Of a DNA stretch of 64,000 nt, positions 1-64,000 are shown in pieces; position 1 is the stretch's first letter; each line of letters starts with the position of its first letter. The stretch is taken from contig CAWGLD010000005.1 of the NCBI GenBank assembly GCA_963823335.1, positions 1 to 64,000 on the forward strand, given 5' to 3'. Below the pieces are notes generated by a model. It was not told the DNA's origin, did no database searches, and saw nothing but the letters and a program-made list of their open reading frames with translations. The stretch comes from an uncultured delta proteobacterium. GTDB taxonomy: Bacteria > Desulfobacterota > Desulfobacteria > Desulfobacterales > B30-G6. The position numbers were made by a program, and so were the translations under genes.

Positions 1-395
1 TATTAAAATGAACATAACAATATAATATTACGTTATAAATTAGACAAATAGTGTTTGGTTTAATCTCTTACTGTAATGTCGAAACATTGGTGTAGGGATA
101 TAAGTCATGTCTTCTGTTACAAACCTGCCTAAAGAACCTACCAGGGTCACACAAGTCTAATAATATAATTTCATTGACAAATTTTGTGTCGAAAGATGAA
201 GCTTTCCTGACAATATTGTATCACAAGATTTACTTGACCTGACACCTACTGTTTATGGTATCTGTAATTTGGTCAAGATGATGATTATCTCCATCTATCT
301 GTTACTGGAATACAACTGGATTCCCATAATTAAATTCGTATGATTCAAACTCAATACACTTTCTATTAATTGATAGCTCAACCAGGACGGGAATA

Positions 396-1196
396 ATGAA
401 AATTTATATTAGTGCTGACATTGAAGGGACCACAGGGATTGCGCATTGGGACGAAGCTGATCGTTCAAAATCTGATTATAAAGAATTTCAATCACAGATG
501 ACTGCCGAGGTGAAAGCAGCATGTGAGGGGGCAAATCAAGCAGGTGCGAAAGAAATAATAATTAAAGATGCGCATGGGTCAGGCCGAAACTTGATTGTTT
601 CTGAATTGCCTGAAAATATAAAGATAATCAGAGAATGGAGTGGCCATCCATTTTCCATGCTGCAAGGAATCGACGATTCGTTTGCTGCTGCAGTGTTTAC
701 TGGTTATCATTCGAGGGCTGGTTCTGATGCGAATACTCTGGCACATACATTAAGAGAAGACTACATGTATATCAAAATTAATGGATGTTACGCCTCGGAG
801 TTTTTGATCAATGCATATACTGCTGCCTATGTTGGAGTCCCTGTGGTAATGGTTACGGGTGATAGGGGTATGTGCGAAGAGGCTAAAAGAATTATTCCGA
901 ATATCACAACAGTTGTGGTCAACGAAGGCGAAGGTTCATCGACAATTAGCATTCACCCAACCAAAGCAGTTAACAAGATAAAGAGTACATCAAAGAAAGC
1001 CCTTTCGGGGAATTTCAGTAAATGTAAACTCAAGCTTCCATCAAAATTTGAGATGGAAATTCTTTTTATCGACAACCGAAAAGCGTATAAGAACTCTTTT
1101 TATCCTGGCGCTGAAATGCTTGATGTTAGTACCATTCGTTTTCAATGCGAAGACTATTTTGATATTTTGAGATTTATATCGTTTACCTCACACTGA
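396..1196 (+). CDS. M55 family D-aminopeptidase (DppA-like metallopeptidase)
   Basis: N-terminal MKIYISADIEG (DxE metal ligands), DAHG, GYHSRAG and LAHT motifs typical of peptidase M55. Confidence 0.9.
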   Translation: MKIYISADIEGTTGIAHWDEADRSKSDYKEFQSQMTAEVKAACEGANQAGAKEIIIKDAHGSGRNLIVSELPENIKIIREWSGHPFSMLQGIDDSFAAAVFTGYHSRAGSDANTLAHTLREDYMYIKINGCYASEFLINAYTAAYVGVPVVMVTGDRGMCEEAKRIIPNITTVVVNEGEGSSTISIHPTKAVNKIKSTSKKALSGNFSKCKLKLPSKFEMEILFIDNRKAYKNSFYPGAEMLDVSTIRFQCEDYFDILRFISFTSH

Positions 1197-1226
1197 TGAA
1201 ATCAGCTTTATGGTAGTGGGAATACC

Positions 1227-1340
1227 CCAACAAAAACAAAGATATCAACCCCCTAAAATTTACCGGTTTGATAAAAGAATCACAACCGACCAAATCTTGC
1301 ATTCATAGGCCCTATCGTGGTACCGTGGGGATGCCCAAAT
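1227..1340. repeat. ~115-bp dispersed non-coding repeat, copy A (copy B at 9861-9975)
   Basis: CCAAC.AAAACAAAGATAT...CCCCTAAAATTT.ACCGGT...AAAAGAATCACAAC.GACC..ATCTTGCATTCATAGGC shared between both loci. Confidence 0.85.
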
Positions 1341-1404
1341 TGCAAATCGGCATGCAATAATGACCCACCTTTAGCCCTAATCGGCATCCAAAATTGACCC
1401 ACCT
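1341..1404. mobile_element. IS21-family terminal remnant (no transposase)
   Basis: Starts TG and has two tandem copies AATCGGCATGCAATAATGACCCACCT / AATCGGCATCCAAAATTGACCCACCT, resembling the repeated transposase-binding sites at IS21-family ends. Confidence 0.6.
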
Positions 1405-1454
1405 GTAACATTCCTCTATTTTGCGGTGGTATCGCAAAAGGAGGGTTTACAGGA

Positions 1455-1489
1455 GAGAGGATTTGAACCTCCGACCCCTTGAACCCCAT
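1455..1489 (-). repeat. att-like direct repeat: 35-bp copy of the tRNA-Pro anticodon-loop-to-T-arm segment
   Basis: GAGAGGATTTGAACCTCCGACCCCTTGAACCCCAT is identical to 14348-14382. Confidence 0.9.
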
Positions 1490-1989
1490 ATAAAACCCAA
1501 TGGTTTCTATAACTATATGAAAACACTTAAGTAATTTGATTTATTCCCTTCCTGTTGTATAAACTATACAAACAATAGAAACAAAATAAACTATTATAGG
1601 CACAAATGGGCACAGAATAGAAGGTGACACTTGTCTGTACCTGCAAGCGGAATAAAAGCATATAAAATGGGTGCGAAGTATCTGTAAAAATTATGGAAAC
1701 CTTTGTGTAGTATGACCAACAGCAGTTTTAATAAATTAAAATACTGGCAAAGGACTAAAAAACTTGATCCATTGTACTTAATAGTGTATACATTTAAATC
1801 AGACTTAAATCACATCTGTGCTGAAACTCATTTCATTACTGTTACTCCCCTTGAATTCAAACTCGAGCTGCTTCTACACATGTAAAAGATATCACTTTCT
1901 TTGTATTATCGACGAATCAATATGAAGATTGTTGTATCTGTCCCACCCATCTTTTTTATATTGACAACTTTCATTGATGGGGGATTTAA

Positions 1990-4900
1990 ATGCCACCTAT
2001 CAGGAGCAGATCCATCTCTATCGCAAAGATAAACCGACCGGTACTCACCCGTGCCTTTTTTAGAGAACGCCTATTTAGAATATTTGATAAGAAGAGAGAA
2101 GCCCCGGTTCTTTGGGTTTCCGGACCTGCCGGGTGCGGAAAAACTACGCTTGTTTCCAGTTATTTAGATTCAAGAAACCTTCCCTGTATCTGGTATCAGG
2201 TTGATCCTGAAGATGCCGATCCTGCCACATTTTTTTACTATTTTGGTATGGCAGCAGAACGTTTAATGAAAGAGGACCAAGGTCAACTGCCTTTACTTAC
2301 ACCGGAAAGAACCCCGGGTATTTATGATTTTTCAAAAAGATATTTTGAAGATCTTTGGAATAAAATCATTTTACCCGGCACGATCATATTTGACAACTTC
2401 CAGAACGTTCATCCTGAGTCTCCATTTATTAAAATAGTCTGTCAGGCCTTCCGGACAGTCCCAAAGAAATCCAACATAATCATTCTGAGTAGGAACAGAC
2501 CTTCCGAATCTCTGTCCAGGCTGCAGGCTAATCAAACGATTAAGAACATAGGCTGGAATGATATTCGTTTGGATATTGAAGAAACGATGGCAATAGCAGG
2601 CCTTCAAGCAAAAAACGAGATCTCAAAAGAGACCTTGTCGCGACTTCACAAGGCAACAAATGGTTGGGCTGCAGGACTTATTTTGATGCTCATTCAAGCA
2701 GATTTGGAGGAGCTGGATTTAGGCAATATCGGTAAATTGCCTTCACAAGAAGTATTCAACTATTTTTCCGAGGAAGTTTTTAAAAACATTGATAAAGACA
2801 TACAGGATTTTTTACTGAAAACCGCATTGGTACCATACATGACCGTGTCAATCGCTAAATCTCTATCTGGGAATAAGCATGCGGGTCAAATATTGGCCTT
2901 GCTGAATCGAAACCAGTTGTTTACGGAAAAGAGGTTTCAAAACAGACTGATATATCAATATCACCCATTGTTTCGAAATTTTCTCAATTATTATTCCCGG
3001 CAAGTGTATGATAAAGGAAGCTTCCCTGAGCTACTAAAGCAAGCAGGCAGCTTAATGAAGCAAATCGATGATCATAATGCCGCCGTTGATCTTTATAAAT
3101 CATCGGGGGACATGGAATCAATCAGCCGGATTGTTTTAGAAAATGCGCAGAAGATGCTGTTTCAGGGTAGAAGCCAAACCTTGTTACAATGGTTGTCATG
3201 TCTCCCTGAAAAAATATTAAAAAAGTCGGGTTGGCTCTCTTATTGGACAGGGGTATGCCAAATCGCAACGGATCCTGTCGATAGCAAGCATCGTTTTGAA
3301 AAGGCCTTGGAATCTTTTCAAAATCAAAATGATACTGCCGGGGCGCTGCTCTCCTGGTCAGGTCTCGTTGAGTCGATAATTTTTGAAGGAATCGACTATA
3401 GCCTTCTTGATCGATATATTGATGAAGTCGACGCATTAAAAAAACAATATAATGCATGTCCTTCAGAAGAGGTCAAGCTCCGAACCGCATCCATCATCTT
3501 TGCCGCTCTATTATACCGCAGGCCGAATCCGGAAATCCTGGAATTCTGGGCCAAACAGATTATGGCATATGCTGATAAATCATCTGACCTGAACGCAAAA
3601 GCACAGGCTTACTATATGTTCATGTTCGCTAATGTAGTTATCGGACGGGTTGAAGAAGCATTTTATCTTACCGAAAGGTTGAAAAATATCTCAAGCCATC
3701 AAAATGCCCCCCCTCTTTGTAAAATTATTTCATTTGCAGGACAAGCTGGATTTTTCCAGATGACAGGGGAGCATGATAAATGCATTCAAGCCGTAAGGAA
3801 AGGAATGACGTTTTCTTCTGCCACCGGTATTCATATCATGGATATTTTGACTCTGGGGCAGGGGTTGTGGGTCAGTCTGAATGTTAACGATGTCAAATCT
3901 GCCGAAAGTTATGCTCGTAAGCTCAGGCGTCTCCCAGAAAGGAAGAACAATCTGGATGGGTCTTTTTACTATTACTTGCTGACGCGCTACTCACTCATGT
4001 TGAACGATATTGATCAAGCTCTTTTGTACGCAGTCACATCATTAAAAATGTCAGAACAACTCGGTTGTCCCTACGCTATCTGCTATGCGCTATTGACAAA
4101 AGCTCAAGTCTGGCACGCGTTGAACAAGCAGGAGGCAAAAGATTGTCTTGCCGAGGCATTGAAAATTGCACGTAAATGGAAAAGCAGCGTTCATGAATTT
4201 AATGGACTGCTGATTAAAGCCCATTTTGAATTGAGTCGGGGCGACAAAAAGCAGTCTCTGGCATCGTTGAGAAAAGCACTGAAAATTGGCAGAAAGTCAC
4301 ATTATTTCTGTGCACAAGTTATAAACGTTAAGGCATTAGCGAATCTTTGTACAATTGCCACTGAGGCCAACATTGAAACTGCTTATATAAATGAACTTAT
4401 CAAAAAACAGAAGTTAACGCCCGCCAGCCCACCTCTTCATATAGACAACTGGCCCTGGCCGGTTAAAATATTTAGCCTGGGAAGATTTGAAATCGTGATC
4501 GATGGCAAGCCTGTTGCCGGTTCCGGCAAGGGGAATATCATGCCCTTCAATATGATCAAGACGCTCATCGCCTTGGGTGGGAGACAGGTCGCTGAGGAAC
4601 GGATTGCAGATATACTGTGGCCTGATGCAGATGGTGATGTTGCGCATCAGAATTATGCTACGACCCTGCATCGATTAAGAAAGATGGTTCATGTAAAAGG
4701 GGCTTTCGTGCATAAAGACGGGTGTCTCACTTTAAATCAAAGAAAATGCTGGACTGACGTATGGGCATTTGAACGTCTTGCCGGACAGGCTGACGTTGCC
4801 TGGTCTGATGGTACTTGCGTGAAGAATCCCGATGATGCCCTTGCCTTAACAGAAAAAGCCATAGAATTTTATAAAGGAACTTTTTTATCGTCCCAACCTG

Positions 4901-5211
4901 AAGAAAGCTGGGTGTTTTCTAAGCAAGAGCAGCTCAGAGGCAAATTTTTACGATGTGCCATCAACCTCGGGACTTTTTATGAAAAATCTAAAAAGTTTGA
5001 CAGCGCCATTGGATGCTACCTGAAATGCCTTGAAAAAGAGGATCTTCTTGAAGAAGTCTATCGCCATCTGATGGTCTGCCAGGTGAAATCCAATCAGAAA
5101 AATCAAGCCGTTTTAACCTACAACAGGTGTTGTGATACTTTTTCAGCTTGCCTGGGAATCGCTGTCTCAGAAGAAACCCATCTTTTATACGATAAAATAA
5201 CCCATACATAA
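1990..5211 (+). CDS. MalT-like (STAND ATPase/TPR) transcriptional activator with C-terminal SARP-type DNA-binding and BTAD domains
   Basis: Walker A GPAGCGKTT, MalT-like GWAAGL and YQYHPLF motifs, C-terminal LWPDADGD...TLHRLRK...WTDVWAFE and BTAD-like tail. Confidence 0.85.
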   Translation: MPPIRSRSISIAKINRPVLTRAFFRERLFRIFDKKREAPVLWVSGPAGCGKTTLVSSYLDSRNLPCIWYQVDPEDADPATFFYYFGMAAERLMKEDQGQLPLLTPERTPGIYDFSKRYFEDLWNKIILPGTIIFDNFQNVHPESPFIKIVCQAFRTVPKKSNIIILSRNRPSESLSRLQANQTIKNIGWNDIRLDIEETMAIAGLQAKNEISKETLSRLHKATNGWAAGLILMLIQADLEELDLGNIGKLPSQEVFNYFSEEVFKNIDKDIQDFLLKTALVPYMTVSIAKSLSGNKHAGQILALLNRNQLFTEKRFQNRLIYQYHPLFRNFLNYYSRQVYDKGSFPELLKQAGSLMKQIDDHNAAVDLYKSSGDMESISRIVLENAQKMLFQGRSQTLLQWLSCLPEKILKKSGWLSYWTGVCQIATDPVDSKHRFEKALESFQNQNDTAGALLSWSGLVESIIFEGIDYSLLDRYIDEVDALKKQYNACPSEEVKLRTASIIFAALLYRRPNPEILEFWAKQIMAYADKSSDLNAKAQAYYMFMFANVVIGRVEEAFYLTERLKNISSHQNAPPLCKIISFAGQAGFFQMTGEHDKCIQAVRKGMTFSSATGIHIMDILTLGQGLWVSLNVNDVKSAESYARKLRRLPERKNNLDGSFYYYLLTRYSLMLNDIDQALLYAVTSLKMSEQLGCPYAICYALLTKAQVWHALNKQEAKDCLAEALKIARKWKSSVHEFNGLLIKAHFELSRGDKKQSLASLRKALKIGRKSHYFCAQVINVKALANLCTIATEANIETAYINELIKKQKLTPASPPLHIDNWPWPVKIFSLGRFEIVIDGKPVAGSGKGNIMPFNMIKTLIALGGRQVAEERIADILWPDADGDVAHQNYATTLHRLRKMVHVKGAFVHKDGCLTLNQRKCWTDVWAFERLAGQADVAWSDGTCVKNPDDALALTEKAIEFYKGTFLSSQPEESWVFSKQEQLRGKFLRCAINLGTFYEKSKKFDSAIGCYLKCLEKEDLLEEVYRHLMVCQVKSNQKNQAVLTYNRCCDTFSACLGIAVSEETHLLYDKITHT

Positions 5212-5243
5212 AAACATACCTAATTCCGCATAAATATTTAAGC

Positions 5244-5277
5244 TGTAACCTATTTGTAACTTTTTATATTCTATAAT
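5244..5277 (+). promoter_or_regulatory. TGTAAC direct repeat (11-bp period) followed by TATAAT -10 box; candidate activator-dependent promoter
   Basis: TGTAAC at 5244 and 5255, TATAAT at 5272. Confidence 0.6.
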
Positions 5278-5350
5278 CCTACCAAAGAATATTCTAGGCA
5301 ATCCAAGATAGATAAGCCTCTCCATTTCACACACCTAAAAAATAAAAAAA

Positions 5351-5748
5351 ATGAAACCGCATCCTTTCCTTGAGAACAGGAAAAGCAAGCGCATTCGACA
5401 TAATTCCCAGGTGATATTTACCTGTGATACTTCAAGAAACGTGATTCTTGGGGCAGAAACGATCGATTGCAGTAAAGACGGGGTGCGTTTGAGCTCGAGC
5501 TATTTGCCTGAACATGCAGCTGAAATTTATATCGCATGGACCGACCAGGATGATTTTCCTGACATTTTGGATAAAACGATAAGAGAACAGAACATATGGA
5601 ACCATATGGTGAGTACATGGCCTGTTCCGGGAAAATTGTCTGGTCAAAAAAAGATGTCAGCTCGGAATTGAATTTTTTTTATATAGGGGTCGAAATTGAA
5701 AAATGGGATGTTGAGTTCCCCACACCATACCTTGGTGATCGCTCTTAA
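5351..5748 (+). pseudogene. PilZ-like protein, frameshifted near 5573-5576
   Basis: RKSKR and DCSKDG motifs in the first frame; a second frame continues KRTEHMEPYGEYMACSGKIVWSKK...YIGVEIE to TAA at 5746-5748. Confidence 0.65.
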
Positions 5749-5772
5749 CACTTTAATAAAGGAGGCAGAGCA

Positions 5773-6273
5773 ATGAATAGATCAAAATTATTTATCGTCA
5801 CAATTGTGATTGTGTTCGTATTTGGATTTGCCGCACTTGACTTTGCAGCTGCGGGAGAGAAGCAAGATATGAAGGCACATGGTGCAAACTATATGACAGT
5901 GATGCATCAACTTGAGGTTGGAGACGAAGAGGGGCATGTTTTGATAATATATGAGCAGAAGGCAATCTATTTTAATGAAATCACCGGGGAGAGGGCGGCT
6001 GACAGGGGTGTGGGCTTTATGGATGTTAACCCCAACAAACCTGGAGAGATCTTCAATCAAGGTTATGGCGTATATACAGACAAAGATGGCGATAAAATAA
6101 TCAGAACGTATAAAGGAAAACCCATCGCAGAAGGCCAGTGGGAAGGAGTCTGGACGGTAAAAAGTGGTACAGGCAAATATGATGGGGCGAAAGGTGGCGG
6201 AACCTGGACCAGTTTTACGATAGCGCCCAAACAAAGCTATGTGGAAGTGGCAGGTGAAGTCGAGACACCCTAG
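5773..6273 (+). CDS. Secreted hypothetical beta-strand-rich protein
   Basis: AAGGAGG RBS, signal peptide ending AAA, DKDGDKI and SGTGKYDGAKGGG motifs. Confidence 0.75.
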   Translation: MNRSKLFIVTIVIVFVFGFAALDFAAAGEKQDMKAHGANYMTVMHQLEVGDEEGHVLIIYEQKAIYFNEITGERAADRGVGFMDVNPNKPGEIFNQGYGVYTDKDGDKIIRTYKGKPIAEGQWEGVWTVKSGTGKYDGAKGGGTWTSFTIAPKQSYVEVAGEVETP

Positions 6274-6302
6274 CTGCAGACCCTAAAAAGGAGGCCCAAA
6301 AA

Positions 6303-8018
6303 ATGAAAAAGATATCAATAACAATGGTAACGATAGTTGTCTTAATATTTTTTGGATTGACCACATCTTCTGCGGCAGATGGATTCCCGACAGTTGTCAA
6401 AACAAAGTATGGAAAAGTTATGGGTTTTGAGGATGCAAACGACACCATAGCCTGGAAAGGTATTCCTTTTGCCAAACCACCACTGGGTAAACTTCGCTGG
6501 AAGGCGCCCGTCGGTCCTGATACATGGTCAGGTGTGAGGCAGGCTACAGAATTTTGTGATGCATGCCCACAGTATGTTCAGGTTCTTGGACAGCCTAACG
6601 TTTTCTCTTTTGCGGGAAGTGAAGATTGCCTCTATCTTAATGTGTGGAGACCTGATTCTGAAGAGACTGATCTGCCCGTCTACTTCTGGATACATGGCGG
6701 CGGAAATTCAACAGGAGCTTCTTCCGTAAAAACCTATGATGGTGCGTATTTGGCCAATCAAAGCAATTTGGTTGTGGTGAGCATCAACTACAGGCTCGGT
6801 CCCCTGGGGTGGTTTACCCACCCGGCATTAAGAAAAGGTAAGGGCAAATCCTTAAGTAATTCAGGTAATTTTGGCACGCTTGATATAATAAAGGCACTCA
6901 AATGGGTAAAGGGAAACATTGAAGCCTTTGGCGGCGATCGGAAAAACATTACAATTGCCGGTGAATCAGCAGGTGGTACAAATGTTTTATCCCTTATCGT
7001 TTCACCCTTGGCTGGGAAACACAAGCTATTCCACAAGGCCATCTCACAAAGCGGACCATTTACTGAAATTGGAGATACAATTACAATATCAGAGGTTGAT
7101 GCAGGTGAACTTCACGCCAATCAAGTAATAAGGAATCTTTTGATCAATGATGGCGCCGAAGAAGGGGAAGCGCAAAATATGCTTGATGGGATGACCGACA
7201 AGGAAATCAGAAATTATTTAGCCGAAAAATCTGCGAAAGACATATTTGGGACCTACGAGCCAGGCGCTGGTGGCATGATTACCTTTCCCTATTGTTTTAA
7301 GGACGGCACCGTCATTCATAAAGATGGCACAAGAGCATTGGGTGACCCGGAAGAATACAATCAGGTTCCAATGATTCTTGGATCCAATAAGGAAGAACAC
7401 AAACTTTTTATGGCTGGAAGTTATCCTACGTTCGAATTAGGTTACTATTCCTATTACAATAACTATTACTTTTATCCCAACAATGGATTTTATTTGAGTT
7501 ATGATTCTTTTTATCAAGGATATGCGGAGAACACGACAAACTCATGGTGGAAGCCCATTTGTGTTGATAATATTGCCACTATAGCAGCAGATCCCTCAAA
7601 ACCTGATATATATGTTTATCGATTCGATTATGGGGCATACAGTTACATAAACTATCTGGATGGAGATACAGTATACCCATTACCCTTCGGATATAATGCC
7701 TGGCCAGTAGATTCTACCTGGCAAACAAAACCTGCCTTGAGGTTTGGTGCAGGCCATGCCTTGGATATTCCTTTTTTTATGGGCAATTATTTCTACTATA
7801 ACCTTGAGGGACTTATTTTCAGAACCGACAACAGAATCAGTTGGGAGGCGCTAACTCACGACATGATGGCGTATGTCAAAAATTTTGCTTACACAGGGGA
7901 CCCGAATGGTTTAGGGCTTGAAGAATGGGAACCCTGGTCGAACGAAGAGGGTGGACCAAAGCGAATCCTGTTAGATGCTGACCTGAATGGTGCTGATATT
8001 GTTATGATCTATGAATAA
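6303..8018 (+). CDS. Secreted type-B carboxylesterase/lipase
   Basis: Signal peptide; GIPFAKPP, SEDCLYLNVW, WIHGGG, GESAG (Ser), GSNKEE (Glu), GAGHALD (His). Confidence 0.92.
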   Translation: MKKISITMVTIVVLIFFGLTTSSAADGFPTVVKTKYGKVMGFEDANDTIAWKGIPFAKPPLGKLRWKAPVGPDTWSGVRQATEFCDACPQYVQVLGQPNVFSFAGSEDCLYLNVWRPDSEETDLPVYFWIHGGGNSTGASSVKTYDGAYLANQSNLVVVSINYRLGPLGWFTHPALRKGKGKSLSNSGNFGTLDIIKALKWVKGNIEAFGGDRKNITIAGESAGGTNVLSLIVSPLAGKHKLFHKAISQSGPFTEIGDTITISEVDAGELHANQVIRNLLINDGAEEGEAQNMLDGMTDKEIRNYLAEKSAKDIFGTYEPGAGGMITFPYCFKDGTVIHKDGTRALGDPEEYNQVPMILGSNKEEHKLFMAGSYPTFELGYYSYYNNYYFYPNNGFYLSYDSFYQGYAENTTNSWWKPICVDNIATIAADPSKPDIYVYRFDYGAYSYINYLDGDTVYPLPFGYNAWPVDSTWQTKPALRFGAGHALDIPFFMGNYFYYNLEGLIFRTDNRISWEALTHDMMAYVKNFAYTGDPNGLGLEEWEPWSNEEGGPKRILLDADLNGADIVMIYE

Positions 8019-8053
8019 GCCATGCAAAGTTAAAATAGAAAGGAGGTTAAAAA

Positions 8054-9280
8054 ATGAAAAAATCAGCGATTACTATAATTTTTTGCGCTATGGCAATGTT
8101 GATAATGCCGCAACAATTGCATGCCAAAGTTAAGCAATTGCTCTCACCTCATGAACTAAAAGCATGGATTGATAATGGGTACCTCACCAATAACAAAAAA
8201 AAGGTAGTTATCCTTGATACAGGCTGGGACTGGTCCAATCCTCCGACCTGTGATCAGCGTGCTGTTTATGACCTTGGGCATATTCCTGGTGCCTATTATG
8301 TTCCCGGATCCATGTTGTATGGTGGGAACTTGGGGTCACCTCGCACAGATGGTCCCATAAACGTTCAGGGACTTGTCCCTACCGGTCCTCTAATGGATTG
8401 GATCATTCAGCCACTTGGAATAGACAAGGATACTGTGATTGTTTTTACCGGGAGCGAAGTGTGGAATACGACCCGTGCATACTGGGTTTTTCGATATTGG
8501 GGGTTTAGCCGGAATCAGCTTTTTATATTAAATGGCGAAGCGAACGGTTCCAACACCTTTCAAGGATCGACATTGTGGAGATCGGTATGGGAGGACGCTG
8601 GGTATGAGTTGGAAACCCAAGAACCTCAGCTACCGGAACCATCAACTTTTAGCGTCAGTGAATTTAAAGGTAACATGGACAACGTTCGAGCATCAACCGA
8701 AGAATTTTTTATGGTGGCTGAAGGAGGAATTCCCAGAGCGGTGGTTTTCGACAGCAGAGCTCAATATGATTGGAATGCGGTCATACCCATCCCAGGTTGG
8801 AACGATACGCATGTATTTGCTTTCCGTGTCAAAAATTCTATATGGGTAAACCAGGCTGAATTTTTCGTTGAAAACGCAAATGGAACACATGTTTTTAAAT
8901 CGAAAGTTAACATAATAAAAATGCTCAAAGACAGAGATAAAAATATACTCAGATATACGCCTTACAGCTTCTGTCTTGGCGGGGGTTGGGCAACAGTATG
9001 TTTCTTCGCATATGACGCGATCCTGAAGCGTCCTGCGAAAATACATGATGGTTCATTACTGGAGTTGGGGCAGTTGGGTTTTCTGCAAGATTTGGATCTG
9101 CAAGATTTGGCTCTGCCGGAGGATTCACCGTGGCGTTTCGATACAAGCAGGTATTGTTCAATTATTCATTATAATGATCCCTTAAATGTAGTACCGCCAG
9201 ATATTGCAGATGCTTATGCGCCATCAGCGAACCTGGTAAATGAAGAAGACCAAGATTACTACGTTGGGAAAAAACATTAG
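8054..9280 (+). CDS. Secreted tandem rhodanese-domain sulfurtransferase (ExtH-like)
   Basis: Signal peptide; YDLGHIPGA, TRAYWVFRYWG, putative active loop FCLGGGWA, IHDGS. Confidence 0.75.
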   Translation: MKKSAITIIFCAMAMLIMPQQLHAKVKQLLSPHELKAWIDNGYLTNNKKKVVILDTGWDWSNPPTCDQRAVYDLGHIPGAYYVPGSMLYGGNLGSPRTDGPINVQGLVPTGPLMDWIIQPLGIDKDTVIVFTGSEVWNTTRAYWVFRYWGFSRNQLFILNGEANGSNTFQGSTLWRSVWEDAGYELETQEPQLPEPSTFSVSEFKGNMDNVRASTEEFFMVAEGGIPRAVVFDSRAQYDWNAVIPIPGWNDTHVFAFRVKNSIWVNQAEFFVENANGTHVFKSKVNIIKMLKDRDKNILRYTPYSFCLGGGWATVCFFAYDAILKRPAKIHDGSLLELGQLGFLQDLDLQDLALPEDSPWRFDTSRYCSIIHYNDPLNVVPPDIADAYAPSANLVNEEDQDYYVGKKH

Positions 9281-9313
9281 AGATTCAAATTCAAAATAGT
9301 TCTTGCAACAAGC

Positions 9314-9781
9314 ATGATGATAAGCAAATGGGGAAAGCTGTCGGAAACGGTTATCCGTGTAGCCAAACAATCGATTGAACGTTTCAAAGGTAATCTGAAA
9401 GCATTGTTTAGGAAAGGGCGTGGTCGCAATCTGGCCTGGTTTATCCGGAAGGATCTTAATCCGGTACTTCGGGGATGGAGCAACTATTTCCGATTAACGG
9501 AGTTTTTAGGGTTCGCGGAGGAATTGGATCAGTGGTTGCGTCGCCGACTGCGGTGCATCCTCTGGCGGCAGTGGAAACGGCCCTGGAAGCGCTTTCAGAT
9601 GCTGATGAAACACGGACTGTCAGAAGAGCGGGCAGCCCGGTCTGCGTTCAATCAGCGGGGGTCGTGGTTCAATGCTGGATCATCGCACATGAACCAAGCC
9701 TTTCCAAAACGTTACTTTGATCAGTTTGGGCTTATCTCATCGCTTTCGACGTTGCAAAGGTTTGGATCGGTATTAAGATGA
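9314..9781 (+). pseudogene. Group II intron RT/maturase C-terminal (domain X) fragment
   Basis: LNPVLRGWSNYFRL...LDQWLRRRLRCILWRQWKR; RT domains and YADD absent. Confidence 0.88.
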
Positions 9782-9782
9782 A

Positions 9783-9856
9783 GAACCGCCGTGGTACGTG
9801 AACCGTATGCCCGGTGGTGTGAGAGAGGGAGGTCGTGAGGCCTCCCCCTACTCGAT
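9783..9856 (+). ncRNA. Group IIC intron domains V-VI (3' end of a 5'-truncated intron)
   Basis: GAACCGCCGTGGTACGTGAACCGTATGCCCGGTGGTGTGAGAG...CCCCTACTCGAT with CGC triad, directly after the maturase fragment. Confidence 0.88.
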
Positions 9857-9860
9857 ATGT

Positions 9861-9975
9861 CCAACGAAAACAAAGATATTAGACCCCTAAAATTTTACCG
9901 GTGTGCGAAAAGAATCACAACAGACCGGATCTTGCATTCATAGGCGCCTCTGTAATACCCTGGACATGACCAGAT
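9861..9975. repeat. ~115-bp dispersed non-coding repeat, copy B
   Basis: Aligns with 1227-1340; starts 4 nt after the IIC intron 3' end. Confidence 0.85.
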
Positions 9976-10362
9976 GGTATCTGACAATATTATATGTTTA
10001 CGGATAGTTGGACTTGTCTCCATCTATCGGTATTCCCCCTGATATTTGGTTTCTTGGGAACATTTCAGATCATATCACATTTTTTATAATGCCGACGAAA
10101 TAGCAGTATCTTGTGGTTTTCAAAATTTCCTGATAATGTGTCTTAAATTAGAATCAGGTTTTCAACTGACCTGCATTTAAAACACACCTCAACTCCCCTG
10201 ATTCGTTCTCTTTTACGTTTCACAATATCTTTACTATTCTTGAGCTCGGGACTTTTTAACGATAATATAAGAATGATTGAATTCCAAACATTGCCACATA
10301 GTGCATATCGCCTGTTATAGATTCAGTATTTGGAGCTATCAACTTTGGTAAGGAGTTCTCTG

Positions 10363-10977
10363 ATGAAAAACGACCAGGTTTCAGGAAGGCTTTGGAACAT
10401 TCCGAATCTATTGAGCGCGTTTCGTCTAATCGCAACACCTTTTCTTCTATATTTAGCCTGGAAAGGAAGTCATAATTTGTTCTTGGGTCTTTTAGTGTTT
10501 TCTCTTTTGACAGACGCTATTGACGGGTTCTTAGCGCGAAGATACCGTTGGACATCGGATTTTGGAACCAAACTCGACAGTTGGGGCGATCTCGCCCTGT
10601 ATATGACGGTACCATTTTGTGCTTGGTGGCTTTGGCCTGGTATTGTCAAGCGCGAGATCCATTATATTTTGGTGGTGATAGGAGCTTATTCCCTGCCTTT
10701 ACTATTCGGATTTGCAAAGTTCAAGCGACTACCGAGTTATCATACATGGCCAGCCAAAGCATCGGCCGTGATTATGAGTGCTGCTGTTTTTTTGTTGTTT
10801 GTTTTCGATATTTCTTGGCCATTTCATTTTGCAGCAATTCTTCAGGCACTTGTTGCATTCGAGGAAATAGCCATTACCTTTCTGTTGCCTGAAAGACATT
10901 GTAATGTCCCATCTTTTTTACATGCACTCAAACTTCGTAATGAACATTTTAAAGATAAGCATACAACAGGATTGTGA
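10363..10977 (+). CDS. CDP-alcohol phosphatidyltransferase family protein
   Basis: NIPNLLSAFRL and DAIDGFLARR...FGTKLDSWGD signature; AAGGAG RBS before ATG 10363. Confidence 0.9.
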   Translation: MKNDQVSGRLWNIPNLLSAFRLIATPFLLYLAWKGSHNLFLGLLVFSLLTDAIDGFLARRYRWTSDFGTKLDSWGDLALYMTVPFCAWWLWPGIVKREIHYILVVIGAYSLPLLFGFAKFKRLPSYHTWPAKASAVIMSAAVFLLFVFDISWPFHFAAILQALVAFEEIAITFLLPERHCNVPSFLHALKLRNEHFKDKHTTGL

Positions 10978-11013
10978 TAGGTAACAATCGATCTTGATCG
11001 TGACTGAATGAGA

Positions 11014-11555
11014 GGGCGCCGAGCGTTTAGGAAAAGTCACGGCATAGGATCGTGGCAGGTGGGACTCAGAGAGATGAGCGCAAGCGAACCATTCGATGAA
11101 GCGTCGAAAGACAATGGACGAGGTCAAAACTGAGCTTTTATATGGGGTTCAGGATGAGCTTAGGGGGAGCCTGTGTATTGCCTAAGTGACCTCCGGCGTA
11201 AAGGTGGCATGAATCTGAGTTAGGCTTTTGCTTGGAACTTGGTAACCTGTCGCTTCGATGTTAAGGGAGATACGCAAGTGGAGGACCCACAAGCGTTAGA
11301 GTACCGATGCGAAGCACAGGGGCGGATCATCCTGTATTAGTGTTGAAGGTCCTGTAATGGGATTGGAGCGAAGGGGATGAACCAGCTCACAGTAAGAGAT
11401 GGTCAACCAGGTAACTGGGAGGAACCGGACTTCTTTCTGAGTCGGCTTGAAACCGTGAGGCTTCAAGCGTATGGCTGGTAGGAGCCGTGTGAATCGAGAG
11501 ATTCACGCACGGTTCTGTGGGAGCCTGGGGGTGAGATTCCCCTGGGCCACCCGAC
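11014..11555 (+). ncRNA. ORF-less group II intron (IIB, bacterial class D-like)
   Basis: 5' GGGCGCCGAGCG (GUGCG variant); recognisable DI-DIII segments (GCGTCGAAA, GTACCGATGCG..GCACAGGGGCGGA, TAGT.TTGAAG..CCTGTAATGGG..TGGAGCGAAGGGG); DV GAGCCGTGTGAATCGAGAGATTCACGCACGGTTC; ends ACCCGAC; very short DIV. Confidence 0.85.
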
Positions 11556-11970
11556 TCAGCAATCGGCTGATTGTTGGTTTTTCGACAGAATATCCCAATG
11601 CAATAACATTGAAACATCTAATCTCTTGACCGGACTTATCCGATCCAGTATACATCTATAATACACACTTAAACCACACCTGATTCTGATGTATCTCTGG
11701 TCTCTATCATCCAACTCTAACTCAAGCTGATCTCTCTTTCCTACTCTTCGCCACATAGAAGCAATTTTCAAATAGCTCAGTCACATCAAGTTCTAATACG
11801 CGTGTCCAATACAACCGAATGAACATGAAACTATTCATAACGACAGGAAGTTTGAAACTGCCGATGTAATGCCTCCAGGGGAGTTGGTTCCTTCTGGAGG
11901 CCAATTGTGTTCGTCATCAGGAGGATTAGATTTCATCATAAATTAAAGGAATAAAGCTGGAGGTTAAATC

Positions 11971-12267
11971 ATGGGAAAATATATGGCTCTTTGGGAAGTA
12001 GTTCAATCAACAATACCTATTGACCCAAAAGAAAGAGGAGCAGCCTGGAGCATGTTGATGGCCATGGTAAGGCAAGATCTTGAAAAAGGCGTTGTAAAGG
12101 ATTGGGGTGCATTCCTTGCTGAATCCAACGGTTATGCCGTTTATGAAGGATCTGAGATTGATGTGATGAAAACGATACAGCAATATGTGCCGTTTTGCAC
12201 TTTTAAAGTATATCCAATCGCTACTGAAGACCGTGTGAACGAGATGCTAACCGCTTTAACTGGCTAA
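11971..12267 (+). CDS. Small hypothetical protein, DUF3303-like alpha/beta fold
   Basis: GGAGG RBS; KDWGAF...GYAVYEG...FKVYP pattern. Confidence 0.65.
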   Translation: MGKYMALWEVVQSTIPIDPKERGAAWSMLMAMVRQDLEKGVVKDWGAFLAESNGYAVYEGSEIDVMKTIQQYVPFCTFKVYPIATEDRVNEMLTALTG

Positions 12268-12390
12268 TTCAAAGGTCAGCAACATTGGTGTTTATTATGC
12301 TCATCGGTTGGATCCAAACAGGCCTGAGGCATTCAATAGTTTCAGACCGTTCCCCTATAACAGCAAATCTTGGAAAAAGGAGGTTTAAAA

Positions 12391-12711
12391 ATGCCATACT
12401 TGATAACGACATCATTGTACCCGAGTGAAAAGGCACCTGAAGTAGCTGCAAGATATTTGGAGGCGCTTACAAAGTATCCTCCCGATGAGAGCTTGGGAAC
12501 CGAAACTGTTCCAGTTGCAGTAAAATCAACGCACCAGGGAATTAAAGGGATTTCCATTTCTGATGTTCAGAAAGGGAAACTTGATGCAGCTTATACTCGT
12601 GCGGTTAATATGATGGTAATGTTTCAGAGTATTGCTGGTTTTGTATATACCGTTGAAGTGTATTTGAAAATTGAAGAAGCAATGTCGGCTATCGGCATGG
12701 ATATGCCTTAG
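12391..12711 (+). CDS. Small conserved hypothetical protein
   Basis: AAGGAGG RBS before ATG 12391; protein-like composition. Confidence 0.7.
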   Translation: MPYLITTSLYPSEKAPEVAARYLEALTKYPPDESLGTETVPVAVKSTHQGIKGISISDVQKGKLDAAYTRAVNMMVMFQSIAGFVYTVEVYLKIEEAMSAIGMDMP

Positions 12712-12778
12712 CTGAATTGTTCTATCCGATTTAAGAAACTGTCTTGTTATCAACACGCTACATCAATGGAGGTGTCTC

Positions 12779-13015
12779 ATGCCCTTTATCAACATTAAGG
12801 TTCTGAAAGGTACTCTGTCAAATGAAAAGAAAGGCGAAATGATTAAAAGGGTTTCTGAAACCGTTGCAGAGATCGAAGCAAGTCCAAGCCCCAAAGACAA
12901 CCTTGTTCCATATACATGGTGTGTTATCGAGGAGGTCGAATTTGAAAATTGGGGTATTGGAGGCAATCAGGTTTCACTGGAAATGTTACAGGCTGTAATT
13001 GCTGGTAAAACATAA
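12779..13015 (+). CDS. 4-oxalocrotonate tautomerase family protein
   Basis: N-terminal catalytic Pro (MPFINIK), C-terminal IEEV..ENWGIGG. Confidence 0.9.
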   Translation: MPFINIKVLKGTLSNEKKGEMIKRVSETVAEIEASPSPKDNLVPYTWCVIEEVEFENWGIGGNQVSLEMLQAVIAGKT

Positions 13016-13201
13016 CAACATTTTTTGAATGATATATTTCAACATGCCTTAACTTTAGATGATAGTTTATTGCTATTATTAAACCATAGATTTGCCCATG
13101 TTGCTATATACTGAATCAAGATTATATTTATTGTGAAAGGGTTAGAAATAACAGGAGCATTATATGCATGATCTTTAATGAATATTCTAATAGGTGAAGA
13201 T

Positions 13202-13348
13202 ATGGAATCATTAATTTTAATTACTTTTGTATCCTTAACAGTTATTGCTATGTTTCTTTTAAAATACAGATGGCCTAAACCCAAGAATAATACCATTTAC
13301 GTGTGCGACCTGTGTGGTGAACGGCATTGCGAATGTACTCGGAAATAA
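13202..13348 (+). CDS. 48-aa membrane-anchored protein with CxxC-x3-HCxC motif (missing from the ORF track)
   Basis: AGGTGA RBS; MESLILITFVSLTVIAMFLLKYRWPKPKNNTIYVCDLCGERHCECTRK. Confidence 0.65.
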   Translation: MESLILITFVSLTVIAMFLLKYRWPKPKNNTIYVCDLCGERHCECTRK

Positions 13349-13379
13349 CGTTCCAAAATGATGATTCGGAGATTTTTAT

Positions 13380-13583
13380 ATGAGCGAGATCAGGGCTAAA
13401 ATATTCAGCTATTGTACTACCAATATTAATCCACCAGGGGAGTTGCAGATAAATAAATGGTTCAAGGAAAATCCGGACATAGAAATTGTCGATATGCTTC
13501 AATCTGAATCCATGGTGGCTCAAGAAAACCGAGTTGAGCGCAATTTGACCATCACCTTGCTTTTTCGACAGCCGCGCAACTAA
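13380..13583 (+). CDS. Small hypothetical protein
   Basis: GGAG RBS; INKWFKENPDIEIVDMLQS pattern. Confidence 0.6.
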   Translation: MSEIRAKIFSYCTTNINPPGELQINKWFKENPDIEIVDMLQSESMVAQENRVERNLTITLLFRQPRN

Positions 13584-13694
13584 ATTCATTGAGTTTTAGC
13601 TGTATGATGAAGAATCGGCCGAGTGATGCCGTGAGTGTAGAAGATATAGATTTATTCACGGTAATTTTAAACCTTCAACAAAGAAGGAGCGATC

Positions 13695-13997
13695 ATGAAA
13701 GTACAGGATTATTGTAAAGCGATGCATGCTGAGGTTAGTGCATGGAAAGAAAAGCTCGAAGCGATGAAAAAGGTTGCGGACAGTTATGGCACAGAACAGA
13801 AAGAAAAAATTTTGCCGCTTGTTGGCCAGCTTGAGCAGGAGGTTACCAGTGCCCAGATGAGGGTTCAGCAGCTTGAAACAGAATGCCCATCAGACTGGTC
13901 ACCGATGAAAAATGAAATCGATGATCTATTCGGTACCATTGGGAGCAGTGTCGACCGCGCCTGGCGTGATCTTTCTCCTGGTGAGGTTGGTGGATAA
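13695..13997 (+). CDS. Small helical conserved hypothetical protein
   Basis: AAGGAG RBS; coiled-coil-like, LETECPSDWSP; followed by a hairpin at ~14009-14034. Confidence 0.75.
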   Translation: MKVQDYCKAMHAEVSAWKEKLEAMKKVADSYGTEQKEKILPLVGQLEQEVTSAQMRVQQLETECPSDWSPMKNEIDDLFGTIGSSVDRAWRDLSPGEVGG

Positions 13998-14336
13998 AAC
14001 AGATATTTGGGAGGGAATCACTTTTTCCCTCCTTAAACATCTTAGGTTGCCTAAGTTCATTTAAAGTCTGTCTTTTATGTATGTGATGCGTTTGGGTTCG
14101 CTAGCTGATAAGGCAGTACGAAGAGAGTACAGTTGCAACATCAAATAGGAATCTTCCTAAAAACTTGTGAAAGTCAGATATCAATTCCTGCCAAAACCCA
14201 TCAATTAGACCACAAAAACATAGCCAAAATCCACCCCTCCAAATCCTGTTGGGCACGATTTGGTCACAAAACGCAAAAAAGCCGATTTCTGATGAAACCG
14301 GCTTTTTCATAACATATTAATATTTATTAATATATA

Positions 14337-14414
<78 letters not shown>

Positions 14415-14539
14415 ACTGTGGGCGACAACTTAACACCGCTTTTCCAGCATGTCAAGAAATCCCGAGGCAAAATATCAAACAAGAAATATGACAACTAAAT
14501 ACTTGATCTTAAAAGAAAAACATGCTAATATGCTTCAAT

Positions 14540-15448
14540 ATGGAAACAAAAATAATTAAACCTGCCCGCTTGTCTGCAGGTGATGTCATCGGTATTGCGG
14601 CACCGGCCGGTCCTTTTGAAATGGATAATTTTGAACGGGGGGTCGGGGTCATCAAAGACATGGGATTCGAAGTGCTGGTACCGGAGAACCTGCAACAACC
14701 CGAAAGATACCTGGCCGGAACGGACAAACATCGCGCTTTGGTACTCAACGACCTGTTCAAGGCTCCGGAAGTTAAAGCCATCATCTGTGCCAGGGGCGGT
14801 TATGGCTCAATGCGTATTCTCGACCTTTTGGACTTTGATCTGCCTGGACATCATCCAAAGATATTTCTAGGATTCAGCGACATATCGGCCTTGATTTCAA
14901 CCATCAGCACCAGGAGCGGTCTGGTGGCATTTCATGGGCCGAATATCACCACACTCGGCAAGGCAAGCCCTCAGACAAAATCATCTTTTTACCATGCCGT
15001 GACTTCGGGCCAGCCCCTTGCCATCCAGCCTGAAAGCACCAGGGTGGTCAGTTCTGGTAAGGCTTCCGGTATCGTGACCGGCGGTAATCTGGCAACCCTG
15101 TGCCATTTGTTGGGGACCCCGTATTCACCGACATACAGGGGCTGCCTATTTGTCATGGAAGATATCGGAGAAACCCCGTACAAAATCGATCGGATGCTGT
15201 TTCAGATGCGAATGGCTGGCTGCTTTCAAGGGGTTTCAGGTCTTGTTCTGGGAAATTTCCATGATTGCGGGAGCTATGATGCGATATACGAGATCGTCGC
15301 CAACATTTTCGAAGATATGCAGATTCCTATCCTGGGAGGATTTGGGATCGGTCACGGTGAAGAGAACATGACCATCCCCATGGGTATCCAGGCTACTCTC
15401 GATACAGAGCAAGGTGCCATGGTGTATGAGGAGGCTGCATTGGTTTAG
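14540..15448 (+). CDS. ldcA: LD-carboxypeptidase (S66 family)
   Basis: ARGGYG, LGFSDIS, GGNL, EDIGE, IGHG motifs; alternative start at 14522. Confidence 0.9.
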   Translation: METKIIKPARLSAGDVIGIAAPAGPFEMDNFERGVGVIKDMGFEVLVPENLQQPERYLAGTDKHRALVLNDLFKAPEVKAIICARGGYGSMRILDLLDFDLPGHHPKIFLGFSDISALISTISTRSGLVAFHGPNITTLGKASPQTKSSFYHAVTSGQPLAIQPESTRVVSSGKASGIVTGGNLATLCHLLGTPYSPTYRGCLFVMEDIGETPYKIDRMLFQMRMAGCFQGVSGLVLGNFHDCGSYDAIYEIVANIFEDMQIPILGGFGIGHGEENMTIPMGIQATLDTEQGAMVYEEAALV

Positions 15449-15454
15449 TGCCTT

Positions 15455-15490
15455 TTTCGTGTCTTCGTACTTTCGTGTTTTCGTGATTAA
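15455..15490. repeat. TTCGT(G/A) octamer-type tandem repeat; related inverted pair at 43483-43533
   Basis: TTTCGTGTCTTCGTACTTTCGTGTTTTCGTGATTAA; GTGTTTTCGTGATTAA is identical at 43518. Confidence 0.7.
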
Positions 15491-15526
15491 AGGTCTTTTT
15501 CTTTCTCAGATTATGCGAATTGGATA

Positions 15527-16630
15527 ATGAATCAGATTGGGTTCCCATATATATCCTCGTTGCGTTCCGCACAGCATTTAATGCAGGATGCTGTATCCGA
15601 CGGGACTTTCCCGGGCGGTGTTTTGCTGGCCTCGAAGGATGGCGATGTCCTGATTCACCAGGCATTCGGGCAGGCCGATCTGGTCGCCGGCACTCCGGTT
15701 TCGACCCGAACTATTTTCGATCTGGCGTCTCTCACCAAACCTCTTGCTACGACCCCGGCCGTCCTGATGCTGATGGAACGTGGTCAACTGACGCTGGACC
15801 ACACTATCGGCGACGTCATGATATCCTGCAGAGAGACAGACAAGGCAGACATTACCATCAGACAACTGCTGTATCACAGTTCGGGCTTGCCTGATTACCG
15901 TCCCTATTTCAAAAAACTGGCTGACGAAGACCCATCCAGAAGAAGAACGTTGATCCTGGAAATGATTCTGAACGAACCCCTGGCATATCCTAGCGGAGAA
16001 AAGGTGCTATACAGCGACCTGGGGTTCATGCTCTTGCGGGGGATCGTCGAGACGCTCAGCAGCAGTCGTCTCGATGATCTGGTGCGAAAGGAAATCTACC
16101 TGCCGCTGCAGTTGAAGGATCTGTTTTTTGTGGACACGAAATCCCCCCTGCCACCAGAAGACCGGTTTGCCGCAACCGAGACTTGCCCCTGGCGTCACAC
16201 CAAGATTCGGGGTGTGGTCCACGATGAGAATGCTTTTGTCGTTGGTGGTGTGGATGGTCATGCCGGTTTGTTCGGTACGGCTTTCGATGTGCATTGTCTG
16301 CTCGTGGAAATGTTAGGCTTGTATTCAGGCGCTTTGTCTGATCACATATTCCAACCGGATTTGATTAAAGAATTTCTGGATTATGGAAAAGGAACAGAAC
16401 GGGCACTGGGGTTTGATCGACCGGCAGCAAACGGGTCGGCCAGCGGCTGTCGTTTTTCCCAAAACAGTGTGGGACATCTGGGGTTTACGGGAACCTCTTT
16501 CTGGATGGATCTTGATCGTTCAATTATCATCATCCTTTTGACCAACCGGATTCATCCGGGGCGCGACAATGAAAAAATCCGCAGTTTCCGACCGGTTCTG
16601 CATGATGCGGTTATGGAAACGCTGCGCTGA
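15527..16630 (+). CDS. Serine hydrolase (beta-lactamase-related family)
   Basis: FDLASLTK (SxxK), YSDLGF, GHAGLF, GHLGFTGTS. Confidence 0.9.
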   Translation: MNQIGFPYISSLRSAQHLMQDAVSDGTFPGGVLLASKDGDVLIHQAFGQADLVAGTPVSTRTIFDLASLTKPLATTPAVLMLMERGQLTLDHTIGDVMISCRETDKADITIRQLLYHSSGLPDYRPYFKKLADEDPSRRRTLILEMILNEPLAYPSGEKVLYSDLGFMLLRGIVETLSSSRLDDLVRKEIYLPLQLKDLFFVDTKSPLPPEDRFAATETCPWRHTKIRGVVHDENAFVVGGVDGHAGLFGTAFDVHCLLVEMLGLYSGALSDHIFQPDLIKEFLDYGKGTERALGFDRPAANGSASGCRFSQNSVGHLGFTGTSFWMDLDRSIIIILLTNRIHPGRDNEKIRSFRPVLHDAVMETLR

Positions 16631-16825
16631 TATTTGCCCTGCGGGCGACATTCGCGCTTCGCGCGTCATTTGTCCTCCGGACGACATTTGCACGTTGTGC
16701 GTCATTTATCGCTGCTCATAGCAACAATGAATGACAGCGAAGCGAATGACAACAAATAACACGAAGTTAATGACCCATTTATAGCGGCGAAGCCGCAGCA
16801 AATAAAATCGCACAGCGATTTTATT
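16629..16825. repeat. GTCATTT + GNA-triloop hairpin micro-array, locus 1
   Basis: Four 18-nt units followed by an inverted arm of AATGAC units. Confidence 0.8.
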
Positions 16826-17028
16826 CTTGTAATAATTTAAGAACTTTGATAGCGCTCATCTGTTACAAAAAGTGACTGCGATTGTGGCGCAAGGGCTGTT
16901 TTAAGGTAGGAATTCAATTTACTTAGGTGAAAACGAGCGTACAAATCAGGCTCAAAACCGGCTATCGTTTTGCACTAACTGGCGACATCGTCGCGGTTTA
17001 TAATATTGTTAAATGATTTAACCTATAG

Positions 17029-18084
<1,056 letters not shown>

Positions 18085-18088
18085 TTTC

Positions 18089-18925
18089 ATGTTCTCGAAA
18101 AAGATGATCATGATTATTGGCGCAATCATTTTGATTGCTGTCAATATCATTATTCTATCGGTAAACAGCCAGGACAGAACACCCTCAACACGTACCGGTC
18201 AAGCCGCCCTTTATTTTATATCCCCTTTCCAGGAATTGGCATCCAACAGCATCCATTTTTTACAGAACATCTGGCGAAACTATTTCGATCTTGTGGGTGT
18301 TTCCCAGCAGAATAACAGCCTGGTCAAGGCATTGAAAGCCGCCAACGAAAAAAACAACAGTCTTAAAGAGCTTGAGCTGGCCCATTTCAGACTTCAAGAG
18401 TTGCTCGAATTCAAACCCGATTTGAAAAGACAAGTTACGGCGGCGGCGGTTGTGGGGAAAGATCCGTCTCCATGGCTTAGAACAGTCATTATCAACAAGG
18501 GCACGGATGAAGGTGTTCAGAGGGGTATGCCCGTGGTGACCCCGGACGGCATTGTCGGTCTGGTAACCGATGCTTCGACAGGTTACGCAAAAGTTTTACT
18601 GATAACAGATCAAAACAGCGCGGTGGATGCTCTGACGCAATCCACGCGTGCAAGGGGAATCATCAAAGGAGAGTTTTCCGGCAAACTGCGTCTCGACTAT
18701 GTACTTCGCCGCCACGACATAACCGAAGGTGACACCATTATTTCTTCCGGTCTGGATGGTGTCTTCCCCAAGGGACTCCGGATGGGGTATGTCCATGAGG
18801 TTGTCAAACCCAATGCCGGCATTTTCCAGGAGGTGTCTGTAACACCCTATGTCGATTTCGAAAAACTGGAGGAAGTGCTGGTTATTATCGATTCACCGGA
18901 ACCTGTGAAATTTTCTGAACCATGA
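18089..18925 (+). CDS. mreC: Rod shape-determining protein MreC
   Basis: N-terminal TM, coiled coil, SGLDGVFPKG; synteny. Confidence 0.95.
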   Translation: MFSKKMIMIIGAIILIAVNIIILSVNSQDRTPSTRTGQAALYFISPFQELASNSIHFLQNIWRNYFDLVGVSQQNNSLVKALKAANEKNNSLKELELAHFRLQELLEFKPDLKRQVTAAAVVGKDPSPWLRTVIINKGTDEGVQRGMPVVTPDGIVGLVTDASTGYAKVLLITDQNSAVDALTQSTRARGIIKGEFSGKLRLDYVLRRHDITEGDTIISSGLDGVFPKGLRMGYVHEVVKPNAGIFQEVSVTPYVDFEKLEEVLVIIDSPEPVKFSEP

Positions 18926-19437
18926 CATATCTTCTTTACACAATTGTCTGTTTTCTGGTGGTGGTATTTCAGACAACCCTCTCCATGCATTTTACCTGGT
19001 TTGATGGAATGTATGATTTTTTTCTGCTGTTTGTCATCTACCTGGGATTTTATCGGACAGTTCGGGAAGGCTTTCCGTTTATCTTTTTTGTCGGTCTGGC
19101 CATGGATGCATTGTCCAGCGGACCTTTCGGTCTGTATTTGACCAGTTACTTCTGGTTATACATAGGTATCTTAGGGATGAGCAGGGTTATGCGTGTGGGC
19201 AACAATATGATATTGCCACTGGTGGTGGTTGGCAGCATCCTTTTTCAGAACATCATTTTTCTCGGCACCATGACCCTTTTCGTGCAGGAGGCAAAAATCC
19301 CGGTTTTTTTTTACGGGAACGCCCTGACACAACTGCTATGGTCCGTCATTACAGGGCCGGTTCTGATTCTTCTTTTCCGCCGTATGCATATGACCATGGA
19401 AAAATGGCTAAAGACATTCGAGCCGGAATATAGATGA
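18922..19437 (+). CDS. mreD: Rod shape-determining protein MreD
   Basis: Hydrophobic, GLAMDALS motif; lies between mreC and mrdA. Confidence 0.85.
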   Translation: MTYLLYTIVCFLVVVFQTTLSMHFTWFDGMYDFFLLFVIYLGFYRTVREGFPFIFFVGLAMDALSSGPFGLYLTSYFWLYIGILGMSRVMRVGNNMILPLVVVGSILFQNIIFLGTMTLFVQEAKIPVFFYGNALTQLLWSVITGPVLILLFRRMHMTMEKWLKTFEPEYR

Positions 19438-21335
19438 AACAATATTTAAACACGGTAACCAGCGAATGGTATAATAAGCGGGTCATGGGCGCCATTTTGT
19501 GCGTGGTAGTGGCGTTTTCGATCCTCTTCATGCGTTTGTTTTATCTCCAGATCATGAAAGGTGAAGAATTCCTCAAGCTTTCAGAAAACAACAGCATTCG
19601 ATTGGAAAGCATCGTTGCGCCGCGGGGACTGATTTTCGATGTAAATGGTGAATTGCTGGTGGACAATCGTCCTTCCTTTGATTTACGTATTACTCCCAGA
19701 AATGCCAAACCCCTTGAGCAGACCGTAAAGAAATTGGCTCGCTATACAAACATCCCTGAAGAAGATCTGATGGAGAAGATCAGAGAGTACAATGGCTTCT
19801 CATCCTATAAACCCGTATTACTGAAACAGGATATCGGGCGGGATGCCATGGCTTCAATCGAGGTTCACAAGTTTGATCTGCCCGGCGTGACGATGGATAT
19901 CCGTCCGGTTCGTCATTATATCAATGGACAGCATGCTGCTCACCTCATCGGCTATCTGGGAGAGATTAATGCCAGGGAGTTGCAGGGTGGTGCCTTTGAA
20001 GGTAGCAAGGGAGGAGATTTTATCGGTCGGTTCGGGGCTGAAAAAACCTATGAAGACCTGTTGCGGGGAAAACGTGGTGGTCGGCAGGTGGAAGTCGATG
20101 TCAGAGGGCAGGTGGTCAAGGCACTGAGAACCGTCAGCGCCAGGCCAGGTCGGAATTTGTATTTATCGGTGGATTACGCACTCCAGAAAATGGCGGAGGA
20201 CCTGTTGCAGGACCAGGTTGGAGCGGTGGTCGCCATGGACCCTGCGACCGGTTATATTTTGGTTATGGCCAGCAGTCCCACTTTTGATCAGAATACATTC
20301 GTGAGCGGCATGACTCGCAAAGAATGGAACGCCTTGATCACAAACCCAGGATACCCCATGACGAACCGAGTCATCCAGGCAGAATATCCCCCGGCGTCTA
20401 CCTATAAGATTGTAACCGCAATTGCCGGTCTGGAAGAGGGCGTTATCGACCCGGAATCCACCCATTACTGTCCTGGTTATTATGCCTTGGGTGATCGCGT
20501 TTTTCGCTGCTGGAAAAGAGGCGGGCACGGAGAGATGAATGTTGTGCAGGCAATTGCAGAATCCTGCGATGTCTTTTTTTATAAGGTTGGTGAAGAGGTC
20601 GGTGTCGACGCGCTGGCAACCTACGCCAGAATGTGTGGGCTGGGTGAACGAACAGGCATCCATCTGGACAATGAGGGCAGGGGGCTGGTTCCGACCTCGG
20701 AATGGAAAAAGAAGCGTATTGGAGAATCCTGGCAGAAAGGCGAGACCCTGAACGTCTCCATAGGTCAAGGGTTCAATCTGACAACGCCGCTGCAAATGCT
20801 GGTTTTGACATCGGCTATCGCCAATAGCGGAACCCTTTATCAACCCCAGATAGTAAGACGCGTTGAAACAGCGGACGGTAGCGAAGTAAAAAACATCGAA
20901 CCTGTGGTTGCGGGAAGTCTTGCCATCAGTCCGAAAACCATGGATATCGTCAAGAGAGGTTTGTGGGAAGCTGTCAATACCAGGAAGGGGACTGCGCATG
21001 GCATCAAATTGAATCAGTATCCCATCAGCGGCAAGACCGGTACCGCACAACTGGTTACCAGCAAGAAGCCCAAAATCGGCGAGACGGAAAATGAAGACGA
21101 GCTTTTCAAACAGAACCTGCCCCATGCCTGGTTTGTTGCCTATGCACCGTCTGAGGCGCCTCGCATAGCCGTTGCCATTATCGTTGAACACGGCGAACAT
21201 GGTTCAACTACCGCGGCACCCATTGCCAAGGAACTCATCAAAACCTACCTTGAAAAACAGGAGCGTAACAATTGGATCACCACGGCACAGACCCGACAAG
21301 CAGTGCCGGATGGTGTTGCTGTGGCGAGGGAATAG
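19434..21335 (+). CDS. mrdA: Penicillin-binding protein 2
   Basis: STYK, SCD, KTGT motifs; APRGLIFD. Confidence 0.95.
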   Translation: MKQYLNTVTSEWYNKRVMGAILCVVVAFSILFMRLFYLQIMKGEEFLKLSENNSIRLESIVAPRGLIFDVNGELLVDNRPSFDLRITPRNAKPLEQTVKKLARYTNIPEEDLMEKIREYNGFSSYKPVLLKQDIGRDAMASIEVHKFDLPGVTMDIRPVRHYINGQHAAHLIGYLGEINARELQGGAFEGSKGGDFIGRFGAEKTYEDLLRGKRGGRQVEVDVRGQVVKALRTVSARPGRNLYLSVDYALQKMAEDLLQDQVGAVVAMDPATGYILVMASSPTFDQNTFVSGMTRKEWNALITNPGYPMTNRVIQAEYPPASTYKIVTAIAGLEEGVIDPESTHYCPGYYALGDRVFRCWKRGGHGEMNVVQAIAESCDVFFYKVGEEVGVDALATYARMCGLGERTGIHLDNEGRGLVPTSEWKKKRIGESWQKGETLNVSIGQGFNLTTPLQMLVLTSAIANSGTLYQPQIVRRVETADGSEVKNIEPVVAGSLAISPKTMDIVKRGLWEAVNTRKGTAHGIKLNQYPISGKTGTAQLVTSKKPKIGETENEDELFKQNLPHAWFVAYAPSEAPRIAVAIIVEHGEHGSTTAAPIAKELIKTYLEKQERNNWITTAQTRQAVPDGVAVARE

Positions 21336-21338
21336 CCT

Positions 21339-22448
21339 ATGGGATTTGATAGACGTCTGGTACAGTATTTCGATTGGGGACTGATGCTGCTGATCATTGT
21401 TCTGGGTGCTTTTGGGCTGGTTGCCCTTTACAGTGCCGTGACTGCCGGTGCAGATGCAGGCCAGAAGATTCTTTTTACCAAACAGCTCATCTGGTATAGT
21501 GCCGGCCTGGTGGCGATGATCGTCTTCTTTTTGTTCAGTTATAAATCACTGGAAAAATGGGCTGATATCATTTATGGCGGGTGCATTTTTCTCCTGATCA
21601 GCGTTTTGATCTTTGGCAAAATCACCGGCGGATCTCAACGATGGCTTCTGCTGGGGCCAATATCGGTTCAGCCATCAGAAATAGCCAAGCTTGCCGTCAT
21701 TATCGTTCTGGCACGCTACTATTCCAAATATGCCAGCGAAAGAGGATTTTCGTTCCGCGGACTCATCAATCCGATAATTCTGACAGCGATCCCTTTTATT
21801 CTGATCGTGAAGCAACCTGACCTGGGAACGGGCATGGTCATACTTCTTATCGCTGGTACGATGACGCTGTTCGTCAAGATCGAAAGACGAACCCTCATTT
21901 ATATAATGTCTTTCGGTGTTCTTTCAGGGCCCATGGTATGGTATTTTTTGAAAGGATACCAGAAACAACGCATCCTGACATTCCTGAACCCGGACAGAGA
22001 TCCGCTTGGCGCAGGATACCACATCATCCAGTCGAAAATTGGTATTGGATCCGGATATATTTCAGGCCGGGGTTTTTTACAAGGGACCCAAAACGCATTG
22101 TCGTTTTTGCCGGAACAACACACGGATTTCATCTTTTCCGTACTTGCTGAAGAATGGGGGTTTATGGGTGCATCGGTTCTGCTGCTGATGTTCCTGTTTC
22201 TAATCGTATGGGGGTTGAACATTGCCACAAATTGCCGTGATAATTTCGGGACCATTTTAGCGGTTGGCATCACCACTTTGATCATGTGGCAGGTCTTTAT
22301 CAATATCGGAATGGTGATGGGGCTGATGCCTGTTGTGGGCGTTACCCTGCCGTTTATCAGCTATGGTGGTTCATCCATCGTAACCATGATGATCTGCGCT
22401 GGAATTTTGCTGAATATCAGCATGCGGCGATTTCAGTTCGAAAAATAA
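21339..22448 (+). CDS. rodA: Peptidoglycan glycosyltransferase RodA
   Basis: QPSE, QPDLGT, LPEQHTDFIF, ISYGGSS. Confidence 0.97.
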   Translation: MGFDRRLVQYFDWGLMLLIIVLGAFGLVALYSAVTAGADAGQKILFTKQLIWYSAGLVAMIVFFLFSYKSLEKWADIIYGGCIFLLISVLIFGKITGGSQRWLLLGPISVQPSEIAKLAVIIVLARYYSKYASERGFSFRGLINPIILTAIPFILIVKQPDLGTGMVILLIAGTMTLFVKIERRTLIYIMSFGVLSGPMVWYFLKGYQKQRILTFLNPDRDPLGAGYHIIQSKIGIGSGYISGRGFLQGTQNALSFLPEQHTDFIFSVLAEEWGFMGASVLLLMFLFLIVWGLNIATNCRDNFGTILAVGITTLIMWQVFINIGMVMGLMPVVGVTLPFISYGGSSIVTMMICAGILLNISMRRFQFEK

Positions 22449-22577
22449 AAAATTGCGGAGTAATTTTATATTTGTGTGCGACGTTGTCGCATTTTTATTA
22501 TTGTAATATCCTTATCTTTATAATGCTGTTTTCGTGATAAAAAAAACTACCCGATTTGCTTGTTTTGGGAGGAAATA

Positions 22578-22946
22578 ATGAAAAAAGAAAAAAAGATCGA
22601 TGCGGTGACCACGTTTTTGGGTCCTGATGCGTTTTTCGACGGTACGATTAATTTCAAGGGGACCATCCGTCTGGATGGAAAGGTAAAAGGGAAAATTGTC
22701 AGTGATGAAGGAACCGTTATCATAGGAGAAAAGGCAACTGTCGAAGCTGATATCGCTGTCGAAACCGTCATTATCAAGGGCTTTGTCAACGGTAAGGTTC
22801 AGGCCAGGGGTCGGATCGAAGCATACCCACCGGCACGCATTTTGGGGGAACTTCTTGCACCAACTATCCGTATTGATCCCGGTGTGATGTTCAATGGAAA
22901 CTGCAGCATGGAAACCGGGAGCATACAGGACACTAAAACCTCCTGA
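22578..22946 (+). CDS. Bactofilin (polymer-forming cytoskeletal protein)
   Basis: Repeating IRLDGKVKGKI / VIIKGFVNGKV beta-helix pattern. Confidence 0.9.
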   Translation: MKKEKKIDAVTTFLGPDAFFDGTINFKGTIRLDGKVKGKIVSDEGTVIIGEKATVEADIAVETVIIKGFVNGKVQARGRIEAYPPARILGELLAPTIRIDPGVMFNGNCSMETGSIQDTKTS

Positions 22947-23125
22947 AATATAAGGAAATAATGCTTTTAAACGGGTTCTGCAATATACCACTAAAAAAAA
23001 ACAAAAAACCTTTGACTTTTTTATGTTTTGGATGTTATAGCACCGCGGGAGTACGATGACGGGGCAATAGTGTATTTCATAAAAAACAGTGTTTGCAGAT
23101 CGAAGACCATGAACGGAGGTTCTTT

Positions 23126-23698
23126 ATGATATTATCGGATATCTTCCGAAACGCGACTCGAAAAAAACAATTTTTATCCATTTTGATATTAATTGTAATG
23201 AGTTTCATGGCCGTCCAAACAAGTGTGGTTTTTGCTTCGTCGGGTGGTGAAAAAGGCGGTGGTGGAGGAATTACCGTTATCCCCGATGCTTCGGTATTCA
23301 TCCAGATCATCAATTTTTTATTCCTGATATGGATTCTAAATCTCATCATATACAAACCTATTCGTAACATTCTCACGCAAAGAAAAGAAAAGTTTTCCGG
23401 CCTTGAAACCGATATTGAAACTGCCGAATCAAAGGCTGTTGCTCAGGAGCAGGCCTTCGCATCCGGTATCAAGGAAGCCAGGGCCAGGGGGCTGAAGCAA
23501 AAGGAGGCGCTCCTGCAGGCAGCCTCGGATGAAGAAAAGGAACTCATCGGCAAGATCAATGAAAAGGCTCAGGCAGAGCTGACAAAGGTAAGAGAACAGA
23601 TCGCCAGGGAAGCGGATGGTGCCAGAGAGACGCTGATGAAAGAAGTTGAAGATTTTGCAGGCACCATCAGTGAAAAAATCCTCGGGAGGGCTGCTTAA
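23126..23698 (+). CDS. F0F1 ATP synthase subunit b'
   Basis: QIINFLFLIWILNLIIYKPI plus coiled coil; GGAGGT RBS before ATG 23126 (start uncertain). Confidence 0.88.
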   Translation: MILSDIFRNATRKKQFLSILILIVMSFMAVQTSVVFASSGGEKGGGGGITVIPDASVFIQIINFLFLIWILNLIIYKPIRNILTQRKEKFSGLETDIETAESKAVAQEQAFASGIKEARARGLKQKEALLQAASDEEKELIGKINEKAQAELTKVREQIAREADGARETLMKEVEDFAGTISEKILGRAA

Positions 23699-24315
23699 TG
23701 ATACAATCGGGTTTTAAGCGGAAACGGGATATCATAAGGACCGTTTCACGTTTTGTGCTGATATTTACAGTGCTGCTTGTTTTCAATGCTGGCGCTGTTT
23801 TTGCTTCCGCAGAAGGGGCTAACGACCAGGCAGCGTCTAAAGGCTGGAACAAGAATGACTGGTTTCGTGTCATGAACTTCTCTGTCCTTGCAATTGCGCT
23901 CTTTTTTGTCTTGAAAAAGCCCTTGTCCCAGGCGTTAAATGCCCGCATCAAGGGAATAAAAGATGAACTGGAGACACTTGAAACCAAAAAAAAGGAAGCT
24001 GAAGCCCAACTTGCAGCGTACAACGAGAAACTTTCCCGCTTGGAAGGGGAGGCCGAGAGGCTCATAGAGGAATATATCAAGCAGGGGGAGGAGGCCAAGG
24101 TAAGAATTATCAAGGAGGCGGAAAGCACTGCCGTGAAACTTGAAGAACAGGCCAAACGACACATCGAAAGCGAATTCAAGCAAGCTAAAAAACAGTTGCA
24201 GGGAGAAATACTTCAAGTGGCTCTTGCCAAGGCCGAGGAAATAATCAAAGCTAAAATTTCATCCGAAGATCAGGACAGACTGGTCGACGACTATTTAGAG
24301 AAGGTGGTGGCATAG
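23698..24315 (+). CDS. atpF: F0F1 ATP synthase subunit b
   Basis: RVMNFSVLAIALFFVLKKPL plus coiled coil. Confidence 0.92.
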   Translation: MIQSGFKRKRDIIRTVSRFVLIFTVLLVFNAGAVFASAEGANDQAASKGWNKNDWFRVMNFSVLAIALFFVLKKPLSQALNARIKGIKDELETLETKKKEAEAQLAAYNEKLSRLEGEAERLIEEYIKQGEEAKVRIIKEAESTAVKLEEQAKRHIESEFKQAKKQLQGEILQVALAKAEEIIKAKISSEDQDRLVDDYLEKVVA

Positions 24316-24866
24316 TGAAGAATCTGGCTATTGCAAGGCGGTATGCCAAGGCATTGCTGCTGATAGGCAAAGAAGATGGACAGACTGAGATCTACCGTGA
24401 AGAATTGAGAGCTTTTTCAGATCTGATAGAACGGGAGAGCACGCTCAGCCGGGCCATTACCAACCCTCTGTACGATGCAGTCGCCCGAAAGAACGTTCTG
24501 AAAGCCGTTCTTGAAAAATCGAGTTTTTCCAAGGTGATGAATGCATTTTTATTGTTGCTGTTTGACAAGGGTCGTGTGAGCTTTCTTGTCAACATAAACG
24601 ATTTTTATCAGAAAATGGCTGATGAGTTAAAAGGTGTTGCAAGGGCTAGCCTGGTTTCGGCAACCGAGCTTTCATCCGAAACCATCGAAAAAATTCGCTC
24701 ATCCTTGTCTAAAAAGACGGGCAAAGATATTGTTTTAGAGTGTGCGCAGGATTCCAGTCTCATCGGTGGTATCGTTACAAGAATCGGGGATCTTGTATTG
24801 GATGGAAGCATAAAAACACAATTACTCAACATGAGAGAATCTTTAAAAAGGGGTGAAAGTGTATAA
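24315..24866 (+). CDS. atpH: ATP synthase subunit delta
   Basis: [27 protein letters not shown]. Confidence 0.96.
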
Positions 24867-26386
24867 TGGAACTACGAGCTGAAGAAATAAGTCAGATTAT
24901 CAAAGAACAGATCACGGATTACGACAAAAAGGTAGAGTTGAGCGAAACTGGCGTAGTCCTGTCCGTTGGCGACGGAATTGCCAGAGTTTACGGACTCGAA
25001 AAGGCTATGGCGCTGGAACTCGTTGAATTTCCAGGAGGAACTCTGGGTTTGGTACTGAACCTGGAAGAGGACAATGTGGGTATTGCCATTATGGGTGAAG
25101 GCATCCATATCAAGGAAGGGGACATGGTCAAACGCACCGGCCGTATTGCCCAGGTGCCGGTAGGCGAAGCTGTCCTTGGACGTGTGGTATCGGGTGTTGG
25201 TGAACCCATAGACGGCAAAGGCCCCATCGATGCGAAGGAGTTCAGGCGTGTCGAGATGGTGGCTCCGGGTGTTATCGCCAGAAAGTCCGTCCATGAACCC
25301 ATGTATACCGGTTTGAAAGCGGTTGATGCCATGACACCGGTGGGAAGAGGACAGCGTGAGCTGATTATCGGTGACAGGCAGATCGGTAAGACAGCCTGTG
25401 CCATAGATGCCGTTCTTGCACAGAAGGACACTGACATTTATTGCATCTATGTGGCTTGTGGTCAGAAAAAATCGACGGTTGCTCAGGTTCATGCGGTTCT
25501 GGAAAAACATGGTGCCATGGAATATACGACCATCGTGTCCGCCTGCGCCAGTGATCCCGCTACCCTTCAGTATCTGGCGCCTTACGCCGGATGCGCCATG
25601 GGAGAATACTTCCGTGACAAAGGGCAGCATGCATTGATTATTTATGATGATCTTTCCAAACAGGCGGTCGCTTACCGGCAGATTTCTCTGCTCCTCAGAC
25701 GGCCACCGGGACGAGAAGCCTACCCAGGTGATATTTTCTACAACCACTCGCGCCTACTGGAAAGGGCTTGCAAACTGAATGATGAATTGGGGGCTGGTTC
25801 TCTCACAGCACTGCCGATTATTGAGACACAGGCCGGTGACGTGTCGGCCTACATCCCCACCAACGTGATTTCAATCACGGACGGACAGATATATCTTGAG
25901 CCGGCTCTCTTTTTCGCCGGTATCCGTCCCGCCATTAATGTCGGTCTTTCCGTCTCCCGTGTGGGTGGTTCTGCGCAGGTCAAAGCCATGAAGCAGGTGG
26001 CAGGGACACTGCGTCTCGACATGGCTCAATTCCGTGAACTCGAAGCTTTTGCAGCCTTCGGAAGTGATCTGGACAAGTCGACCCAACGTCAGTTGACCCG
26101 CGGTGAAAGACTGGTACAAATTCTGAAGCAGCCGCAATATCAACCACTTTCCCTCGAAAAACAGGTGACCATCCTGTATGCAGGGACCAGGGGCTATTTG
26201 GATCAGTTCCCGCTGGATGTGGTAGAAAAATACGAAGCCGGTCTTTATCAGTTCATCGAAGAGCGACATGCGGATATCTATACCGAGATCGCCGATAAGA
26301 AGACCATCACGGAAGAACTGGATAAAAAACTGGCAGAAGCGCTGAAGGCCTATAATGAGGAGTTCAAAGACACGATCAAATCATAG
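24866..26386 (+). CDS. atpA: ATP synthase subunit alpha
   Basis: [18 protein letters not shown]. Confidence 0.99.
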
Positions 26387-26497
26387 AAGATGACCATAGG
26401 CCTGTATCATCGCCTTTTTGTGGGTCTCATCTTCCTAGGCTAACTGGCAGGAACAGAGGTTCGGGTACAGGCTAAACCAGGATAAGGGCCAAGTTAA

Positions 26498-27388
26498 ATG
26501 CCAAGTTTAAAAGATGTCGAATTAAAGATCAACGCAGTTAAGAAAACAAAGCAGATCACCAAGGCCATGAATATGGTCGCCACCTCGCGTTTGAGAGGGG
26601 CCCAGGACAACATGCAGCGTTTCCGCCCTTACGCCGGAAAATTTGCCGAAGTGTTAGGGAGCCTTGCCGAGAAAGCAGGTGGCGAAGCCAGCCCGTTGCT
26701 GATACCGCGTGAAGAAGTCAGGCATATTCATATTGTCTTGTGTACATCTGACAGGGGTTTGTGTGGTGGGTTCAATGTCAACCTGATCGCCAAGGCCGAG
26801 TCTTTCATGCGTGATAAACAGGGCGATGGTGTCGTATTTTCATTTACCAATTTCGGCAAGAAGGGTCGCGACTGGTGTCGGAAAAAAAGTTTCGACAGAG
26901 TTAGTGAACATCTCGGTATTGTCGGTACAAAATTCGGTTTCAATGTTGCCTCAACCGAGGGGCGCAAGCTGGTGGACGGATACTTGGACAACACCTATGA
27001 CGAGGTGTATGTTGTGTATGCTGAATTTATAAGCATGGGCAGGCAGGTGCCGATTGTCCGACAGATTCTTCCGATACCGCCCTTAGAAACACAAGCAACT
27101 GAAACCGACGAAAACGCCCCGTATCTCGCGGAACATATTTGTGAACCCTCTCCAAATGAGTTGCTGGGAGAACTTCTTCCCAGAAATGTTTTCGTTCAGT
27201 TGTTCAGTGCATTGCTTGAAACATCCACCAGTGAACATGCTGCAAGACGGACGGCCATGGACAATGCAACCAAAGCGTGCAACGACATGATCGAGAATCT
27301 CACATTGGCATACAACAAAGCCCGTCAGTCAGCCATTACGGCTGAATTGATGGACATCGTCGGCGGAGCAGAAGCGCTGAAAGGATAG
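26498..27388 (+). CDS. atpG: ATP synthase subunit gamma
   Basis: DRGLCGGFN, YNKARQSAITAEL. Confidence 0.98.
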   Translation: MPSLKDVELKINAVKKTKQITKAMNMVATSRLRGAQDNMQRFRPYAGKFAEVLGSLAEKAGGEASPLLIPREEVRHIHIVLCTSDRGLCGGFNVNLIAKAESFMRDKQGDGVVFSFTNFGKKGRDWCRKKSFDRVSEHLGIVGTKFGFNVASTEGRKLVDGYLDNTYDEVYVVYAEFISMGRQVPIVRQILPIPPLETQATETDENAPYLAEHICEPSPNELLGELLPRNVFVQLFSALLETSTSEHAARRTAMDNATKACNDMIENLTLAYNKARQSAITAELMDIVGGAEALKG

Positions 27389-27398
27389 CGGCGAATAA

Positions 27399-28886
<1,488 letters not shown>

Positions 28887-28901
28887 TGACGAGGATACAA
28901 C

Positions 28902-29315
28902 ATGGCCGACAATATTAAATTGGAAGTTGTTACACCTGAAAAATCCGTTGTCGATGAGGATGTCCAGATGGTCGTGTCCCCGGGCACACTGGGCGAATTT
29001 GGTGTTCTGGCAGGGCATACAACATTTCTGACAACCTTAAAGATCGGAACCATTCGCTATACAGATGCAAGCGGCAAAGAACGGTATGTTTTTGTCAGTG
29101 GTGGATTTGCAGAGGCGCTTCCGGACAAGGTGACCGTTCTGGCCGAGTCAGCTGAACGGCGGAAGGACATCGATCTGCAACGGGCCAAGGATGCCTTGCA
29201 ACGTGCAGAGAAAAGGTTGGCTGAGGAGAGATCCAAACAAGACATCGATTTTGTCAGGGCTAAAGTTGCTCTTGAAAGAGCTATTCAGCGGATCAAACTG
29301 TCAGGGACCCTCTAA
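28902..29315 (+). CDS. atpC: ATP synthase subunit epsilon
   Basis: LEVVTPE, GEFGVLAGH, VSGGFAE. Confidence 0.97.
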   Translation: MADNIKLEVVTPEKSVVDEDVQMVVSPGTLGEFGVLAGHTTFLTTLKIGTIRYTDASGKERYVFVSGGFAEALPDKVTVLAESAERRKDIDLQRAKDALQRAEKRLAEERSKQDIDFVRAKVALERAIQRIKLSGTL

Positions 29316-29446
29316 AAATATCAAGAAACGCTATTCTGACGTACTTTTTAACCGCAACAGCGAGTACATTCCCCGCGGGCTTTGGCTGCGGCAGCGCTTC
29401 GCATGCTGTGAGAGATATTCAACTCGGTAATGTAATAGCAAAAACG

Positions 29447-29480
29447 AAAAGGGTGAACCTCGTCAGGTTTACCCTTTTTT
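29447..29480 (+). terminator. Intrinsic terminator of the atp operon
   Basis: AAAAGGGTGAACCT-CGTC-AGGTTTACCCTTTTTT. Confidence 0.85.
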
Positions 29481-29536
29481 CTTAGAAAGAATTCTATAAT
29501 ACCTTTATATATACCCATATGGAGACCAATTAAGCC

Positions 29537-30301
29537 ATGATCGATAAGCAGATAGAAAATGTCAGTATTGTCATTTTGGCTGCCGGTCTGGGTACCCGGA
29601 TGAAATCGGAGAAGGCCAAGGTACTACATAAGATCATGGGAGAGCCCATGATCTCCCATGTGCTTGCATCTGCCTGCCATATCGCCGGGAAAAACGTCAT
29701 TGTCGTGGTGGGGCACCAGGCAGATCTTGTAAAGGATGCATGTCTGAAGGTCAGTCCCGTATCATTTGCAATCCAGAAAGAACAGAGAGGCACCGGTCAC
29801 GCGGTGCTGTGTGCCATTCCGGAAATTCCGGAAACAGTGCAGAATGTCGTTATTTTATGCGGCGACATCCCTTTGTTGAAAGCAGAGACCATTCGAGATC
29901 TGTTGGTCGATCACGTAAAGGAAAACAGGGACTTGTCTTTGCTGGCTGTGGAACTTGAAGATCCTACCGGCTATGGAAGGGTCGTGATAAATGCAGAGCG
30001 TGAATTGACCCGGATAGTGGAAGAGGCGGATGCCACTGCGGATGAAAAGAATATATCAATAATAAATTCAGGTATATATTGCGTCACGAAAGCATTCCTT
30101 TCAGAATCGTTGCAAAAAATTTCCCCGGACAATGCTCAGGCAGAATTGTATTTGACCGATATCATAGGGGTCGGTTATTCCATGGGCAAACATATCGGGG
30201 TTCTCCTGGGCGCAAATCCTGAGGAAATATCAGGGGTTAACACACCTGTTGACTTGAAGGCGGTTGAAATACTTATGGAATCAAGATTGTCCGGGGTTTA
30301 G
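29537..30301 (+). CDS. glmU: GlmU-like uridylyltransferase, N-terminal domain only
   Basis: ILAAGLGTRMKS, EQRGTGHA, DPTGYGR, ELYLTD; no hexapeptide-repeat domain. Confidence 0.85.
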   Translation: MIDKQIENVSIVILAAGLGTRMKSEKAKVLHKIMGEPMISHVLASACHIAGKNVIVVVGHQADLVKDACLKVSPVSFAIQKEQRGTGHAVLCAIPEIPETVQNVVILCGDIPLLKAETIRDLLVDHVKENRDLSLLAVELEDPTGYGRVVINAERELTRIVEEADATADEKNISIINSGIYCVTKAFLSESLQKISPDNAQAELYLTDIIGVGYSMGKHIGVLLGANPEEISGVNTPVDLKAVEILMESRLSGV

Positions 30302-30391
30302 ATGACGATGGAAGAACCTCGCATAGTTAAAACACTTGACTTTCATAATGGTCAAATTTATAATAACTTTCAGTATATTTGAGGTGACCTA

Positions 30392-30637
30392 TTGGATAAC
30401 GATACCATTTTAAAGCAATTTAATGAAATAGAAAATCGGGTAGAATCATTGATATCACGCTGCGGTTCACTGGGTACGGCCAATTCAGAACTCACGGCAA
30501 CGGTTGAAAACCTGGAAACAAAGCTTAGAGAGAAAGAAGCGCTGGAAAGCCAGGACAGTGAAATAAGGACCTTGATTCGATCCAGGATTGACAATCTATT
30601 GGAAAGGTTGGACGGAATAACAGAAGTTGAAAAATAG
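30392..30637 (+). CDS. zapB: Cell division protein ZapB-like coiled coil
   Basis: Short coiled coil ending IRSRIDNLLERL, upstream of zapA; TTG start after GAGGTG. Confidence 0.7.
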   Translation: MDNDTILKQFNEIENRVESLISRCGSLGTANSELTATVENLETKLREKEALESQDSEIRTLIRSRIDNLLERLDGITEVEK

Positions 30638-30680
30638 CAGTTGAAGCAACTATGATCAAGGAAAGGTAATCACAACAACA

Positions 30681-30974
30681 TTGGACCAGCTTGTAACGAT
30701 AGAACTTTTCGGACACCCATTTACCTTCAAAGCTGAAAAAGATGTCGAAAAAGCGAAAGAAGTAGCTGATTTTCTTGTCCAGGAAGTCACAAAGGTTGAG
30801 AACCAGATGTCTGACAAATTATCAAGCATCAGTAAGCAGGCCATTTTGATACTAACGGCCCTCAATATTGCAAATGAATATATGCAATGTAAACAGTGTC
30901 ATACAGATTTGTTAGAAACTGTTTCCGACCGGGCGTCGAACCTTCTAAATGAGTTGACTACGAATCAAACCTAA
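30681..30974 (+). CDS. zapA: Cell division protein ZapA
   Basis: VTIELFG, ILTALNIANE; synteny with 6S RNA and rny. Confidence 0.88.
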   Translation: MDQLVTIELFGHPFTFKAEKDVEKAKEVADFLVQEVTKVENQMSDKLSSISKQAILILTALNIANEYMQCKQCHTDLLETVSDRASNLLNELTTNQT

Positions 30975-31130
30975 CAGGGTGTTAACAAGCATTGATTAAA
31001 TTCAAAAAGATATCATATATCGTCACATACCTTACCAGGCTTCACTGAGCGTAAATGTATTTTTAAGTACCTTCTGTATTCCAGCCGCGGATGTAAATGG
31101 CGTTGACGACATGTTTGGTCAAAATATCAG

Positions 31131-31316
31131 GGTGTTTCCCCTGCCGTGTTCGTGATTGGAAGATGTTCTTTGAACCAACACTTATTAAACGGGAGCTTTC
31201 ACTTGTTTTGGTGTGTTTTTCTATATAGACAGAAGAGCCTAAAGAAACAACAGAGCGCCCACTTTTGATTCAAGGATCAAAGACCTACCAACACGGCACC
31301 GAGGTGGGGGTTCACC
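31131..31316 (+). ncRNA. ssrS: 6S RNA
   Basis: Between zapA and rny; closing stem CCCCTGCCGTGTT/AACACGGCA..GGGG, TGAACC and GGGAGC motifs. Confidence 0.85.
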
Positions 31317-31530
31317 TTGTAACGATTTGCCCATCAAACTGCCATTACATCTAAGCAACGCATCTCTTTTGATCCATCTTCATGCCCCGATCATAGAGAT
31401 TCCCTGCAAAAAAACCAATCTTCTCCAAGACAGTTATTCATTCCACCGCTGATGCCATGGGAGCGACAACGTCGCGTTCCATAAATTCGTAATTCGAGTT
31501 TATTATGATATTAATTCCTGGAGATAACTA

Positions 31531-46499: not shown

Positions 46500-47696
46500 A
46501 TGCAAACAAACCCAAAAAACACGCAAGAGGACACAGCGTCCAAAGCGATCCCGTTTTATAACGATCCCAAGAAGCGCTCGATTTTCTTTCAGATCGGAAC
46601 CCTTCTGATGGTGGGACTGCTGGCTTTCTATCTGATATCCAATACCCTCACCAATCTTGAAAAACAGTCCATTGCAACCGGTATTGGTTTTCTACAGAAA
46701 GAGGCGGCTTTTGAAATCGGGGAATCGCCCATTGCCTATTCCGCGGCCGATACCTATGGTCGTGCCCTTGTGGTCGGTTTTTTTAACACCCTGATCGTAT
46801 CCTTTGTGGGGATCGTCATCACCATCATTTTAGGCACCCTGGTCGGTGTGGCCCGATTGTCTTCCAACTGGCTCGTTTCAAAACTGGCCGGAGGATATAT
46901 CGAGCTTTTCCAGGACATCCCCGTTCTGCTTCAGCTTTTTTTCTGGTACGCGTTTTTTTACAATATCCTGCCCTCACCGAAACAGGCCTTGAATCCGATC
47001 CTGGGTGTTTTTTTGAGCAACCGAGGGCTGGTTTTCGGTGTTCCGGAATCACACCCGGTCCATAAATACATGGTTCTTGCCTTGGTTGTAGCCTGTGTCG
47101 GTATCTATTTTTTGCACCGCTGGGCCAGAATCAGGCAGGAGCGGACAGGCCAAATATTCCCTGTTTTTCGTGTGGCGCTGACTGTTCTGTTCGGGCTTCC
47201 TCTGCTGACCTGGGCCCTGGGTGGCGCACCCACGGCCATGAATGTTCCTGCGCTCAAAGGATTCAATTTTGTCGGGGGAAGAAATATCAGCCCCGAGTTC
47301 ACTGCGCTTTTGCTGGGACTGATTCTATATACGGCGGCGTATGTGGCTGAGGTGGTACGGGCCGGGATTCAATCGGTGAGCAAAGGACAGAGCGAGGCGG
47401 CCATGTCCCTGGGTCTCAAGCCGGCCTTTGTACTGAATCTGGTGATTCTACCCCAGGCCCTGCGGGTCATCATTCCGCCGTTGACAAGCCAGATGCTGAA
47501 CCTGACCAAAAACAGCTCCCTGGCCGTGGCTATTGGATATCCGGATTTTGTTTCCGTGGCCGGCACCACCATCAACCAGACCGGTCAGGCCATCGAAGGT
47601 GTGGCGCTGATGATGATCGTGTATCTGACCTTGAGTCTGCTCACATCGGCATTCATGAACTGGTACAATACCAAGATGGCGCTGGTGGAGAGGTGA
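46500..47696 (+). CDS. aapQ: Amino acid ABC transporter permease
   Basis: AEVVRAGIQSVSKGQSEAA, KNSSLAVAIGYPD. Confidence 0.9.
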   Translation: MQTNPKNTQEDTASKAIPFYNDPKKRSIFFQIGTLLMVGLLAFYLISNTLTNLEKQSIATGIGFLQKEAAFEIGESPIAYSAADTYGRALVVGFFNTLIVSFVGIVITIILGTLVGVARLSSNWLVSKLAGGYIELFQDIPVLLQLFFWYAFFYNILPSPKQALNPILGVFLSNRGLVFGVPESHPVHKYMVLALVVACVGIYFLHRWARIRQERTGQIFPVFRVALTVLFGLPLLTWALGGAPTAMNVPALKGFNFVGGRNISPEFTALLLGLILYTAAYVAEVVRAGIQSVSKGQSEAAMSLGLKPAFVLNLVILPQALRVIIPPLTSQMLNLTKNSSLAVAIGYPDFVSVAGTTINQTGQAIEGVALMMIVYLTLSLLTSAFMNWYNTKMALVER

Positions 47697-47802
47697 TACC
47701 CAGGGTCGGAGGGTTAGAGGTTTGAAGGGGTGGAGGGTAGCTGACAGTCTACAGTTTAAATAGCTAAAATCGTTTTGAAGGGAATAAAAAGATCGTCATC
47801 TC

Positions 47803-48897
47803 ATGAATGAAACCGCCACCATAGAATCAACAGATGAAGTAAAACCGCCGGTGACGAGCGTGGGGGTTATTGGATGGGTACGGGCCAACCTATTCAACAG
47901 TATCTTTAATTCGATTTTGACTCTGGCGTCTATTTACTTCTTGGGGAAAGTGCTCCCGCCCGTTATTCGATGGGCGATTATCGACAGCCACTGGTTTTCC
48001 ACCGGTGAAGTGTGTCGAGGGGCGGAAGGTGCCTGCTGGTCGGTGATCCCGGCCAATATCCGCTTTATTATTTTTGGTTTCTTCCCTTACGAAATGCAGT
48101 GGCGTCCCCTCCTGGCCATGCTTCTTTTAGTGGGCCTGCTCTTTTACAGCCGGAACAGACGGCATTGGAAAAAATCGCTGTTGTATGCCTGGCTGGCCGG
48201 TCTGTTCATCATGGGCCTCCTTATGAAAGGAGGCATCCTGGGGCTGGCGAGTGTTGAAAGCACCCAGTGGGGCGGGCTTCCTTTGACACTGCTGCTGTCG
48301 GTTTTTGGTCTGGCTGCGGCCTACCCCTTGGGGGTCATTCTGGCCCTGGGACGTCAATCCCAGATGCCGGCCATCAAGACCCTTTGTATTGTTTATATTG
48401 AAATGATCCGGGGCGTACCGCTGATCACCCTTTTGTTCATGTCGTCCATTGTCTTTCCGCTGTTCCTGCCCGAGGGTGTTACGGTAAATGTCATTTTGAG
48501 AGCCCAGGTGGCCATCATTATGTTCACCGCCGCTTATGTTGCGGAAGTTGTTCGCGGCGGACTGCAAGGGATGGAAAAAGGCCAGTATGAAGCAGCCGAT
48601 TCCCTGGGGCTCAACTATTACCAGACCATGCGTCTGGTGATCCTGCCCCAGGCGCTGAAAATCGTGATACCCCCGACAGTGAGCCAACTCATATCGGCGC
48701 TAAAGGATACCTCCCTGGTCGTCATTATCGCCCTGTATGACCTTCTCAAAACCACCCAGTCGGTACTGTCGGATCCCTCCTGGATGGCGTTTTCTTCAGA
48801 GCTCTATATTTTTGTGGCACTGATCTACTTTGGTTGCTGTTACTTCATGTCCAGTTACAGCCGGCGCCTGGAAAAGGAACTGGATACAGGGCTGTAA
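47803..48897 (+). CDS. aapM: Amino acid ABC transporter permease
   Basis: WGGLPLTL, IRGVPLI, GQYEAA, KDTSLV. Confidence 0.9.
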   Translation: MNETATIESTDEVKPPVTSVGVIGWVRANLFNSIFNSILTLASIYFLGKVLPPVIRWAIIDSHWFSTGEVCRGAEGACWSVIPANIRFIIFGFFPYEMQWRPLLAMLLLVGLLFYSRNRRHWKKSLLYAWLAGLFIMGLLMKGGILGLASVESTQWGGLPLTLLLSVFGLAAAYPLGVILALGRQSQMPAIKTLCIVYIEMIRGVPLITLLFMSSIVFPLFLPEGVTVNVILRAQVAIIMFTAAYVAEVVRGGLQGMEKGQYEAADSLGLNYYQTMRLVILPQALKIVIPPTVSQLISALKDTSLVVIIALYDLLKTTQSVLSDPSWMAFSSELYIFVALIYFGCCYFMSSYSRRLEKELDTGL

Positions 48898-48944
48898 CGC
48901 ATGGTTGAGTAACGATTTTATATTGAAAAATAAAAGAGATAACC

Positions 48945-49715
48945 ATGAATGATACCAATGTGAATTTGAATTCCGCACCCACCGGTGATGCCATCATCGA
49001 AATCAAAAAGCTGCACAAATGGTTCGGCGAGTTCCATGTTCTTCAGAATATTGATCTAACCGTCCAGAAGAAAGAACGGATCGTTATTTGCGGGCCTTCA
49101 GGTTCGGGAAAATCGACCCTCATTCGTTGCATCAACCGCCTTGAAGAACATCAGCGTGGACAGATTATCGTGGATGGCATCGAGCTGAGCAATAATTTAA
49201 AAAACATTGAAAAGGTACGCACGGAAGTCGGTATGGTGTTCCAGCACTTCAATCTGTTTCCCCACCTGACCATCGTCGAAAATCTTACCCTCGGTCCCAT
49301 GTGGGTGCGAAAAGTTCCCAAAAAAGAGGCCGAAGAGACTGCCATGTATTATCTGGAAAAGGTTCAAATTGCCGAACAGGCAAAAAAATTTCCAGGTCAG
49401 CTTTCCGGTGGGCAACAGCAACGGGTGGCCATCGCCCGGAGCCTGTGCATGGCACCGAAAGTGATGCTTTTCGATGAGCCCACATCAGCCCTGGACCCTG
49501 AAATGATCAAAGAGGTTTTGGATGTCATGATCGATCTCGCCCAGGAAGGCATGACCATGATCGTGGTGACCCATGAAATGGGTTTTGCAAAAAGCGTGGC
49601 CCACCGGGTGCTTTTTATGGATTACGGAAAAATTGTGGAAGGCAATACACCCGGAGAATTCTTTGATAACCCGCAGCACGAAAGGACCAAGCTATTTTTG
49701 AGCCAGATCCTCTAA
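48945..49715 (+). CDS. aapP: Amino acid ABC transporter ATP-binding protein
   Basis: [26 protein letters not shown]. Confidence 0.92.
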
Positions 49716-49787
49716 TGTCCTCTGGGGACAGCTTTCACTTAATTCGTACATACTAATAAGACCCCGCAGCAAGCTGCAGGGTTAGTG

Positions 49788-50225
49788 CTAGCCGTTGTGG
49801 TTCAGATCGATTAGTGCTTGTTGGAGGGCCTGGTAAACCATCTCGGGGATGGTAGCCACTTTCAGTTCCAGGGGATTTCTGGCATCCATACATATCCGTT
49901 TTTCGGTGCCCACCACCATGTGCCGGCCATCTTCTGCACGGGTGATGAGGTGCTCAAGTGTCAGCCCTCTCTTGTTCAGGTCTTGGAGCCGCGTGAGGAT
50001 CTTGAGCCGCTGATGATAACGCCCCGCACGCAGGTACCGGCACTGGGTTTCCGCCAGGCCAAAAACAATGCCATGATCCTTCCACAGACGATCGTGCCGG
50101 ATGCCGATGACTTCGAAGAATTGATGTGCACAGGCATCGAACCATTCATAGTAACGCGGGTAGAATACAATGCCGAGTGCATCGAGATCACCCCACATGA
50201 TGCGTTTTTCAACGGTGTTTTCCAT
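49788..50225 (-). CDS. Acyl-CoA thioesterase (4HBT/YbgC hot-dog fold)
   Basis: WGDLDALGIVFYPRYYEWFD. Confidence 0.9.
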   Translation of the reverse strand: MENTVEKRIMWGDLDALGIVFYPRYYEWFDACAHQFFEVIGIRHDRLWKDHGIVFGLAETQCRYLRAGRYHQRLKILTRLQDLNKRGLTLEHLITRAEDGRHMVVGTEKRICMDARNPLELKVATIPEMVYQALQQALIDLNHNG

Positions 50226-50391
50226 TATGGATCCTTCTATACTTATTGTGATAACCGATTACTTTTTACTGCTTCTGAAGACCTGATAGCATTTTAGGGG
50301 TTTAGGCTGTAGGCTGTTAGGTGTTATTCGCTGATAGCTGTCAGCCACCCTCCAACCCTTGTATCACCCTCAGACCCTCGGACCCTTCTCT

Positions 50392-51660
50392 TTAATCCCC
50401 ATGCACCCGCCACATGTCTTCGTCTGTGTAACATTTTTCAGGGTTGGCATCCGCTCCCCTGGCGTCCATTTCGACATTTCGTATCGCTGGGGATGATGCG
50501 AGAATTTCACGGTAGTATTCATGCTGAATCAGCAGGTTCATGATTTCGTTGGTGCCGGTCCATATCTGCGTCAGACGGATATCTCGCACGATTTTTTCGA
50601 TGGGGTATACCTCTGTGTAACCGATTCCACCCATGATCTGCATGGCCTTGTTGGCAATTTCCCAGGCCGCATCGGTGGCAAATTTTTTGGCCTCACTGAC
50701 GAGTCTCCTCGCGTTGGGCGCCCCGGTGTCCACGGCGCGGGCCGCCATATAAACGATAGCCCGGGCGGCGTCCAGTTGTGTAATGGCATCCGCCACCATA
50801 AAATTGACGCCCTGGAACTTGCGGATGGCTTTTCCAAAAGCAAAGCGCTTGTCGCTGTAGCGCAGTGCAAGATCAAGCCCTGCCCGGACCCCCAGGCTTG
50901 CCGCAGCAGAGGTCAGGCGTTCTGGAATCATCATCTGGTGAAAGACCAGTGAACCGGAGTTCATATCGCTGATCAGATTCTCTTTAGGCACGCGGACATT
51001 TCTAAAGACAAGACGTCCGGTGCCGCCGCCCCGGGTACCCATGAGACCGTACTGGTATTCGGTTTCCACCCCCGGACCCCGTTCGATCAGCAAGGCACTG
51101 ATCCGTTCATACTTGTGGGCATTCTCGTCAAAGTTGGTCCGACAGTAAACCAGAAAAACATCGGCTTCGGTAGCTCCCACCACAAAACGTTTCTGGCCAT
51201 TGACGATGAAGTGATCGTTTTTCAGGGCGGCTGTTGTGGTGGCCCCAAAAAAGTCTGAACCACCTCTGGGTTCTGTCAGGGCTTCGGCACAGATGAGCTT
51301 GCCCTGTAGGATCGGTTTCAGAAATTTTTCTTTCTGGGTTTCGGTTCCAAATATGTGCAGTGCTTCACCGACGATGGAGGGCATCACGAAGGCACATCCC
51401 AATGCGGTTCCCAGGACACCGATTTCCTCTTCGGCAATGACCTCAGCGGTCCATGACAGACCGCGTCCGCCCCATCTGGGATCGAAGCGCAGACCGAGAA
51501 GATTCCTTGCGGCCAGTTTTTCGACGTATTCACGCGGGTATTCAATCTCATCCTTATCCATGGCACGGATCAAATCAGGAGACACGTCATCGCGTACAAA
51601 TGCCCTGACTTCCGCCTGGATGGCTTTTTCTGCATCAGTCATCATGCTGTCGTAAAACAT
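50392..51660 (-). CDS. Acyl-CoA dehydrogenase
   Basis: ALTEPRGGSD, NGQKRF, MGGIGY, IWTGTNEI; AAAGGAGG RBS before ATG 51660. Confidence 0.95.
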   Translation of the reverse strand: MFYDSMMTDAEKAIQAEVRAFVRDDVSPDLIRAMDKDEIEYPREYVEKLAARNLLGLRFDPRWGGRGLSWTAEVIAEEEIGVLGTALGCAFVMPSIVGEALHIFGTETQKEKFLKPILQGKLICAEALTEPRGGSDFFGATTTAALKNDHFIVNGQKRFVVGATEADVFLVYCRTNFDENAHKYERISALLIERGPGVETEYQYGLMGTRGGGTGRLVFRNVRVPKENLISDMNSGSLVFHQMMIPERLTSAAASLGVRAGLDLALRYSDKRFAFGKAIRKFQGVNFMVADAITQLDAARAIVYMAARAVDTGAPNARRLVSEAKKFATDAAWEIANKAMQIMGGIGYTEVYPIEKIVRDIRLTQIWTGTNEIMNLLIQHEYYREILASSPAIRNVEMDARGADANPEKCYTDEDMWRVHGD

Positions 51661-51678
51661 TTTGCCTCCTTTCCGAGG

Positions 51679-51899
51679 GTCATATAGCCTTCGGCTGTCA
51701 TTTGCACTTCGTGCGTCATTTGCGCTGCGCACGATATTAGGCCTGCGGCCGTCATTTATCCTTCGGATGTTATTAGCGCTACGCGCATCATTAAGCCTTC
51801 GGCTGTCATTTATTGTTGCTCACAGCGTATTGCTCGGAGTTTATTTAAAACTTAACACCTAAAACTTAACACCACCCTTAATGACGTGAAACAAATGAC
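51679..51899. repeat. GTCATTT + GNA-triloop hairpin micro-array, locus 3 (seven 18-nt units plus short inverted arm)
   Basis: Exact 18-nt period over 51679-51804; inverted TAATGAC-GT(GAA)AC-AAATGAC at 51879-51899. Confidence 0.88.
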
Positions 51900-51904
51900 T
51901 TGCT

Positions 51905-53218
51905 CTATCCTTTACGATTATTTTCTAATACTGCGAGTCGCTTAACGAGCGCAAGCACCCCCTCCAACGTAGCGCCCTTGAATCGGATACCGAGAGCGGC
52001 CACGAGCATGTCCAGGCTGATCAACCGTTTCTGTTGTGCCAGGAGGCTCAATGCCACCATGGCCATATCCTGGCGCTTGATCTTATTTCCCTTGAAGTCA
52101 ATGGGTAGTATGGTGCCGCGACACTTCGGGATTTCTGCCTTTGAATCCGCCAAGACAAAGGTGTCATCACTGCAGGTACTGAATACCGCTTTTTTGCGGT
52201 CGATGCCTTCCTGTCCCAGGGCCAGAATAACATCTGGTACTGTGATGCCGGCGTAGTCTATTTTGTCGGGGGATAAAATCACCTCACAGGCCGAGTGTCC
52301 CCTTAGAACCGTAATCGGGTAATCATTTTTCTGGGTTGCATGGAGTCCGGCCGTGAGTCCGGCATAGCACAATATCTCACCGGCGGTAACGATCCGCTGA
52401 CCGGCACTTCCCAGAATCAAAATTTCTTTGCGGTCGTTAAAGAGAGCTGGAAACTTCTTTGACACCTCCATGGGTGCCGGCAATGGTTTCTGCAAAGAAG
52501 CCTTTTGTCTATAGTGCTCACCGTACTCCTCCCGAATGTTTTCCGAAACAGGTCCATGATAGGTCGGCAGGCTGTCGATGGATGCCTGGATGGTCTTGAA
52601 GGTGGTTTTGTTTTGGCGGGTGTAACGACCCGGGCAGATGCCCCAGATGTCCATGGTGGAAAAGCCCTTGAATCGAATGGCCTGTTCCATTTCTGTTGAA
52701 AGGTCACTCTGGTAGGCAGAAACTCGGGTAACATAGCCTGCCCCGGCTGCGCGCACTACCCGGCAGGCATCCATGGGCTTCTCTATCTGGTTGAGAAAGC
52801 CGGATCCCACCAGTGCATCCTGCGGTGTGGTGACCGAGAACTGACCTCCGGTCATTCCATAATTGAAATTGTTGAGGATCAGCAAGGTGATGTCGATGTT
52901 GCGTCGGCAGGTGCTGAGCAGGTGGGCACCGCCGATACCCAGACCGCCGTCCCCCATGGTGACCACCACATGAAGATCGGGTTTCGCCAGTTTGATGCCC
53001 GTGGCATAGGTCAATGCCCGGCCATGGAGGCCGTGAAAAGCATGGGTCTTGAAAAAGGTGTCGAAAAGGCCTGAACAACCGATGTCACTAACAATAACGA
53101 CCTGGTTTTCGTGGATGCCCATCTGCAAAAAAGTCTTGTCCAGGGCGCGTGTCACGACCTCGTGAGAGCAGCCGGGACAATAGGCCGGCGGTCTGGAACT
53201 ATTGATAAAACTAGGCAT
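51905..53218 (-). CDS. 2-oxoacid:ferredoxin oxidoreductase beta-gamma fusion
   Basis: YCPGCSH, DIGCS, GDGG...NNFNYGMTGGQ (TPP binding), followed by gamma-like GSAGQRIVTAG. Confidence 0.9.
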   Translation of the reverse strand: MPSFINSSRPPAYCPGCSHEVVTRALDKTFLQMGIHENQVVIVSDIGCSGLFDTFFKTHAFHGLHGRALTYATGIKLAKPDLHVVVTMGDGGLGIGGAHLLSTCRRNIDITLLILNNFNYGMTGGQFSVTTPQDALVGSGFLNQIEKPMDACRVVRAAGAGYVTRVSAYQSDLSTEMEQAIRFKGFSTMDIWGICPGRYTRQNKTTFKTIQASIDSLPTYHGPVSENIREEYGEHYRQKASLQKPLPAPMEVSKKFPALFNDRKEILILGSAGQRIVTAGEILCYAGLTAGLHATQKNDYPITVLRGHSACEVILSPDKIDYAGITVPDVILALGQEGIDRKKAVFSTCSDDTFVLADSKAEIPKCRGTILPIDFKGNKIKRQDMAMVALSLLAQQKRLISLDMLVAALGIRFKGATLEGVLALVKRLAVLENNRKG

Positions 53219-54332
53219 GTGTGATGAATTCCTCCACTTGAGATGGTTTTATGAGGTTGCCATCCATCCGGCCCAGAAATCTGACAGAATGAGCCGATAA
53301 TATTCGCCTTATTTCATGGACATACTGACCAAGGTTCATTTCCACGACAAGAATTTGTCTATATGCCGAGGCTTTTTTCTTGATCAGCGCCTCGGGGATG
53401 GGCCACAGGGTTTTAAGGGTCAGTATGGAGACCGGTGTTCCGGAGATGGAGAGTTTCTTTGCGGCGGCCATGACTGCGCGTGCACTGATGCCATAGGTGA
53501 TCACCAGGATCTCGGCACCCTGTTCCACGTGTTCATCGTAAAACGTGAAATCCTCCACAGAGGCTTCCAGTTTGTTGCAGAGGCGTTCCTGGCTTTTTGC
53601 GATGATCTCCGGATCCACCGTGATGTAACCATCCGGACCATGTGTTGAGGATGTTTGACGGGCGATGGTTTTTCCGCCGACGGGCAAAAAATCAGGCGTA
53701 CTGGAAGGGTATAGGGCGGCAAAAGGGAGATAGGGGCTATCGTCAGGGGCGCTGGCCCGCTGGATGATGGGCGGCAAGGTCACTGTATCCAGGTCGAGAC
53801 TCTCCCGGGTCATACCGATTTCCTTGTTGGATGCAACGAATACAGGGCAGCGAAATGTTTCTGCCAGATTGAAGGCGTGAGCGGTCAGAGCATAGCAGTC
53901 TGCCACATCCGTGGGTGCCAGAACGATGACAGGTATTCCACCGCTGTTGCCCCAGCGTAGAAATTGGATATCACCGTCAGCGCCTTTTGTCGCCGATCCT
54001 GTAGAGGGGCCAAGCCGCTGGACATCGACGATAACGATGGGAATTTCGGATCCGATGGCAAAAGAAATGTTTTCGCTGTACAAACTGATGCCGGGGCCTG
54101 ATGTGGCTGTCATCACCTTCATGCCGGCCATGGAGGCGCCCAGGCAGAATCCAATGGAGGCGATCTCGTCTTCTCCCTGAATACAGATACCGCCTCTGGG
54201 AGGCAGTAGTTTCAGCATGGTGTTCAATATGGTTGTGGCCGGTGTAATGGGGTATCCTGCAAAAAAACGGCAGCCTGCGTGGTACGCTCCCCAGGCAACG
54301 GCCTCGTTTCCTTCCATTAGTGTCAGGGACAT
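53211..54332 (-). CDS. 2-oxoacid:ferredoxin oxidoreductase alpha subunit
   Basis: GNEAVA, GYPITP, EDEIAS, TATSGPG, EMNLGQ. Confidence 0.93.
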   Translation of the reverse strand: MSLTLMEGNEAVAWGAYHAGCRFFAGYPITPATTILNTMLKLLPPRGGICIQGEDEIASIGFCLGASMAGMKVMTATSGPGISLYSENISFAIGSEIPIVIVDVQRLGPSTGSATKGADGDIQFLRWGNSGGIPVIVLAPTDVADCYALTAHAFNLAETFRCPVFVASNKEIGMTRESLDLDTVTLPPIIQRASAPDDSPYLPFAALYPSSTPDFLPVGGKTIARQTSSTHGPDGYITVDPEIIAKSQERLCNKLEASVEDFTFYDEHVEQGAEILVITYGISARAVMAAAKKLSISGTPVSILTLKTLWPIPEALIKKKASAYRQILVVEMNLGQYVHEIRRILSAHSVRFLGRMDGNLIKPSQVEEFITHA

Positions 54333-54851
54333 GGGGCTCCTTTTTATAGCTCGAATATTTATATTTGAGGCGTTGTACGTGATTTATAGATATAAATCAA
54401 ATCTCAATTTCAGAGAGGCCCATGGGGTCCGGGATTCGAGGGTTCAAGTGGATGTGAAACCATCTATGTGCCAGGAGTACAGGGGCTCTTGTTTCATTTT
54501 TATTGTATAAACCAAACATGTGATGCCTGTCACGTGAAAATTGCCTTTAATCATTATGGACGATGATGTATAAGACCTATTAGGTGTTCAGGCTGTAGCC
54601 TGTTAGGCTGCTAATAGCCGATTGCTTTCTGCCACCCTTGAACCTCAACAGCGAGTGCATTCCCCGCTGCTTACGGCGGGGGATTTTCGAACCCTTTATG
54701 CGGGGAAGCTAGAATGCTCGGAAGATGGGATGCTGCTGTCCGCTTACAGCTGTTAGCTACCCTCGGATCCTTGGACCCTGTTTCCCAACGTCACAATAGA
54801 AGAAGCAGGGGATATTTTTCTTTTTGATATTGTTTGGAAGAAAGAACTTTT

Positions 54852-56189
54852 ATGAAACCTATTGTAGCCATCATTGGTCGACCCAACGTGGGGAAGTCGA
54901 CCTTTTTCAACCGCATCACAAAATCGAGAGATGCCCTTGTGGAGAACTTTCCCGGTGTTACCAGAGATCGTATTTATGGTGATGCAACCTGGAACGACGT
55001 TGCGTTTACCTTGATCGACACCGGAGGATTCACAGAGGCAGCCGACACGTTTGCGCCCCAGATCCGGTTGCAGATTCAGCTGGCCATGAACGATGCCGAT
55101 CTTGTCATTTTCATGCTGGACGGCAAGGGGGGGATTTCGCCCTTTGACCAGGATATCATCCAAATGCTGCGTGCAACCACCAAACCGGTCATGGTGGCAG
55201 TCAATAAAATCGATGGGTTTGAACAGGAAAAAGGCATCTATGATTTTTACAGCCTGGGTATAGAGGATCCCTATCCTGTGTCGTCTGAACACGGATACGG
55301 CATGCATGACTTTCTGGATAGTCTGGTGGAGCGCTTGACTCGGATTATGACCTTGAACACAGGGGATCAAGAAGAGGACTTCATAAAAATAGCCGTAGTG
55401 GGTCGACCAAATGTCGGAAAATCATCGCTGATCAACGCTATTATCGGCGAGGATCGGCACCTGGTGAGCGACATACCGGGCACAACCCGCGACGCAGTGG
55501 ATTCGGATTGTCGAAAGGATGGGCGCCAATATCGCTTTGTCGATACTGCCGGGATCCGGCGCAAGGGTAAGGTTCATCACAAACTGGAAAAATTTTCAGT
55601 CATCAAGGCCTTGAGGAGCCTTGACAGATGTGATGTTGCCTTGATGGTCTTGGATGCGGCCGACGGTATCACGGAACAGGATATCAACATCGCCGGTTAT
55701 GCATATGATAGGGGCTGCGGATGTATTTTTCTGCTGAACAAGTGGGATCTGGTGGAGAAAGACAGCAATACAGCCAAAAAATTTCAGCAGCAGGTAAAAG
55801 AGGCGGCAAAATTCCTTAATTTTGCCCCGGTTTTGACCATATCCGCCCTCACAGGTACCCGGGTTCGCAAGATTTTCGACATGGTTGACGAGGTCCACAG
55901 CCAGTTCGCTACCCGGATCAATACAGGGCAGCTAAACAGGATCGTGGAAAAAGCAACCCAGAAGAACGAGCCTTCCTTGGTCAAGGGGAAGCGGTTAAAA
56001 TTTTACTATGCCACCCAGATCACCACAAAACCGCCCACATTCGTGTGTTTTGTCAACTATCCCCAAGCGGTTCATTTTTCGTACAAACGCTATTTATTGA
56101 ACCAGATCCGTTTAGGCACCGGTCTCAACCAGACGCCCATGCGTCTCATCTTCCGCCAGCGAACAGGGCGGTTGACCAAGACGAAGTGA
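54852..56189 (+). CDS. der: Ribosome biogenesis GTPase Der
   Basis: Two GRPNVGKS G-domains plus KH-like C-terminus. Confidence 0.98.
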   Translation: MKPIVAIIGRPNVGKSTFFNRITKSRDALVENFPGVTRDRIYGDATWNDVAFTLIDTGGFTEAADTFAPQIRLQIQLAMNDADLVIFMLDGKGGISPFDQDIIQMLRATTKPVMVAVNKIDGFEQEKGIYDFYSLGIEDPYPVSSEHGYGMHDFLDSLVERLTRIMTLNTGDQEEDFIKIAVVGRPNVGKSSLINAIIGEDRHLVSDIPGTTRDAVDSDCRKDGRQYRFVDTAGIRRKGKVHHKLEKFSVIKALRSLDRCDVALMVLDAADGITEQDINIAGYAYDRGCGCIFLLNKWDLVEKDSNTAKKFQQQVKEAAKFLNFAPVLTISALTGTRVRKIFDMVDEVHSQFATRINTGQLNRIVEKATQKNEPSLVKGKRLKFYYATQITTKPPTFVCFVNYPQAVHFSYKRYLLNQIRLGTGLNQTPMRLIFRQRTGRLTKTK

Positions 56190-56393
56190 AGCAAATAGCA
56201 ATGTGCTGTAAGCCATAAGCGGTCTAAAGCTTCCCGGTATTCCGGTATAAAAAAGGGTTCGAGGGTTAGAAGAGCAGGGATCGAGGGTCCGTGGGGGATA
56301 TGAGGGTTTGAGGGTAGGAGGTTTGGAGGGGTGGCGGGTAGCTGAGAGCTATCGGCTATTAGCAATTTGCAGCCTACAGTCTAAATGCCTAAA
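56190..56393. repeat. Composite degenerate octamer/heptamer repeat; relatives at 47701-47770, 50294-50387, 54580-54780
   Basis: GAGGGTTY-type octamers, then GGGTRGCWGA.AGC and CAGCCTACAG.CTAAA blocks. Confidence 0.7.
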
Positions 56394-56400
56394 GGGCGAT

Positions 56401-57768
56401 ATGGACCTTTTCGAATATAATTCACAGCAATCCAGGACCAAGAGTCAACCCCTTGCGGAACGGGTTCGACCCACTAGCCTGGAGGCTTTTGTGGGGCAGA
56501 AACACCTCCTGGGTAAGGGTAAGCTGATCCAGACCGCCATCGAAACCGACCACCTCTTTTCTATGATCCTCTGGGGGCCTCCGGGTTGCGGGAAAACAAC
56601 GTTGGCCCGCATTGTCGCCAAGGAAACTCGAGCACATTTTGTTCATTTTTCAGCGGTGTTGTCGGGTGTCAAGGAAATCCGGTCCGTCATCAAGATCGCC
56701 AAGGACCAGCAATCTTTGTACCGGCAGGAAACCATTCTGTTCGTGGATGAAATTCATCGCTTCAACAAAGCCCAGCAGGATGCCTTTCTGCACCATGTTG
56801 AAGACGGGTTGATTACATTGATCGGGGCGACCACAGAAAACCCCTCCTTTGAAGTGATTGCACCACTTTTATCACGCTGTCGTGTGATCACCATGAAGGT
56901 CCTGTCGGATGAGGACATCGCCCTGATTCTCGAATTTGCGCTCAGGGACGAAGACAGGGGGCTGGGAAAAGCCTCCTGGCAGTTGAGTCAGGAGGCCATT
57001 CGCTATCTGGTTCAAATATCCGATGGAGATGCCCGCATGGCGTTGAACAATCTCGAACTGGTGACCAGCCTGAAAAGAGCGGATACAGAAGAAAAAAAGA
57101 TCACATTGGCAGAGATTAAAACAGCGCTGCAGGAAAAGGCGCTCGTTTATGACAAATCAGGCGAATCCCATTACAATCTTATCTCGGCCCTGCACAAGAG
57201 CATGCGCGGCAGCGACCCCGATGCAGCCATATACTGGCTCGGCCGCATGCTGGCTTCCGGAGAAGACCCGCTTTATGTGGCACGCAGAATGGTCCGTTTT
57301 GCTGTGGAAGACATCGGGAATGCAGATCCCGAAGCCCTTAACATGGCGCTGAACGGCATGGAGGCCTATCGTTTTCTTGGGTCCCCCGAAGGGGAGCTGG
57401 CCCTGGCCCAGGTAGCTGTATACCTGGCAACGGCCCCTAAAAGCAATGCCATCTACACGGCTTATAACAAGGTGCAGGAGACCATCAAACAGACCGGCTC
57501 TCTGCAAACACCTTTGCACATTCGCAATGCCCCCACAAAACTGATGAAGTCCATCGGTTATGGCAAGGATTACCAGTATGCCCACAATTATCAGGATGCC
57601 ATCGACTCTCAGGAATATCTGCCGGAAAAGATCCGGGGAAGTCAATTTTATCATCCCGTGGACAGGGGGCATGAACAGACCATCAGGAAACGGCTTGACT
57701 GGTGGCGGCACAAGAAAAAGAAAATGCGCGGGTCCTCTGATCCCAAAATAGGGGACGTCCTTGACTAA
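56401..57768 (+). CDS. rarA: Replication-associated recombination protein A
   Basis: PLAERVRP, WGPPGCGKTT, DEIHRFNKAQQD, SALHKSMRGSD, PLHIRNAPT. Confidence 0.96.
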   Translation: MDLFEYNSQQSRTKSQPLAERVRPTSLEAFVGQKHLLGKGKLIQTAIETDHLFSMILWGPPGCGKTTLARIVAKETRAHFVHFSAVLSGVKEIRSVIKIAKDQQSLYRQETILFVDEIHRFNKAQQDAFLHHVEDGLITLIGATTENPSFEVIAPLLSRCRVITMKVLSDEDIALILEFALRDEDRGLGKASWQLSQEAIRYLVQISDGDARMALNNLELVTSLKRADTEEKKITLAEIKTALQEKALVYDKSGESHYNLISALHKSMRGSDPDAAIYWLGRMLASGEDPLYVARRMVRFAVEDIGNADPEALNMALNGMEAYRFLGSPEGELALAQVAVYLATAPKSNAIYTAYNKVQETIKQTGSLQTPLHIRNAPTKLMKSIGYGKDYQYAHNYQDAIDSQEYLPEKIRGSQFYHPVDRGHEQTIRKRLDWWRHKKKKMRGSSDPKIGDVLD

Positions 57769-57883
57769 GTAGACTTACTCGGAGCCCTGATATCTCCTCG
57801 CCTGATTGCAGATACATCAATTTGCCAATCTCTGTTCGTTTCGATTCAATATGTCAAGATAGTCAAGGACGTCCCCTATTTTG
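57744..57883. mobile_element. 140-bp MITE/REPIN-like element with perfect 24-bp terminal inverted repeats
   Basis: CAAAATAGGGGACGTCCTTGACTA (57744-57767) and TAGTCAAGGACGTCCCCTATTTTG (57860-57883). Confidence 0.7.
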
Positions 57884-57901
57884 TATAATCGACAGAATTC
57901 C

Positions 57902-58705
57902 TTACGGTGAAGATTCCCAGCTGCTTACGGCGGGGAGCATCAATTCATGACGCCGGGTCGTCATTTTGGGATTGCCCCCGGCATTCCTGTCAAACGTCCG
58001 CTCCAGGAACGTGATCTCACCGGTATATTTCCAAAGTATCATGGACGCACATCGGGTCCCGTAAATATCACTCGTTATAAACATGGGTGATAAAACTCTT
58101 TCCCATTCCAGGCCAACCCCAGTGTCGGGAAGGTCTTCATCCGATGGAATGGATCGATTTCCCAGAATCATGAAGATGTCTTCGGGGGAAAACCCTTCCT
58201 TTTGACTGATCAATGTATGCAGTCTGGAGGTTCCCTGGGCTACTTTGGGCCAGGGCGTGTTCAGGAGATGGTTGCTGAGACCATGCACACCGGGTTCGAT
58301 GTTGTGGATGTTTCCATCACGGTTGGAATAGTAGAAGAGAGAGTTAACATCCCCGAGGATGAGGTTGAAGCCATTATAGTCCTGACCCTTGTTCTGCAAG
58401 CTTTCCAGATAATCATAGGGATTTGATTTGCCGATCAAAAAATTTTTTACCAGAGCTCCCCGTGAAGGTGCATCCTCTATTGTCATGCCGGAATCTCTGT
58501 AATTCGTAATGGCCGCAAAACGTCCCTTTTTCGTGATTCCCATCCAGGTACCACCCGCCTTGAGATCCCGTCCGGCAAGGAGTTCCGGGGCATCTTCCCA
58601 GAAGACCGCCGCTAACGTGGGCCGATCATAAAACTCGTCTCTATTGGCAGCCAGGATGAGTTGGTAATCCGGGTGAGACCGGTAAGCAAAGATGATAAGA
58701 CACAC
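57902..58705 (-). CDS. NRDE/TANGO2 family protein
   Basis: MCLI...ANRDEFYDRP, GGTWMG, YGTR. Confidence 0.95.
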   Translation of the reverse strand: MCLIIFAYRSHPDYQLILAANRDEFYDRPTLAAVFWEDAPELLAGRDLKAGGTWMGITKKGRFAAITNYRDSGMTIEDAPSRGALVKNFLIGKSNPYDYLESLQNKGQDYNGFNLILGDVNSLFYYSNRDGNIHNIEPGVHGLSNHLLNTPWPKVAQGTSRLHTLISQKEGFSPEDIFMILGNRSIPSDEDLPDTGVGLEWERVLSPMFITSDIYGTRCASMILWKYTGEITFLERTFDRNAGGNPKMTTRRHELMLPAVSSWESSP

Positions 58706-58871
58706 GGCGAATTATTGACCTTTTGGATGAGGATATGATACGTAGCCATAGCATTATGAAATCGTAAACGATTTTAAAATGCGTGACGTTACCGCTTTGA
58801 AAATAAACTTACAGTTTTCTAAAATATCAACAGTTAACTAGGACTGTCAATGTGAATAAAGGAGAAACGGT

Positions 58872-60158
58872 ATGAAAGAAGTCGTCGTTGTGGGTGGTGC
58901 AAGAACTGCCATAGGAACCTTTGGAAGTGGTTTGAAAACGATTTCCGTCGTGGAACTGGGGTCTATTGTCATGAAAGATGTTTTCAGGCGGGCCAATCTC
59001 CGGCCGGTAGCCAGTGAATCCATGGAGGCTTTTGCCCCGGACAAGTTGAAGGGCAGGGGCAGGATCGAACTGGAAACACAACATGGCCAGTGGGACGATA
59101 CAGCCATTCCTGTAACCGTCGACGAGGTCATCATGGGCAATGTTCTCCAGGCCGCTCAAGGCCAGAATCCGGCCCGCCAGGCCATGATTCGGGCTGGTAT
59201 CTCCAAGGAAACCCCTGCCTTGACCATCAACAAGGTCTGCGGATCCGGATTAAAAGCCATTGCCATAGGTGCCGCGGCCATTATGTCCGGCCAGGCTGAT
59301 GTCGTTCTTGCGGGAGGACAGGAGAGTATGAGCACCGTGCCCATGGCTCTGCCTAAAGCAAGATGGGGGCATCGCATGGAGTTGACCGGCGTGGGAGATA
59401 TTTACGACCTGATGGTTTTTGACGGTCTTTATGAAATATTTTATGGCTATCACATGGGTCTTACCGCCGAAAACATTGCTGAATTGTACCATATCAGCCG
59501 GGAAGAGCAAGACGAGCTTGCCGTATTGAGCCACCAGCGTGCGAGAAAGGCTATCACGGACGGCGATTTTGCAGCAGAAATTGTTCCGGTCACCATCAAG
59601 TCACGCAAAGAAGAGACCCTGTTCGATACAGACGAAAGACCCATGGAAACAGACATGCAAAAGATGTCCCGCTTACGACCGGCCTTCAAAACGGACGGTA
59701 CGGTGACTGCCGGAAATGCTTCGGGTATCAACGATGGCGCGGCGGCTGTACTCCTCATGAACGCTGAAAGGGCCCGTGAGCTGGGTCTCGAGCCGATTGT
59801 CAAGATCAAAGCATTTGCGTCCGGTGGTGTAGACCCTGCGTATATGGGGCTGGGACCGGTGCCCGCTATACGGAAAGTGCTCAAGTCGACGGGGATGAGT
59901 CTGGACGATATTGACATGATCGAATTGAACGAGGCCTTTGCAGCTCAGGCCATCGGTTGTATGCGTGAACTGGGTCTTGAAACCAGTCGTCCAAATGAAT
60001 TAGGAAGCGGTATTTCACTTGGTCATCCCATTGGCTGTACCGGAGCACGTCAAATGGTCAGTGGCATGAATTTAATGAAACGGAAAGATTACCAGACCGG
60101 CCTGATAAGCATGTGCATCGGCGGTGGAATGGGCATGGCCATGATCATTGAACGTTGA
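58872..60158 (+). CDS. Acetyl-CoA C-acyltransferase (thiolase)
   Basis: NKVCGSG, NEAFA, GHPIGCTG, CIGGG. Confidence 0.96.
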   Translation: MKEVVVVGGARTAIGTFGSGLKTISVVELGSIVMKDVFRRANLRPVASESMEAFAPDKLKGRGRIELETQHGQWDDTAIPVTVDEVIMGNVLQAAQGQNPARQAMIRAGISKETPALTINKVCGSGLKAIAIGAAAIMSGQADVVLAGGQESMSTVPMALPKARWGHRMELTGVGDIYDLMVFDGLYEIFYGYHMGLTAENIAELYHISREEQDELAVLSHQRARKAITDGDFAAEIVPVTIKSRKEETLFDTDERPMETDMQKMSRLRPAFKTDGTVTAGNASGINDGAAAVLLMNAERARELGLEPIVKIKAFASGGVDPAYMGLGPVPAIRKVLKSTGMSLDDIDMIELNEAFAAQAIGCMRELGLETSRPNELGSGISLGHPIGCTGARQMVSGMNLMKRKDYQTGLISMCIGGGMGMAMIIER

Positions 60159-60271
60159 TTTTTCTCTTTACTTCATGGACAATTATTGTTAAAAAATAGA
60201 ATTGTTACACGCCAGAAAACGACACCCATTTTATTAAAAAATTGGGCTAATCACGTAGTTGGGAGATCTGT

Positions 60272-60427
60272 ATGAACGTTAGCAGAAAATTGGGCATTCT
60301 GGTTTTTTGTGGTGTGCCGGCGATTGTCGGCGGCGGGATTTTATATGCTGTTTTTGGGAACTATATACCTGTATTTATATATGAAGTTTTGCTTGTTTTT
60401 GCAGCTGGTAGCTATGTAAGCAGATAG
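60272..60427 (+). CDS. 51-aa two-TM membrane protein (missing from the ORF track)
   Basis: GGGAG RBS; MNVSRKLGILVFCGVPAIVGGGILYAVFGNYIPVFIYEVLLVFAAGSYVSR. Confidence 0.65.
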   Translation: MNVSRKLGILVFCGVPAIVGGGILYAVFGNYIPVFIYEVLLVFAAGSYVSR

Positions 60428-60609
60428 AACACCTGCCATTTATCGCACCATATCGCCAGTCACAACGACTTTTCCGCTGTGGAGCGCTATCACTTGTGGA
60501 TGTCGCTCACTCCGGGTATCACGCATTCTCTTTCAACGTGGATCACACATTGGTTGTTTCACTCAATGACCATCCGTTTTATAATTCCATGTAATACAGT
60601 GGGGATCGT

Positions 60610-61758
60610 ATGACCGAAAAAAACACCAACTATACGATTTTACTGTTTTTTATAGCCTGTTTTCTGATTTCGATATTTCTGCTCGGCTGGCTTCTGTGGC
60701 CGTTTCTGTCCATTATCATCATTGCGGCAGTCGTTACCGGTATTTTCAGCCCCCTGTATCGTCTTATTATCCGCGGCGGCTATATTCGGCCTGCCATTGG
60801 ATCCTTTTTGACCTGTTGTGTTATTTTCTGCATTCTTTTTATCCCCATTGCTTTTTTTGTGAGTGTCCTGTCCAAGGAGGCCTACGATCTTTATCTGGCG
60901 GCCAAAAGTGCCATTATCACCCCGCAGATCAGCGCCCTCATGGCAGGGAGTAAAGTCCTTGAGCTTACCAACAACTTGCTGGCGAATTTTAATTTTCAGA
61001 TTACCGTTGAGGAACTCAATACCTACATTTCCGACATCGCTAAATTCGTAGGGTTCTTTCTTTACAACCAGGCCAGAGCGATTGCATCCAACATGCTGGC
61101 ATTTTTTATCAATTTTTTCCTGATGCTGCTTGTTATCTATTATCTGCTTGTCGATGGTGAGCGGCTTGTTCGTTTTATTGTCGACCTGTCTCCGCTCCCC
61201 AACAATCAGGATCAGATCCTTCTGAAAAAATTCAAGGAGATGGCGGGGGCTCTTCTCATCGGGAATGGGGTCGGTGGTCTGATCCAGGGACTGGCAGGTG
61301 GGGGGGTATTCAGCCTTTTTGGATTACCTTCACCGTTCCTGTGGGGCGTCATCATGGGGCTGCTTGCATTTCTGCCGATTATCGGCATCGGCATCGTTTT
61401 TATACCTGCGGCCATTTATCTGTTTCTCAAGGGGCGGGTCGCGGCGAGCATCTTCTTTATCATATTTTACGTTGTTCTTTCCGGGGGGGTAGAATATTTA
61501 TTCAAACCCAAACTCGTGGGACAGCGGGTAAAAATGCACACACTGCTGGTGTTTTTATCCATCATCGGCGGGCTGAAGCTTTTCGGTATCCTGGGTATTA
61601 TTTACGGTCCCCTGGTGATTACCGCATTCTTGACCCTGACAGAAATCTATCGTTCCAACTATCAGACAATGGTGAATCCACTGGGGCTGCCGTTGAAAGA
61701 AACATGCGCTTCGGAATTTCATGAATCCAATACAACAGAAATGCAAGGTGAAAAATGA
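60610..61758 (+). CDS. AI-2E family transporter
   Basis: Multi-[32 protein letters not shown]. Confidence 0.92.
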
Positions 61759-64000
61759 CGACGAGTGAATACACACCTGAGATCAGCATCGAAAAAGAGA
61801 TGAAAAAGTCATATCTTGACTATGCCATGAGTGTCATCATCGGTCGGGCGCTGCCCGATGTCAGAGATGGCCTCAAACCGGTACACCGCCGGGTACTTTA
61901 TGCCATGCGAGAACTGAAAAACGACTGGAACAAGGCGTATAAAAAATCCGCCAGAATTGTCGGTGACGTTATCGGTAAGTACCACCCTCATGGTGATACC
62001 GCCGTGTATGATACCATTGTTCGGATGGCACAGAATTTTTCCATGCGCTACCCGCTGGTGGACGGGCAGGGTAACTTTGGTTCCGTGGACGGAGATCCGC
62101 CCGCAGCCATGCGATACACAGAGGTTCGAATGATGCAGCTTTCGCATCAAATGCTCATGGACCTGGAAAAAGACACGGTGGATCTGATTCCAAATTACGA
62201 CGAGTCCATGACAGAGCCGTCTGTTCTGCCGACCATTATTCCGACACTATTGGCAAATGGGTCCTCGGGCATAGCAGTGGGCATGGCAACCAATATACCA
62301 CCCCACAACCTGTGTGAGCTCATTGATGCCCTCACAGCCCTTATCGATGACCCTGATATCTCCATCAAGGGGCTTATGAAAAAAATGCCGGGGCCGGATT
62401 TTCCTACAGCGGGTATCATTCATGGCACAAAGGGAATCACGGACGCCTATCACACCGGCCGGGGGATCATTCGTGTCAGGGCGCGGGCCAATATTGAAAA
62501 AGATAAGCGAACAGGCACGGAGACAATCGTCATCACCGAAATTCCTTTCCAGGTCAACAAGGCTCGCGTAATAGAAAAAGTAGCGGAGCTGATGAAGTCA
62601 AAACATCTGGAAGGCATCAAATTCATCAGAGACGAGTCTGACCGGGACGGTATGCGCATCGCTTTGGGTTTGAAAAAAGACCAGGTGGCAGGGGTTATCG
62701 TCAACAAGCTGTATAAGCACACCCAGCTCGAAAATACATTCGGAATCATTTTTCTTGCTGTTGTTAACAAGCAACCTGAAGTACTGAACTTAAAAGCGCT
62801 TCTGGATCATTTCATTCTACATCGTAAAGAGGTGATCGTCCGGCGGACACGCTACGATCTGAACAAGGCCGAAGCCAGGGCTCATATCCTGGAAGGCTTG
62901 AAAATCGCTTTGGATCACCTGGATAGAATCGTGGCGCTTATCCGTGGTTCCAAGACACCTCCGGAGGCAAAAGCCCGACTGATGGAAGAATTTGACCTGT
63001 CCGTGCTGCAGGCCCAGGCAATTCTGGATATGCGCCTGCAGAGATTGACAGGTCTCGAAAGAGACAAGATCAATGATGAGTATGTCGGTCTGTTGAAGGA
63101 TATTGCTTATTTCAAGGAAATTCTGGGGAGTGAAAGACTGGTCCTGAGCATCATCAAGGGCGAGCTGGCAGAAGTCAGGAATGAATACGGGGATCCCCGT
63201 CGAACCGAGATCATAGAGGCCACGCGTGAACTGACCATCGAGGACATGATCGTTGAAGAAGACATGGTGGTTACCATTTCCAACAGTGGCTATATCAAGC
63301 GTAACCCCATTACGCTGTACCAAAGCCAGCGGCGTGGCGGGAAAGGAAAAACCGCCATGGGAACGAAAGAGGAAGATTTTGTCGAACGCCTCTTTGTCGC
63401 TTCGACGCATCACACATTTCTCTTTTTTACCAACAAAGGCCGGGTTTACTGGCGCAAGGTGTACGAAATACCCCAGGCCGGGCGCTTGAGCAAAGGCAAG
63501 GCTATCGTGAATCTTCTGAACCTCGAGAAAGATGAGGAGTTGGCGACGGTTCTCGATGTGCCTTCATTTGATCCGGGATCCTATATTATCAAGGCGACAA
63601 AAAACGGACTGGTGAAAAAGACGGATCTCATGGCTTACAGTCGACCACGTGTAGGCGGTATTATTGCGCTGAGTCTGGTAGAGGGTGACGAACTTATTTC
63701 CGCACGGATAACGGATGGCACCCGGAACGTGTTTTTGGGCTCGGTAGAAGGGAAATCGATCCGTTTTCATGAATCCGATGTTCGCCCGACCGGCAGGGCG
63801 GCCCAGGGGGTCCGCGGGATGCGTTTATCCTCCGGAGATGCCATCATCGGTATGGAGGTCATGGGGCATGGGCAGACGTTGTTTACAGCAACCCAGAATG
63901 GATATGGGAAGCGAACATCCATTGATGCCTACCCAATCCAGAAACGGGGTGGCCTGGGGGTCATCACCATCAAAACTAGCAAAAGAAACGGAAAAGTCGT
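61755..64000 (+). CDS. gyrA: DNA gyrase subunit A (runs off the window end)
   Basis: Manual translation from ATG 61755: [42 protein letters not shown], GyrA-box QRRGGKG. Confidence 0.97.

Follow-up and report, generated by a model that had tools for sequence, protein, structure and literature searches.

The four-helix-bundle protein family PF05635 was first seen in the intervening sequences (IVSs) of 23S rRNA. As described in one account for Coxiella burnetii and Leptospira, the IVS has terminal inverted repeats that form a long stem, and a loop that carries a PF05635/S23p ORF; ORF-bearing IVSs are sporadically distributed, with horizontal transfer suspected, and the IVS is excised from the transcript by RNase III (PMC4990558). 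According to the same account, 23S rRNA IVSs and S23p genes have been known for decades, their origin and spread are unexplained, and the solved structure of the Xanthomonas campestris S23p protein is a homopentamer of four-helix bundles (PMC4990558). A further source names 2GSC as representative of PF05635 and likens the family to Avd, the accessory protein of diversity-generating retroelements (PMC10053308).

Two other described classes come close to the repeats studied here. REPs, as one account defines them, are palindromes of 20-40 bp that have an unpaired GTAG or CGTC tag at one end and occur in mosaic clusters between co-directional or convergent genes; in those of the CGTC type, the stem measures 8-9 bp and the loop 4-5 nt (PMC3733652). 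In that account REPs are probably transcribed, and roles in mRNA stability are proposed for them (PMC3733652). The GCGNAGC mini-hairpins, for their part, are presented as a motif class of extraordinary stability (PMC13037366).

Here, we followed up a sequence-only reading of a window of 64,000 nucleotides, by which we mean the whole stretch of DNA analysed, from an uncultured delta proteobacterium of the Desulfobacterales. That reading had singled out an array at 51679-51899, built of a constant heptamer and variable mini-hairpins, as a candidate for an undescribed repeat system. In literature searches, supplements aside, we found no published description of such GTCATT-hairpin repeats; the words GTCATTT, AAATGAC, GTCATT and AATGAC led to unrelated papers only, and nothing in the TIGR02436/PF05635 literature, judged from titles and the beginnings of abstracts, was about such elements.

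Results

The array and its flanks

The plus strand at 51679-51804 consists of seven consecutive 18-nt units, each composed of a heptamer near GTCATTW and an 11-mer spacer of the form NNNC-TNC-GNNN, whose outer four bases self-pair to give a 4-3-4 hairpin. The units start at 51679 (GTCATAT-AGCC(TTC)GGCT), 51697 (GTCATTT-GCAC(TTC)GTGC), 51715 (GTCATTT-GCGC(TGC)GCAC), 51733 (GATATTA-GGCC(TGC)GGCC), 51751 (GTCATTT-ATCC(TTC)GGAT), 51769 (GTTATTA-GCGC(TAC)GCGC) and 51787 (ATCATTA-AGCC(TTC)GGCT). Unit 3 has one C.A mismatch on the plus strand, which is a T.G pair on the minus strand. Whereas the plus strand of this long arm gives the GTCATT reading, the minus strand reads as AATGAC words with C(GNA)G loops, which in units 1 to 7 are GAA, GAA, GCA, GCA, GAA, GTA and GAA, all closed by C-G. 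Tandem Repeats Finder reported periods of 18, 36 and 54 at 51679-51813. A CRISPR-like reading was dropped, the constant part being only 7 nt long, the variable part a palindrome from a small repertoire and the number of loci about 50.

The array is followed on the plus strand by a junction and loop-side tail (51805-51845), which reads GTCATTT-ATTGT and then TGCTCACAGCGTATTGCTCGGAG; the heptamer of this junction, at 51805-51811, continues into ATTGTTGCTCACAGCG. Inside the element loop, two plus-strand copies of the 14-nt module TAAAACTTAACACC at 51846-51873 contain the 7-nt words CTAAAAC and TTAACAC, and this module recurs in many other copies of the family. A short inverted arm on the same strand, AATGAC-GTGAAAC-AAATGAC at 51880-51899, completes the element, whose loop contains no ORF. 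The seven units, the conserved tail, the short inverted arm and the C-G-closed GNA loops of the minus strand at 51679-51804 all agree base for base with what the sequence-only reading had listed.

The element occupies the whole gap between two co-directional genes, from 5 nt past a stop codon to 9 nt before a ribosome-binding site. Upstream lies a gene for a 2-oxoacid:ferredoxin oxidoreductase subunit (minus strand, 51905-53218; TPP_enzyme_C and POR domains), with its stop codon at 51905-51907, 5 nt from the end of the short inverted arm. Downstream lies an acyl-CoA dehydrogenase gene (minus strand, 50392-51660), with its ATG at 51660-51658 and a GGAGG Shine-Dalgarno sequence at 51669-51665, 9 nt past which the first heptamer begins. 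The mRNA sense strand of both genes is the minus strand, the one that gives the AATGAC reading. Both neighbours are metabolic, in line with the earlier remark that no cognate enzyme gene is adjacent. Rfam 15 covariance models gave no matches at E values up to 10 on either strand of 50200-52100. A scan of the sense strand of the gap found no promoter-like or terminator-like site; the single terminator-like match in the gap lies on the plus strand and equals the shuffle expectation. The global fold of this copy by itself is weak (z of -2.1 and -2.2 for the two strands), because it has no gene and a right arm of two words only.

Three loci had been claimed for the window, and the other two do exist. 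A copy at 16629-16774 (plus strand) has four units, the central hairpin GTCATTTATCGCTGCTCATAGCAACAATGAATGAC and an inverted arm, and its first heptamer shares bases with the stop codon of a gene from the beta-lactamase family. A copy at 41950-42019 (plus strand) has only a small central hairpin (ATTGT...ACAAT) and an AATGAC arm with the spacers ACGCAGT, CAT and GCGC-GTA-GCGC, and sits between the co-directional ORFs 40405-41946 and 42052-43449. Within the window alone, a loose form of the pattern is weakly enriched, with 43 matches against 29.1 expected and 1 of 100 shuffles reaching 43.

A repeat family with a pairing and a loop rule

Across the 4.37-Mb genome, 66 of 1329 GTCATTW sites precede a perfect 4-3-4 hairpin, compared with about 5 expected at 1/256. 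Perfect hairpins closed by C...G after a good heptamer have loops in the order TTC > TGC > TAC, a bias that is not seen without the heptamer. Seed clustering yielded 55 loci with at least two seeds; single seeds, which made up 298 of the 353 clusters, were left out. At least three co-oriented units are present in 38 arrays, and the pattern occurs in 14 of 14 relatives from the family, so that this is a genuine repeat family, as had been suspected.

To avoid selection on the hairpin, units were defined by the heptamers alone, as two heptamers exactly 18 nt apart inside arrays, with no requirement for a hairpin (n = 186). Perfect pairing was found in 144 of the 186 units (77%) and three pairs in another 35, whereas 2000 rounds of shuffling of the 3' half-stems gave a mean of 14% perfect units and a maximum of 23%. 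Among the 69 distinct 11-mers, 55% are perfect versus 8.6% in shuffles. The loop bias noted at the array extends to the whole genome: T occupies position 1 in 180 of the 186 units and C occupies position 3 in 165, with the middle base varying freely (T 108, G 49, A 23, C 6), even among copies of one stem type. The strand-specific wobble does not generalise in the same way, for the mismatch of unit 3 is indeed a G-T pair on the minus strand, but genome-wide there are 17 G.T mismatches on the AATGAC strand versus 12 on the GTCATT strand, which indicates no strand preference for wobble pairs.

The same few unit types are used again and again in the arrays, in orders that recur, for example GCAC-GTCC-GCGC-junction. 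These recurring orders indicate that the arrays are diverged copies of multi-unit sources, and they lend no support to the proposal that stems had been diversified in place with pairing intact. As for stem covariation, the pairing itself holds up, with 14 distinct perfect stems among the 186 units and the excess over shuffles given above, but the reuse of unit types means that much of this apparent covariation was inherited from source elements.

Brought into one orientation, the 38 arrays are mosaics with a fixed order: n units, then the junction GTCATTTATTGT, then 7-nt AGCT-type words and often, after these, ACAATAAATGAC together with a right arm of the type ACGAAGT-AAATGAC-CAT-AAATGAC-GCGAAGC-AAATGAC. 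Words of two kinds, CTAAAAC and ACCCTCNA, can follow as optional parts, and the literal sequence GCGAAGC is present in right arms. The junction GTCATT(T/C)ATTGT is common to nearly all arrays and to the gene-bearing elements described below, and the inner junction GTCATT(T/C)ATTGT...ACAATAAATGAC is identical in gene-bearing and gene-less copies. In predicted folds of complete copies, the words of the two arms pair with each other (GTCATTT with AAATGAC) and each spacer forms a side hairpin, resulting in a long branched hairpin (z of -1.5 to -9 against mononucleotide shuffles).

Orientation, turnover and RNA-library contigs

Orientation relative to genes was counted with crude longest-ORF calls across the genome. 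In 28 of the 38 arrays a gene start lies on the head side, and in 27 a gene end lies on the tail side. Where the two neighbouring genes are co-directional, the AATGAC/GNA strand is sense in 21 cases and antisense in 4; 7 arrays lie between divergent and 6 between convergent genes. Binomial arithmetic on the orientation bias gives about 0.001, with the qualification that arrays within one operon are not independent. Arrays fill consecutive gaps in rows of genes (C1 380-385 kb, C1 503-510 kb and C8 92-98 kb). Neighbouring arrays on one contig alternate between plus and minus within a few kb, so that orientation tracks the local genes and not the position on the contig. The genes that flank arrays share no common function, those at 51679-51899 being metabolic.

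Comparison of the orthologous gap across species, a check that had been suggested earlier, revealed differences in unit number. The gap holds seven units in this genome (G000), seven in G007, where the first two are of other types, three in G005, two together with a complete right arm in G006, and in G001 a remnant made of GTCATTT, 14 nt and a degenerate right arm; the short inverted arm is conserved in G007, G005 and G006. In G004, G009, G008 and G010 the gap is filled by unrelated repeats or other sequence. Neither a target-site duplication nor a clean empty site was found in the orthologous gaps compared.

The RNA-library data were assembled contigs. One estuary contig, X6, bridges both flanking genes, the 286-nt gap being replaced in it by 223 letters of other sequence; given this different gap sequence, it represents a variant population and not transcription of the 51679-51899 copy. 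Other RNA-library pieces that match the array derive from other copies.

A four-helix-bundle gene between opposed arms

Examination of genes enclosed by opposed arms, also suggested by the sequence-only reading, led to one of the candidates it had named, the four-helix bundle (PF05635). Of 20 PF05635 matches in this genome, one (C1:744972-745094) is enclosed by arms, GTCATT-hairpin on one side and AATGAC on the other, with 7 heptamer-like words upstream and 7 inverted words downstream; the other 19 have at most 2 per side. Its left arm combines GTCATT with GC-rich hairpins that have TTC or TGC loops and is mirrored by AATGAC with GNA hairpins, and its inner junction reads GATCATTCATTGT...ACAATAAATAAC. 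The gene itself is a frameshifted pseudogene. Since it is the sole four-helix-bundle gene of GTCATT type in this genome, nothing here can at present act on the roughly 50 arrays through that protein.

The gene-bearing element was found between homologous flanking genes in five relatives (G002, G004, G007, G009 and G013), and the PF05635 ORF is uninterrupted in six (the same five and G012). The ORF is truncated in G005, cut by a contig end in G003 and reduced to a 24-residue remnant in G008, and no ORF was found in G001, G006, G010, G011 or G014. Against PF05635, the ORFs of G004 and G013 reach 95.7 and 87.6 bits, and both also match TIGR02436; the G004 ORF further matches PDB 2GSC (E of 2e-6). 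Gene-bearing copies are located between protein genes; the stems of their arms have five pairs and recur with a period near 20, compared with 4 pairs and 18 in arrays. The four-helix bundle was the only gene found between arms, and no transposase was linked to the arrays, the gene-bearing parent carrying a four-helix bundle and not a known transposase. Eight matches to Y1_Tnp (PF01797), the Y1 transposases to which RAYTs belong, are present in the genome. The distance from these genes to the nearest array ranges from 7.3 to 105 kb, and the 1.5 kb around each of them contain 0-3 GTCATT/AATGAC words; the earlier idea of a substrate array for an HUH/RAYT enzyme, with all such genes at least 7 kb from arrays, is accordingly not supported.

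Where the gene is intact, the relatives have 61, 111, 3, 46, 18 and 22 pattern matches, and where none was found they have 1, 10, 8, 2 and 2; G009, with an intact gene but 3 matches, is an exception. Repeat abundance thus tracks the intact four-helix-bundle gene among the 15 related genomes, a correlation that, with so few genomes and all of them relatives, is no more than suggestive.

Distribution across relatives and other phyla

Of 41 genomes searched, 16 have the two-heptamer pattern; it is present in 9 of 9 from the genus and 14 of 14 from the family, and in 1 of 26 other families of the order; a reversed control pattern was found in none of the 41. A scan of species genomes returned at least 124 loci with the pattern, and among the matches listed 63 of 124 hold at least five exact words. 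Among the matches listed (80 with titles), array-like loci come from MAGs labelled Desulfobacterales or 'delta proteobacterium', from many MAGs of Bacteroidales, Lentimicrobiaceae and Rikenellaceae, from a Calditrichaceae MAG and from one short contig labelled Acholeplasmataceae. Of 57 hairpin spacers at 26 non-delta loci, 54 have a T-N-C loop when read on the GTCATT strand, but at least 26 of the 54 were ascertained by the search itself. In many Bacteroidales and Calditrichaceae arms the words are spaced 10-11 nt apart. Among viral contigs there were 92 pattern matches, none with at least five words nearby (the maximum was four); these matches are chance-level, and the family was not seen there.

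The gene was sought in other phyla in five genomes that were reached through loci L015, L020, L031, L042 and L051. GTCATT/AATGAC arms are present at 3 of the 30 PF05635 loci in these genomes, two in Bacteroidales and one in Calditrichaceae (armed genes L214, L222 and L225), and the element in the Calditrichaceae MAG has nine GTCATT words upstream of the gene and eight AATGAC words downstream. In a protein tree (n = 44; rows with stops or with lengths outside 90-200 residues were left out), the eight GTCATT-armed proteins need a single change, with modest support of 69/65. They sit within a clade of 11 supported at 96/99, and none of 500 label shuffles was as low; the three members of this clade without GTCATT arms carry other arm words.

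Discussion

The features observed, from anatomy and family size to pairing statistics, the bias in orientation, the polymorphism in units and the tie to the four-helix-bundle gene, lead us to the following interpretation. On balance, we think that 51679-51899 is the long arm of a gene-less, IVS-like palindromic word-repeat element, which persists as a tolerated and probably co-transcribed passenger hairpin. In a complete copy, GTCATT words make up the left arm and AATGAC words the right arm, with a small PF05635 four-helix-bundle gene between them. The 7-nt word would pair with the word of the opposite arm, while the 11-nt spacer would pair with itself to form a C-G-closed four-pair stem with a GNA/TNC triloop; each spacer being self-contained, arms of unequal unit content could still zip through their words into a long branched hairpin. 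The copy at 51679-51899 appears to have lost the gene and most of the right arm. We infer that the operon transcript includes the element, whose AATGAC/GNA strand would be the RNA, and that the transcribed element folds and is tolerated as a structural passenger. By analogy, it might be cut by RNase III like intervening sequences, or might protect mRNA ends as proposed for REPs. Units may be gained or lost by slippage or by recombination between repeated heptamers, and self-pairing of the spacers may be kept since the branched hairpin stays compact when the arms differ. Alternatively, and this is a speculative idea of our own, intrastrand template switching might correct the quasi-palindromes.

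A broader reading, which we offer tentatively and regard as doubtful, is that the GTCATT word and C(GNA)G spacer form the recognition scaffold of one pentameric, Avd-like lineage of four-helix bundles. The protein and its arms would then constitute a self-propagating element of an as yet undescribed kind, without a recognisable transposase, present across at least three phyla and seeding dozens of gene-less arrays per genome, and rRNA intervening sequences would be the special case that landed in rRNA.

C(GNA)G is an especially stable class for DNA hairpins rather than for RNA. As this stability is a property of DNA, a role at the RNA level fits less well, and the agreement of the loop rule with a very stable class of DNA mini-hairpins leaves a DNA-level role open. 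The arrays could act as single-stranded DNA, their C(GNA)G mini-hairpins beside the fixed word forming on one strand in the course of replication or transcription and being recognised by a strand-specific enzyme (HUH or other), which would make and move the copies, or by the replication machinery. The G-N-A loop, the C-G closure and the free middle base are those of the stable GCGNAGC class, of which right arms contain the literal GCGAAGC, and the loop rule is kept in other phyla in the 54 of 57 T-N-C spacers, at least 26 of them ascertained by the search. We nevertheless consider this reading unlikely: none of the eight Y1_Tnp genes lies within 7 kb of any array, the four-helix bundle is the only gene found between arms, and orientation follows local gene direction, with plus and minus arrays alternating within a few kb. 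Moreover, both strands of complete elements have GNA loops in their 3' arm, so that no unique strand is distinguished. If the arrays were instead double-stranded DNA or RNA binding platforms for the pentameric four-helix bundle or a nucleoid protein, with the word as the site and the neighbouring genes regulated, one could understand why each four-helix-bundle sub-lineage has its own arm word, why words 10-11 nt apart in many Bacteroidales and Calditrichaceae arms repeat at about one helical turn, and why the array abuts a ribosome-binding site; the resemblance that one source reports between PF05635 and the retroelement accessory protein Avd points the same way (PMC10053308). However, the arrays persist in this genome although the cognate gene is broken, their flanking genes have no common function, and the same gap holds different repeats in other species, which argues against a gene-specific regulatory role. 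A binding platform thus also seems improbable to us.

Inner junctions shared by gene-bearing and gene-less copies speak against an ordinary host repeat of REP/BIME type that is unrelated to the four-helix-bundle gene, with arrays inserted by chance on both sides of it, as does the recurrence of the same protein clade and word in three phyla with the same order of left and right arms. Such a repeat would account for the mosaic, modular layout between co-directional or convergent genes and for plausible transcription, features that one account gives for REPs (PMC3733652), but the tags and sizes of REPs are absent, as is any association with RAYT, and we give this possibility little weight. There is next to no chance, finally, that the array is a simple tandem repeat produced by slippage with hairpins arising by chance. 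Unit number does differ between species, as slippage would have it, but one array contains different stems under a conserved loop rule, perfect pairing reaches 77% versus 14% in shuffles, and about 50 dispersed loci are present across genera; the pairing and loop statistics refute this reading.

Returning to the gene-less, IVS-like element that we favour, its occurrence matters in several respects. One protein clade and one arm word that run through Desulfobacterales, Bacteroidales and Calditrichaceae make the question of IVS origin testable. In annotation, the family explains much of the unusual DNA between the genes of these genomes. To the study of operons, it contributes structured inserts that occupy precisely the space from one stop codon to the ribosome-binding site that follows.

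Compared with known systems, complete GTCATT elements are like ORF-bearing 23S IVSs in having inverted arms that form a long stem and a protein of the PF05635/TIGR02436/2GSC type. Unlike IVSs, GTCATT copies lie between protein genes and not in helix 9, 25 or 45 of 23S rRNA, their arms are arrays of a 7-nt word and self-pairing spacers instead of a plain 28-bp stem, and most copies, including 51679-51899, have no ORF. They resemble REP/BIME repeats in that small palindromes are abundant and form mosaic clusters where neighbouring genes are co-directional or convergent, but the GTCATT palindrome is 11 nt long (4-pair stem, 3-nt loop), its fixed part is GTCATTW with no GTAG or CGTC tag, and no RAYT is near the arrays. 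Like d(GCGNAGC) mini-hairpins, the spacers read NNNC-GNA-GNNN on the AATGAC strand and right arms contain GCGAAGC; d(GCGNAGC) is, however, a structural motif and not a genetic element, and the likeness of the array units to it is one of sequence alone. Avd binds nucleic acid and reverse transcriptase, and the likeness to it is confined to the protein fold family. A comparison with MITEs finds inverted arms, no target-site duplication in the copies compared, and a four-helix bundle as the parent gene.

STRR heptamer repeats of heterocystous cyanobacteria and BOX elements consist of tandem 7-nt intergenic words or have a modular build, and GTCATT arrays resemble them in both respects, as far as descriptions alone can tell. 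We know of no report of STRR or BOX repeats with interleaved self-pairing spacers, a distinction that is likewise drawn from descriptions only. Taken together, the family works as a cross between REP/BIME mosaics and ORF-bearing rRNA IVSs while failing the defining features of both, and what is new in it is the design of word and self-pairing spacer, the loop rule and the tie to one protein clade across three phyla.

Array expansion and probable assembly breaks

A pattern search for two heptamers revealed very long, regular runs of GTCATT units in one relative, G007 (contig C3, 242267-243047; contig C8, 60193-60427), in which the spacing was 54 and 64 nt and a GCGC-stem unit was repeated more than 12 times. 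These runs show that arrays are able to expand as higher-order tandem blocks. In the fragmented assemblies of two other relatives, G002 and G003, the pattern search placed many arrays about 100 nt or less from contig ends (for example, G003 C611:7-31 and G002 C506:73-97). The repeats probably break short-read assemblies, leading to under-counting of the arrays.

Neighboring repeats and genes

Tandem runs of the 8-nt words AGGGTTGG / ACCCTCNA adjoin GTCATT arrays at many loci in the genome-wide array print-out, and the window carries such runs at 47702-47738, 50366-50386 and 56302-56339. Because these words place several GGG runs in series on one strand, they could form G-quadruplexes. A separate word repeat, TTAGGCTG / CTGATAGCTGTTAGGGGTTTACG, lies directly downstream of the acyl-CoA dehydrogenase gene (window 50283-50341), and gap comparison among relatives showed that in G004, G009 and G008 the gap orthologous to the GTCATT one is occupied by a repeat of this type.

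The genome under study contains 20 matches to the four-helix-bundle family PF05635, only one of which has GTCATT arms; five of the 20 share an identical score of 67.5 bits, suggesting that they are recent copies. At five places in this genome (C7:406630, C2:74509, C1:783095, C4:395371 and C4:263972), none with a GTCATT array close by, Y1 transposase (PF01797) domains are encoded within open frames so unusually long (327-456 codons) that the domains may be fused to others.

Beyond the second element copy (16629-16774), a separate hairpin, AAATAAAATCGC-ACAG-GCGATTTTATT (window 16800-16830), is followed by T-rich sequence and resembles a terminator lying upstream of mreB.
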